Source: Mustelus asterias
Taxonomy: Eukaryota
NCBI RefSeq assembly: GCF_964213995.1
Contig: NW_027590170.1
Location: 124,001-188,000, forward strand
Reading direction: 5' to 3'
Length of the DNA: 64,000 nt
Part shown: positions 1 through 64,000 of the stretch, piece by piece
How the letters are laid out: the number at the start of each line of letters is the position of its first letter
Numbering within the stretch: position 1 is the stretch's first letter
Translations under genes and position numbers: made by a program
Notes under the pieces: model-generated
Seen by the model: only the letters and a program-made list of their open reading frames with translations
What the model was told of the DNA's origin: nothing
Database searches by the model: none

Positions 1-189
1 TTACTGAATGGCAGAGCAGCCTCGATGGGTCTAGATGCCCCCTCCTGCTCCTAATTTTGATCATGTTTTTATTCTGTTATTCGAATGGCCGCACATTCCC
101 CCTGCAGCACCTTCCCCCGGGAAAGGCAGCATCCATGAACCCGGCCTGTCAGTCAATGACTCAAACATTGTCTCTCCTGGTCACCCAAA

Positions 190-560
190 TCCTGAAGCTC
201 CGCCCACTGATCGCGCATGCGCTCTGCTCCCCGCTGAACAAAAATGGCGGCTGCGGCACTGGGCCTGATCCCGGATAAAATCCCCTAAGCTGCAAACCCG
301 GGACCGGAAGGCTCTAATTCAGGCCTTGCGGCCTGCAGCAGATGTTTATGAAACCTCTGTTCCCTCCCCACCCCGGCTCCCGGTTCCATTCCTCCTTGCG
401 CCCCACCGATTCTTACCCGTTGAAAAAAGTGTCTCCCGCAGGGCTCCGAGCAAAGTGACACTGCGCCAGATACAGCGCTGCGCCTGCGCACTGGGCTCCT
501 GTGGATGAATAGGGCACTTTCACACCCGCAGCGAATGCTGGGTAATAACCGCCATTGAAA
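190..560 (-). promoter_or_regulatory. CpG-island promoter and non-coding first exon of a ZNF-type gene lying left of the window
   Basis: NRF1 palindrome GCGCATGCGC (213-222), YY1 motif AAAATGGCGGC (~242-252) and a minus-strand donor CGG|GTAAG at 416-415. It is an inverted paralog of 18990-19420. Confidence 0.6.
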
Positions 561-954
561 CCTCATACAGTTAATTCAAAATAACATTGTTAGCATTTGA
601 GGTAAATTAATGAAATATTGAGAATTGGTGATCTGCTGTGCTCCATTTCTCAAAGTTCTGCTGCAGGACCATGCAATAACTTCAAAGCTTTTACATCGTT
701 TCCCTCTCACTCCTCCCTTTATGGTGCTGATTCTGGCTGGGTTCAATCGCAGTCACTGGTTCTTCTCTCTGTCCCTGATACTGAATATTCACTCTTTTAG
801 AGAATGAAACAGCATAAATAGAAACCATTTGGCCCATTATGTCTCTGCTGGCTCTCTGGAAGATCTATCCAACTAATTCCACAGCCCAGCTGGTAGAGTC
901 AGAACAATGCGGGAGGGTCGTGGGGATTCCAATCAGACCGAATCATTTTATCAT

Positions 955-1132
955 AAAAGTGAAATACTGTGGATGCTGGAATCTGAAAAAAACCCAGAAA
1001 ATGCTGGAAAATCTCAGCGGGTCTGACAGCATCTGTGGAGAGAGAATAGAGCCAATATTTTGAGTCCAGATGTCTCTTCATAAGAGCTCTTACGAAGTGT
1101 CATTCAGACTCGAAACCTTGGCTCTATTCTCT
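955..1132. mobile_element. Palindromic Penelope-derived element with two opposed degenerate hammerhead motifs
   Basis: 1041-1132 is an imperfect inverted repeat (AGAGAATAGAGCCAA...TTGGCTCTATTCTCT) centred on TAAGAGCTCTTA. The arms resemble the Penelope 3' motif at 32185-32223. Confidence 0.6.
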
Positions 1133-2523
1133 AATTATTTTATTGATATGTTTCTTGTTCTTAGTTTCCAAATGGCAGGTAAGAGACCTGTCCAGTCCCC
1201 ACTTGAGCTCTGATTTTTCACTGAACATGCTTGGGGAGGATTATAACCATTAGAATCTACTCTCAGAGGTCTACTTTTCAGTCCAGTGCTACTTGGAGTA
1301 TACCGTCACTTCACCGACTATCGGGTCACAAGTCCCTCACAGTTCTTATCACAAATTTATGATAAAATAATTTAAACAATGCCTGAGAACGCTTCTTCAC
1401 TTCTTAATCGACTACCTACCATGGTTTGTTGATTGGTCAGACCCTCTTTTTACAAATTCGGGTATATCAGCTGCTGAACACCAGCCGGTGTTCTGGAATA
1501 AGTTTAGTTCTAACTCATTCTGAGAAAATATTTTCACCATGTCCTCTATCAGGGCCCTGCTAAGCAGTTTTAATGGTCCGTGATTGCAGAAACTGAGCAG
1601 TCACAGGAATGTGGTCAAGATAGTCCAGTCCCATAATACCTCACATTCAATCTGCAGTCCTTCAATTATAACAGAATATGTGGCTGTATGTAGCTGCCTC
1701 GGCCATGGTCAACCCCAACACTGCCTTCTTGAACTGCTTCAATGCCTGAGGTGTAAGTACACCCACAGTGCTGTTAGGGAGGGTTTTCCAGCTACACATT
1801 CCATACTTTCACCAGAATGAAGGTGGATACCAGATTGATATATTCTATTCAACCACACCCAAGGTGAGTTGTTCAAATTCCTTTATTGTCTAGGACAATA
1901 TATTCACAATATCTTTAAATCAGAAATTAAACATTCCCATTTGATTTCAGGTATTAACATATTCTGTTAGTTTGTTCCTTATTGTCAATGTCAGACTGGG
2001 GTTCTCCTTGGAGCAAAGGAGGTTGAGGGAGATTTGATAGAGGTGGACAAAATTCTGACAGGTTGAGATAAGGTGGACAAAGGAAAGCTGTTCCCATTAG
2101 CTGATGGGACAAGGACGAGGGAGACACAGATTTATGGTTTTGGGTCAGAGATGCAGGGGGGGATGTGAGGAAGAATATTTTGATGCAGTGAATGGTAATG
2201 TTCTGGAACTCGAGCGTGGAGGAAGTGGAGACAACAAACTATTGCAAAGGAAATTGGATTGGCATCTGGGGGAGTTTCAAATAGAAATGCTGACTGAACA
2301 TGTCTGAACTTCCTCACACTCTGTCACTCTGTGATCCGTGTGAATTCTGAAACCAGGTATTCGCAACAAGACTCAGCCACTGGAGGCAAAGTCATGAGAC
2401 CGGCCAGTCCAGCAGAAAGAAACCCTCCGACCCTCCCCATTGACCAACTGTGAGAATGAACTAAATGCAGTCCTGGATGTAATTGAGAGCAGAAACAATG
2501 ACAGCAGAATCCAACCCCTGGAA

Positions 2524-3639
<1,116 letters not shown>

Positions 3640-4629
3640 CTGTAAAAGGAGTTTACAAAAGTGATCAGTGTCATTACAGGATAGAAATTCAGAACAATTC
3701 TAGTTTCTATGGAACATTCTTTCCTCTCTCATTCCCCAAAAGCTGTGAATCTCCATCCCACACACTCTCCCTCCATTCTCACTCTGCTGTATCTAATATT
3801 CACCCTCCCAATTCTCCTGAAGGTGCTGATTGAGGCTGATTGACAGATCCATGCTCACTGCTTCCTGTCCTGGACACACACAGCTGGAAATCTCCATGCA
3901 GGATGCCGGCCTAACAGAAATATGGCTACATTCCTCGACTAAAAATGTTTTAAATGGATTGTTTCAGTTAGTGAAGATACAGGGGAGGTTGTGACTGATG
4001 ATGATATTGAACTTGCTGCCAACGTGGGTGATCATAGAGTTTTACAGCATGGAAAGAGGCCCTTCGGCCCATCGGGTTTGTGCCGGCTATCAAGGACCGT
4101 TCTATTCCAATCCCATTTTCCATTCTTTGTGCGTAACCTTGTATGCCATGGCATTTCAAAAGCTGAACTAAATTCTTCTTATATGTTGTGAAGGTTCCCA
4201 CCTCTACTATTCTTTCAGGCACTGAGTTCCAGATTCCCACCACCCTCTGGGTCAAAAGATTTCTCCTCACTTCTCCTATAAACCTCCTGCTCCTGAAATT
4301 AAATCCAAGTCCCTGGTTATTGACCCCTCGACTAAAGAGAAAAGTTCCTTCCTATGCCCCCTATCTGTGCCCCTCAGAATTTTATACACCTCAATCAGGT
4401 CCCCCTCACCCTTCTCTGCTCCAAGAAAAGCAATGCCAGCCTATCCAGCCTCTCCTCATAGCTGAAACACTCCAGCCCAGCCAACACCCTGGGGAATTTC
4501 CTCTGCACCTTCTCCAGTGCAATTACATCCTTCCTCTCGTGTGGCAACCAGAACTGCACACAGTACTCCAGCTGTGGCCTATCCAGTGTTTTATACAGCT
4601 CCATCATAACCTCCCTGCCCTTATATTCA

Positions 4630-4976
4630 ATGATGTGGAGATGCCGGCGTTGGACTGGGTGAACACAGTAAGAGTTTTAACAACAACAGGTTTATTTGGT
4701 AGCCAATGCCATTAGTTTCAGAGTGCTGCTCCTTCGTCAGATGGAGTGGATATCTGCTCTCAAACAGGGCCATGATGTGGAGATGCCGGCGTTGGACTGG
4801 GGTGAACACAGTAAGAAGTCTCACAACACCAGGTTAAAGTCCAACAGGTTTATTTGGTAGCAAATACCATAAACTTTTGGAACGCTGCTCCTTCGTCAGA
4901 TGGAGTGGAAACAGGGCATACAGAGGCACAAAATCAAGTTACAGAATACTGATTAGAATGTGAATCTCTACAGCCA
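4630..4976 (-). mobile_element. Penelope-type terminal-repeat element: tandem dimer with two hammerhead motifs
   Basis: Two copies of ATGATGTGGAGATGCCGGCGTTGGACTGGG... start at 4630 and 4772. CTGACGA..(G/A)AAA motifs lie at 4709-4744 and 4867-4903. TSD TATATTCA at 4622-4629 and 4977-4984. Confidence 0.75.
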
Positions 4977-5214
4977 TATATTCAATGCCTCGGTTAATAA
5001 AGGCAAGTATTCCATGTGCCTTCTGAACCACCTTATGTAACTGTCCTACTGTCTTCAGAGATCTATGGACATTCACACCAAGGTCCCTCTGATCCTCTGT
5101 ACTTCCTAGGATCTGACCATTCATTGTGCATTCCGTTACCTTGCTCGTCCTCCAAAAATTAACTAAACTTTTCAGGGTCGAATTCCACTTGCCACTATTC
5201 TGCCCATTTAACTA

Positions 5215-5515
5215 AAGTTTTAAGGTTTATTTACCAGTGTCACAAGTAGGCTTACATTAACACTGCAGTGAAGTTACTGTGAAAATCCCTGAGTCGCCAC
5301 ACTCCAGCGCCTGTTTGGGTACACTGAGGGAGAATTTAGCATGACCACTGCACCTAATCAACACGGCTTTTGGACTGTGGGAGGAAACCGGAGCACACGG
5401 AGGAAACCCACGCAGACTTGGGGAGAATGTGCAGACTCCACACAGAGGGTGACCCAAGCCGGGAATCAAACTCGGGTCCCGGGCACTGTGAGGCAGCAGT
5501 GCCTCCGTGCCACCC
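5215..5515 (-). mobile_element. HE1-like V-SINE (TGTGACA..AATAAA tail type)
   Basis: tRNA-like head plus V-domain GTGTGGAGT..GCACATTCTCCCC..GGGTTTCCTCCG.. Confidence 0.85.
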
Positions 5516-6089
5516 TGTCGATATCATCCTGTCATCTAAGGCTTTGCTCCTCGGTTTTTAGCACATCATCAATTTTTGTGTCATCTGCAAACTTACTTAT
5601 ACCTCCTATATTCACCTCCAGATAATTAACGTACACTACAAGTAACAAACAACCCAGCACCAATCCCTGCGGAACATCACTAAACACAGGCATCCTGTCA
5701 CAAACACAATTTTGAGTCCAGTTTGGCAAATTGCCCTGGATCCCATGGGCTTTTACCTTCTTCGTCAGCCTCCCATGTCAAAAGCCTTAATGAAGTCCAT
5801 GTTGACGACATCAACTGAACTCCCCTCATCTGCACACCGAGTCACCTCCTCAAAAATTCAACCAGGTTTGTAAGGCATGATCTCTCTTTGCCAAAACCAT
5901 GCTGCCCATCCTTGATTAATCCTTACCTCCCCAAGTGGAAATTAATTCTGTCCCCCAGAATTTTTTCCAATCGTTTCCCTATTGCTGAATTTAGACTCAC
6001 TGGCCAGTAATTTGTTGTTTTTTTCCCTACTTCTCTTCTTGACTAGTGGTACCATATCAGTTGTCCTCCAGTCCTCTGGCACCGCTCCT

Positions 6090-6709
6090 GTCCCGAGGCA
6101 GATACATTAGGGAGACCATGCAGACGCTACGACAACGAATGAATGAACACCGCTCGACAATCACCAGGCAGGAGTGTACCCTTAAGTTGAGAAACACTTC
6201 AGCAGTCACGGGCATTCAGCCTCTGATCTTCGGGTAAGCGTTCTCCAAGGCGGCCTTCATGACACATAACAACGCAGAATCGCTGAGCAGAAACTGATAG
6301 CCAAGTTCCACACACATGAGGATGACCTCAACCGGGATCTTGGGTTCATGTCACACTATCTGTAACCCCCACGACTTGCCTGGGCTTGCAAAATCTCACT
6401 AACTGTCCTGGCTGGAGACAATACACATCTCTTTAACCTGTGCTTGGCCCTCTCTCCACTCACATTGTCTGTACCTTTAAGACTTGATTACCTGTAAAGA
6501 CTCGCATTCCAACCATTATTTTGTAAATTGAGTTTGTGTCTTGATTAATATGCCCTGTTTGTGAACAGAACTCCCATTCACCTGATTAAGGGACAGCGCT
6601 CTGAAAGCTAGTGGCTTGTGCTACCAAATAAACCTATTGGACTTTAACCTGGTGTTCTGAGACTTCTTACTGTGTTTACCCCAGTCCAACGTCAGCATCT
6701 CCACATCAT
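6090..6709 (+). mobile_element. Penelope-like element, 3' fragment (GIY-YIG C-terminus plus terminal repeat)
   Basis: YIRETMQTLRQRMNEHR matches the GIY-YIG motif YIGET..L..R..EH. The terminal repeat has a degenerate hammerhead at ~6577-6614 and ends CATCTCCACATCAT. Confidence 0.8.
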
Positions 6710-7106
6710 AACTGAAGCATAACATCCTCTTTCCTATGTTCAATTTCCCTCGTAATAAAGGACAGCATTCCATTTGTAAAAACTTTGATTTATTTAAATG
6801 AAGATTTATAGGGTTCACTTGTTTACAATAACCTCCCTAATCGTAAATCACACCAGGTTCCAGTGACTTAACCAAATGGCAAGAAAGAACGCTTTAAATG
6901 GTGAATTCAGAAAGTTTATTAATGATTAAAAATTTAACAAGAGAGAAGGATGAAAAAAGCAAAGAATCTATTACCAGTAAAAGGAGAAAGCTTAACTTAA
7001 ACAATTGAACAAACTTCTCTCCATCCTTCTCAGACCAGGGCAAAAAGTGACCGCTCCAAAAACATGGATAACTTGTAAAATCAACAGCTTTCAACACCTC
7101 TCTGTC

Positions 7107-7362
7107 GGGCACAGTGGTTAGCACTGCTGCCTCACAGCGCCAGGGACCCGGCTTGGGTCACTGTCTGTGCAGAGTCTGCATATTCTCCCCCAGTCTGTGT
7201 GGGTTTTCTCCCACAGACCGAAGGACGTGCTGGTTAGGTACATTGAGCATGCTGAATTCTCCCTCAGTTTACCCTAACAGGCGCCAGAGTGTGGTGACTG
7301 GGGGATTTTCAGAGTAACTTCATTGCAGTGTGAATGTGTGACACGAATAAATAAACTTTAAA
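7107..7362 (+). mobile_element. HE1-like V-SINE (TGTGACA..AATAAA tail type)
   Basis: GGCACAGTGGTTAGCACTGCTGCCTCACAGCGCCAGGGACCCGG head and an internally deleted V-domain. Confidence 0.8.
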
Positions 7363-7683
7363 AAACCATGAACTTTTAAAAACTTCAACCAAATTGGTTT
7401 CTTGAATCCCCTTTTTTATACTTTCAAAATGTAGAAAGCCCAGCTCAGCCAATTGTTGGGAATTAGCCAATTGGTCGATAACTTGTCAATAATGAAACTG
7501 GTTTAGTTTTTAGCGAGTTACACACATTGTCTGAATTTTAAGACAATTCTTTCTCTCAAACGATATCTCTTAGCTTGGGGTAGCCTGAGTGTTGACCAAT
7601 AATTGGTTGACATCAGTCATTCAATGTTGAGACATCTTGAACAGGAACTGATTCATTCCCTCCAGTCAAGGTTAACAAAGTAT

Positions 7684-7983
7684 TAAAGTTTATTTATTAG
7701 TGTCACCAGTAGGCTTACGTTAACACTGCAATGAAGTTACTGTGAAAATCCCTTAGTTGCCGCACTCTGGCGTCTGATCGGTTACACTGATTGAGAATTT
7801 AACACGGCTAATGTACCTAACCAGCACGTCTTTCGGACTGTGGGAGGAAACTGGAGCACCCGGAGGAAACCCACGCAGACACGGGGGAGAACGTGCAGAC
7901 TCCTCATAGTCACCCAAGCCGGGAATCGAGTCCAGGTCACTGGCACTGTGAGGCAGCAGTGCTAACCACTGTGGCACCGCGCC
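7684..7983 (-). mobile_element. HE1-like V-SINE (TGTGACA..AATAAA tail type)
   Basis: Head and V-domain on the minus strand. Confidence 0.85.
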
Positions 7984-9683
7984 ACGCTAACAAGTCTTGT
8001 TATCTGTTTTTTTCTATTCTGTTGCTGCCAGAAGGTAACATTTTATAATTCCCACAGAATTTTAAACATTCTTTATATCTTTATAATTCTAAACGTTATA
8101 AACTTTTGTGTTCAAATTTACATTTCGAGCCTAACAACTGTATTAATGAATCATTTATTCTTCAATTGTCACACAATTCAGGCTGTCCATTTAACTAATC
8201 TCCTGCTTTACAATTGTGGGAACTTCATTCCACAAATAAGGTAGTCAAATGTGTTGTTAAAAGCAGGATGTTCTTTATATAAATAAATAACAACGTTTAA
8301 AAATCATTGGCAAACAAAAGGAAACAGGAGCATTGGAACCAGCCTGGACTTGCAGACTGAAACCCCGCCCAAAGCCCGCACGTGCTCAGAAGGGAGAGAG
8401 GTTGTGAAGAACACTCTGGAACACTTCTCCTCTCCTTAAATTTCAATCCCCCATCAGGACAGAAATACAACAAAGTAATGTCTTTAACAATACGGAAGTC
8501 TGTCAGGAGCTTTGTGGTTGCATTGCAACCTGTACAATACCACTGGTAAATCTTGTAATGGTGTTTCTGGAATGGGAGGTGAAGAGGTAGTTTGAGAATC
8601 TGTACATGAACATTCCTCTTCCACTCCCACAGCAGAGTCAACTGGCAAAGCTGGAACCATTTCCTGGTGATCTGTGCTTCCAACCATTATCAATGCACAT
8701 TTACAACGACCCCTCAAAGGCCACATTGAGTCTGGACCACGGCCTATCAGGCCACTCCTAAGGATGAAGTGGGAATGTACCCAGTGTGTTGTGCCTGATT
8801 CAATCGACAAACAATTTATTGAGTTACGCCAGCGGGGAGAAGCCACAGGGGCTGACCATGTGCAACTCCACCCAACAAAGAATATCATCAATTCTTATCC
8901 AGTTACTCAGCGCATCAGAATGGCGATAGATTACAGACATTATAGGTTCAATAAAATTAGTATCTGGGCATTATGGGGCTTTGTGATCATCTCATGGACA
9001 GGTGCCCTCATCATGATGCTTTCCAGACCCCCCTTGGTGGGGTCTTTCTTGGGCTTTCTTTGTACATAGACTCCCTTAGTTAGAAATGGGGTGGATTAAA
9101 AGTTCTCAAATGGACGTCAGCACCCTTCCTTTGTTTTAATCTAATGACCACATGGTCTGGGAACATTTCTATTTAACACTCTCTCTTTTTAAACTCTTTT
9201 CTTCAGTATCCAATTCCAGAATTTTCCCTTTCTTTGTGTTACTTGCGTCAGGAATAAATCTTTGGACCTGACAGGAAGTTTAACCCAAGATCAATCCAAC
9301 ACAGGATTGGTCAGAATCATTTCACATGTGTCAAATTTTAAATAACCATTACAAATTAAAACTCTCATTCTCTCATGAGTGAGTTTTATCCGGATTAAAA
9401 TTCCCACATGTTTAGTAAAATATCCTGGAATCCTGTCTCTGGCCAGTAAATATGGCTCCAGGTTCACAACTTCAGAACAAAAAAAGTTTTATTGATCACA
9501 CTTCCTTTGTTAAAAATCTGTTTGATTTAAATCACAGACAGAAAACCTCAAAGCTTGAAGCATTCAACACACAAATATCATCCATACACAAACAGAGAAA
9601 CTTAGCATGTGCTTTACAATAACAGTAACCAAAATTAATTACTTAAGCATTCTTGTGATCCTGTTTGTAAACTTCCAAAAACT

Positions 9684-10145
9684 CAATGCCCCGGCCGATG
9701 AAGGCAAGCATGCCGTATGCCTTCTTGATTATCTTCTCCACCTCATTGCCACTTTCAATAACCTGTGCACCTGTACACCCAGATCCCTCTGCCTATGAAT
9801 ACTCTGAAGGGTTCTCCATTTACTGTATATTTCCCATCTGTATTAGACCTTCCAAAATGCATTACCTCACATTTGTCCAGATTAAACTTCATCTGCCATC
9901 TCTCCGCCCAAGTCTCCAACTGATCTATATCCTGCTGTATCCTTTGCCAGTCCCCATCGCTATCCGCAATTCCACCAACCTTTGTGTCATCCACAAACTT
10001 ACCAATCAAACCAGTTACATTTTCCTCCAAATCATTTATATATATTACAAACAGCAAAAGTCCCAGCACTGATCCCTGAGGAATGTCACTTGTCACAGCC
10101 CTCCATTCAGAAATGTACCTTTGCACTGCCAACCTCTGTTTTCTT
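9684..10145 (-). mobile_element. CR1 LINE RT fragment
   Basis: IPQGSVLG..YINDL..KFVDDTKVGG..WQMKFNLDKCEVMHFGR. Confidence 0.9.
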
Positions 10146-10383
10146 CTGACTAAATATCTCTAAACGTCCTAACACACTGTCACTCTGTGATCCTTGTGAC
10201 ATTTGAAATCAGGTATTCGCAAAAAGACACAAATAGCATCAGCCCACTGGAGGCTGAGACCAGCCAGTCCAGCACAAAGAAACCCTCTGACCCTTCCCAT
10301 TGACCAACTGTGAGAATGAACAAAATGCAGTCCTGGATGCAACTGACAGCAGAAACAATAACAGCAGAATCCAACCACTGTCA

Positions 10384-11394
10384 TCACTCGTGAACTTGTT
10401 GATGTCTCAGCAGCCGGGATGAAACGCTGAAACCCTTCCCACACACAGAGCAGGTGAATGGCCTCTCCCCAGTGTGAATGCGTTGGTGTCTCCGCAGGTC
10501 GGATGACCGAGTGAATCCCTTTCCACACTGAGAGCAGGTGAATGGTTTCTCTACAGTGTGAATTCGCTGGTGTGTCTGCAAGTTGGATAACTGAGTGAAT
10601 CCCTTCTCACACTGAGAGCAGGTGAACGGCCTCTCCCCAGTGTGAACTCGCTGGTGTGTCAGCAGGCTGGATAACTGAGGGAATCCCTTCCCACACTGAG
10701 AGCAGGTGAATGGCCACTCCCCAGTGTGAACTCGCTGGTGTGTCAGCAGGCTGGATAACTGAGTGAATCCCTTCCCACACTGGGAGCAGGTGAATGGCCT
10801 CTCCCCAGTGTGAACTCGCTGGTGTGCCCGCAGGTTGGATACCCGAGTGAATCCCTTCCCACACTGAGAGCAGGTGAATGGTCTCTCCCCAGTGTGAACT
10901 TGCTGGTGTGTCTGTAGGAGGGATAACCGAGGGAATCCCTTCCCACACTGAGAGCAGGTGAATGGTCTTTCCCCAGTGTGAACTTGCTGGTGTGTCTGCA
11001 GAAGGGATAACCGAGTGAATCCCTTCCCACACTGAGAGCAGGTGAATGACCTCTCTCCAGTGTGAACTCGCTGGTGTCTCTGCAGGTTGGATAACTGAGT
11101 GAACCCCTTCCCACAGTGAGAGCAGGTAAATGGTTTCTCCCCAGTATGAACTCGCTGGTGTCTCTGCAGGTCGGATAACTGAATGAATCCCTTCCCACAT
11201 TGAGAGCAGGTGAATGGTCTCTCCCCAGTGTGAACTCGCTGGTGTGACTGCAGGTCGGATAACTGAATGAATCCCTTCCCACATTGAGAGCAGGTGAATG
11301 GTCTCTCCCCGGTGTGGATGCGCCGATGAGCTTCCAGCTCTGATGGGGCTCTGTATCCCTTTCCACAGTCCACACATTTCCATGGTTTCTCCAT
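10384..11394 (-). CDS. Intact C2H2 zinc-finger protein ZNF-B: 12 tandem fingers, no effector domain
   Basis: Open frame from ATG 11394 (MEKPWKC) to the stop at 10384. Twelve C-x2-C-x12-H-x3-H units with TGE(R/K)P linkers. Terminal-exon acceptor TTTTACAG|GATATT at 11745. Confidence 0.9.
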
Positions 11395-11883
11395 GGTGCA
11401 GGTGTCCTTGCCTCTCTCTTGGGTGGACAATTAGTTGAAACTTCGTCCACACACAGAACAAGATTACAGTCTCTACCCGCTGTGAATGGTGTGATATTTA
11501 TTCAGACTGTGTAACTGGTTAAAGCTCTTTAGTCAGTGCATTGGAACACTCTCACTCAAGTGTGGCAGTGTGTCGATGCTTTTTCACTCACACTGACATT
11601 TCAAATCTTTTCAAATCGACAGACTGGACAATCATTTCTCCTTCTGGATTCAAAGTCCGATGATATTGAGGTCCCAAGGAATAAGACTCTGTCAGATCTA
11701 GACGTGACGTTTGAGATTTCAGCCTGTGATTCCTTTTTCAATATCCTGTAAAATGAGTTTCCAAAAGTCATCAGTGTCAGTACAGGATAGAAATTCAGAA
11801 CAGACAATTTCTATGGAACATTCTTTCCTCTCTCATTCCCCAAAAGCTGTAAATCTCCATCCCACACACTCTCTCCCCATTCT

Positions 11884-12065
11884 CAGCAGGTCTGGCAGCA
11901 TCTGTATGGAGAGAAAAGAACTGATGTTTCAGAGCTTTGACAAAGGGTCATCTAGACAAGAAACATCAGCTCTTTTCTCTCCTTACAGATGCTGCTAGAA
12001 CTGCTGAGATTTTTCAGCATTTTCTCTCTTGGTTTCAGATTCCAGCATCCGCAGTAATTTGCTTT
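11884..12065. mobile_element. Palindromic Penelope-derived element
   Basis: Inverted arms GCAGCATCTGTA.GGAGAGAAAAGA..TCTTTTCTCTCC.TACAGATGCTGC. Same family as 955-1132. Confidence 0.6.
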
Positions 12066-12770
12066 TATAAGGCTGCAGATACCTCCTCCCAAGTAACATG
12101 CGTGTGCCCAAGACATCATCACTTGTTTCCCTTATTTCTTTAGCACCCATGGTGCTCTCCGCAGTAAACACAGAGGAGAAGTATTCATTAAAAATCTCAC
12201 CCATCTCCTGTGGCTCCACACACAGATGGCCATACTGATTTTTAAGGGGATCTATTCTCTCTCTGGCCACCCTTTTACTCTTAATATAGCTATAGAACAT
12301 CTTGGAATTTTCTTTAATCTTACCTGCCAGATCCATATCATACCCTCATTTTGTCCTCCAGATTTCCCTCTTCAGTATTTTCTTATACTTTTTATAGTCA
12401 GAGTGATTCATTTGTCCCCGATTCCTAAACCCAATGTATGCTTCCTTCTTTTACCTGACCAGAGCCTCAATGTCCCTTGTCTGCCAGAGATCCCTAAATT
12501 TACCATTCTTTCCCTGCATCTTAACAGGAATATACTGCCCCTGGACTCTTGATATCACACTTTTAAAACCTCCCATTTGCCAGTCATTCCTTTCCCTTCA
12601 AACAAATTCACCTAATCGACATCTGCTAGATCCTGCCTAATGCCCACAAAAGTGGCCCTGCTCCAGTTTAGGGCCTTGACCTGTGGACCTGTCCTATCTT
12701 TTTCAAGAACTATTTTGAAACTATTGGTGCTCCCAATACTGACACTTCAGTCACTTGCTCCACCTCATTT
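12066..12770 (-). mobile_element. CR1 LINE ORF2 fragment (endonuclease-RT linker)
   Basis: IKENSKMFYSYIKSKRVARERIDPLK..EMGEIFNEYFSSVFT. Confidence 0.85.
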
Positions 12771-12940
12771 CTTAACTGTCTAATAGAAAGTGAGTCCAGG
12801 AATTGATAATGAAAAATAAGGAGCTGGGAGATGAATTGAACAAGTATTTTGCCTCGGTGTTCACAATAGAGGATACAGTTAAAACTCAGAAACAGCTGGA
12901 AATCAGAATTGCAATTAATTAATAATAATGAATAATAAAA

Positions 12941-13232
12941 TACAGTGTAGGAGGAGGCCATTCAGCCCATCGAGCCTGCACCGACAACAATCCCATCCAG
13001 GCCCTATCCACATATTTACCTGTTAATTCCCCGATACCAAGTGGCAATTTATCATGGCCAATCTGTCTAACCGGCACATCTTTGGACTGTGGAAGGAAAC
13101 CGGAACACCCGGAGGAAACCCACACAGACACGGGGAGAATGTAGAAACTCTGCACAGACAGCGACCTGAGGCTGGAATTGAACCCGGGTCCCTGGCGCTG
13201 TTAGGCAGCTGCACTAACCACTGTGCCACCGG
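12941..13232 (-). mobile_element. HE1-like V-SINE (CR1-type tail)
   Basis: Head, V-domain and GGCTGAATGGCCTCCT tail. Confidence 0.85.
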
Positions 13233-13285
13233 GCCACATGTCAGTGCCATCGCCCAACTCCAGCCCAGTCTCAGCTCATCTGGAA

Positions 13286-13535
13286 CCCTCACCCATTCCA
13301 TTGTGACATCACACCCTCACCCATTCCATTGTGACATCACACCCTCACCCATTCCATTGTGACGTCACACTCTCACCCATTCCATTGTGACGTCACACCC
13401 TCACCCATTCCATTGTGACATCACACCCTCACCCATTCCATTGTGATGTCACACTCTCACCCATTCCATTGTGACGTCACACTCCCACCCATTCCATTGT
13501 GACGTCACACTCTCACCCATTCCATTGTGACGTCA
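13286..13535. repeat. 28-bp minisatellite, 9 copies (CACCCTCACCCATTCCATTGTGACGTCA)
   Basis: TTGTGA recurs every 28 bp from 13301 to 13525. Five copies have TGACGTCA, three TGACATCA and one TGATGTCA. Confidence 0.95.
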
Positions 13536-13559
13536 GGGCTTCACTCTCCGATCACAATC

Positions 13560-14450
13560 CCTGCCGGCCTCCCACATGCAGCCTCAATGGCGGCAGTCAG
13601 CCCGGGTCTAACACTACAAGCTGCCGCTCCATTTGGTACAAAGCGGGGGAACCGGGAAGTTCATTTCCGGGGTTTGGGTTTGAACAACATGTTTACAAAG
13701 TCTCTCCACCCACCCGCTGGATTCATCGCTCCCCGCGCACCGCCCTCTACCTCGTATTGATCTCGCTTCCAAGATAAAACCGGCCGTCTGTCCGTCGCCA
13801 TTACCCGCACTGCGCATGCTTCAGGTCCCGCCCCTCATTCACTCCGATTGGTTGGAGGACCAGCCGCTCCCGCTCGGTCCTTCAGCCCCGCCCCCTCTTC
13901 CTATTGGTCCGGAGCTGCCGTCAATCAGTCCCCGGGCATTGTGATGTGGAGCATGCGCACTGTCATTGCTGTCCTTGGCGCTTGTTTGTCCCGGAGAAGC
14001 GGAGTCAGCGTTAGGCAGTGGCTGGGAGGATTTGGAAACACTTTGTGGATCCGCAAACCCTTCAGAATCATTGTCAGCTCCCTGGTTTGCAGCTGCGGGG
14101 CTTCTCCCTCCCTCCCTCCCTCCCGGGAACAGGCCCAGGTTAACGGCCCCATCCTGGCTCAGCCACTGGAGGATGGTTCACATCAGAGGATGGGGGAGGG
14201 GGACAATAAATAAGAGGTTACACTTTGGCCTCAAATCAATGAGGACTCTGATCTCTGGGAAGGAAGGAAGGAAACCCTGGGAGGTGGGCGGGGAGGATTC
14301 ACAAACACCCGCTGGAGGCCCCAACACCCCCAGTAAAAAGCTGCAGCTCCCGGGTTTGCAGCTTTTTCCCGGGAGGGAGTTGGGGAAGTTTTGTGGAGAC
14401 CATTCCCGGCTGGTTCAGTTCGTGGTTCCTGGAGCTCAGAAACCCTGAGT
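13560..14450. promoter_or_regulatory. CpG island, probable bidirectional promoter between divergent ZNF-B and ZNF-D
   Basis: NRF1-like TGCGCATGC (~13811) and GCATGCGCA (~13950), GC boxes CCGCCC, two ATTGG boxes (~13846, ~13903), high CpG density, and a candidate minus-strand donor CGAG|GTAGAG near 13750. Confidence 0.65.
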
Positions 14451-14576
14451 TAGAATCCTGAACCCCACACTGGGTGGTTGTTTTATTAAATACTTTTATT
14501 TATTAATCATCTGTTGAAGAAAATATTAATTTGTTTTGAAAAATCATTTTATAGAATTTGTGAATTTGTGAATTTG

Positions 14577-14899
14577 GGCGGCACGGTAGCACAGTGGTTA
14601 GCACTGCTGCTTCACAGCTCCAGGGTCCTGGGTTCGATTCCCGGCTCAGGTCACTGTCTGTGTGGAGTTTGCACATTCTCCTCGTGTCTGCGTGGGTTTC
14701 CTCCGGGTGCTCCGGTTTCCTCCCACAGTCCAAAGATGTGCGGGTTAGGTTGATTGGCCAGGTTAAAAATTGCCCCTGAGATTCGTAGGTTAGTGGGATT
14801 AGCGGGTAAAATATGTGGGGGTAGGGCCTGGGTGGGATTGTGGTCGGTGCAGACTCGATGGGCCGAATGGCCTCCTTCTGCACTGTAGGGTTTCTATGA
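14577..14899 (+). mobile_element. HE1-like V-SINE (CR1-type tail)
   Basis: Full head, V-domain and a tail ending TTCTATG. Confidence 0.9.
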
Positions 14900-14936
14900 A
14901 AATACCCATTAAAATAGCAATTCTCCCAAAGTATTT

Positions 14937-15261
14937 CATAGAATCCCTACAGTGCTGAAGGAAGTTATTAGGCCAAGTCTGCACCGACAACAATCCCACA
15001 AAGGCCCTATTCCAGTAACCCCACATATGTAACCTGCTAATCCCTCTGACCGACTCATCCCAGGACACTAAGGGGCAATTTAGCATAGCCAATGCACCTA
15101 ACTGGCACATCTTTGGATGATGGGAGGAAACCAGAGCATCTGGAGAAAACCCACGCAGACATGGGGAAAACGGGCAGACTCCACACGGAGAGTGACCCAT
15201 ATTGGGAATCGAACCCAGGTCCCTGGAGCTGTGAGGCAGCAGTGCTAACCACTGTGCCACC
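14937..15261 (-). mobile_element. HE1-like V-SINE (CR1-type tail)
   Basis: Inverted copy lying tail-to-tail with 14577-14899. Confidence 0.9.
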
Positions 15262-15887
15262 TGCATTGCTGATGAGAATTTTAATTCACTGACTTGGGAA
15301 TTAATTCTCGGGAATAGTCATTCTGAAAATGACCATTAAAATGTGTTTTAATTTACCCCATAATGCCAGATTTCAGTTCACATTTCAAAATTGAATTGAG
15401 AATGTCTGGGAGCAAATGGTAAAATGAGGTTTGAGACACCAGCTGCAATTATTTTCTGTGACTGATGATACCTTTGTGCCTGTGCAGGAGGTAATTCCCC
15501 TGATGCTGTGGCACAAATAAAATGGAGCCTTTCCTAGGAACAGGCCCATGTTAATGGTCACGGTGGTGTTTCATTGGTGAGCAGAGCACGTGTGCCCATT
15601 GTGTTAACAACAGAGTCAGTGGGGCTGCACGTCCCCTGACTTGGAAGGAAAATAATTGACTCCTTGATTGTACTCTCAATCTGCACATGGTCTGGAGGAC
15701 TGAATCCAGCTGGAGGGAGAGGGAGCTGGGCTCAGAGTGGAGATGGGGCAATGAGTTTGATTTCAGCTCAGGGACAAGAGAGAGTGTGTGGGATGGGGAT
15801 TACAGCTCAAGATAAATGAGATGGAGAAATGTTTTGTGGAAACTGAAATTGTCAGTTCTGAAGTACTTTTTAAAACTCTTTTTGCAG

Positions 15888-16586
15888 GGAACTAGAAGAG
15901 GATTCACAGACATTCGATTCATCATGACCTGCTTTTGACAGTGATTGCTTATGATTGATTTTGACAGTGGAGGGAGAAATAGTTCCCTGTTTTGTCAGTG
16001 GAAGAAAATTTCAAAATTCAATGTGACAGAAAAAGAACTGAGACACACACACCCAAGTGAGAGTGCTCCAGTGAACTGACTGTGAATAGAGCTTTAACCA
16101 GTTACACAGCCTGAAAAACATCACACCATTCACAGTGGAGAGAAACCATACACATGGTCTGTATGTGGATGAGGCTTCAACTAATCATCCAACCTGGAGA
16201 GACAGAAGGACACCAGCACCATGGACAAACCGTGAAAATGTGAGGATTGTGGTAAAGGATTCAATTATCCATTCCGGTTGGAAACCCATTGACATGGTCA
16301 CATTGGGGCTGGGAAAATGGAGAAACCATGGAAATGTGATGATTGTGGTAAAGAATTCAATTATCCATACTTGCTGGAAAACCATAGATACAGTCACATT
16401 GGAGAGAGGCCATTCATCTGTTCTGTGTGTGGGAAAGGATTCACTACCTCACCCCACCTGCTGTTACACCAGCGAATTCACACTGAGGATGAAAATTCTC
16501 CTTTTCTTTGCAGGGAAAGGATCGCTGGGTATAAATGTAAGGTGCTTCTCGCAACTATAACTGAGCCGTATTATGAACTCAACTGA
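15888..16586 (+). pseudogene. Degenerate C2H2 zinc-finger gene ZNF-D (2 intact fingers)
   Basis: Acceptor TTTTGCAG| at 15887. A broken first-finger copy (MDKP*KCEDC) precedes ORF 16317-16586, [24 protein letters not shown]. Confidence 0.7.
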
Positions 16587-17334
16587 TTATCTTCAATTGA
16601 TTCTGAGTGCAGCTATTGGCACACTCAGGATTGTTCAGCAAGTGCTGCCCAACCTGTAATCACAGTTAACATTGTATTTTTGGTTTTGTGAGTGTGAGCT
16701 GCTGAAAAAAATAACGACATATTATGAGAAATCGAGGAACATGCTGTTTTATTCTATCAGCCACTCACTGGGATGTACAGCCTTGTACCCGGCACTGCAC
16801 TGGCAAAGATATTCATACGCAGTCTTGCTCATTTGTGTGGGAGGCTGAATGCCTTTTTGGTGCTGGCAGCTAATTAGTGGAAAGTATTACTCGTGTAACC
16901 ACAACATAGTTGCAGAATGAAACAGATTAGTGTTCACTCTGTATTGTGCAGCCTTGTGATTGTGCTAAAGGCCATCACTTTCAGATCTGAAAAGTGCCTG
17001 GGTCAAGGTCAAATTACCCCAGAAAGGGACATTTTCTCTCAAATCTGAAGCAACAGGTGAAGCAAATCATTTCACACTGAAATACATCTTCAACGTTGCG
17101 GTAGTTTGTTCAGTTACACACTTGGTGGTCACGTGACTCTGGTTGCAGCATTCCTGAGCCTCATTGGAGGGATTCCTCACATGAGCCGAGTTTGAGGAGA
17201 GTATCTCTGGCCTCGAGTGATGCAGTCGCTGAATCTATTCCTGGAAAAAAACACATTTGGAATATTGTGATAATGCTGTCTGAATCCATCAGGACAATTT
17301 TGTATTCAAGTGGGGTGGGGGGGTGGGGGGGGGG

Positions 17335-17600
17335 GTTAATGTTCACTGTTTTATATTCGGGTCTGGGGGGGATAATGTTCACTGTTTTATATTCGGGTCT
17401 TGGGGGGGATAATGTTCATTGTTTTATATTTGGGTCTGGGGCAATAATGTTGCTTTATATTTGGGTCTGGGGGATAATGTTCACTGTTTTATATTCGGGT
17501 CTGGGGATGAATGTTCACTGTTTTATATTCAGTTCTGGAGGGAGAATGTTCACCGCTTTATATTTGGGTCTGGGGGATAATGTTCACTGTCTGGGGTTTG
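17335..17600. repeat. ~34-37 bp minisatellite, ~7-8 copies (ATAATGTTCACTGTTTTATATTCGGGTCTGGGGG)
   Basis: Tandem units are directly visible and abut the 5' end of a truncated CR1. Confidence 0.9.
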
Positions 17601-18488
17601 TTCGATAGCGATGAGGACCATCAGAGGATTCAGCAGGATATAGATCAGTTGGAGACTTGGGCGGAGAGATGGCAGATGGAGTTTAATCCGGACAAATGTG
17701 AGGTAATGCATTTTGGAAGGTCTAATACAGATAGGAAATATGCAGTAAATGGCAGAACCCATAGGAGTATTGATAGGCAAAGGGATCTGGGTGTACAGGT
17801 ACACAGGTCACTGAAAGTGGAAATACAGGTGGAGAAGGTCATCAAGAAGACATACGACATGCTTGCCTTCATCGGCCAGGGTATTGAGTTTAAAAATTGG
17901 CAAGTCATGTTGCAGATTTATAGAACCTTAGTTAGGCCGCACTTAGAATATAGTGTTTAATTCTGGTCGCCACACTTCCAGAAGGATGTGGAGGCTTTGC
18001 AGAGGGTACAGAAAAGATTGACCAGGATGTTGCCTGGTATGGAGGACATTAGCTATGAGGAGAGGTTGGAAAAACTTGGTTTGTTCTCACTGGAGCGACG
18101 GAGGTTGAGGGGAGACCTGATAGAAGTCTACAAGATTATGAGAGGCATGGACAGAGTGGATAGTCAGAAGCTTTTTCCCAGAGTGGAAGTGTCAATTACT
18201 CAGGGGAATAGGTTTAAGGTGCGAGGGGTAAAGTTTAAAAGAGATGTACGAGGCAGACTTTTTACACAGAGAGTGGTGGGTGCCTGGAACTCATTGCTGG
18301 GGGAGGTAGTGGAAGCAGATACGGTAGTGACTTTTAAGGGGCGTCTTGAAAAGTACATGAATGAGATGGGAATAGAGGGATAGGGTCCCCAGAAGGGTAG
18401 GGGGTTTTAGTTCAGTCGGGCAGTATGGTCGGTGCAGGCTTGGAGGGCCGAAGGGTCTGTTCCTGTGCTGTAATTTTCTTTGTTCTTC
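17600..18488 (+). mobile_element. 5'-truncated CR1 LINE
   Basis: WQMEFNPDKCEVMHFGR..RPHLEYSV*; RRLRGDLIEVYKIMRG; CR1 3' UTR. Confidence 0.9.
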
Positions 18489-18989
18489 GTACACAGGCTA
18501 ATTTATTTTTCTAGGGGTGAGTGTGCCTGAAAGGTATGCAACTGGAAAACATTTTCCATTCACCTGCTGCATAGCTGCAGTATATAGATAGTGTTCTCAC
18601 TCTGCCAGCAGGGCTGTGGGTTTAATTGGATAGATCTTAAAGACAGCCCGACTGGGCAGGATGAGCCAAATGGTTTCCATCTGTGATGTATCATTCTATA
18701 AAACAGAATATTCAGCATCGGGAGAAAGAAAGTGAAAGAAACTAGTCTCTGTGGGATTGAGCCAACCAGTGTAAGTACCTTCAGGGGAGCAGAGAGGGAA
18801 ACTAGTGGGAAAACGTTTAAAAACTCGGGGTATTCCCACAGGAGAGCACTGGTTTAAATCAATTTTAGAAGTAGAGAATATCAGCGCACAAATTCCGAGG
18901 AATGCATTTTTAAAAATTGATTGATCTTAATTGCACAAGATAATATTCTATTATCGTCTTTGACAATGACGTCGTTAATTCCCAGGTGC

Positions 18990-19420
18990 CCCTGCGGGTT
19001 TGAAAGTGTCCTATTCATTCCACAGGAGCCTAATGCGCAGGCGCAGTGTTATATCTGGAGCGTGCGCAGTGTCACTTTGCTCGGAGTCTTGCGAGTCCGG
19101 GAGTTGGCACGTTTTTCTGCGGGTGAGTCGGTGGGGTTGCGGGAGAAATGGAGCCGGGAGTCGGGGTAGGGAGGGAGCTATGGCTTCCAAACATCCGCTG
19201 TAGGCTGCAAGACCCGAATAAGACCCTGCAGGTCCCGGGTTTACAGCTCCCAGGCTTTTATCCCGGGAACAGGCCCCAGTTGTCGGCCGCCATCTTGTTT
19301 CAGCGGAGACGGAGGGCGCATGCGCTGCTGTCTGACGGGTCATAATGGGCGTGGTTTCAGGGGCAGGTTCAGAACCTCTATCTTCAGAGGGACAATAGGT
19401 GGCAGGGCGCATGCGCAGCT
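18990..19420 (+). promoter_or_regulatory. CpG-island promoter and non-coding exon 1, probably of ZNF-C
   Basis: Donor CGG|GTGAGT after 19122, YY1 GCCGCCATCTT (~19287), NRF1 GCGCATGCGC (~19317, ~19407). Inverted paralog of 190-560. Confidence 0.6.
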
Positions 19421-19751
19421 ATCCAAGAACATCGGAATAAGAATTCGGAACAGGAGCCCGTCATTCGGCCCATCGAGCCTGCTGCATCAGTCAATAAGAT
19501 CATGTCTACTTTGCTCCCCCACCCCGTCCATACCCTTGACTTTCTTGTGGATCAAAACCTCAGCTTTGAATATATTCAATGACCTGCCTCCAATCCTCAC
19601 TGGTGAAGACAGAGTTCCAAAGATCAACAACCCGCTGAGAGAAAAGATCTCTCTTCATCTTAAATTTGAGATCCTTTATTTTTACTTGATTTCCACACCA
19701 GAGGAAACATCCTCTCAGCATCTACCTTGTCAAGCACCTTATATCATATGA

Positions 19752-20066
19752 ATCATAGAATCCCTACAGTGCAGAAGGAGGCCATTCGGCCCATCGAGTC
19801 TGTACCGATCACAATCCCACCCAGGCCCCATCCCCACAACCCCATGCATTTACCCTGTTAATCCCCCTGACACTAGGGTCAATTTAGCATAGCCAATCCA
19901 CCTAACCCGCACATCTTTGGACTGTGGGAGGAAACCAGAGCACCCGGAGGAAACCCATGCAGACATGGGGAGAATGTGCAAACTCCACACAGACAGTGAC
20001 CCAAGGCCGGAATTGAACCTGGGACCCTGGCACTGTGAGGCAGCAGTGCTAGCCACCGTGTCGCCC
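19752..20066 (-). mobile_element. HE1-like V-SINE (CR1-type tail)
   Basis: Head, V-domain and TTCTATG tail. Confidence 0.9.
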
Positions 20067-20611
20067 TTAAATTCCCAGATGTTTCATTAAGATTACTTCT
20101 CAGTCTTCAAAACTCCAAAGAGTACAGGTCCAAGCTGCTCAACCTGAAAGCTAAAACTCCTCATTTCAGGAATCAACCAACTGGATCTTCCCTGAACTGC
20201 CTCCACTGCAATTTTGTCCCAGCTAAAGTAATTCTGTGCCAGGTTAAAGGAGGAGTGAATGTTTTGAATCTCTTTCCTGGACAGATGCTGATGGATTTTG
20301 GAAACTCCTTTTACAGGGGGTTAGAAGGGAAGGATTTACACACAGCAAACTCAGACCAAAAGAAATGTTTGTCTGTCTTGAATTTCTAACCTTGAATTAC
20401 ACCGATAACTTTCCTCATTTACAGGGACAAGATTTGAAGATTGCAACATTTTTCCCGGACACCAATCTCTCTGAGATCTTTTCAGCTGCAGCAGATTTTA
20501 AAATGTGAAAACAGTGAAATTGTTTTGGGGTGAGTGTTAGTGAGCATTAATTTAAATTTAGAGCATGCTCTGATTCCATGGATCTCGGGCTATTATGACT
20601 CCTTCCCCATG

Positions 20612-20890
20612 GATGGGGAGGTAATGGTACAGCGATAGTGTCATTGGATTAATAATACAGGGATCCAGGGCAATGCACTGTGAACCCTGGGTTCGAATCT
20701 CACGTTGGCAAATGTTGAAATTTGAATTCAGTAAAAATCGAGAATTAGAAGTCCATTGATGACAATTGTTGTAAAAATCCATCTGATTTAATAATGTCCT
20801 TTAAAGAAGGAAATTACCACATCCCCCAGCAATGCAAACCACTCAGTTCAAGGGCAATGAGTTATGGGCAATAGATGGTGACGCAGCCAA
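20612..20890 (+). mobile_element. Old DeuSINE-type (SacSINE1-like) element
   Basis: GGGTTCGAATC B-box, then AAATTTGAATTC and AAAATCCATCTG..AATGTCCTTTA..GAAGGAAAT. Related copy at 61078-61415. Confidence 0.5.
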
Positions 20891-21028
20891 CACATAGAGT
20901 CATAGAGCAATACAGCACGGAAACAGGCCCTTGGGCCCAACTGATCCATGCCAACCATGGTGCCCTCCCAGCTTGTCCCAATTGCCCATGTTTGGCTCAT
21001 ATCCCTCTCATCCTTTCCAATTCATGTA

Positions 21029-22058
21029 CATAAGAACATAAGAAATAGGAGCAGGATTAGGCCATCTAGCCCCTCGAGCCTGCCCCGCCATTCAATAAGA
21101 TCATGGCTGATCTGAAGTGGATCAGCTCCACGTACCCGCCTGATCCCCATAACCCCTAATTCCCTTACCGATCAGGAGTCCATCTATCCATGATTTAAAC
21201 ATATTCAACGAGGTATCCACCACTTCAGTGGGCAGAGAATTCCAGAGATTCACCACCCTCTGAGAGAAGAAGTTCCTCCTCAACTCTGTCCTAAACTGAC
21301 CCCCCTTTATTTTGAGGCTGTGCCCTCTAGTTCTAGTTTCCTTTCTAAGTGGAAAGAATCTCTCCATCTCTACCCTATCCAGCCCCTTCATTATCTTATA
21401 GGTCTCAATAAGATCCCCCCTCAGCCTTCTAAATTCCAACGAATATCAACCCAATCTGCTCAGTCTCTCCTCATAATCAACACCCCTCATCTCTAGTATC
21501 ATCCTGGTGAACCTTCTCTGCACTCCCTCCAAGGCCAATATATCCTTCCACGAATAAGGGGACCAATACTGCACACAGTATTCCAGCTGTGGCCTCACCA
21601 ATGCCCTGTACAGATGCAGCAAGACATCTCTGCTTTTATATTCTATCCCCCTCGCGATATAGGCCAACATCCCATTTGCCTTCTTGATCACCTGTTGCAC
21701 CTGCAGACTGGGTCTTTGGGTCTCATGCACAAGGACCCCCAGGTCCCTCTGCACAGCAGCATGTTGTAATTTCTTTCCATTTAGATAATAATCCAATTTG
21801 CTATTATTTCTTCCAAAGTGAATAACCTCCCATTTGTTAACATTATACTCCATCTGCCAGATCCTCGCCCACTCACTCAGCCTGTCCAAATCTCTCTGCA
21901 GACCTTCTACGCCCTCCAAATGATTCACTTTTCCACTTATCTTTGTGTCGTCTGCAAACTTTGTTACCCTACACTCAGTCCCCTCCTCCAGATCGTCTAT
22001 ATAAATGGTAAATAGTTGAGGCCCCAGTACCGATCCCTGCGGCACGCCACTCGTTACC
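21029..22058 (-). mobile_element. Young 5'-truncated CR1 nested inside an older CR1
   Basis: VTSGVPQGSVLGPQLFTIYIDDL..KFADDTK and a (TTCTTATG)n tail. Close to 54368-56850. Host fragments at ~20893-21028 and 22060-22730. Confidence 0.9.
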
Positions 22059-22059
22059 A

Positions 22060-23180
22060 TGCACTTCTCCAAATGCTTTTTAAATGTTTAAACCTGCTGT
22101 TTGAACCTGCCTCAACCACTTTCTCTGGCAGCTCATTCCATGTACACATCACCCTCTGCATGAAGACGTTGCCCCTCTGGTCCCTTTTAATCTTTCCCCT
22201 CTCACCTTAAACCTATGCCCTCGAGTTTTCAATTCCCCGACCCTGGCAAAAAGACAATGTGGGTTCATCCAATCTATGCCCCTCATTATTTAATACACCT
22301 CAATATGGTCACCCCCATATTCTCCTACGTTCGAAGGAATAAAGCCCTCACCTGTTCAACCTCTCGCGATCACTCAGGCCCATTAGTCCCGGCAACATCC
22401 TCATAAATCTTCTTTTCACTCTTTCCAGTTTATCAATGTTTTTCCTATAACAGGGTTACAAAAACTGTACACAATACTCCAAGTGCAGCCTCACCAACGA
22501 CTTATACAACTATAACATAATGTCCCAACTCCTATACTCAGTGCCCTGACTGATGAAGGCCAGTGTGCTAAATGCCTTCTTCACCACTCTGTCTACCTGT
22601 GCCGCCACTTTCAACAAACTATGTCCTTGTACTCCTGGGTTCCTCTGTTCCTCAACACTCCCCAGGGCCTTACCATTTACTGTGTAAGTCCTACCCTGGT
22701 TTGACTTTCCAAAATGCAACACTCACACTTAAGACCATAAGACATAGGAGCAGAATTAGGCCACTTGTCCCGTCAGGTCTGCTCCGCCAACCAATCATGG
22801 CTGATATTTTTTTCATCCCCATTCTCCTGCCTTCTTCCCATCACCCCTGATCCCCTTATTAATCAAGAACCTATCTATCTCTGTCTTAAAGATAGTCAGT
22901 GACCTGGCCTCCACAGCCTTCTGCAGCAAAGAGTTCCACAAATCCACCACTCTCTGGCTGAAGAAATTCCTCCTTATCTCTGTTTTAAAGGATCGTCCCT
23001 TTAGCCTGAGGTTGTGCCTCTGTACTCTGTATTATCTGTACTGAAATCCATTTGCCAATCATCAGCCCACTTCCCTAACCGATCAACTGATCAAGATCTC
23101 CCTGTAATTTTTGATAACCTTCTTCACTATCAGCAATACCTCCTAATTTAGTATCGTCTGCAAACTTGCCAACCATGCTT
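22060..23180 (-). mobile_element. Older CR1 fragments (host element, with another CR1 3' end at ~22730-23020)
   Basis: MLHFGKSNQGRTYTVNG..QVDRVVKKAF. Confidence 0.75.
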
Positions 23181-25086
23181 TTTATGAATTTTTAAACGGC
23201 CATTCATTTCTCTGTTTGACCTCTGCCCTCCCTGATCAGCTCTCTGCCATTGTCTACCTTCCTCTGCCTCTAATAATGGGTGTATTTTAACTATTATTTC
23301 CGCAAGCTATGTCTTGATGAGGTTTTTCCCACTTCACAACTCTGTTCACTGCTGATTTACCATTTTAGAAAGGAATTGTTTCTCTTCCACTGGAGATCAT
23401 TTCCCTTCCACTTCTGAGCTTATATTGACCAACAAAATCTGATACATTTTTATTCCCTGTAATTCATTCTGCCCACCCTGAAACGTTAATCTTCTTTCTG
23501 TCTAAAAGGACGGTCTCTTTCCTCATGTTCACAATTAAAGGGCAGGAGATGGCTGACATTTAAGGGGACAGTAAATTAATATAGGACAGAGATATGTCCA
23601 GTGTTATTATATGGTACCCAGATTAGATAATTATGTTGCTGTATAAAATATATTTATTATTATTTCTTGCATTGTAATATAATCCTGTAGCGATGTTATA
23701 CATTTCCAGTCATAAAGTCATTACAGCACAGAAAGAATCCATTTGGTAACTCGAGTCCATGCTGACTCTCTGTATAACATTCCAGTCCCATTCCCACTCT
23801 ATATCCCATTCTCCTGAAAGTTTATTTCCTTCAAGTGCCCATCCACTTTCCTTTTTAAATAGGATCCATAGATATGGATGGAGATTTACAACTTTTTGGG
23901 AATGAAGTAGGAAAGAATGTTCCATAGAAACTAGAATTGTCTGCTCTGAATTTCTATCCTATACTGACTGTGATGACTTTTGCAAACTTATTTCACAGGA
24001 TTTTGAATGAGGAATCACAGGCAGAAATCTCAACCGTTCTGAATATCTTGTAATATGGAACTGTAGCTACGTTATATATTTCCAGACGTCTCTGCCCTCA
24101 GAGGGCTGTTGGTCTTTTGGATTTCTGTTCCACAGGGACCAGTGGAGGCTGAGGATCATTGAATATATTCCAGTTAGACAGATCTTTGACTGACAAGGGT
24201 GTCAAGGGTTATGGGGAACAGACAAGAAGATGGAGAAAAAGCTAATATGTGAGGGGATTTCTTCACTCAAGGATGTGGTAAAGCTTTGGAATTCTCAACC
24301 CCTGAGGACAGTGAAGCCTCAGTCATCAACTATTTTCAAGAGAGAGATTGATTGGTTTCTAGATATTGAAGATATCAAGGGATATGGGTTTAGTGTGGGG
24401 AGAATGATGCTGAGGTAGATGAACAAATTATCTCATTGAATAGTTTAAAAGGCTCGATGGGCCAAATGGCCGACTGCAGCTCCTATTTGTTATGGTCTCT
24501 GTGTCCAGGACAGGAAGCAGTGAGCATGGATCTGTCAATCAGCCTCAATCAGCACCTTCAGGAGAATTGGGAGGGTGAATATTAGATACAGCAGAGTGAG
24601 AATGGAGGGAGAGTGTGTGGGATGGAGATTTACAGCTTTTTGGGACTGAAATAGGAAAGAATGTTCCATAGAAACGAGAATTGTCTGTTCTGAATTTCTA
24701 TCCTGTACTGACACTGATGACTTTTGTAAACTTGTTTTACAGGATATTGAAAGAGGAATCACAGACCGAAATCTCAAACGTCACGTCAGATCTGACAGAG
24801 TCATATTCCATGGGAGTTGAATATCATCGGCCTTTGAATCTAGAAGGAGAAATGATTGTCCGGTCTCTTGATTTGAAAAGATTTGAAATGTCAGTGTGAC
24901 TGGAAAAGCACCAACACACTGCCACACTCGAGTGAGAGTGTTCCAATGCACTGACTAAAGAGCTTTAACCAGTTACACAGCCTGAATAAATATCACACCA
25001 TTCACAGCGGGGAGAGACTGTACACGTGTTCTGTGTGAGGCTTCAACTGATTGTCCACCCAAGAGAGAGGCAAGGACACCTGCACC

Positions 25087-25929
25087 ATGGAGAAACCATG
25101 GAAATGTGGGGACTGTGGGAAGAGATACAGATACCCATCAGAGCTGGAAGCTCATCGGCGCAGCCACACTGGGGAGAGACCATTCACCTGCTCTCTGTGT
25201 GGGGAGGGATTCACTCAGTCATCCAGCCTGCAGTCACACCAGCGAGTTCACACTGGGGAGAGACCATTCACATGTTCTCAGTGTGGGAAGGGATTCACTC
25301 GGTCATCCGACCTGCGGGCACACGAGCGAGTTCACACTGGGGAGAGGCCGTTCACCTGCTCTCAGTGTGGGGAGGGATTCAGTCATTTATCCACCTTGCG
25401 CACACACCGGCGATTTCACACTGGGGAGAGGCCGTTCACCTGCACTGTGTGTGGGAAGGGATTCACTCGGTCATCCGACCTGCGGACACACCAGCGAGTT
25501 CACACTGGGGAGAGACCATTCACCTGCTCTCAGTGTGGGGAGGGATTCATTTGGTCATCTGACCTGCGGGCACATGCATGCGTTCATACTGGGGAGAGGC
25601 CGTTCACCTGCTCTCAGTGTGGGAAGGGATTCACTCGGTCATCCCACCTGTAGAGACACCGGCGCGTTCACACTGGGGAGAGGCAGTTCATCTGTTCTCA
25701 GTGTGGGAAGGGATTCTGTGATTCATCCAGCCTGCTGAGACACCAGCGAGTTCACACTGGGGAGAGGCCATTCACCTGCTCTCAGTGTGAGAAGAGATTC
25801 ACTCGATTATCCAACCTGCGGACACACCAGCGAGTTCACACTGGGGAGAAGCCGTTCACCTGCTCTGTGTGTGAGAAGAGATTCAGTCTTTCATCCGCCC
25901 TGCTGAGACACCAACGGGTTCACGAGTGA
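25087..25929 (+). CDS. C2H2 zinc-finger gene ZNF-C: 10-finger array with a premature TAG in finger 7 (6 complete fingers translated)
   Basis: Acceptor TTTTACAG|GATATT at 24742/24743 and ATG 25087 (MEKPWKC). TAG at 25651-25653. The frame then stays open through the rest of finger 7 and three more fingers to HQRVHE* (25927-25929). Confidence 0.8.
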
Positions 25930-27449
25930 TTCTAGGGGTTGGATTCTGCTGTTATTGTTTCTGCTTTCAATTACATCCAGGACATTTTGTTCAGTCTCAC
26001 AGTTGGTGAAGTGGGAGGGTCGGAGGGTTTCTTTCTGCTGGACTGGCCGGTCTCATGACTTTACTTCCAGTGGACTGATGCTCTTTGAGTCTTGTTGCGA
26101 ATACCCGGTTTCAAATTTCACAAGGATCACAGAGTGACAGGGTGTTAGGAAGTTAAGAGTCATTATTTCTGTTTGAAACCCCCTCAAATGTCCATCCAAT
26201 TTCCTTTGTAATTGTTTATTGACTCCACTTCCTCCACCCTCGTAGGCAGCGAGTTCCAGGTCATTACCATTCACTGCATCAAAATATTCTTCCTCACATC
26301 CCCCCTGCATCTCTGGCCCAAAACCATAAATCCCCTCGTCCTTGTCCCATCAGCTAATGGGAACAGCTTTTCTTTGTCCACCTTATCTAAACCTGTCAGA
26401 ATCTTGTCCACCTCTATCTAATCTCCCCTCAACCTCCTTTGCTCCAAGGGGAACAACCCCAGCCTGACATCGACAATAAAGAACAAACTAACAGAATATG
26501 TTAATACCTGAAATCAAATGGGAATGTTTAATTTCTGTTTTAAAGATATTGTGAATATATTGTCCTGGACAATAAAGGAATTGGAATAACTCACCTTGGG
26601 TGTGGTTGAATGGAATATATCAATCTGATATTCACCTACAGTCCAGTGAAAGTCTGGAATGTGTAGCTGGAAATCCCTCCCCAACAGCACTATGAGCGTA
26701 CTTACACCTCAGGCATTGTATCAGTTCAGGGAGGCAGTGTTGGGGTTGACCATGGCCGAGGCAGCTACATACAGCCACATATTCTGTTATAATTGAAGGA
26801 CTGCAGATTGAATGTGAGGCATTATGGGACTGGACTATCGTGACCACATTCCTGTGACTGCTCAGTTTCTACAATCACCGACCATTAAACCTGCTTAGCA
26901 GGGCCCCAACAGAGGACCTGGTGAGAATATTTACTCAGAATGAGTTAGATGATGATGATGATTTCTGTTTGTCAATTTTAAATTTTTAAAAAATTTCATT
27001 GGTCTGTTTCCTGTCTGTTTTTTTTCTGTCTGTTTCCATGCTGTAAACCTCTATGCCTGTTTGCCCTGGATCAAACTGACACCCAGGAACTCTCAAATGC
27101 TGCAGCTTGAATGTGTACTAATAAACTATTTCTTTTATCCAATGATAATTTATTTTTGTTTTTAAGTAGTTTATTAACCTTACCACCTGTTGCTATACTA
27201 TTTTGATCCTTAGGAACAGAATAAATCTTAGTCACTTAGCAGATACTCACCAAAAATCTAGCTTCTTCTCCTGTGGAAGAGTAAGATCACTTCCTAAAGG
27301 CTGAGAAAGTTAGAAAGCAAAACAGCACCTCTTTTCCTTCCTTCCCTGACTCCCTTAATTACCCAACTCTCAGCACTCTATTCTAAGCTGCACTCAAGTG
27401 ATGCCGGTTCAGAGCTGTTTCTGAGCTGTAGATTCAATACAATACTCAC

Positions 27450-28986
27450 TTGCTGACATGGACATCAAGGCCTGTATGGGTCTCCAGGCCATCATGCACA
27501 CCATCATGATAAGGAGGATGGAGCTGGTGTTGCCAGCCATGTACATGATGAACAGATTCATGGGCAGCTGTTTCAATGGGCCCAAGGCGATGAAAACAGA
27601 AAGTGAGCAGGGTATCAGTAAAGGGGGCCGGTTAGGGGAGGCCATATGCTGATCTTATACCCAGGCCTGGAAGTAAGGATGATGATTAACCCTTTATCAC
27701 ACAGGCTGCTGTGGTTCACCAAGGTGCTTTATCACCATGGACAAACCAGGGGCGTTGTCAGTCACACACTAAAGGCACATTCAAATCCAACTTACTTTCT
27801 CAACCAGGATCCGGTCTGTTTCTTGGACGCAGATGTCCGGTAGCTGTTTGTCTGAATATGCGACTGGGTACATGGAGTCTCTCTGGCTATACTGTTGACC
27901 ACGGCTCCTATGAGAAACAGAAAACACAAATTGGTCACCCTTTCAGGACCTTCTTTAAAGAGGGAGTCTCTCTGTTGAGGACCCCAATGTGGTGACAATA
28001 GTGCCAGCATGAACTAAAGCTTGGGCAAACCTCGGACGCACACTGCCGTTGTGTCCACTGAACTGCCACGGGAATGGAGGATGGCAGAAGTGGATGAGTG
28101 TCAATTGATAAAAAGGGTGCCAATCCACTTGCCCTCCATTTAGGGACCATCATAGATCATAGAACCCTACAGTGCAGAAAGAGGCCATTCGGCCCATCGA
28201 GTCTGCACCGACCACAATCCCACCCAGGCCCTACCCCCATATCCCTACATATTTTACCCACTAATCCCTCTAACCTACTCATCTCAGGACACTAAGGGGC
28301 AATTTTAGCACAGCCAATCAACCTAACCCGCACATCTTTGGACTGTGGGAGGAAACCGGAGCACCCGGAGGAAACCCACGCAGACACGAGGAGAATGTGC
28401 AAACTCCACACAGACAGTGACCCGAGTGGGAATCGAACCCAGGTCCCTGGAGCTGTGAAGCCGCAGTGCTAACCACTGTGCTACCGTGCCGCCCTGGTTT
28501 TTGACAAAGTGACAAATCACCAGATGTACCAAATTGTATCTTGAAAACAAACACTGCGGGACATTGAGAGAGATCCAGTTCAGCACCCGGCCCTGGAAAC
28601 GAGCAGTCGTTCCTCCAACCACCACCGCAGTTGGCACCTGATCAGGTGAAGGGGCCGAAACCAAAAGGGCATCTCAGGGTCATGACCTGGAGAACAGATG
28701 CCAAGTGGGGTCTGAGTGGTTTCTGGGGGATTTGAGGGGCTGCTTTGTGGTGAGGAGTTCGGTGAGGGGTAAAAGAGGCGTGAAAAACCCGGGGTTGGGA
28801 AGTTTTGGGTTGGTGCCATGTCCCCGGGTCAGTGTGCGGTGGCGTCCCCTCAGGAGAGGCGGGCCGGCCCGGCTTGCCGCTTACTCGAGACCCCGGCTCC
28901 CCCGGGCGGCCTCCGCACCTGCTGGTGCCGCTCAGGGTCCGCTTGTGCCAGCGCGCGCGGTTGACAAGTCCCACCCCTGCAGCCAT
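27450..28986 (-). pseudogene. EMC4: Unprocessed, truncated copy of ER membrane protein complex subunit 4 (exons 1-3)
   Basis: Exon 1, 28986-28919: MAAGVGLVNRARWHKRTLSGTS|GTGCGG. Exon 2, 27907-27796: [38 protein letters not shown]|GTAAGT (in frame). Exon 3, 27591-27450: [47 protein letters not shown]|GTGAGT, lacking its AG acceptor and the RCWD codons. No later exons were seen. Confidence 0.9.
28151..28492 (-). mobile_element. HE1-like V-SINE (CR1-type tail) in EMC4 intron 1
   Basis: Head, V-domain and tail. Confidence 0.9.
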
Positions 28987-28989
28987 GGT

Positions 28990-29230
28990 AACGCCGCCGA
29001 TCGTTAACCGTCCCCCCTTTCAAATCTGATTCAGATCAAGAGAAGAAGCCGCGCGCTTCCGTCAACAAAACACTCCCGCTGCAATGCGCATGTGCGAGCC
29101 CAACCGCCTGAGCGTTCTGCGGGCACCGCCTAAAGTCCCGCCCCACATCGACGCCATCTTTGTCAGGGGCGCATCTGTTCCGACTCTCCACCTTCTGTCC
29201 AAATGGAGAACATTTGCCCCGCACAAAGAT
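28990..29230 (-). promoter_or_regulatory. CpG-island promoter of the EMC4 copy
   Basis: ETS CGGAAG (minus, ~29055), NRF1-like TGCGCATGTGCG (~29085), GC box and YY1 CGCCATCTT (~29152). CpG-rich from ~28800. Confidence 0.65.
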
Positions 29231-29964
29231 GGACATCACTTAATGTCAGAGATATTTGCAATATTGAGTCCAGATGACCTTTTGTCAAAGCAAAAAGACA
29301 TAGAAAGTGGGAGATATTTATGCTGCAGGGTGAGGGAATGAAAGATGAGCTATAGCCACAGAAACCAGGGGAAAATACTGCGAATGGCTGTCGCATTCTC
29401 TCTTTCGACAGCCATTACAGCACCAGGGACTCAGGTTCGTTTCTCGGCTTGGGTGACTGTCTGTGCGGAGTCTGCACGTTCTCCAGGTGCTCCTGTTTCC
29501 TCCCACACACCACCTTTTTCTTCTCATGAAAATCCAGTATTTCCGATCGCCCTGAATGAATTTTGAGGTTCAGGTCAGAGCGAATAAATAAAAGCAAAAA
29601 TCTGTGAATGCTGGAATCTGAAGCAAAAACTGAAAATGAACCACTGTGGCAAATGCATCATTCTCAATCTATTTTACTAGGTATTTGTTTCATTATTCAA
29701 CATTTAACATCAATACATTTATTTATTTATTCTGCATCTCCTGATTCTGAATTGAATATCTCTGACATATGCAGCATTGAATTGCAACTATGACTGACCA
29801 ACAAAACAGATCGAGTCACTGCTTAATGCACACCCCATGATGCTCATTTGAGATTGACCACAATCAGTTTATAAACAAAATCAAATATCTTTAATGGGAA
29901 GAGATTTAAGAATGACCAGTTAGTTTATTCTGGGTGTGAAATATTCTGGTGCCTAAATCCCATT

Positions 29965-30317
29965 CATAGAAATCATAGAAACCCTACAGTGCAGAAGGAG
30001 GCCATTCGGCCCATCGAGTCTGCACCGACCACAATCCCACCCAGGACCTACCCCCACATATTTTACCCGCTAATCCCTCTAACCTACACATCCCAGGACT
30101 CTAAGGGGCAATTTTTTTTAACCTGGCCAATCAACCTAACCCGCACATCTTTGGATTGTGGGAGGAAACCGGAGCACCCGGAGGAAACCCATGCAGACAC
30201 GAGGAGAATGTGCAAACTCCACACAGACAGTGACCCGAGCCAGAAATCGAACCCAGGACCCTGGAGCTGTGAAGCAGCAGTGCTAACCACTGTGCTACCG
30301 TGCCGCCCGTGCCGCCC
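29965..30317 (-). mobile_element. HE1-like V-SINE (CR1-type tail)
   Basis: Head, V-domain and tail. Confidence 0.9.
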
Positions 30318-30750
30318 ATCTATTGAATGTCCAGTAGATCTGCACTGAGCCTTGATTTCCTCATCAGCATGAATGGTTTTCTGTATATCTTTATTCTGAA
30401 AACCGATTTTAAAAAGGTGTGTCTGTGCAATGTGCACCAATTCCTCTAGTTCAGTTACAGTATCACTTGTGTCTGTCTTTATGAGCACACACTACTATTA
30501 GACATGTTTCAGATGGTGATTAACTATGTTGGTCTACATCTATAAACCCATGCATCGAACAAGTTGCTAATATATGCACGGTGTCAAAATACCAACATCT
30601 CTTTCCTGCAACTAAATCTAAAAATGCAGCATTTCTGATTTTCCTGAAAGCATTTGAGACCGAGGTCAAAACAAACATAATATGGCAACATCGAGAATTG
30701 GATAATGTTCAGCAAATAACCAAAATCATGCATACTTCCTGAAATGCTAA

Positions 30751-30823
30751 AGTTTCTAGCTGGTTTTGAACCAGGGACTTCTCACGCATTAGGCAAACAT
30801 GATAACCACTACACTACAGAAAC
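30751..30823 (-). pseudogene. tRNA-Val(AAC)-derived pseudogene (anticodon now AAT)
   Basis: GTTTCTGTAGTGTAGTGGTTATCATGTTTGCCTAATGCGTGAGAAGTCCCTGGTTCAAAACCAGCTAGAAACT. Many transitions and weakened stems. Confidence 0.8.
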
Positions 30824-30904
30824 TACCAGCAGTTCAGTGTAGCCAATCGACTTGTCTGCAAGGTTCAACTCTGCTGTGTTGCTGCAGGTTCTCATGGTTA
30901 GACT

Positions 30905-32223
30905 ATCCACCAGTATCTATTACAAGCCCACCAACTCCCACAACTATCTTGACTGCAGTTCTTCACACCCCACATCCTGAAAGGACTCCATCCCATTCTC
31001 TTCATTCTTTCGCCTCCGCCGCATCTGTTCTGATGATGCCACTTTCCTAAATAGCGTTGCAGATATGTCTTTCTTCTTCAACAGTTGAGGTTTTCCACCC
31101 ACTGTTGTTGACAGGGCTCTTGACCATGTCCGACCCATCCCCCCGCCACTGCTCTCACTCCCTCCCCTCCCTCCCAGAACCAGGACAGGGTTCCCCTTGT
31201 CTTCACTTTTCACCTGACCAGCCTCCGCATTCAAAGGATCATCCTCTGCCATTGCTGCCAATTCCAGCATGATGCCACTACCCAACACATCTTCCCTTTA
31301 ACCCCCCCCCCCCCCCCACCCCCCCACTCCACCACCAGCATTCCACAAGGATCGTCCTCTCTGGGATACCCTGGTCCACTCCTCCATCCCACCCAAACTC
31401 CTATCCCCTACCCATGGCACCTTCCCATGCAATAGTAGAAGGTGCAACACCTGCCACTTTACCTCCTCCCTGTTCACCTCCCGGGTCCTAAACACCCTTT
31501 CAGGTGAAGCAGTGCTTCACATGCACCTTCTCCAACCTGGTCTATTCAATTCACTGCTCCCAATCCAGTCTACTCTACATCGGAGAGACCAAACACAAAT
31601 TGGGTGACCGCTTTGTTGAACACCTTCAGTGCGTCCGCAAGCAGGACCCAGAGCTTCCTGTCACTTGCCGCTTCAACACACCACCCTGCTCTCCTGCCCA
31701 CATGTCCGTCCTTGGCCTTTTGCAATGTTCTAGTGAACCCCAATGCAAATTGGAGGAACAGAACCTCATCTTCCGATTGGGCACTTTACAGCCTTCCAGA
31801 CTGAACATTGAGTTCAACAACTTCACAGCATGACTTTCCCCCCCACCGTCACCCCATTTCCATTCATTTTATTTCATTTTGTTTCTTCTTTTCATCTCAT
31901 TCATCCATTTTATCATACTTCTTTCTCACTTCCATTTTTTAACTTCTTCATTCCTGCTCTCCTTCTCGCCCACACCCGCCCCCTCCCCCCCACCAACCCC
32001 CCCCCCCCCCCCCCCATCCCCTCCATTCAGGGCAAACCATCTGTACCTCTGCTCTACCATTCTGATTAACACTTTTCACACCTCTCTCAGCCTTCTACAT
32101 TCTCCTTTTCATTCCCTTTGTCCAATTACAGCACCCCCCCTTCCACCCTCATAATATAAATCTTGTCTGATTTTCTTTGCCCTTAGCTCTGATGAAGCGT
32201 CATCCAAACTCGAAACGTTGGCT
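30905..32223 (+). mobile_element. Penelope-like retroelement fragment (RT C-terminus, GIY-YIG endonuclease, hammerhead-bearing 3' end)
   Basis: SIYYKPTNSHNYLD..SSHP; NLVYSIHCSQSSLLYIGETKHKLGDRFVEH..LGTLQPSRLN; CTGATGA..GAAAC at 32189-32216. Confidence 0.85.
32185..32223 (+). ncRNA. Minimal type-I hammerhead ribozyme motif (Penelope-associated)
   Basis: AGCT-CTGATGA-A-GCGTCATCCAAACTC-GAA-ACGT-T-GGCT. Stem I is AGCU/GGCU, stem III is the palindrome ACGU, and stem II is imperfect. Confidence 0.55.
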
Positions 32224-32419
32224 AGTTACTCAATATTTGTTTCGTTATTCAATATTAAATATGAATACATGTATTTAATACATACATCTTCATTCCGAGT
32301 TGAATATCTCGGGAATATGCAACATTGCATTGCAAACATGACTGACCAATAAAAGAAATCGAGTCACTGGGTGAATCACATCCCATGGTGCTTATTTGAG
32401 ACAGTCAGTTTTTAAACAT

Positions 32420-33155
32420 CATGCTACTGTGCAGAGGGACCTGGGGGTCCTTGTGCACGAATCGCAAAAACTCAGTCTGCAGGTGCAGCAGGTGATCAAG
32501 AAGGAGAATGGAGTGTTGGCCTTTATCGCGAGGGGGATAGAATATAAAAGCAGGGAGGTCTTGCTGCAACTGTACAAGGCACTGGTGAGGCCGCAACTGG
32601 AGTACTGTGTGCAGTTTTGGTCCCCTTATTTGCGAAAGGATATATTGGCCTTGGAGGGAGTGCAGAGAAGGTTCACCAGGTTGATACCGGAGATGAGGGG
32701 TGCAGCTTATGAGGAGAGATTGAACAGATTGGGTCTGTACTCATTGGAGTTTAGAAGGCTGAGGGGTGATCTTATAGAGACATATAAGATAATGAAGGGG
32801 CTGGATAGGGTAGAGGTAGAGAGATTCTTTCCACTTAGAAGGGAAACCAGAACTAGAGGGCACAGTCTCAAAATAAGTGGGGGCCGGTTCAGAACAGAGT
32901 TGATGGGGAACTTCTTCTCTCAGAGGGTAGTGAATCTCTGGAGTTCTCTGCCCATTGAAGTGGTGGAGGCGACCTCGTTGAATATGTTTAAATCACGGGT
33001 AGATAGATTTCTGATCGATAAGGGAATTAGGGGATATGGGGAGCAGGCGGGTAAGTGGAACTGATTCGCTTCAGATCAGCCATGATCTTGTTGAATGGCG
33101 GGGCAGGCCCGAGGGGCCTAGATGGCCTACTCCTGCTCCTATTTCTTATGTTCTT
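32420..33155 (+). mobile_element. Young 5'-truncated CR1
   Basis: Open ORF2 C-terminus (RPQLEYCVQFWSP..GKWN), TTCTTATG tail, and TTAAACA duplicated at both ends. Confidence 0.9.
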
Positions 33156-33727
33156 AAACAATATCAAATATCTTTAAAGGAAAAAGATTTAATAATGATC
33201 TGCTAGTTATACTTAATCCCTCTTTATTCTGCGTGTGAAACATTCTGGCGTCTAAATCCCGTTCATCTATAGAAAAGTCCAGCAGATCTACACTGAGTTT
33301 CGATTTACTCATCTGCCTGAGTGATTTTTTCCCATTTCTTTATTATGAAGAACAATTTTAAAAATATGCTTCCGGGAAATGTGCGCCATTTCCTCTAGTT
33401 CAGTTACAGTTTCACTTGTGTCTGTCTTTATGAGCACACACTACTATTACACATGTTTCAGATGATGATTAACTATGTTAGTCTGCATTTGTAAAACCAT
33501 TATATTCTGTTATGGATTGAACAAGTTGCTAATATGCGCACAGTGTCAAAATACACACATTTATTTCCTCATTGCGTCTTAAAATACAGCATTTCTGATT
33601 TTGCTGAAAGCATTTGTGGCCGAGTTCAGAGCAAAGATAACATGGTTACAACATGGAGAATCGGATAATGTTCAGCAACAACTACCATGCAAAACTTCCC
33701 TCACGCTAAATGAAGAACTATGATTAG

Positions 33728-33800
33728 TGTTTCTGCCCGGTTTCGAACCAGGGACTTTTCGCGTCTGAGGCGAACGTGATAACCACTACACTACAGAGAC
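33728..33800 (-). tRNA. tRNA-Val-body gene with a CAG (Leu) anticodon; function uncertain
   Basis: 73 nt: GTCTCTGTAGTGTAGTGGTTATCACGTTCGCCTCAGACGCGAAAAGTCCCTGGTTCGAAACCGGGCAGAAACA. A and B boxes intact. Anticodon arm TTCGC-CT CAG AC-GCGAA. One acceptor-stem mismatch. Confidence 0.8.
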
Positions 33801-34787
33801 AACTGGCAGTACAGCGCCTACAATGTGCAACTCCATTGTGTTGCTGCAGGTTTGAATGGTTATACTGAGAGCCCATGTCACTCAATACAAGACAAAAAAC
33901 CGTTTCTTTCAACCTGATTTCTCAACTTATCTTGAACTTCAACCTTTAAAAGCGGTCGTCCGGCAAATATCGAAGGAAGCAATGATTTCTGCTCAATCAT
34001 TAATGCATCATTCTCATCTTCCTTCGAATAATTTCAACCAGTTCTACCCAGTATTTGTTCGTTGTTCAATGTTAAATATTAATATATTTTTATTAATTAC
34101 ATATCTCCTCATTCTGAATGAAATATCTCCGAAATAGACAACATTGAATTGCAAACATGAATCGAGTCACATGTCACGGTGCTTAATTGAGATTGACCAC
34201 AATCAGCTTTTAAACAAAATCAAACATCTTTAAAGGGAATAGATTTAAGAATGACTTGTTAGTTATACTTGATCCCTCTTTATTCTGTGTGTGAAACACT
34301 CAGGCATCTAAATCCTGTTCAGCTGTGGGAAAGTCCAGTAGATCCGCACTGATTCTCGATTTCCTCAACTGTCTGAGTGGTTTTCCCTATTTGTTTCCTC
34401 TGAAGAACGATGTTAAAATAATGGTTCCGCGCAATGTGCGCCAGTTCCTCTCGTTCAGTTACAGTTTCACTTGTGTCTGCCTCTTTGAGCACACAATACT
34501 ATTAGACATGGTTCAGATGATGATTCACTTTGTTAGTCTGCATCAACAAAGCCATTAAATTCTGTTGTGGACTGAATGAGTTGCTGATATGTCCACGGTG
34601 TCAAAACAGGAACATCTATTTCCTCTCATTGCGTCATAAAAATACAAGATCTCTGATTTTGCTGAAAGATTTTGAGGCCGAGGTCAGAGCAAAGATAACA
34701 TGGCTTTAACATTGAGTTTCGGATAATGTTCAGCAACAAATTTCAATCATGTAAACTTCCCTCACCTTAATGAACAAATTTTAATAA

Positions 34788-34860
34788 TATTTCGGCATGG
34801 TTTTGAACGAGGGATTTTCCGTGTGTGAGGCGAATGCAACCACCATTACACTACAGAAAC
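34788..34860 (-). pseudogene. tRNA-Val(CAC) pseudogene
   Basis: GTTTCTGTAGTGTAATGGTGGTTGCATTCGCCTCACACACGG... with disrupted stems. Confidence 0.75.
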
Positions 34861-34944
34861 TGCTGGCGTCTGAAGGACCCAATGGGACTCTCTTGAAATG
34901 TTGCAACACTCATTGGGACTGCTGTAGACATATTGATCCAAGAA

Positions 34945-36350
34945 TGATTTTGATTTGATTTGATTTATTATTGTCACATGTATTAACGTACAGTGAAAAG
35001 TATTGCTTCTTGCGCGCTATACAGACAAAACATACCGTTCATAGAGAAGGAAGTGAGAGTGTGCACTTTGCAGTGTTACAGTCATAGCTTGGGTGTAGAG
35101 AAAGATCAACTTAACGCAAGGTAAGTCCATTCAAAAGTCTGACAGCAGCAGGGAAGAAGCTATTCTTGAGTCGGTTGGTTCGTGACCTCAGACTTTTGTA
35201 TCTTTTTCCCGAAGGAAGAAGGTGAAAGAGAGAATGTCCGGGGACGTGGGGTCCTTAATTATGCTGTCTGCTTTGCCGAGGCAGCGGGAAGTGTAGACAG
35301 AGTCAATGGATGGGAGGCTGGTTTGTGTGATGGATTGGGCACAATCACGACCTTTTGTAGTTCCTTGCAGTCTTGGGCAGAGAAGGAGCCATAGTAAGCT
35401 GTGATACAACCAGAAAGAATGCTTTCTATGGTACATCTGTAAAAGTTGGTGAGAGTCGTAGCTGACGTGCAAACTTTCCTTCGTCTTCTGAGGACGTGGA
35501 GGTGTTGTTGAGCTTTCTTAACTATAGTGTCGTCATGGGGGGACCAGGGCAGATAGTTGGTGATCTGGAGACCTAAAAACGCGAAGCTCCCGACCCTTTC
35601 TACTTCGTCCCTGTTGATATAGACAGGGACATGTTCTCCTTTACGCTTCCTGAAGTCGATGACAATCTCCTTCATTTAGTTGACATTGAGGGAGAGATTA
35701 TTGTTGCTGCACCAGTTCACCAGATTCTTTACCTCATTCCTGTACTCTGTCTCGTCATTGTTTGAGATCTGACCCACTACGGTGGCATCGTCAGCAAACT
35801 TGAAAATCGAATTGGAGGGGAATTTGGCCACACAGTCATAGGTATATAAGGAGTATAGTAGGGGGCTGAGAACACAGCATTGTGGGGCACCGGTGTTGAG
35901 GATGATCGTGGAGGAGGTGTTGTTGCCTATCTTTACAGATTATGGTCTGTGAGTTAGGAAGTTCAGGATCCAGTCACAGAGGAGGTGCCGAGGTCCAGGT
36001 CACGGAGTTTGGAGATGAGTTTCGTGGGAATAATAGTGTTGAAGTCTGATCTGTAGTCAATAAATATGAGTCTGTCCTTGTTATCTAGGTGATCCAGGGT
36101 TGAGTGCAAGGCCACGGAAATGCCGTCTGCTGTGGACCTGATGCGGCGATAGGCAACTGTAGTGGATCCAGGTAGTCCGGGAGGCTGCAATTGATTCGTG
36201 CCATGACAAACCTTTCGAAGCACTTCATAATGATGGATGTCAGAGCCACCGGCCGGTAGTTATTAAGGCATGCTGCTTGATTTTTCTTAGGTACCGGGAT
36301 GATGGTCGTCTTCTTGAAGCAGATAGGGACTTCAGATTGTTGTAATGATT
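34945..36350 (-). mobile_element. Rex1/Babar LINE (RT through 3' end)
   Basis: [34 protein letters not shown]; KEIVIDFRK..FYRCTIESILSGCITA; 3' TGTGACAATAATAAA(TCAAA)n tail. Confidence 0.9.
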
Positions 36351-36930
36351 GAAAATGGTTGGCAATGGCAAAGAACAATAAGAGGCCCTTCGACCCACCA
36401 TGCCTATGCCAGTTATTTTATGACGAGCTACCAAACTGACGTGTCGGTGCGGGCTTGGTGGGCCGAAGGGCCTGTTCCTATGCTGCACTGTTCTTTGCTC
36501 TCATTTCAATTTCCTCCTCTCATTCCATGAAGCTGATTTTTCTCCCTTTCAATCCCCATTTGAAGAAGTAGTTTCTGTGGAATCCATGTACAGTTTGCTT
36601 TAGGTAACAACGTTTCACTGACCCAATGGCATGAAGTATTGGATATAGCTTCCCAATATAGTTTTCAACGTAAGCATATATTTATTTATGCAATTGATTT
36701 CAAATGGAATTTACAAAACGGGTTTAATCGGATGAAGCATCTCCTCACTATTTCGGAATCATATCTAATATAATTACATTAACTCCACAACTTTCCACAG
36801 AGTGTGGAATATAACAGAGGCGAATGGATCATCTATACCTGAAGCAGTTTCCTTGTGTTGTTCCGAACATCCGATCTGACAACCTCGAGAATGGGTGGGG
36901 AATCTGTCTTACCTACAGTGACCTCACATG

Positions 36931-37222
36931 GGGTGGCACGGTGGCACAGTGGCACACTGCTGCCTCACAGCGCCAGGGATTCGGGTTCGATTCCTGGCTT
37001 GGGTCTGAGTGGAGTTTGCACGTTCTTCCTGTGTCTGTGTGGATTTGCTCCAGTGTCCTCCCACAGTCTGAAAGACGTGCTGGTTAGGTGCATTGTCATG
37101 GTAAATTTCTTCCTTAGTGTACCTGAACAGGTGGCGGAGTGTGGCGACTAGGGGATTTTCACAGTAACTTTATTGCAGTATTAACGTAATCCTACTTGTG
37201 ACATTAATAAATAAACTTTAAA
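36931..37222 (+). mobile_element. HE1-like V-SINE (TGTGACA..AATAAA tail type)
   Basis: Head, partial V-domain and tail. Confidence 0.85.
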
Positions 37223-37819
37223 CAAGATACGGACACATCCAGAATGTGTTTGGCTGTAAAAATAAATACATCGATTATTGCTTATTCTCCAAAAGTGTCC
37301 ACCATTGATGAGAAATAGATTTCTGGCTGTTCCTGTTGCTAAAATGGACAGTTCCACCGCAATGATTATCTAACGGGATATTGCCGCACTGACATGACCC
37401 CAGGGAATTCCAATTCAGAAAGTTACTCTGGGGCTAGTACGCTTTCGGGATTGTCAGTGAGTGCACTTCTCTTGAGTGTGTCAGTGGCTGTGTTAATCTG
37501 TTTGTTTATCTTCCTTAGTGATTGTCTGTGTGTCTATGTTTGAGTCGATCAGTTTGAGAATCGATCACTGTTTTTACTTGTCCCTGTGTCTATGCTTTTG
37601 TTGATTCTGTGCGGTATACGAGGCTTCTAGTGAACACGGAGTTGGGGTTATTCATGTATTTTCATAGTTAGCAACTCAGACTAATGTGTCAGAAATCTAC
37701 AGAATAATTCTGGATTTATAACGAGGGACGTTAGAATTGATGTCAGTCTCTGGGCATATATCTATATGGTTATATATCCTTACACGTGTTGGTCTTTGCA
37801 TGTGGCCGTGTGTGTATCT

Positions 37820-38052
37820 GCTCTCCCCGTGTCTGCGTGGGTTTCCTCGGATGCTCCGGTTTCCTCCCACGGTCCAAAGATGTGCAGGTTAGTTTGATTG
37901 GCCATGCTAAATTGACCCTAGTGTCAGGGGGATTAGCGGAGTAAATGTATGAGGTTACGGGAATAGGGCCTGGGAGGCTTGTGATCGGTACAGACTCGGT
38001 GGGCCGAATGGCATTTTTCTGTACTGTACGAATTCTATGATTCTATGATTCT
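37820..38052 (+). mobile_element. Headless HE1-like V-SINE
   Basis: V-domain and (TTCTATGA)n tail. Confidence 0.8.
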
Positions 38053-38499
38053 ATTATCTAGATATCTATCTATCAGCCTTTACAGGTGACCGTGTGTGTA
38101 TCTGTTTCCAATATGCGGCATTGCTGTCCACGGGAGGGCGCTCTCTGATCACTGATGAAAAATCACGATTCCCTTCTCGAGGAAGCGACTGTTTGAAGAT
38201 GTAAAAATGGGCGGAGAGACGGAGTCACTTTCGACCTCATAACATCCCACTGACTGTTTCAACTTCTCCATTTCCAGGTCTTATGCAGACAGTGATCACT
38301 GCCTCTGTTTCTGGTGTTCAGACTGGAACTATGAGGGTGCTGACTGTCTCTGGTTATTGTCCTGATCGCAGGACGGTCATTTTGAACCTTTGACTGAAAT
38401 CCGCCAATCACCATATTCATTCCCCATTTCCATCTCTCGGCGATTATTCCGTTGTTGTTACTCCTTCTAAACCGCTGCGTGTCTGTTGTCTATTTTCAG

Positions 38500-38797
38500 A
38501 CATGAGTAACGGAGACTCAGTGTCCCAGTCAGAACCAGGAATTTAAGCAGCAGAGGGTAAAGATTCAGCAATTCCCTGCAGTTACTCTGTATCGAGTTCA
38601 GCTACAGTCTATGTCCTGTTCTGGTATCGCCATATCCACACAGATCTCCTCAGAGCCGATAGTTATGGATTTACCGATACGGCTCCCGGCTTTAAACATT
38701 TCAGCGGGAACCTCAGCCAGACACAAAGCACTTTTCACTTGTCCATGAAAGATTTGAAGGTGACAGACAGCGCCGTGTATTACTGTGCACTGAGACC
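38500..38797 (+). pseudogene. TCR alpha/delta V segment pseudogene (V1)
   Basis: Acceptor TTTTCAG|; MSNGDSVSQSEPGI*AAEGKDSAIPCSYS..LFWYRH..FHLSMKDLKVTDSAVYYCALRP. TAA at 38544-38546 and a shortened FR2. Confidence 0.9.
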
Positions 38798-38836
38798 CAC
38801 AGTGAATGAGGCTCCCGCGGGCCTCGTACAAAAACT
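38798..38836 (+). other. 23-bp-spacer recombination signal sequence of V1
   Basis: CACAGTG + 23 nt + ACAAAAACT. Confidence 0.95.
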
Positions 38837-39600
38837 GGCACAGGTCCACAATCAATGGTTCCTTGTCCGCAAAACACCTTGCGTTGAATTTCAGATAAAA
38901 TGTGCAGATCATGAGCCTGCCAATGCAGCCCCATCTGAGTGGCTTTCCCTCCTAACGTCAATGATTGTCACTGTTGGGGAAATGTGACATTTGGCGCTCA
39001 GATTATTCCTGGATAAATCCAATCATTTCCTGATCCCAATCACAAAACCCACAGATGTCCCGGGTGAATAACTTAATAAATCAGTATTTTTAATCTTTCT
39101 GTGTCAGATGTTTATCTGTCAGGGAACACCTGTTAAATGTGATCTAATATCAAAGGCACACTGAGAGTTGTCACATTTTGAAGTTTCTGGACAGAAATAA
39201 TGACTGATTGAATCAGTACTTTCCCAGTATAAGAGTAATCCCAGTGGAAACGCAAGTCAATGTGGACTTGGGTGATTACTTATCCCCGGTATAAATAAAG
39301 CAGTAACTACTATTATGTTTATGCAGTGGATGCACTCATTAATACCCGCAGAGTAAATGAGTGTAAATTATTTATTTCACTTTTAACTTTATTTATAAAG
39401 AAAGATTTATCTATAAAAAGGGGGACATTGAGTTCGATCGAAAGAGGGTGAACCGAGAAAGAGACAGTGTAACTGATAACGTTATTCACCTTTCATGGAA
39501 AGAGAAAGAGAGTGAGAAAAACACACACAGCCCGGGATGGAATGTGTTTGGAGGGAGCCAGCTGTGTTTAGTCCACCACTAACAGTGTTTGGTCCACAGC

Positions 39601-39608
39601 TGACGTCA
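39601..39608. promoter_or_regulatory. CRE in the V2 promoter
   Basis: TGACGTCA ~155 bp upstream of the leader ATG (39763). Confidence 0.55.
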
Positions 39609-39762
39609 TCTCAAGGGGACCAGCAAATTGCAACACTGGGAAAACCCCCCAATTTGCCAATGATTGAAGCTGCCTCTGATCTGAGTTTACTCCGTGATAT
39701 AAGACTAGAAGCAACAACATATTTTAAACAGTGTCGCTGTTTACTGTCCATTCAGGAACCAC

Positions 39763-40239
39763 ATGTTCCCTGCGTGTTCTACTGATGATAATGGACATGC
39801 TGCCCCGTGAGTCTGAGCTCAAATCCTCAGTGTGTGTTCAATGGGTTATATTCACTCACAGATTTCTCACACAGTCTATATGTTGTTACAGGAACCAATG
39901 GCCAAACTTCAGTTTCCCAGGAGCCGCCTGAATGAACGGTTCAGGAAGTACAGACGGTAATTTTGAACTGCAGTTATAAAGCAAAATACGCTGACCAAAC
40001 TCTATTCTGGTACATCCTGTATCCCGGAGAAGCTCCGAGATATTTATTGAAAAGTTACGGCAAGGGGAAGGGGGATAAGTCTCCTGATTTTTCGGACCAG
40101 TTTTCTGCTAATTTGGACAGAGACAAGAAAACAGCTCCATTAAATATCACCGGGGTCCGTGCCTCTGTCTCTGCCGTGTATCTGTAACAGTGTGCGCTGA
40201 ACCGCAGTTACAGAGACGCAGTTAGTCCGTACAAAAACC
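39763..40239 (+). pseudogene. TCR alpha/delta V segment pseudogene (V2) with leader and degenerate RSS
   Basis: Frameshifted leader 39763-39806|GTGAGT. V exon from ~39892: TNGQTSVSQEPPE*TVQEVQTVILNCSY..LFWYILYPGEAPRYLLK..SAVYL*QCALN. RSS CGCAGTT-21-ACAAAAACC (40203-40239). Confidence 0.85.
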
Positions 40240-41605
40240 AGCAAAGGCATTCTCACCTCCTCTCACTGAATCCGATCTCTGAGCTGGATTGTGAACAGTT
40301 AATAGAAACAAAATCATCTCATTAAAACCAATTAAACCGAATGATCAGGTTCTTTGTGCTGAATGTCTGTCAGTGTATGTAAAATCCCTCTTTATAGTAG
40401 TTTCTGTCGTTTACGAGCAACTCTGAATAGGAGACTCTGGTGCTGTTATTACAACATGAAATAAAACTCATCAGAGTCATATCTCAAAAATCATCTCAGT
40501 CAAAAACCATACATTCGCTTTAATGCACTCTATGTGTCAAAGAGAGCAATGATTGTACAGTCGTTTGATTTCTTGAAGGCAGTTGATAGATTTGTGGATA
40601 TTCAGGGAAATAACGGATATGGAAGTAGTCACAGAGTCATAGAGGTTTACAGCATGGAAACAGACCCTTCTGCCCAACTTGTCCATGCTACCCTTTTCTA
40701 ACCACTATGCAAGTCCCAATTGCCCGCGTTTGGCCCATATCCCAACAAAATATTTGTCTGAGCATAAAGACTTATCCCGCGGATTCGATTTCCCAAAGCA
40801 CTTCTGGTGATTACAGCAGACTTTTAAAGAAAGACTTTCGGGCATGTGGGCATCGCGGGCTAGGCCGCTATTTCTTGTTCATCCCTAGTTGTCCTTCAGG
40901 AACTTTCTGACGCTCTTCTCAATTAGGTTTTTGCATTCAGTCGATTTTCTTACCAAATGTTCCAGTCTCTAGAGTACACCAAACCTGTTCTTCGAGATTA
41001 TTAATAGAGATATTAATCATTGTTCATTGGATTCTAAGCATGTATTGAAATAAACTTTTGTACCTTTACTGTTAAGAATTCTGAGTTTTAATATGTGTCA
41101 AGTGTTCATTGTGTTAATATGAGTCACATTCTTCCGAACTCTTTCCAATGAAGTTTCTCTTCGATTCCCAGTTGATATTTTTATTTCATTACTGTAACAT
41201 TGAGAGATGTTTAATCAGGCTGTTGTGATTATGAGGATTTGCCTCAGCAGGCGGGCATCAGTTTACACTATTGACTGACATATCAAACCGAACAGTATTG
41301 GTTTCTTTGCCCCGAGTGTTCTTTGAAACATCAGAACAAGGGTACAACTAGTTCAAGGCTACCTGCAGCATTTTGAATTCTCAATGTTCGTGCCGATTTC
41401 CCGGTGATTCCAAATAAACAACAGCTAATTCTTCCCTTGCACAGTGAATGTAATAATCAGACAGAATCTGTGAACGATTTTAGATGATGTTTGTGTGAAT
41501 TGTGGTCTGGTTTGCGTTCACAGGAATGTATTGACGCGTTAGTGTATAACCCTCTGTTAGAAACAGCACTCGACAGACAGCAGCTGTGACTCAGAAACCT
41601 GCGGC

Positions 41606-41644
41606 AGTTTTTGTACGAGGATTTCACTCGTTCTCATCACTGTG
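41606..41644 (-). other. 23-bp-spacer recombination signal sequence of V3
   Basis: Minus strand CACAGTG + ATGAGAACGAGTGAAATCCTCGT (23 nt) + ACAAAAACT. Confidence 0.95.
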
Positions 41645-42701
41645 AGACTCTGTGCACAGTAATAGACCGCAGTGTCAGACAGCCGCAACTCCGAAATAGT
41701 CACTCGGTACAAATTGTCTGACTGCTGGACTGAATCAGAAAACCGGGTCCGAGCGAAATCCGCCTTTAATTCAAAACCGCCGTTCTTGTCTCTCCGGACT
41801 GCAAACTCGGGCTGTCTGCCTGGGTATTGACGATACCAAAATAAATAATAAGCATCGTCGGTAAAGGTGCAGTTTAAAGTGACATCTTCTCCCTCTGTCC
41901 GTGTGAGTGAGGATTCCCGCTGAGTAACAGAATCTCCATCGCTCAGATCTGAAACACACGGTTAAAGAAAGGAAAAAAACATTGATTAAAAGTTCAATTG
42001 AACTAAGGGAGAAAATTCACTGACAGTGTAACGTAAAAATATGTATTGAATGTATTGAATCATACCACATTCTCTCCAACTGATCTATGTTCCCGTTTAC
42101 AATCCCCTGGAGATTTCTCCCTCTCGCCTCTTCTCAATGCAGTTGTCCCTTTCTTCCTCAGCTGTTTAGTTTAGTTTACCTTTAAATTAGTCTTTGCTCC
42201 TCTCCTCAAGTGTTCATTGTGTTAACATGAGTCACATTCTATCCAACTCTTTCTAAAGCTGTTTCTCTCCGATTCCCAGTTGATCTCTTTGTTTCATTGG
42301 AATTGTGGGACATATATTTGGAATTCTCCCACAAGTGGAATCATCCTCTCCCCGTCCACCACACCAATCCTCGTTATCATTATAAATAGATCAGTCAGGT
42401 TTGCGTTAGTTTCTTTGGTCAGTCGAGAAAGTAATCATAATCTTGCATTCTGATAGCTCTCACCTCCCAATCCGAGTACCATTTCTCGAAATCGCCTTTT
42501 CAGTGTGCTTTTCAAATCTATTTTCAAAAGACTAAAACCACTCGCAGGAATTCATTTGTGTTCTACGGCATGTCCAATACCTGTATAACACGAATGTCCT
42601 GCTTTTCAACTTTATTCCTCCAGAAAATAACTCATTTTTAAAGTGTTAACCTTACCAACAATGAATGTCACCCAGATCAGAGTGAAAACGGGGAGCCGCA
42701 T
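41645..42701 (-). CDS. Intact TCR alpha/delta V gene segment V3 (leader 42701-42656, intron, V exon 41948-41645)
   Basis: MRLPVFTLIWVTFIV|D-LSDGDSVTQRESSLTRTEGEDVTLNCTFTDDAYYLFWYRQYPGRQPEFAVRRDKNGGFELKADFARTRFSDSVQQSDNLYRVTISELRLSDTAVYYCAQS. Phase-1 GT..AG intron, conserved Cys/Trp/YYC, no stops. Confidence 0.92.
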
Positions 42702-42792
42702 TGCTGCTGCTCCTGGATTCCAGGGACTTGTTTCTCCGAAAGCTGCAGAAGGTTGAACAAGATAAAGCTGAGAGCATTGGCTGTGGCTGATC

Positions 42793-42800
42793 TGACGTCA
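42793..42800. promoter_or_regulatory. CRE in the V3 promoter
   Basis: TGACGTCA ~92 bp upstream of the leader ATG. Confidence 0.6.
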
Positions 42801-43259
42801 CACCCTACAGAACCTATGGTCGGAAGAGTGGAGAGCACTGATTAGAGAATAAAGAGCTGATTGGATACCACAATCTACTAATTGGTTTATTCCTGGCAGC
42901 GTCATCAGCTGATATCCAATAAGCTCCTGGGCTCTTTGCTCTGGATTCATCCAATTAGCTGAGAGCTCCTTTCTGCTCTAATTCATGACAGTAAGAACTC
43001 TCACAACACCAGGTTAAAGTCCAACAGGTTTATTTGGTAGCACAAGCTTCCGGAGCGCTGCTCCTAGAATCAGACAAACTGGGAGCACCAGCTCAGTACA
43101 ATAAATTTTCAGCAATCCGTCAACAGTATAAAATTTTAGAAAATGCTCATTAGAATGCATGCCTCTATTTCAGGTTTTATTTCTCTCATTGTTTTTCTGA
43201 ATGAAATAACTGAATATTGTTTCAAAAGATGTAAAGGAGGAATTGTCTTGGGTTTGTAT

Positions 43260-43680
43260 AAATTTGATTTAGCATTTTCACATACACTGGTATGCAGTGG
43301 AAAGTATTGTTTCTTGGATGCTATACAGACAAAGCTTACCATACATAGAGAACATAGGGGAGAAGGACAGGAGAGGGTGCAGGATGCAGTGTTACAAATA
43401 AAACCAGGGTGTAGAGAAATAACAGCTTAATGTATGGTAGATCTATTTAAAAGTCCGATGGTAGCAGGGAAGGAACTGTCCTTGAGTCGGTTGGTACGTG
43501 ACCTCAGACATCCGTTTCTTTTTCCCAACGGAATAAGGTGGAGAAGCGTATGCCCGGCGTGCGTGGGGTCCTTGATTATGCCGGGCGCTTTTCTGAGGCA
43601 GCGGGAAGTGTAGACAGAGTCAATGGATGGGAGGCTGGTTTGCGTGATGGACCAAGTTTCCTTCAGGACTCTTTGTAAAG
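43260..43680 (-). mobile_element. Rex1/Babar 3' fragment
   Basis: SITQTSLPSIDSVYTSRCLRKAPGIIKDPTH..TNRLKDSSFP. Homologous to ~35000-35370. Confidence 0.85.
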
Positions 43681-43984
43681 AGCAGGGATGTGGACTTATT
43701 TGGATAGCCCATGCGAAGTCCTGGCACAGGCACAATAGGTCAACAGACTCCTCCTTGTCTGTACGGTGTACAGATCTCCGTCTGCAACTGAAGTGACTGA
43801 ACTAATAACTGCTGTCGGTGCAGACCAGGCTCAATATCGCGGTGATGATATTAATTTGGATTAACCTTTCCCGCACAACAGTCAAGAGCTCAAGGTTAAC
43901 AAAATGCATAGAAATAAAGAGCAGTAAAATGCTAACATGCTTCAGCCGACCCGAGTAACCATTTTCCTGAGGAATGGATAGCAC

Positions 43985-45840
43985 CATAGAGTGATAGAGT
44001 CATAGAGGTTTACAACATGGAAACAGGCCCTTTGACCCAACTTGTCCATGCTGCCCTTTTTTTCAAACCCTGAAGCTAGTCCCAATTGCCCGCATTTGGC
44101 TCATATCCCTCTATACCCATCAGACCCATGTAACTTTCTAAATGCTTTTCAAAAGACAAAATTGTACCCGCGTCTACTAATACCTCTGGCAGCTTGTTCC
44201 AGAAACTCACCACCCTCTCTGTGAAAGAATTGCCCCTCAGGACACTTTTGTACGTCTCCCTCTCACCTTAAACCTATGCCTCTAGCTTTAGACTCCCCCA
44301 CCATTGGGAAAATATATTGACTATCTAGCTGATCTATGCCCCTCATTATTTTATAGACGAATGGCAGATGGAATTTAGTTTAGATCCCCCCTCAGCCTTC
44401 TACACTCTAGAGAAAAAAAGTCCCAGTCTATCCAGCCTCTCCTTATAACTCAAACCATCAAGTCCCGGTAGCATCCTAGCAAACATTGTCTCCAACCTTT
44501 CTAGTTTAATGATATCCTTTCTATAATAGGGTGACCAGAACTGTACATAGTATTCCAAGTGTGGCCTTACCAATGTCTTGTACAACTTCAAAAAGACATC
44601 CCAACTACTGTATTCAGTGCTCTAACCAAAGAAAACAAGCATTCTGAATGCCGTCTTCACCACTCTATCCACCCGTGACTCTACTTTCAAGGAGCGATGA
44701 ACATGTACCCTTAGATGTCTTTGTTCTGTAACTCTCCCCAACGCCCTACCATTAACTGAGTAAGTCCTGCCCTGGTTCAATCTACCAAAATGCATCACCT
44801 CGCATTTATCTAAACTAAATTCCATCTGCCATTCGTCAGCCCACTGCTCAATTGATCAAGATCCCGTTGCAATCCGAGAAAATCTTCTTCACTGTCCACT
44901 ATGCCACCAATCTTGGTGTCATCTGGAAACTTACTAACCATGCCTCCTATATTCTCATCCAAATCATTAATATAAATGACAAATAACAGCGGACCCAGTC
45001 CTGATCCCGAAGGCAAACCTCTGGTCACAGGCCTCCAGTTTGAAAAACAACCCTCGGCAATTACCCTCTGGCTTGTGTCATCAACCCAATTTTGTATCCA
45101 TTTAGCTACGTCGCCCTGGATCCCATGATATTTAACCTTATGCAACAACCTGCCATGCGGTACCTTGTGAAAAGCCTTGCTAAAGTCCATGTAGACAACA
45201 TCACCTGCACTGCCCTCATCTACCTTCTTGGTTACCCCTTCAAAAAGCTCAATCAAGTTTGTGAGACATGATTTTCCACTCACAAAGCCATGCTGAATGT
45301 CCCTAATCAGTTCCTGCGTCTCTAAATTCCTGCAGATCTTGCCTCTCAAAATACCTTACAACTTACCCACCACAGGTATGAGGCTCACTGGCCTGTAGTT
45401 CCCAGGCTTTTCCCTGCAGCCCTTTTAAAACAAAGGCACAACATTTGCCTCCTTCAAATCTTCAGGCACATCACCTGTGACTGTCGATGATTCAAATATC
45501 TCTGCTGGGGGACTCGCAATTTCCTCCCTCGCCTCCTACAATGTCCTGGGATACATTTCATCAGATCCCGGGGATTTATCCACCTTGATGCGCTTTAAGA
45601 CTTCCAACACCTCCTTCTCAGTAATATGTACACTCCTCAAGACATCACTATTTATTTCCCCAAGGCCCCGAACATCTATGCTTTTCTCAACAATAAATAC
45701 TTATAAGAAATATTCATTTCGGATCTGACCCAGCTGTTGTGGATCCGCACATCGATGACCTAGTTGATCCTTAACAGACCCTACTCTCTTCCTTGTTACT
45801 CTTTTGCCTTTTATGTATTTGTAGAAGCTCTTTGTATTCA
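43985..45840 (-). mobile_element. Degenerate CR1 LINE (RT plus 3' end)
   Basis: QHGFVSGKSCLTNLI..YMDFSKAF..YINDL..KFPDDTK; RPHLEYYVQFWSP. Confidence 0.9.
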
Positions 45841-46703
45841 CCAGTAGTTCACAATGTAGTCAACTTACTGAAGGGAGCAGTGACAGCTGTGAGGATTGTG
45901 AACTCGCAAACTGAGACGTTGTGCTTTTTTCCAAAAGAAAACTTATTCATAAAGTATCTGAAAGAACATTACAAAATACTTCAAAATGGCCATAACAGCA
46001 AGTGCAATAACATTCAAGGTTTCGACAATGAAGCTGTTGCACTCTGTGTATAATTAAAGGAACATTACAGAATTTTTCAGAACGGTTTTTACAGAAAGTG
46101 CAATAACGTTTAGGTTTCGGACACAGATAATTTTGCACTCTGACGCGCTTCAACGCATTCAATGAAACATTACAGAACGTTGCAAAATGGTCATTTCAGA
46201 AAGTGCAGTGATACTGAAGTTTTCTGCAAAGATAATGTTGCACATTGAAGAGCTTCAGTGCAATCAATGGAACATCATACATATTTCAAGATCGTCAATA
46301 CAGGAAGGGCGATGTTATTTAGGTTGTCTACATTGAACAAGTTACACTCTCAGGTGCTTCAGTAGAATTGCGAGACGTGTAATATTCACTGCATTCATTC
46401 AATGTGAGTCCAACAGCACGGGGCGTTTATATAGAGTTCTGCTCCCCTCAGATCACAATGGCCGAAAGGTCGCAGTTTTCCCCATTGCGCCTTTGCAGCA
46501 ACTGCCCCAAGGTTTAGTGCGTCCCTCAATCGGTAGTCCTGTGCCCTGGAATGTGTTGTCTGCAACACTCGATCGAGGACAATTCTTTGCACATGAAGAT
46601 CAACTGGTTTCGGGAAGGCAAATAGTGTATTTTACCGAGTTGAAAATTCTCCAACAGCAATTGGTGCTTGTCTCGGTTTGTCCCTGGGAACAGCCCGTAG
46701 ACA

Positions 46704-46842
46704 TGATGAGGAGATGCCGGCGTTGGACTGGGGTGAACACAGTAAGAAGTCTCACAACACCAGGTTAAAGTCCAACAGGTTTATTTGGCAGCAAATACCA
46801 TAAGCTTTCGGAGCGCTGCTCCTTCGTCAGATGGAGTGGAAA
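46704..46842 (-). mobile_element. Solo Penelope-type terminal repeat inserted in the Tx1 element
   Basis: Same family as 4630-4976. Confidence 0.8.
46798..46834 (-). ncRNA. Minimal type-I hammerhead ribozyme motif, intact core
   Basis: CCAT-CTGACGA-A-GGAGC AGC GCTCC-GAA-AGCT-T^ATGG. Stem I CCAU/AUGG, perfect stem II, palindromic stem III AGCU. Confidence 0.7.
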
Positions 46843-46944
46843 GCACAGAGTCCTTCGTCACGGAGTTGCTTAGGATGAACCTCGACCAATAAAAAAAGCT
46901 TCTCATCACCTCGGGATATAAATGGATAGTTTATCTGCTACGTT

Positions 46945-47394
46945 CGGGTTTTGTGTCTCAGTGACTCACTGACACAGTAACACACCCCAGCGCCTGATAC
47001 CGATGTGCTGTCTCCATTAGGACTGGACAAAGGTCTTGTTGAGTGAATGAAGAGTTTGAAGAGTCTGTGGTGTTTCTGCTAACAGATGAAATGACAAATT
47101 TCAGGCCACGGTTCTGTGCCATGTTGAACAAGCGGATGCTCTCAGGGCATCAGGTGATTGTATTTCATTGGATTTCAATCGATTGACACTTTTGTGTTAA
47201 TATCTGCTGTGATTGAGAGATCGCAGACACTCCACCGATAATTGTCCATGCAAAAGAAAGTTGTTTTTTATGGTCAACACTCTCCTTCAAAAATTGCTCA
47301 CTTAAAATCAAAACGGGAAGCTGCAATTCCTCTAATTGCCGTTTCCTGGTTTCTGCATTCTCTCGATCCAGAATATTAAAGGAGAATGACGTCA
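46945..47394 (-). pseudogene. Highly degenerate TCR V-like remnant (V4)
   Basis: GVSAISQSQQILTQKCQSIEIQ*(Cys position)..NRGLKFVIS..SGAGVCYCVSE. Nonamer-like ACAAAACCC, leader-like QLPVLIL and a CRE at 47387-47394. Confidence 0.5.
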
Positions 47395-48330
47395 ATGGAG
47401 GTTTAATGGAATACGTAATCATATATATTACTTCCATGGTAAATATCTTTCATATCGTCACCGAGGACAAAGTAGAAATGCAACACCGATGTGTGGTTTT
47501 CGATAAGTTGCCTTGGGACAGAATTTTCATATATCCTTTTCAGTAAAAGGCAGAATTATCTCCTTTGCTCAGCCAACTCGGAGCTTCAAAGTCGCAAATG
47601 TTTAGCTCAGTTTCTCTCTCCACAGAGTCTTTCCAGCAATTTTCTGTTTTTATTTCAGATCTCCCCTATCATATGTACACATAGACATCCATTATTTCAT
47701 ATTGGCACCGAGAACATTCCTGTCGGTTTCATGTTGCAATTCCTCCTGTGTTTCATTATATCCAAGGAAATGACTAATAACGGCATTTGGTGTGGAAATT
47801 AATATTTGATATGAATGCGGGAGTGTTTGATATGTCTGTCGATATGTTGGGCGTTGGATATACATGATTTGTACTATGTGCATTGGCTGCAAGTTGTTGA
47901 TTAATCTCACTCCTAACAACAGCAACATGCATCACATTCTGGAGTACTTCCATGGAGTGGAATGTAAAATGAGTACTGGAATTTTTTCAAAGTATCAAAA
48001 TATTACGATGGACCTGAGCACCAGCTGATGGTCCATTATGCGGGATATCTGTTATTGAAACCTGTAAGGGAGAGACAAGGGAGAAATGTAGGTGGAGATA
48101 TGGGAAGAAAACAAGAGGGATTGAATAATTGGAATTGGAGGCGAGACCTGGAGTTAAGCAGAGCAAGAACCGGTGATATAAATGAATGAATGAGGAATAG
48201 ATTTAGAGGAAGATACAATCAGAGAAACAGCTGCAGCAAAATAGACAAATACGAACTAAAAAATGGGGAATATTTGTTCCAAGTGTTATTTTCACTCCCA
48301 GGTATTTGATACATTCTGTGTTTTGTTGCA

Positions 48331-48609
48331 GAAATAGTGATGATTCTGTGTCCAATGATCAATCTGAATTAAGGGTTCTCCAAGCACAGAGCATAATGCT
48401 GGATTGTAAATACTGGACAGCGACTCTCCCTACTCTGTTCCTGTATCCCAGCGAAACTCCGAGATATTTAATGAGGATTTATAGCTCGGAGGATGTGGAA
48501 AAATATTGCCTACTTTGTACAAAGGAACACTGTTCCTCAAATGTCACCAGGACGCTTCTCTCCGATTGTGTTTCTGCTGCAGAGATAGAGCGGATCCCGG
48601 ACAAAAGCA
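48331..48609 (+). pseudogene. Degenerate TCR V segment (V5), related to V2
   Basis: NSDDSVSNDQSELRVLQAQSIMLDCKY..TLF-LYPSETPRYLMR versus V2 LFWYILYPGEAPRYLLK. Deletions remove the Trp and YYC. Nonamer-like ACAAAAGCA at 48601. Confidence 0.7.
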
Positions 48610-49264
48610 CCGCACTGATAGTTCCAGTTAGTGATCAGCAGAGGGCGCGCTCACCCGAAAAACGTGAGAGTAACAGAAATGTATTATAATTCCGAGCGAA
48701 GGCACTCAACAAAGTGAGTTAGTGGTGCGTCAGCTGACATTTTGTCTTTGGTGTTATTTCCTAGTCTGTATCAATTATTGGTCAGCCCTTTCCCATCTCC
48801 CCTTTCCGTTTCTCGGTCCATTTGATCACAGTCGGTACACAGCGTGTGCGTGAATGCTTTTTTGCGAATATTACTGAATTTCCCCACAATGCCACTGTCA
48901 TTTCGAGCGTAATTTTCGAGCTTTGTTGTTTCCTGACACCTTTTACGGACCAGAATCTCTGCCTTACCATAACTAGATCAGGATTTTCTTCTGATGTGAA
49001 TAACACCAAAGGACACCTTGCCCCGATAAGGACATTAATTATATCCCAGTTCAGTGTTCTTCCATTTACTCGCAGTCACCTCACCAGACTGGGAATTGTG
49101 GACAAAACATGTCGCACATTTTCTCTCTGTTCGCAAGCATGGTTTGAATCACAAATTTAAACCCACTACCGTCTTATTTCTTTTTTTCGGGTTTGAACCT
49201 TGGAGAGTCTGTCATTCAGCCACTGTCCTTTGATGTTATCAGTGATCGGTGGATATGTACGTCG

Positions 49265-49660
49265 AGATCTCTCTGCTTATCAATACTCCTACGGGTTCTA
49301 TCTTTCCGATATAATCCCGACATGCATTGGACCTTCCAAAATGCATTATCTCACACTTGTCCAGAATAAACTCCATCTGCCATTTTTCCGCCCCAGTCTC
49401 CAACCGGTTTATCTTTTGCTGTAGCTGTATCCTCTGACAATCCTCTTCACTCTCCGCAACTCCACAAATTTTTGTGTCGTCTGTGAACTTACAATTATAC
49501 CAGCTACATTTTCCTCCAAATCATTTACATATACTACGAACAGCAAAGGTTCCGGAACTGATCCCTGTGGATCATGGCTAGTCACAGCCTTCCAGTCAGA
49601 AAATCACCCCTCTACCGCTACCCTCTGTCTTCTATGGCTAAACCTGTTCTGTATCCATGT
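49265..49660 (-). mobile_element. CR1 RT fragment
   Basis: Nucleotide similarity to 9684-10145. Confidence 0.75.
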
Positions 49661-50627
49661 TCCCGCAGAGAACATACGGCGCATGTGCAGTTTCGCCTTC
49701 GGCATCTTTCATATTAAATTAATAATTGTATTTTTATTTACATATAAATCACCTCCCGGTGGCCTGTCTGGTTCAGAATTTCAGTCACTTTCTCCATTTC
49801 TGAACAGTCGTTCTTTTTCTTAAAATAAACGGCGGGTGTCGGGGCTGGTGGTGACGTCACTGAAATAGGACGGCCAGTCCTTCCCCGCCACTGGCTCCTG
49901 ATGTTCCGCCAAAGAGCTGCAGCTGGTCCAGGGTACGGCCAAGATGTGACATTGTGAGGAGCAGCAGCAGCAGCTGCAGGGAGTGTCCCAGTGACCCCTG
50001 GCGCCAGGAGGGGAAAGAACAGCAAGCATAGTCTCTGCCCAATGGCTACCCCCAGGTCAGTTGTTCAGTGACACTGGGAACCTCTTAAATTTAATCTTCA
50101 GCTTCTCAGATTCACCCCCATCCATCCCTCCATCCATTGCTCCCTCCCTCGATCGGTCCATCGGTCCATCCATCCGTCCATCCCTTCCTCCCTCCATCCG
50201 TCCCTACATGTGTCCCTCCATTCACACAACAAGAACTATTCAGTCTGCACAGCAGCTTCAGTCTCATCCCCCAGTTTGTTTTCCACCCTTTGTCACACCA
50301 ATTCTTCTCCCACATGTTTCACATCATTACATTATAATACAAACTTGATAACCTCTCCAATTTGACATTTGTTCAGGGGTACAGACAGCAGATAAATGAT
50401 CAACTACAACCCCACCCTGGGCTATGGTGATACATTTATACATTAGCTCATTACACAATTAAACCCACACACTGGTTTTAAGTTTGCTTCCGTTACCCAG
50501 CAGGTTGAGTAAACTGAAATTGACCTCAACACTTTATGATCTCTGTCTCTGTGTTTGTGAGACTGTCCGTAATAGTGTGTATGTCTGTGTGTGTGTGTCT
50601 CTGTGTGTTCTTCTGAGAGTATATGTT

Positions 50628-50925
50628 TTTGATTTTGTTGTATTTGATTTATTATTGTCATGTGTATTAGTATACAGTGAAAAGTATTGTTTCTTGCGCG
50701 CTATACAAACAAAGCATACCGCACATAGAGAACAGTAAGAAGGCTCAAAACGCCAGGTTAAGGTTTATTTGGAATCACGAGCTTTCGGAGCGCTGCTCCT
50801 TCATTACGTGAGTGGAAAGGTAGGTTTCACAAACACGGCATTACACGCACATAGAGAAGGAAATGAGAGATTGCAGAATGTAATGTTACAGTCATAGCTA
50901 GGGTGTAGAGAAAGATCAATTTAAT
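50628..50925 (-). mobile_element. Rex1 3' end interrupted by a Penelope-repeat fragment (~50733-50840)
   Basis: GATTTATTATTGTCA..TACAGTGAAAAGTATTG tail; insert GAGCTTTCGGAGCGCTGCTCCTTC. Confidence 0.7.
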
Positions 50926-51059
50926 TAAAACATTGTTATAGATTTCAAAAGAATTAGAATAGAGTTTTAGAAGCAAAGACCGAGAGTAAAAGATAACATC
51001 AGAGAGATGCGGGGCACAGCATGCAATAAGTCGCTATGGTCCGACGCCATCCTGATTTT

Positions 51060-52555
51060 TTTTGGTTTGTCTCTGTGTTTATCTGAGAGTGTGTGTATGT
51101 TTGCTTTTGTCTGAGTATTTATTAGTATGTGTCCGTATGTGCGACTTTGCTTGTGTCTATTTCTCTGAGATTGTGTGACTGTTTTTGCCTGAGTCCGTGT
51201 GTGTGTGTGTGTGCGTGTGCTTGTGTCTGTTTGATTGTCTGTTCATGTGTGTGTATGTGTGTGTATTATGCTGAAAGTGCGTGTCTGTGAGTTTACAACC
51301 TTGCCTATGTTGCTTGACTGAGATCATATGTGTGCCTATGTTGGACTGTGTGCATGTGTTTCTGTGTGCGTGACTGTGTTTGCCTGGGTGTTTGTGTGTG
51401 TGTGTTGGTGCCTACGTGTTTTTCTGTGATTGTATGTATGCCTGAGTGTTTGACTGAGTGTTTATGTGTTTGTCTCTAAGTGTGTGTGTTTTGTCTGAGA
51501 GATTGTGTGTATCTGTGTGTTTGCGTCAGAGTGAATTTGTATGTGTGTGCCTGTGTGTTCGTTTGATAGTACAGCTGTGTGTGGGTCTGTGTGTGTATAT
51601 TTGCCAGCGAGTGTGTCTGTGTGTGTGCATGCATGTCTGAGAATGTATGTTTTCTTTGTCTGAATTTTTCTCTGTATATGGCTGTGTGCAAGAGTTTGCT
51701 TGTGTGTGTTTGTCTGAGTGTGTTCTTGTGATTGTATCTTTGTCTGTGAGTGTGTGTGTGCCTGTGTTTTTCTGAGCGTTTCTCTGTGTTTGCGAGTTTT
51801 CCTGTGTCTGTTCGTCTCAGAAATAAGTGTGCCTGCATTTGCCTGTGTGTTTGCGTGTATGTTTTCTGTACTTTTCTAAATGCGTGTGTGTGTTTGTGTC
51901 TGTGTGTGCATGTATTTGTCTGACAGCGTGTCTGTGTGTCTGAAAGAGAGAGAAAGTATGTGTGTGCCTGTGGGTGCGTGCGTGTGTTTGTCTGAGCGAG
52001 TATATCTGTGTATGGGCCTGTGTGTGCGAGTTTGCCTGTATCGATTTTTGTGAGATCCTGTGTGTGTGTGCTCGTGACTGTTTCCTAGAAATCATAGAAA
52101 CCCTTCAGTACAGAAAGAGGCCATTCGGCCCATCGAGTCTGCACCGAACACAATCCCACCCAGGCCCTACCCCCACATCCCTACATATTTTACCCGCTAA
52201 TCCCTCTAATCTACGCATCTCAGGACACTAAGGGGCAATTTTTAGCATGGCCAATTAACCTAACCCGCATATCTTTGGACTGTGGGAGGAAACCGGAGCA
52301 CCCGGAGGGAACCCACGCAGATACAAGGAGAATGTGCAAACTCCACACAGACAGTGACCCAAGCTGGGAATCGAACCCAGGTCCCTGGAGCTGTGAAGCA
52401 GCAGTGCTAACCACTACGCTACGGTGCCGCCCATTTGTCTGTTTGTGTGTGTACGTTTGCGAGTTTGCTTGTGTCTGCTTGTCTCAGTGTGTTTTTCTGA
52501 ATGTGTGTGTGTGTGCGTGTGTTGGTCTCGCATTGTGTGTGTGTGTGAACATTTG
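51060..52555. repeat. Degenerate (TG)n-rich tract with an inserted SINE
   Basis: TGTGTG/TCTG low-complexity sequence. Confidence 0.9.
52087..52431 (-). mobile_element. HE1-like V-SINE (CR1-type tail)
   Basis: Head, V-domain and tail. Confidence 0.9.
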
Positions 52556-52699
52556 AAAAAAAGAAATGTATGATATACTTGGCATTATGGTGACATGGCT
52601 CCAAGGTTAGCAAGGATGGGAACTAAACATTGAGGGCCATTCGATGTTTAGGAAGGACAGACAGAAAGCAAAAAAATGGAGTACATTGTTTCTTAAAGC

Positions 52700-53012
52700 G
52701 GGGCGGCACGGTGGCAGAGTGGTTAGCACTGCTGCCTCGATGGCAGGGGCCCGGGTACAATTCCGAACTCGGATCACTGTCTGTGTGGAGTTGGCACATT
52801 CTTCCCGTGTCTGCTTGGGTTTCCTCCGGGTGCCTCGGTTTCCTCCCACAGTCCAAAGATGTGTGGGTTAGCTTGATTGGCCATCCGAAATTGACCCTCG
52901 TGTCAGGGGATTGACAGGATAAATAATTTGGGTTACGGAAATAGGGCCGGGATTGTGGTCGGTGCAGACTCAATAATCCGAGTGGCCTCCTTCTGCACTG
53001 TAGGGATCCTAT
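52700..53012 (+). mobile_element. HE1-like V-SINE (CR1-type tail)
   Basis: Head, V-domain and tail. Confidence 0.85.
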
Positions 53013-53019
53013 GTGATAT

Positions 53020-56000
53020 TGAAGAAAGATATTAGCACAGCGGATGTGGAAGACTGGTAAGGGAACTGTGGCCAAGCCATCGCGTACAAGGGAAGAAGAA
53101 ACATACAAATTGGTAAATAAATCCATCGACCTGAGAATTTGGAGCAGTTTCAATTCAGCACAAAAGGACCCAGGAATTGATTCGGAAGGGAAAAAATAGA
53201 GTGTGAAAGTAAGAAGGCGGGAAACATAACAAATAGTTGATCCATTTGTGGGCATTTTCGAAAAAATATTTAGACTCTAAACTGGTCGCCACAGATTGGA
53301 GGGTAGCTAATATACGCCCGCCATTCAAAAAGGGAGGTAGAGAGAAATAGGGTGAACCATAAGGCAAAGAGCCGAACATTAGAACTAGGAAATTGCTCGA
53401 ATCAATTATTAAGGATTTCATAACTCAGCATTTGGAAGGCAGTGGTAAAATCAGACGAAGTCAACATGGATTTGCAAAGGGGAAATCATGCTTGGCAAAT
53501 CTATTGGAATTGTGTGAGAATGTAACTAGTAGAGGTGACCAAGGAAAACTGGTGGGTATGGGTTATTTAGACTTTAAAATGCTTTCGGCAAGGTCTCATA
53601 TAGCGTACGACCATAAAAGTGGCATGGATAGTGTATTGAGCTGGATAGAAAGCTGCTTAGCAGATAGGAAGCAAAGAGTTGGCAGAAATGAGTGTTTTTC
53701 CAATTGGCTGGTAGTGACCAGTGGGGTACCGCAGGGATCCACGCTAGGAGCCCAACTGTTCTTATTGTGTATAATTGATTTCAAAGAGGGAACTAAATGT
53801 GTTTTCTCCAATTTGCAGGTGACGCAAAGTTAGGTGAGAGGGTGAGCTCTGAGAAGGATGCAGCGATGCTTCAGCCTGATTTAAACAGGCAGAGTGAATG
53901 GACATATGCATCGAAGATGCAGTATAATGTGGGCAAATGCGAGATCATCCACTTCGGAGGCAACAATAGGACGGCAGATTATTATTTGAATAAATTGAGC
54001 GGTGAATATTCAGCGACAGCTTGGCATCCATGTGTATTGGCGCTGAAAGAAAGCACCACAGGTTCAGCAGGCGGTAAAGAAGGCAAGTGGTATGCTGGCC
54101 TTCATAACGACAGGATTTGAGTATAAGGATAGGGATATTTTACTGCAATTTTACAGGGCGTTGGTGAGCCCACAACTGGAGTATTGTGTGCAGTGTTGGT
54201 GTCCTTATCTGAGGAAGGATGTCCTTACTGCAGAGCGAGGGCAATGAAGATTTACCAGACTGATTCCTGGTCTGTCGTGTGAGGAGAGACGAAGTCAGTT
54301 AGGATTATATTATGTGGAGTTTAGAAGAGTGAGAGGGAATCTCATAGAGACTGATAAAATTCTAAAAATACATCGACTGGCAGACTCAAGTCGGTAAGGG
54401 TGGAATGGAGGAAGAGTACTTAGAATGCTGTCGGGATAGTTTCCTTGAACAGCATGTTACGGAACCGACGAGGGAACGAGCTATTTTGGATCTGGTATTG
54501 TGTAACGAGGTAGGTAGAATTAAGGATCTTATTGTGAAGGACCCTCTTGGGTCTAGTGACCACAATATGGTCGAATTTCTGATTCAGATGGAAGAGGAGA
54601 AAGTTTGGTCCCAAACAAGTGTCCTCTGTTTGAACAGAGGGAAATATGATAGGATGAGGGATGAATTGGCTAAGGTAGACTGGGAGAGCAAGCTGGCAGG
54701 TAGGATAGCTGAGGAACAGTGGAGGGTTTTTAAGGAGATCCTTTTCAGTTCTCAGCAAAAATATATTCCAGCAAAAAACAAGGATTGTAAGAAAAGGGAG
54801 AACCAGCCGTGGATAACGAAGGAAATAAAGGAGAGTATTAAAATAAAAACAGCTGCGTACAGAGTGGCCAAAAATAGTGGAGAAACAAGTGATTGGGAAA
54901 AATTTAAGAAACAAAAAAGAGAGACGAAGAAAGCGATAAAGAAAGGAAGGATAGACTATGAAGCTCGGCTAGCAATTAATATAAAAAATGAAAGTAAAAG
55001 TTTTTATAAATATATAAAAAGGAATAGAGTGGCTAGAGTGAATGTTGGACCCTTGGAGGACGAGAGGGGGGAGTTAATAGTGGGAAATGAGGATATGGCT
55101 GAGTCTTTAAATAAGTTTTTTGTGTCGGTCTTCACGGTGGAGGACACAAATAGTTTGCCAAATATTAACGATAGAGGGTTGGCAGCAGGAGAAATACTTA
55201 ATACAATTAATGTTACCAGAGAGGCAGTGCTGGGTAGACTAATGGGACTGAAGGTGGACAAGTCCCCGGGTCCGGATGGAATGCATCCCAGGGTATTGAA
55301 AGAAATGTCAGAGGTAATAGTGGATGCGTTAGTGATTATTTATCAAAACTCGTTGCATTCTGGGGTAGTGCCGGTTGATTGGAAAACGGCTAATGTTACG
55401 CCGCTGTTTAAAAAAGGAAGGAGACAAAAGGCGGGTAACTATAGGCCGGTCAGCTTAACGTCTGTAGTAGGGAAAATGCTGGAATCCATTATTAAAGAGG
55501 AGATAGCAGGGCATCTGGATAGAAATGGTTCGATCAATCAGACACAGCATGGATTCATGAGGGGAAAGTCGTGCTTGACGAACATGTTGGATTTTTATGA
55601 AGATGTGACTAGGGCGGTTGATGGAGGAGAACCAGTGGATGCGGTGTTTTTGGATTTCCAAAAGGCGTTTGATAAGGTGCCCCATAAAAGGCTGCTGAAG
55701 AAGATTAGGGCACACGGAGTTGGGGGTAGTGTGTTAAAGTGGATTGGGGACTGGCTATCCGACAGGAAGCAAAGAGTCGGAATAAATGGGTGTTTTTCCG
55801 GTTGGAGGAAGGTAACTAGTGGCGTGCCGCAGGGATCGGTACTCGGGCCGCAACTATTTACCATTTATATAGATGATCTGGAGGAGGGGACGGAGTGTAG
55901 GGTAACGAAGTTTGCAGACGACACAAAGATAAGTAGAAAAGTGAATCGTGTGGAGGACGGAGAAGATCTGCAGAGAGATTTGGACAGGCTGAGTGAGTGG

Positions 56001-57190
56001 GCGAGGATATGGCAAATGGAGCATAACGTTGATAAATGCGAGGTTATACACTTTGGAGGAAATAATAACAAATGGGATTACTATCTCAATGGAAACAAAT
56101 TAAAACATGCTACCGTGCAAAGGGACCTGGGGGTCCTTGTGCATGAGACACAAAAGCCCAGTCTGCAGGTACAACAGGTGATCAAGAAGGCAAATGGGAT
56201 GTTGGCCTATATCGCGAGGGGGATAGAATATAAAAGCAGGGATGTCTTGATGCACCTGTACAGGTCATTGGTGAGGCCGCAGCTGGAATACTGTGTGCAG
56301 TATTGGTCCCCTTATATGAGGAAGGATATATTGGCATTGGAGGGAGTGCAGAGAAGGTTCACCAGGTTGATACCGGAGATGAGGGGTTTGGATTATGAGG
56401 AGAGGCTGAGGAGATTGGGTTTGTACTCGTTGGAGTTTAGAAGGATGAGGGGGGATCTTATGGAGACTTATAAGATAATGCGGGGGCTGGATAGGGTGGA
56501 GGCGGAGAGATTCTTTCCACTTAGTAAGGAAGTTAAAACTAGAGGACACAGCCTCAAAATAAAGGGGGGTCGGTTTAAGACAGAGTTGAGGAGGAACTTC
56601 TTCTCCCAGAGGGTGGTGAATCTCTGGAATTCTCTGCGCACTGAGGTGGTGGAGGCTACCTCGCTGAATATGTTTAAAGCGCGGATGGATGGATTCCTGA
56701 TCGGAAAGGGAATTAAGGGTTATGGGGATCAGGCGGGTAAGTGGTACTGATCCACGTCAGATCAGCCATGATCTTATTGAATGGCGGGGCAGGCTCGAGG
56801 GGCTAGATGGCCTACTCCTGCTCCTATTTCTTATGTTCTTATGTTCTTATTAGACAGGGTAAATTCAGAAAGATTATCCCAGAAGGCTGGGGAGTCCAGA
56901 ACTAGGGGGTCATAGTCTGAGGATAAGGGGTAAAACCTTTAGAACTGAGGTGAAGAGAAACTTCATCACCCAGACAGTGGTGAATCTGTGGAATTCACTA
57001 GCACAGGAAGTGATTATGACCAAAACGTTGCTGGATTTCAAGAAGAAATTAGATATAGCTCTTGGGGCTAAAGGGAGCAAGGGATCTGGAGGGAAGGCAC
57101 GATCAGGATATTCAATTTGATGATCATCCATGATCATAATGAGTGGCGAAGAAGGCTCGAAAGGCCGAAAGGCCTTTTCCGGTTTCTATT
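53020..57190 (+). mobile_element. Old CR1 LINE (53020-54367 and 56851-57190) split by a younger CR1
   Basis: QHGFAKGKSCLANLL..VPQGSTLG. The host sequence resumes at TAGACAGGGTA after the young insertion. Confidence 0.85.
54368..56850 (+). mobile_element. Young 5'-truncated CR1 LINE with an uninterrupted 781-codon ORF2 (54405-56750)
   Basis: End of the APE domain (LDLVL..GSSDHNMV), complete RT (YRPVSLTS, QHGF, DFQKAFD, PQGS, FADD) and (TTCTTATG)n tail. Confidence 0.95.
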
Positions 57191-57945
57191 TTTTCTGTTT
57201 CTGTGTGTGTGGGTCTGTGTATGTTTTTTTGTTTTCCCTGAGCAACAGTGTATATCTTTCTCTGCATGTTCTTTTGATACTGCATGTGTGTGTCTGTCTG
57301 GGGCTCTGTGTGGGTGTATCCGTGTGTATGATTTCTGAGATTCTGTTTGTGTGTGTCTGAGTGTGTGTATTTAGCTGAAAGGCAGCGTGTGTGTATGTGT
57401 GTCTGAGTTTGTCTGAGCATTTGTGTCTGCTCTATGAGAGTGTGTGTGTTTCTATGTGCTTGTTTGAGTGTGTATATATTTGTGTTGTCTGAGAGTGTGT
57501 GTTTGTGTTTGCTTGTCAATGTGTGTGTGTGTGCGCCTGTGTGTGTGTTTATCTGACAGTGTGAGTATCTATGCATGTGCTTGTGTGCATGTATGTATCT
57601 GTGTGTGTGCGTGTATATATGTGTGTGTGTCATTTTGCCTGAGGTAATCTGTGTGTCTTTGTCTACGTCTGTGATTGTGTGTGTGTCAGCTTTTGTCTAA
57701 GAGAGTTTGCATTTTTGTCTGAGTGTGTGTGTATGCCTATGGGTGTGTGTTTGTGTGCGTGTATTTGTCTGAGCGTTTGGGTGCGTGTTTGTATGTGTGT
57801 TTGTTTCTGATTGTCTGAGTGTGTGTGCGCGTTTACCTGAGTGTGTGTGCATGTCTGAGTGTGCGTTTTTCTGTGTGCGTGTTTGTTTGAGTGTGTGTAT
57901 GTGCGTGTGTGAGAGTATGTGTGCTTGAGAGAGAGAGTGAGAGAG
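57190..57945. repeat. Degenerate (TG)n-rich tract
   Basis: Low-complexity TG sequence. Confidence 0.9.
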
Positions 57946-58549
57946 ATTCCTCACTATACTCCATGACTGCAAGGTTCTGGTCTTACTGATGGGGCTCCCT
58001 TGCACTGAAGCACTTACAGTAGCTCCTGCTCATCGCATGCTCACTTTTCGATTAACTCTTTCAGCGCTGAGCCGTTAGGTTCAAATCTACAGCACACATA
58101 AGAACAGATCAATTTCCATGTCCTGAAACCGTCGAAACAGCCCAGAATGTGCCTTTCTTTCTGCTTTTGGACTCTGCAGTTGTACTTATGGTTCTTGCCG
58201 TTTGCAGCCTAATGTTTGAGTTGTATTATTTTCTGCACCTCTGGTCATCCAGAGGAAAGACAGAGAGAATCGTGGCATCCGCCTGTTCCCGCTGTGCAAT
58301 GGGCAGTCAGCAGGGGGCGGACGTAGGGCGCATCTGGACACTGAAACAGAAATGTTCATGCATTCATATAGGTTGCTCAATAATTAATTCAAATCTGAAT
58401 AACATATTTGGAAGGTGGAGATCGTAGGACAGTGACCATGTCACTGGAGAGTCCCAGACTAATATTATGGGCACACGGGTTCAATCCAATTCCCCACCCA
58501 GCACCCTCAGTGCACCGAATGCAATGTGAATTTTTGCATTCAACAATAA

Positions 58550-58857
58550 CTTTTAAGTTTATTTATTTGTGTCACAGGTAGGCTTACATTAATACTGCAA
58601 TAATGTCACTGTGAAAATCCTCTAGTCGTCACACTCCGGCGCCTGTTCCAGTACATTGATGTAGAATTTAGCTTGGTCAATGCACCTAACCAGTACATCT
58701 TTCAGACTGTAGGAGGAAACCGGAGCACCCGGAGAAAACCTAAGCAGACACGGGGACAACGTGCACACTCCGCACAGATAGTGACCCAGGCCAGGAATCG
58801 AACCCGGGTCCCTGGTGCTATGATGCAGCAGTGCTAACCACTATGTCAATGTCCCGC
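58550..58857 (-). mobile_element. HE1-like V-SINE (TGTGACA..AATAAA tail type)
   Basis: Head, V-domain and tail. Confidence 0.85.
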
Positions 58858-59389
58858 CAATCTGGGTTTAGATAGGAAGGCGAGAAAGAACATACTTGTT
58901 ATAGATGGGGTGCACCACAAGTTCACCAGACTGATACTTGGGATGTAAGCATTGTCCTTTGAGGAGAGATTGAGGTGTGCATTCAATTAAATTCTGAAGA
59001 ATGGGAGATCTCATTGAAAGATATGCATTTCTGACAATTCCAGGATTATGACCCAGCAGTACTGAAGGAACTGCCGATATATTTCCAAGTCGGGATGGTG
59101 AGTGACTTGGAGGGTGAATCTCCTTTTGATGGTGTCCTCAGGTATCTACTGCCCTTGTGATTTTATCGCGGTAATGGCTGTGGCTCGTGGAAGTATTGTC
59201 TGGTGCTCTGGAAACACGAGTTCAAATCCCACCAACGATGACAGGTGGAATTTAAATTTAATTAATAAAAATGCAGATTTGAAAATTCGGCTGAATAATA
59301 GAGAACTTAAGAAAACTGTCATCCGTTGTTGCATAAGCACATTCTGCGCAGCAATGCTGTATCAATGCTCAATGGAGTTTGGAAGAAAA

Positions 59390-59778
59390 TGGGGGTTCTT
59401 ATAGAAACGCATACAATTATGAAAGGAATAGATAAGATAGAAGCAAGGAGGTTGTTTCCATAGCAAATGAAATTAGAACTAAGGGACAAGACCTCAAAAT
59501 AAAGATGAGGAGATTTTGGACTGTGTTGAGGAGGAACCTCTTCACCTAAATGGCTGTGAATCTGTATAAATCCCTGCCCAGTGAAGCAGTTGAGGCTACA
59601 TCGTTAAGCGTTTTTAAGGTAAAGATAGATTTTTGAGCAGTAAAGGAATTCAGGGTTATGGTGAGCGGGCGGGTAAGCGGAGCTGAGCCCATGAAAAAAT
59701 CAGCCATAATCTTATTGAATGGCGGATCAGGCTCGGAGGGCCAGATGGCCTATTCCTGCTTCTAGTTTTTATGTTCTT
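59390..59778 (+). mobile_element. CR1 3' fragment
   Basis: Similar to 56450-56850. Confidence 0.8.
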
Positions 59779-60829
59779 TCAGAAAGGAAATCTGCCGACA
59801 ACCTGGACTATGTGTGAGAAAAGACCTAGAGAAATGTGGCCGACATTTAGCTATCTTCTGAAATGTTTAGTGAGACAAGAGGCGAGAGGCTGCAGCAACC
59901 ACATAGGGCGGAAGAATAAAAATAACTCGTCATCTCTTACATCTTCCAGCCTTCATGCAAAGACATCAATCTGAAACCTTAACTCGGTTTCTCACTTGCA
60001 CAGTTACTGGCTGGCATGATGCAAGCAGCGTTTCCTGTTTTTGTCTGAAATGCTGCACTTTGGCCTCTTAAGTTCACGTTGGTTTCTTCCCTGAAAAGAA
60101 ATGTGTGGCTCATTTCGAGAATTCCAACGCACAGCCTGTTTTCATCTTCACTCTTCCTGCCTACGAGTCCCTCCTCAGCCTGCTGCAATGCTCCAGTAAA
60201 GGAGCTAGATTCTTAGTAAACAAGGAGGGTGAAAGGTGATCAGTGTTGGCAGAAGCTTATAATAAGATCAGCCATAATCTTATTTACTGGCAGAGCAGGC
60301 CGGAAGTGACCAACTCCTACTTCTCAGTCCCCTGTATGTTACTGTATACATATTAAAATTTCGCGGTGGCTTGGTAAGGTGCACGTGTAAGAGACGTAGC
60401 AAGAATTGTTCCTGAATCGAAGATGAGCAAGTCGGGTTTACATTGCCAATTGTTAGGGTTTGGGATTCATTGTCTCAAAGACCAGAGTAAACATTTTCCG
60501 TGGTGACTTTCGAAAGAGAATGATTACAAAATCGAAAATATAACATGTCGAGGGACATGTGCCAACGGCAAATGCAGTGGGGTTTGTTTTAGCTCATTGA
60601 GATAGCAAGCATGCGCTCGTTAGGCCGAATTGCCTCGTTCTTTAATGTATGAACCGGATGAATGACATGATTGACTGGAGTGCAACACTTTCATTTGATT
60701 CACTAATAGTTGCTGCCTGAAGAATCGGTTAAACAGATACTTGTTAATTCTTGGATTCTTTCTCAATAATTTTCATTCATTGGGCTGAGTATTATTGGCA
60801 AGGCCAAAAATTGTTGCTAGTCCGAAACG

Positions 60830-61045
60830 CAAATGACTGCGGATTCTATAATCCAAAACAAAAACAAAACATTCTGAAATATCTCAGTGGGTCTGACAGC
60901 ATCTGCGGAGAGAGAATGGAGCCAAAGTTTCGAGTCTCGATGACGATTCGTCAGGGCCATCCGGACTCGAAACGCTAACACTATTCTCTCTTCACAGATG
61001 ATGTCAGAAGTGCAGAGCTTTTCCAGCATTTTCTGGTTTTGTGTT
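60830..61045. mobile_element. Palindromic Penelope-derived element
   Basis: CTGACAGCATCTG..GTTTCGAGTC..GACTCGAAAC..CAGATGATGTCAG inverted arms. Confidence 0.6.
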
Positions 61046-61077
61046 GCTCTTGCTAATTGCCCTTGAACAGTATAGTT

Positions 61078-61415
61078 TGCTCATGGCCATCTCCCCAGGG
61101 GAGGGAATGGCGTAGTGATATTATCGCTCGAGTATCAATCCAAAAACTCAGCTAATGTTCTGGGGTCCCGTGTTTGAAACACAATTCAATAAAAATATCT
61201 GAAATTTCGAATCTACTGATGACAGTAAAATCATTGCCAATTGTCAGAAAAAAACAGTTGGGTCACGATGTCCTTTGGGGAAGGAAATCTGCCGTGCTTA
61301 CCTGGTTTGGCCAACACGTGAGTCTAGAGCCACATCAATGTGGTTGACTGTCAACTGCCCTCCAAGGGCAACTGGAGATGGGCAATAAACGCCCATGTTC
61401 CAAGAATGAATAAAC
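61078..61415 (+). mobile_element. DeuSINE-type (SacSINE1-like) element
   Basis: ATGTCCTTT.GGGAAGGAAATCTGCCGT.CTTACCTGGT..AATGTGGTTGACT..AACTGCCCTC. Confidence 0.55.
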
Positions 61416-62328
61416 AATACTGCGTGTCAGGAGTCTCATGAAAGCCAGACGGCGTAAAGACCGCAGATTTTCTTTCTTAAGGCGGGGAAGCTCGACTGAA
61501 TTGGGGAGTTGGAATGGGGTTATACGAGGAAAGATCGGACAGAGTTCATTGGAGTGCAGAAGATTGAGTGATGATTTTTTGAAACATATATGATCTTTTT
61601 TGGGCGGGGGGGGGGGCGGTTGTTGTGGGGAGGTGGGGGTTCGGAGGGGTAATGGGGCCAGCGGTGTGAGGGTGGAAGCTGACGGAATGTTTAACCTTTG
61701 CGGGACAGATAGGAAAGAGGGCGAAGAAAATAATTGTTTCTTCTCTCAGATGCCTGTATGCCTTTGGAACTGTCGTCTGCAGAAATCTACTGCAGCTTCA
61801 GTCGCTGGGAAAGTCTCTGAAAAGATTCATGCTTGTCGACAGTTGGCAACATCTGGCCTCTCACCCCTCCCCCCGCACTGCCTAACTGCCACCTCGCTGC
61901 TGGAGTTTCCAGTCCCGGGTGATTAAACCACACGTTCTGGTCTTTGAGTAAACTGAGAGGCTCAGCGACCTCTTGACTGAAACCGCACACTCGGCCCACT
62001 TCCTGCTGCCGTTGGTCGCCTTGTCAACCAGACCCTGGTTCCCCCAATCAGCAGTGAACGCATGTATCATTTTATCTCAACAGTTTCTATCAAAATAAGC
62101 AAGCCAAAGTCGATTAACCCCCCTACTGCCGAGAAGCAAAAGAAAATCAACACCTGATAGGAAATTTAGAGCATGGACTTCGAGACTGAGAAGAGTAATT
62201 TGTGCCATTCCTGTTAGAGAGCTGGATCATTCCTCTTAAAATATCAAGTACAGGTTGAGAAGTCACACGAAAGTTTTATGGGTTTGTTGCTAGGGAGAGC
62301 GATCTCTGGGCAAGTCATCCAGAGTCCT

Positions 62329-62662
62329 CGGCACAGTGGTTAGCTCTGCAGTGCCAGAGGTACGGGTTCGATTCCAGCCTCGGGTGGCTGCCTGTGTTGA
62401 GTTTGCACGTTCTCGCCGTGTCTGCGTGGGTTTCATCCGGGTGCTCTGGTCTCCCTCAGTCCAAGGATGTACAGATTGGGTAGATTGGCCATGACAAAAT
62501 GCACCTTTGTGTCCCACAGATGTGCAGGTTAGGTGGATTGACCGTGGGCAGAGCGGAGGGTCTGGGTTGATTTCTCTTTCGGAGAATCAGTGCAGACTCG
62601 ATGGGCCGAACGGCCACTTTCTGCAGTGTATGGTTTTTACGATTCTATTATTATATTCTATG
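62329..62662 (+). mobile_element. Diverged V-SINE
   Basis: Head and V-domain. Confidence 0.75.
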
Positions 62663-63339
62663 GTGAACACGGGCACAAAACCCACCATGATCAATTGTTC
62701 CTCCCTCCCCCTTCAGGGGTGTTGTAACGGCATGACGATTAATCCAGAAAGCCAGGGCTAAAGCTTTGGACACACATGAGGATTGCATTCCTGCCATGGC
62801 AGTTGGAGAAATCTGAATTCAATAAAAGCAACCTGGAATTCAACAATCGAACCATGAGTCAATTGTTGCTAAAACCCATCTGGTTCACTACCTGAGACTT
62901 CAAGTACAACACCATGGTCAATGCAAGCCACGCGGTTCAATGGTGATTCGGGATGGGAAATACATTCTGGCCCTGCCGGAAATGCACGTACCGCTGGGTG
63001 AAGCAACAAATACATTGTGTGTGGGAGTCTCTGGCCTGGCTAACGTTTATAGCCCATTCCAAATGGCCCTAATCACTGCTGCAGCCAATGTAGTCAAACC
63101 AGGCACAGGAGCAGCGTTTCACTTTGGGTATTGGGAACATTTTTGGGTTCTTCTCGCTTCCAGGTGACCAGTTAGCTCTTCAATTCGTTATTCCTATCAG
63201 GAATTACCTTAACTTCCATTGTTTTTCGTTGTTATATTTTTCGGCGGGTTGGGGAGGGGGGTGGGGCGGGTGGGGGTGGGGGAGGATGTGAGTGGGGGGA
63301 CGGCATTATAATGGTTAGACCACCAAAATAAAAGCGTTT

Positions 63340-64000
63340 CTGAAAGGAGGGTTGTGACAAGTGGCGTTCCTCAGGGGTCAGTGCTGGGACTTTGCTGTTT
63401 GTAATATATATAAATGATTTGGAAGAAAATGTAACTGGATTGATTTGTAAGTTTGCAGACGAAACAAAGGTTGGTAGATTTGCGGATTGGTAGACCTGCA
63501 GATAGCGATGAGGACCATCTGAGGATGCAGCAGGATATAGATCGGTTACAGGCTTGGGCGGAGAGATGGCAGATGGAGCTCAATCCGGACAAATGTGAGG
63601 TAATGCATTTTGGAAGGTATAATGCAGATAGGAAATATACAGTAAAGGGCAGAACCCTGAAGAGTATTGATAGCAGAGGGATCAGGTGTAAAGGTCATTG
63701 AAAGTGGCAACCCAGGTGGAAAAGGTAGTCAAGAAGGCATACGGCATGCTTGCCTTCATTAGCCGGGGCATTGAATTTAAAAATTGGCAAGTCATGTTGC
63801 AGCTTATAGAACCTTAGTTAGGCCGCACTTGGAATATAGTGTTCAATTCTGGTCGCTACACTACCAGAAAGATGTGGAGGCTTTGGAGAGGGTACATAAA
63901 AGATTTACCGGGATGGTGCCTGGTATGGAGGGCATTAGTTATGAGGGGAGATTGGAGAAACTTGCGTTGTTCTCACTGGAACGACGGAGGTTGAGGGGTG
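63340..64000 (+). mobile_element. CR1 LINE RT fragment running off the window
   Basis: WQMELNPDKCEVMHFGR. Similar to 17600-18100. Confidence 0.9.

Follow-up and report, generated by a model that had tools for sequence, protein, structure and literature searches.

We found that ZNF-B, a gene on the minus strand of a 64,000-nucleotide stretch of Mustelus asterias DNA (hereafter the window), is, as judged from its sequence, intact and arose by recent duplication in a shark family that comprises about 2,000 C2H2 zinc-finger (ZNF) genes whose predicted products consist of fingers only. By the same reading, this finger-only gene falls outside both the KRAB and the FiNZ family, though it evolves like both. 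Lineage-specific ZNF expansions are thought to police transposons, through a silencing route that is known for KRAB proteins and proposed for the FiNZ and KRAB-like ones. Shark ZNF counts are among the largest, reaching 3,586 ORFs (PMC10547256), and an effector domain is, on present evidence, lacking. What sets the family apart, its thousands of diversifying arrays of fingers that apparently carry no effector, is solid; a role in defence is put forward here as a proposal. Such a family separates recognition from repression and would let one test directly whether diversified fingers suffice by themselves, or a single specialised finger does. It offers as handles the finger-1 residues, which can be mutated, natural variants in finger number within a young clade, and a non-coding element found across the family.

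ZNF-B is predicted to encode twelve zinc fingers and no effector domain

The coding sequence (10384..11394, minus strand) is a single ORF of 336 amino acids, which runs from MEKPWK through 12 tandem canonical C2H2 fingers with TGERP-type linkers to one further residue (E) and the stop codon, with HE-stop directly after finger 12. The start codon lies in a strong (optimal) Kozak context, ACCATGG, and the gene has the Kruppel-type tandem array with TGEKP-like linkers in a single exon. The first-pass annotation, made from the letters alone, had described 12 fingers starting MEKPWKC and nothing more, and the translation of the ORF agreed with it; the -1/3/6 triplets it had listed (AEA, QDS, QDR, QNR, RLT, RLT, RNA, QST, QST, QNT, RDR, VRR) were identical at 12/12 fingers. 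The reported absence of KRAB, SCAN and BTB held as well: neither these domains nor SET appeared among the best 25 of 31 Pfam families for the ORF, and the seven frames between the exon and the promoter matched no Pfam family at E 0.1 (no KRAB, SCAN, BTB or SET). A PR/SET domain upstream of the fingers, as in PRDM9, was likewise absent from the best 25 of the 31 families and from the upstream frames. The near-invariant backbones that had been noted were seen within ZNF-B, whose internal fingers differ from each other by 3-21 of 84 nt; they do not extend to the family as a whole, in which several non-contact helix positions also vary. Outside the fingers there are six amino acids ahead of finger 1; behind the last finger, 38 of 61 clean copies have just one residue, K or E.

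ZNF-B is most likely an N-terminal truncation of a longer gene

Upstream of the ATG, the same predicted exon continues as a non-coding leader (11395..11745, minus strand). Its 351 bases, which reach to the predicted splice acceptor (11746-11747), hold a fossil acidic spacer and three dead fingers, broken by stops and frameshifts. Three upstream ATGs open uORFs of 15, 3 and 2 codons, and the nearest in-frame stop lies 13 codons ahead of the ZNF-B ATG. This ATG occupies a linker position, reading T-M-E-K-P against T-G-E-K-P, from which we infer that the ZNF-B protein is most likely an N-terminally truncated form of that of a longer ancestral gene and that its start codon replaced a former inter-finger linker. 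An upstream in-frame open stretch of at least 100 codons was present in 0 of 93 sampled family copies (median 12 open codons, maximum 87), and the first leader stop was TGA in 38 of the 39 copies readable by pattern (54 were unreadable). The effector-less architecture put forward in the first-pass annotation thus survived a search of the DNA for an upstream effector exon, which found none. Readthrough of the two leader stops was also considered and is not supported, because the leaders of most copies carry frameshifts.

The same spacer, ending at the same ...FQTSV stop, occurs in gene models of Pristiophorus japonicus and Heterodontus francisci (P0122, P0123, P0126), and the Pristiophorus protein P0081 begins MEKPWKC; six of seven matches in a protein search with the spacer were shark proteins. 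The shared ...FQTSV end and MEKPWKC start suggest that the truncation is older than the split of two shark superorders, as we take Pristiophorus and Heterodontus to stand on opposite sides of the galeomorph-squalomorph divide. In model P0122 of P. japonicus, histone H2A runs into the ZNF-family spacer, which hints that histone genes share the clusters in another shark.

Beyond the leader and element remnant (see below) lies the predicted intron (11886..13535), which contains two SINE-like repeats, CR1-like fragments and a minisatellite; a Pfam domain was absent from both long frames tested there. It is followed by a GC- and CpG-rich putative promoter (13540..14340), a multicopy sequence with 1,724 candidate copies in the genome, situated between ZNF-B and a decayed copy on the opposite strand; the promoter is probably bidirectional and would serve both. 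Its motifs include what we take to be NRF1-like and CCAAT-like sites. Further GC-rich, promoter-like islands with TGCGCATGC-type motifs were seen at window positions 100-540, 19000-19400 and 28640-29200, and the island at 19.2-19.3 kb has a short match to the ZNF-B promoter. On the other side of the gene, a 3' block (10151..10383, minus strand) is common to ZNF-A and ZNF-C at 83-85% identity. The exon, the leader and the promoter are overlain by assembled contigs from four sequencing runs presumed to be RNA. Their identity, for the most part 85-95%, points to family members or other species and is evidence neither for nor against expression of ZNF-B; no promoter-to-exon splice was among the joints listed for these contigs, and this too bears neither way on expression.

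A large clustered family spread by segmental duplication

The first-pass annotation had counted three paralogs within 27 kb at different stages of decay. ZNF-A, ZNF-B and ZNF-C answer to that description, but the count missed a fourth, heavily decayed copy (15888..16560, plus strand), which stands head-to-head with ZNF-B. ZNF-A (2524..3282, minus strand) is a pseudogene with a stop directly after the ATG, damaged fingers and a second internal stop, and ZNF-C (25087..25929, plus strand) has 10 fingers with a stop in finger 7, leaving a six-finger ORF.

Across the genome, a 25-base start motif gave 2,144 exact matches (control, 0), far beyond the three paralogs of the window, and the first 100 listed were clustered on contigs C12, C16, C23 and C71. 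There were 2,938 candidate copies of the ZNF-B leader, and the 40 scored were 96-100% identical and lay on C71 and many smaller contigs. A protein search with ZNF-B residues 1-60 was of little use, as its 3,360 matches were mostly generic ZNFs. Our sample of 93 copies followed the listing order of the start motif on C8, C12, C16, C18, C23, C24 and C71; it is not random and leaves out copies whose ORF ran past the retrieved stretch. At least five fingers from the ATG were kept in 67 of these copies (median 9), and 26 were broken. The in-frame leader is closed in 93/93, and set against the open finger ORF it is an internal control for selection on the ORF.

Ten close copies have up to 20 kb of flank in common with the window, mostly at 93-99.96% identity, with pseudogenes and repeats copied along. 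Six of them are colinear over the entire retrieved upstream flank (to window 19.7-21.6 kb), interrupted only by insertions, while in the other four the shared unit ends at about 14335, which suggests that the complete ZNF-B transcription unit may be contained within that stretch. These alignments show ZNF-B to have spread, as far as the copies record it, by segmental duplication of promoter plus gene. A discrete mobile element carrying ZNF-B was rejected on the six copies that are colinear far upstream and the four that end just past the promoter. Some of the near-identical copies may be haplotigs or assembly collapses.

Thirteen copies (ZNF-B included) with leader identity of at least 97% carried 12, 11, 12, 6 (frameshifted), 6, 12, 11, 5, 12, 8, 9, 12 and 12 fingers, and those without a frameshift retained the first and last fingers. 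Several copies at 96-97% leader identity had similar end fingers and unrelated middle fingers. Variable arrays behind near-identical leaders indicate that the finger arrays change much faster than their flanks, and comparison of near-identical copies shows what reads as gain and loss of internal fingers. The 2,144 matches, their clustering, the broken copies and the varying arrays bear out the earlier description of a very large, clustered birth-and-death family. One member, L027 (G000:C16:92893166-92896190), has 16 fingers in two near-identical runs (SGGQ/SEGQ type, then CSHE type), a composition unlike the mixed arrays of other family members.

The recognition helix appears to diversify on a conserved scaffold

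The 91 genes with at least five fingers yielded 638 unique internal fingers, which we joined in a minimum spanning tree. Changes were counted on its short edges, with CpG transitions left out and kappa set to 2, given the 2.06 that fourfold non-CpG sites showed. The contact positions (-1/3/6) gave a dN/dS of 2.06 (1.72-2.46) on 265 of 637 nearest-neighbour edges and 1.65 (1.46-1.84) on 491 edges, above all six runs of null simulations with neutral helices (0.93-1.38). The linkers gave 0.25-0.31, the core Phe/Leu 0.02-0.25 and other positions about 0.65; Cys and His were invariant by the pattern used to select fingers. Measured against the synonymous sites of the contact codons themselves, the contact ratios were 1.55 (1.15-2.20) and 1.34 (1.11-1.60), and with this yardstick the 137 shortest edges gave 1.26 (0.79-2.28), which is not significant, as was also the case with kappa 1. 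The non-contact helix positions -2/+1/+5 were likewise raised (1.2-1.5), which could come from finger-level gene conversion or from relaxed constraint. CpG decay was rejected as the source of contact diversity, since the ratio hardly changed without CpG transitions (1.96 to 2.06). The spanning-tree count is not a likelihood site model, and gene conversion lies outside it. Taken at the family level, these ratios lend moderate, model-dependent support to diversifying selection on the recognition helix, and they show purifying selection on the scaffold that binds zinc. Positive selection on the contact residues, which the first-pass annotation had proposed to look for, is thus seen at a dN/dS of about 1.65-2.1 with the same moderate and model-dependent standing, and purifying selection on them, which would have spoken against its idea, was not what we found.

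Copy number alone does not require an arms race, the family lying in repeat-rich, duplication-prone DNA in which TCR-V-like segments are co-amplified. Duplicates of at least 20 kb at 97-99.96% identity that drag pseudogenes and repeats along, TCR-V-like segments multiplied on the same contigs, 26 of 93 copies broken, raised non-contact helix positions and a marginal local-dS test would all sit well with an expansion that is a by-product. Duplication-prone, repeat-rich DNA would then copy the cassette, selection would preserve the fold only, and helix diversity would stem from relaxed constraint, finger shuffling and gene conversion. We consider such an origin unlikely, given an ORF that is open in 67/93 copies while the adjoining leader has decayed in 93/93, and a contact dN/dS that exceeds all six null runs with all-site dS and the measured kappa, also when CpG changes are excluded.

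A candidate repertoire for the recognition of repeats

The reading that we tentatively favour is that the family forms a repertoire likely to follow repeats such as transposons, with any silencing partner recruited by the fingers, finger 1 foremost. The finger-only proteins would be expressed and bind DNA, the roughly 2,000 genes would make up a fast-evolving set of DNA-recognition specificities, and its targets would be transposons and other repeats. A silencing partner, if there is one, would come in through the fingers, most plausibly by binding the constrained outer face of finger 1. In the available text of PMC10547256, animal-wide ZNF counts correlate with retroelement counts, whatever the accessory domain. 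A bolder version, which we think improbable, makes the family a third, independently built vertebrate anti-transposon ZNF system that would have shed its N-terminus ahead of the galeomorph-squalomorph split, made a cofactor handle of finger 1, once an internal finger, and shuffled the downstream fingers for new specificities.

The proteins could also be specific DNA binders under diversifying selection whose targets are mainly not transposons but gene promoters, satellites, other ZNF genes or the conserved element of the family itself, which strikes us as doubtful. Positive selection leaves the target unnamed, KZNFs are described as frequently binding satellites, promoters and other KZNFs (PMC10547256, in the part available), and a near-invariant non-coding element present in 44 of 93 copies could serve family-wide regulation; yet transposon load is the best documented driver of such expansions in the same text (PMC10547256), and most of the conserved element is missing from ZNF-B.

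Finger 1 has a constrained surface outside its DNA contacts

The first finger of ZNF-B (11314..11376, minus strand) combines constrained residues (D of CxDC, P+1, S+2, E+5, R+8 and R+9) with variable -1/3/6 positions. Among 79 unique first fingers, P+1 was present in 97%, S+2 in 95%, E+5 in 92%, R+8 in 84%, R+9 in 96% and the D of CxDC in 92%. Positions +1/+2/+5/+8/+9, a set picked after inspection of this profile, gave a dN/dS of 0.23 (0.11-0.38) versus 0.93 in internal fingers. The contact positions vary, with a dN/dS of 1.40 (1.04-1.88) and an entropy of 2.4-2.6 bits at -1/3/6. The earlier description of a conserved first finger is therefore right for the non-contact positions and wrong for the contacts.

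On this profile, finger 1 is a distinct finger type with a predicted non-reading surface under constraint. It is plausible that this surface binds protein and so acts as the cofactor handle that the first-pass annotation had suggested, an idea that the constrained non-contact set favours and that a ray protein weakens: a related finger occurs in the stingray protein P0057, but the stingray protein P0026, of similar design, begins without finger 1. The surface would also be compatible with an end-cap or folding role, and finger 1 may, given its varying contacts, be no more than an end finger that binds DNA. Searching the PDB with finger 1 returned generic fingers only. ZNF512 reportedly recruits SUV39H1 through its fingers; our literature search found no relevant paper, and we do not use it as support.

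If repeats were instead targeted by occupancy alone, with the proteins blocking transcription-factor sites or retroelement promoters and needing no cofactor, finger 1 would be constrained for folding or for its place at the end of the array. The near absence of residues outside the fingers and finger-1 contacts that vary as in a DNA reader agree with this, but constraint on the outer positions of finger 1 is about four times that on the corresponding positions of internal fingers. Occupying dispersed repeats would, moreover, need high protein levels, which the uORFs would tend to reduce, as would stalling on tandem fingers, described in zebrafish in the accessible part of PMC11620358; we judge this explanation decidedly unlikely.

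A near-invariant upstream element behaves as non-coding

An element of about 126 bases lies some 490-940 nt upstream of the ATG in 44 of the 93 sampled copies and consists of a 66-nt exon-like part and the start of the intron (60 nt). Its pairwise divergence is 6.3% versus 21.7% in the remaining leader (879 pairs), and one of its 50-mers has 960 exact copies in the genome. The GT/GC donor is retained in 44/44 copies, an ATG is present in 36/44 and indels occur in 9/44; codon periodicity was absent from the 66-nt block in both frames tested, and presence of the element is unrelated to ORF integrity (32/67 intact versus 12/26 broken copies). ZNF-A carries the exon-like part and intron start at 3744..3869 (minus strand) and ZNF-C the exon-like part with 60 nt of intron at 24509..24634 (plus strand). 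ZNF-B retains only the last 44 nt (11842..11885, minus strand), a SINE-like repeat beginning where the remainder is missing, so the element is not the effector of ZNF-B.

A coding effector exon was rejected as the identity of the 66-nt block on its lack of periodicity, its indels and its loss from ZNF-B, and a structured RNA was rejected for the element on folding no better than that of shuffles (z +1.43, +1.29) and the lack of an Rfam match at E up to 5. The element may have a shared regulatory function, or it may be a conversion tract. One of its strands has a perfect TGATTGACAG, which we take to be a PBX/PREP-type site, and an ETS-like CAGGAAG is present as well. In several copies, SINE and LINE ends lie directly against the 5' edge of the element, and in three different paralogs (L020, L023, L035) SINE-like insertions with apparent target duplications fall within the same few bases 5' of it. 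An orphan fragment of family intron and acceptor with no finger array lies at window 23860-24040 (plus strand), about 600 nt upstream of the ZNF-C element.

A 28-aa acidic peptide on an upstream coding exon, as in FiNZ, was not found by an indirect test, which used no FiNZ profile and relied on the only conserved upstream block lacking coding periodicity, tolerating indels and being mostly absent from ZNF-B. It is very improbable that a short, unrecognised FiNZ-like N-terminal effector is spliced to the fingers through the acceptor just upstream of the ATG, since the FiNZ precedent (a 28-aa exon that, in the available text of PMC10547256, has no significant similarity to known domains), the conserved, mostly ATG-bearing 66-nt block, the horn shark model P0124, which joins the spacer to residues before MEKPWKC, and the sawshark relative P0125, which reads through the spacer, face a block that lacks periodicity, tolerates indels, is unlinked to an intact ORF and is lost from ZNF-B, and an ATG in optimal context behind an in-frame stop.

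A genome search for KRAB (PF01352) gave 0 matches among 76 scored candidates, a weak result in which no control matched. PRDM9 with an ancestral KRAB has been placed in whale shark (PMC11603059, in the portion available), so this search may be insensitive; the whale shark genome paper, in its accessible part, lists KRAB-domain families as lost in cartilaginous fishes (PMC8455134). SCAN-like matches were 146 of 150 scored (604 candidates), dispersed, with none on C71 or C138.

Comparison with known zinc-finger systems

Like the KRAB-ZFPs of sarcopterygians (KRAB-TRIM28-SETDB1), the shark genes form a large, clustered birth-and-death family in repeat-rich clusters, encode all their fingers, with TGE[KR]P linkers, in a single last exon, and carry diversified -1/3/6 residues on a conserved scaffold. 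Unlike them, the shark family lacks KRAB, both within the ORF and upstream of it and by the (weakly controlled) genome search, its N-terminal part is a fossil in the leader, and it runs to about 2,000 copies. The finger minisatellite of PRDM9 rapidly gains and loses near-identical internal fingers while its ends stay fixed, a behaviour that the shark arrays share; in contrast to PRDM9, the shark family lacks SET, KRAB and SSXRD and comprises thousands of genes rather than one.

The available sections of PMC10547256 present the FiNZ-ZNFs of cyprinids as another non-KRAB vertebrate expansion, with positive selection on base-contacting residues in some FiNZ clades and a concentration on a chromosome arm rich in repeats and immune genes, both likenesses to the shark family. 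Upstream of their fingers, FiNZ genes carry a coding exon of 28 aa that is conserved, and knocking them down has been shown to derepress TEs (PMC10547256), whereas the shark upstream block behaves as non-coding and a silencing role for the shark family is a proposal. Actinopterygian KRAB-like ZNFs, linked to TRIM33 in the accessible part of PMC11603059, are likewise proposed TE silencers in a lineage without canonical KRAB-ZFPs, but they keep an N-terminal KRAB-like domain, which the shark family lacks.

Shark ZNF counts are already published: for six shark assemblies Wells et al. 2023 give 703-3,586 ZNF ORFs, for a skate 1,223 and for elephant shark 475, and they mention dozens of uncharacterised ZNF families, and the available main text does not contain the words shark, chondrichthyan, cartilaginous or skate (PMC10547256). 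We found no description of the finger-only shark architecture in a search by title and start of abstract, whose coverage excludes subscription journals.

Repeats and antigen-receptor V segments around ZNF-B

The surroundings had been called very TE-rich, and we found the same: when positions 1-30 kb of the window were compared with 106 loci on other contigs, two or more of these loci matched at least 56% of the bases outside the ZNF genes, a lower bound for repeat content. An unbroken 794-aa frame at window 54366-56750 (minus strand) reads, by inspection, as a CR1-type LINE reverse transcriptase.

Two antigen-receptor V segments (Pfam V-set) lie in opposite orientations at 38547-38835 (plus strand) and 41607-41961 (minus strand), each followed by a recombination signal with a 23-bp spacer; we take their features to be TCR-alpha-like. 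The first segment was found at 84-95% in at least 40 places (200 candidates) on contigs carrying ZNF clusters, with copies on C71 at 4.5, 7.2 and 17.1 Mb and also on C89, C96, C111 and C119, which indicates that V segments are interleaved with ZNF genes and amplified together with them. Two more decayed V-like frames were seen near window 46.3-46.8 kb and 48.2-48.7 kb.
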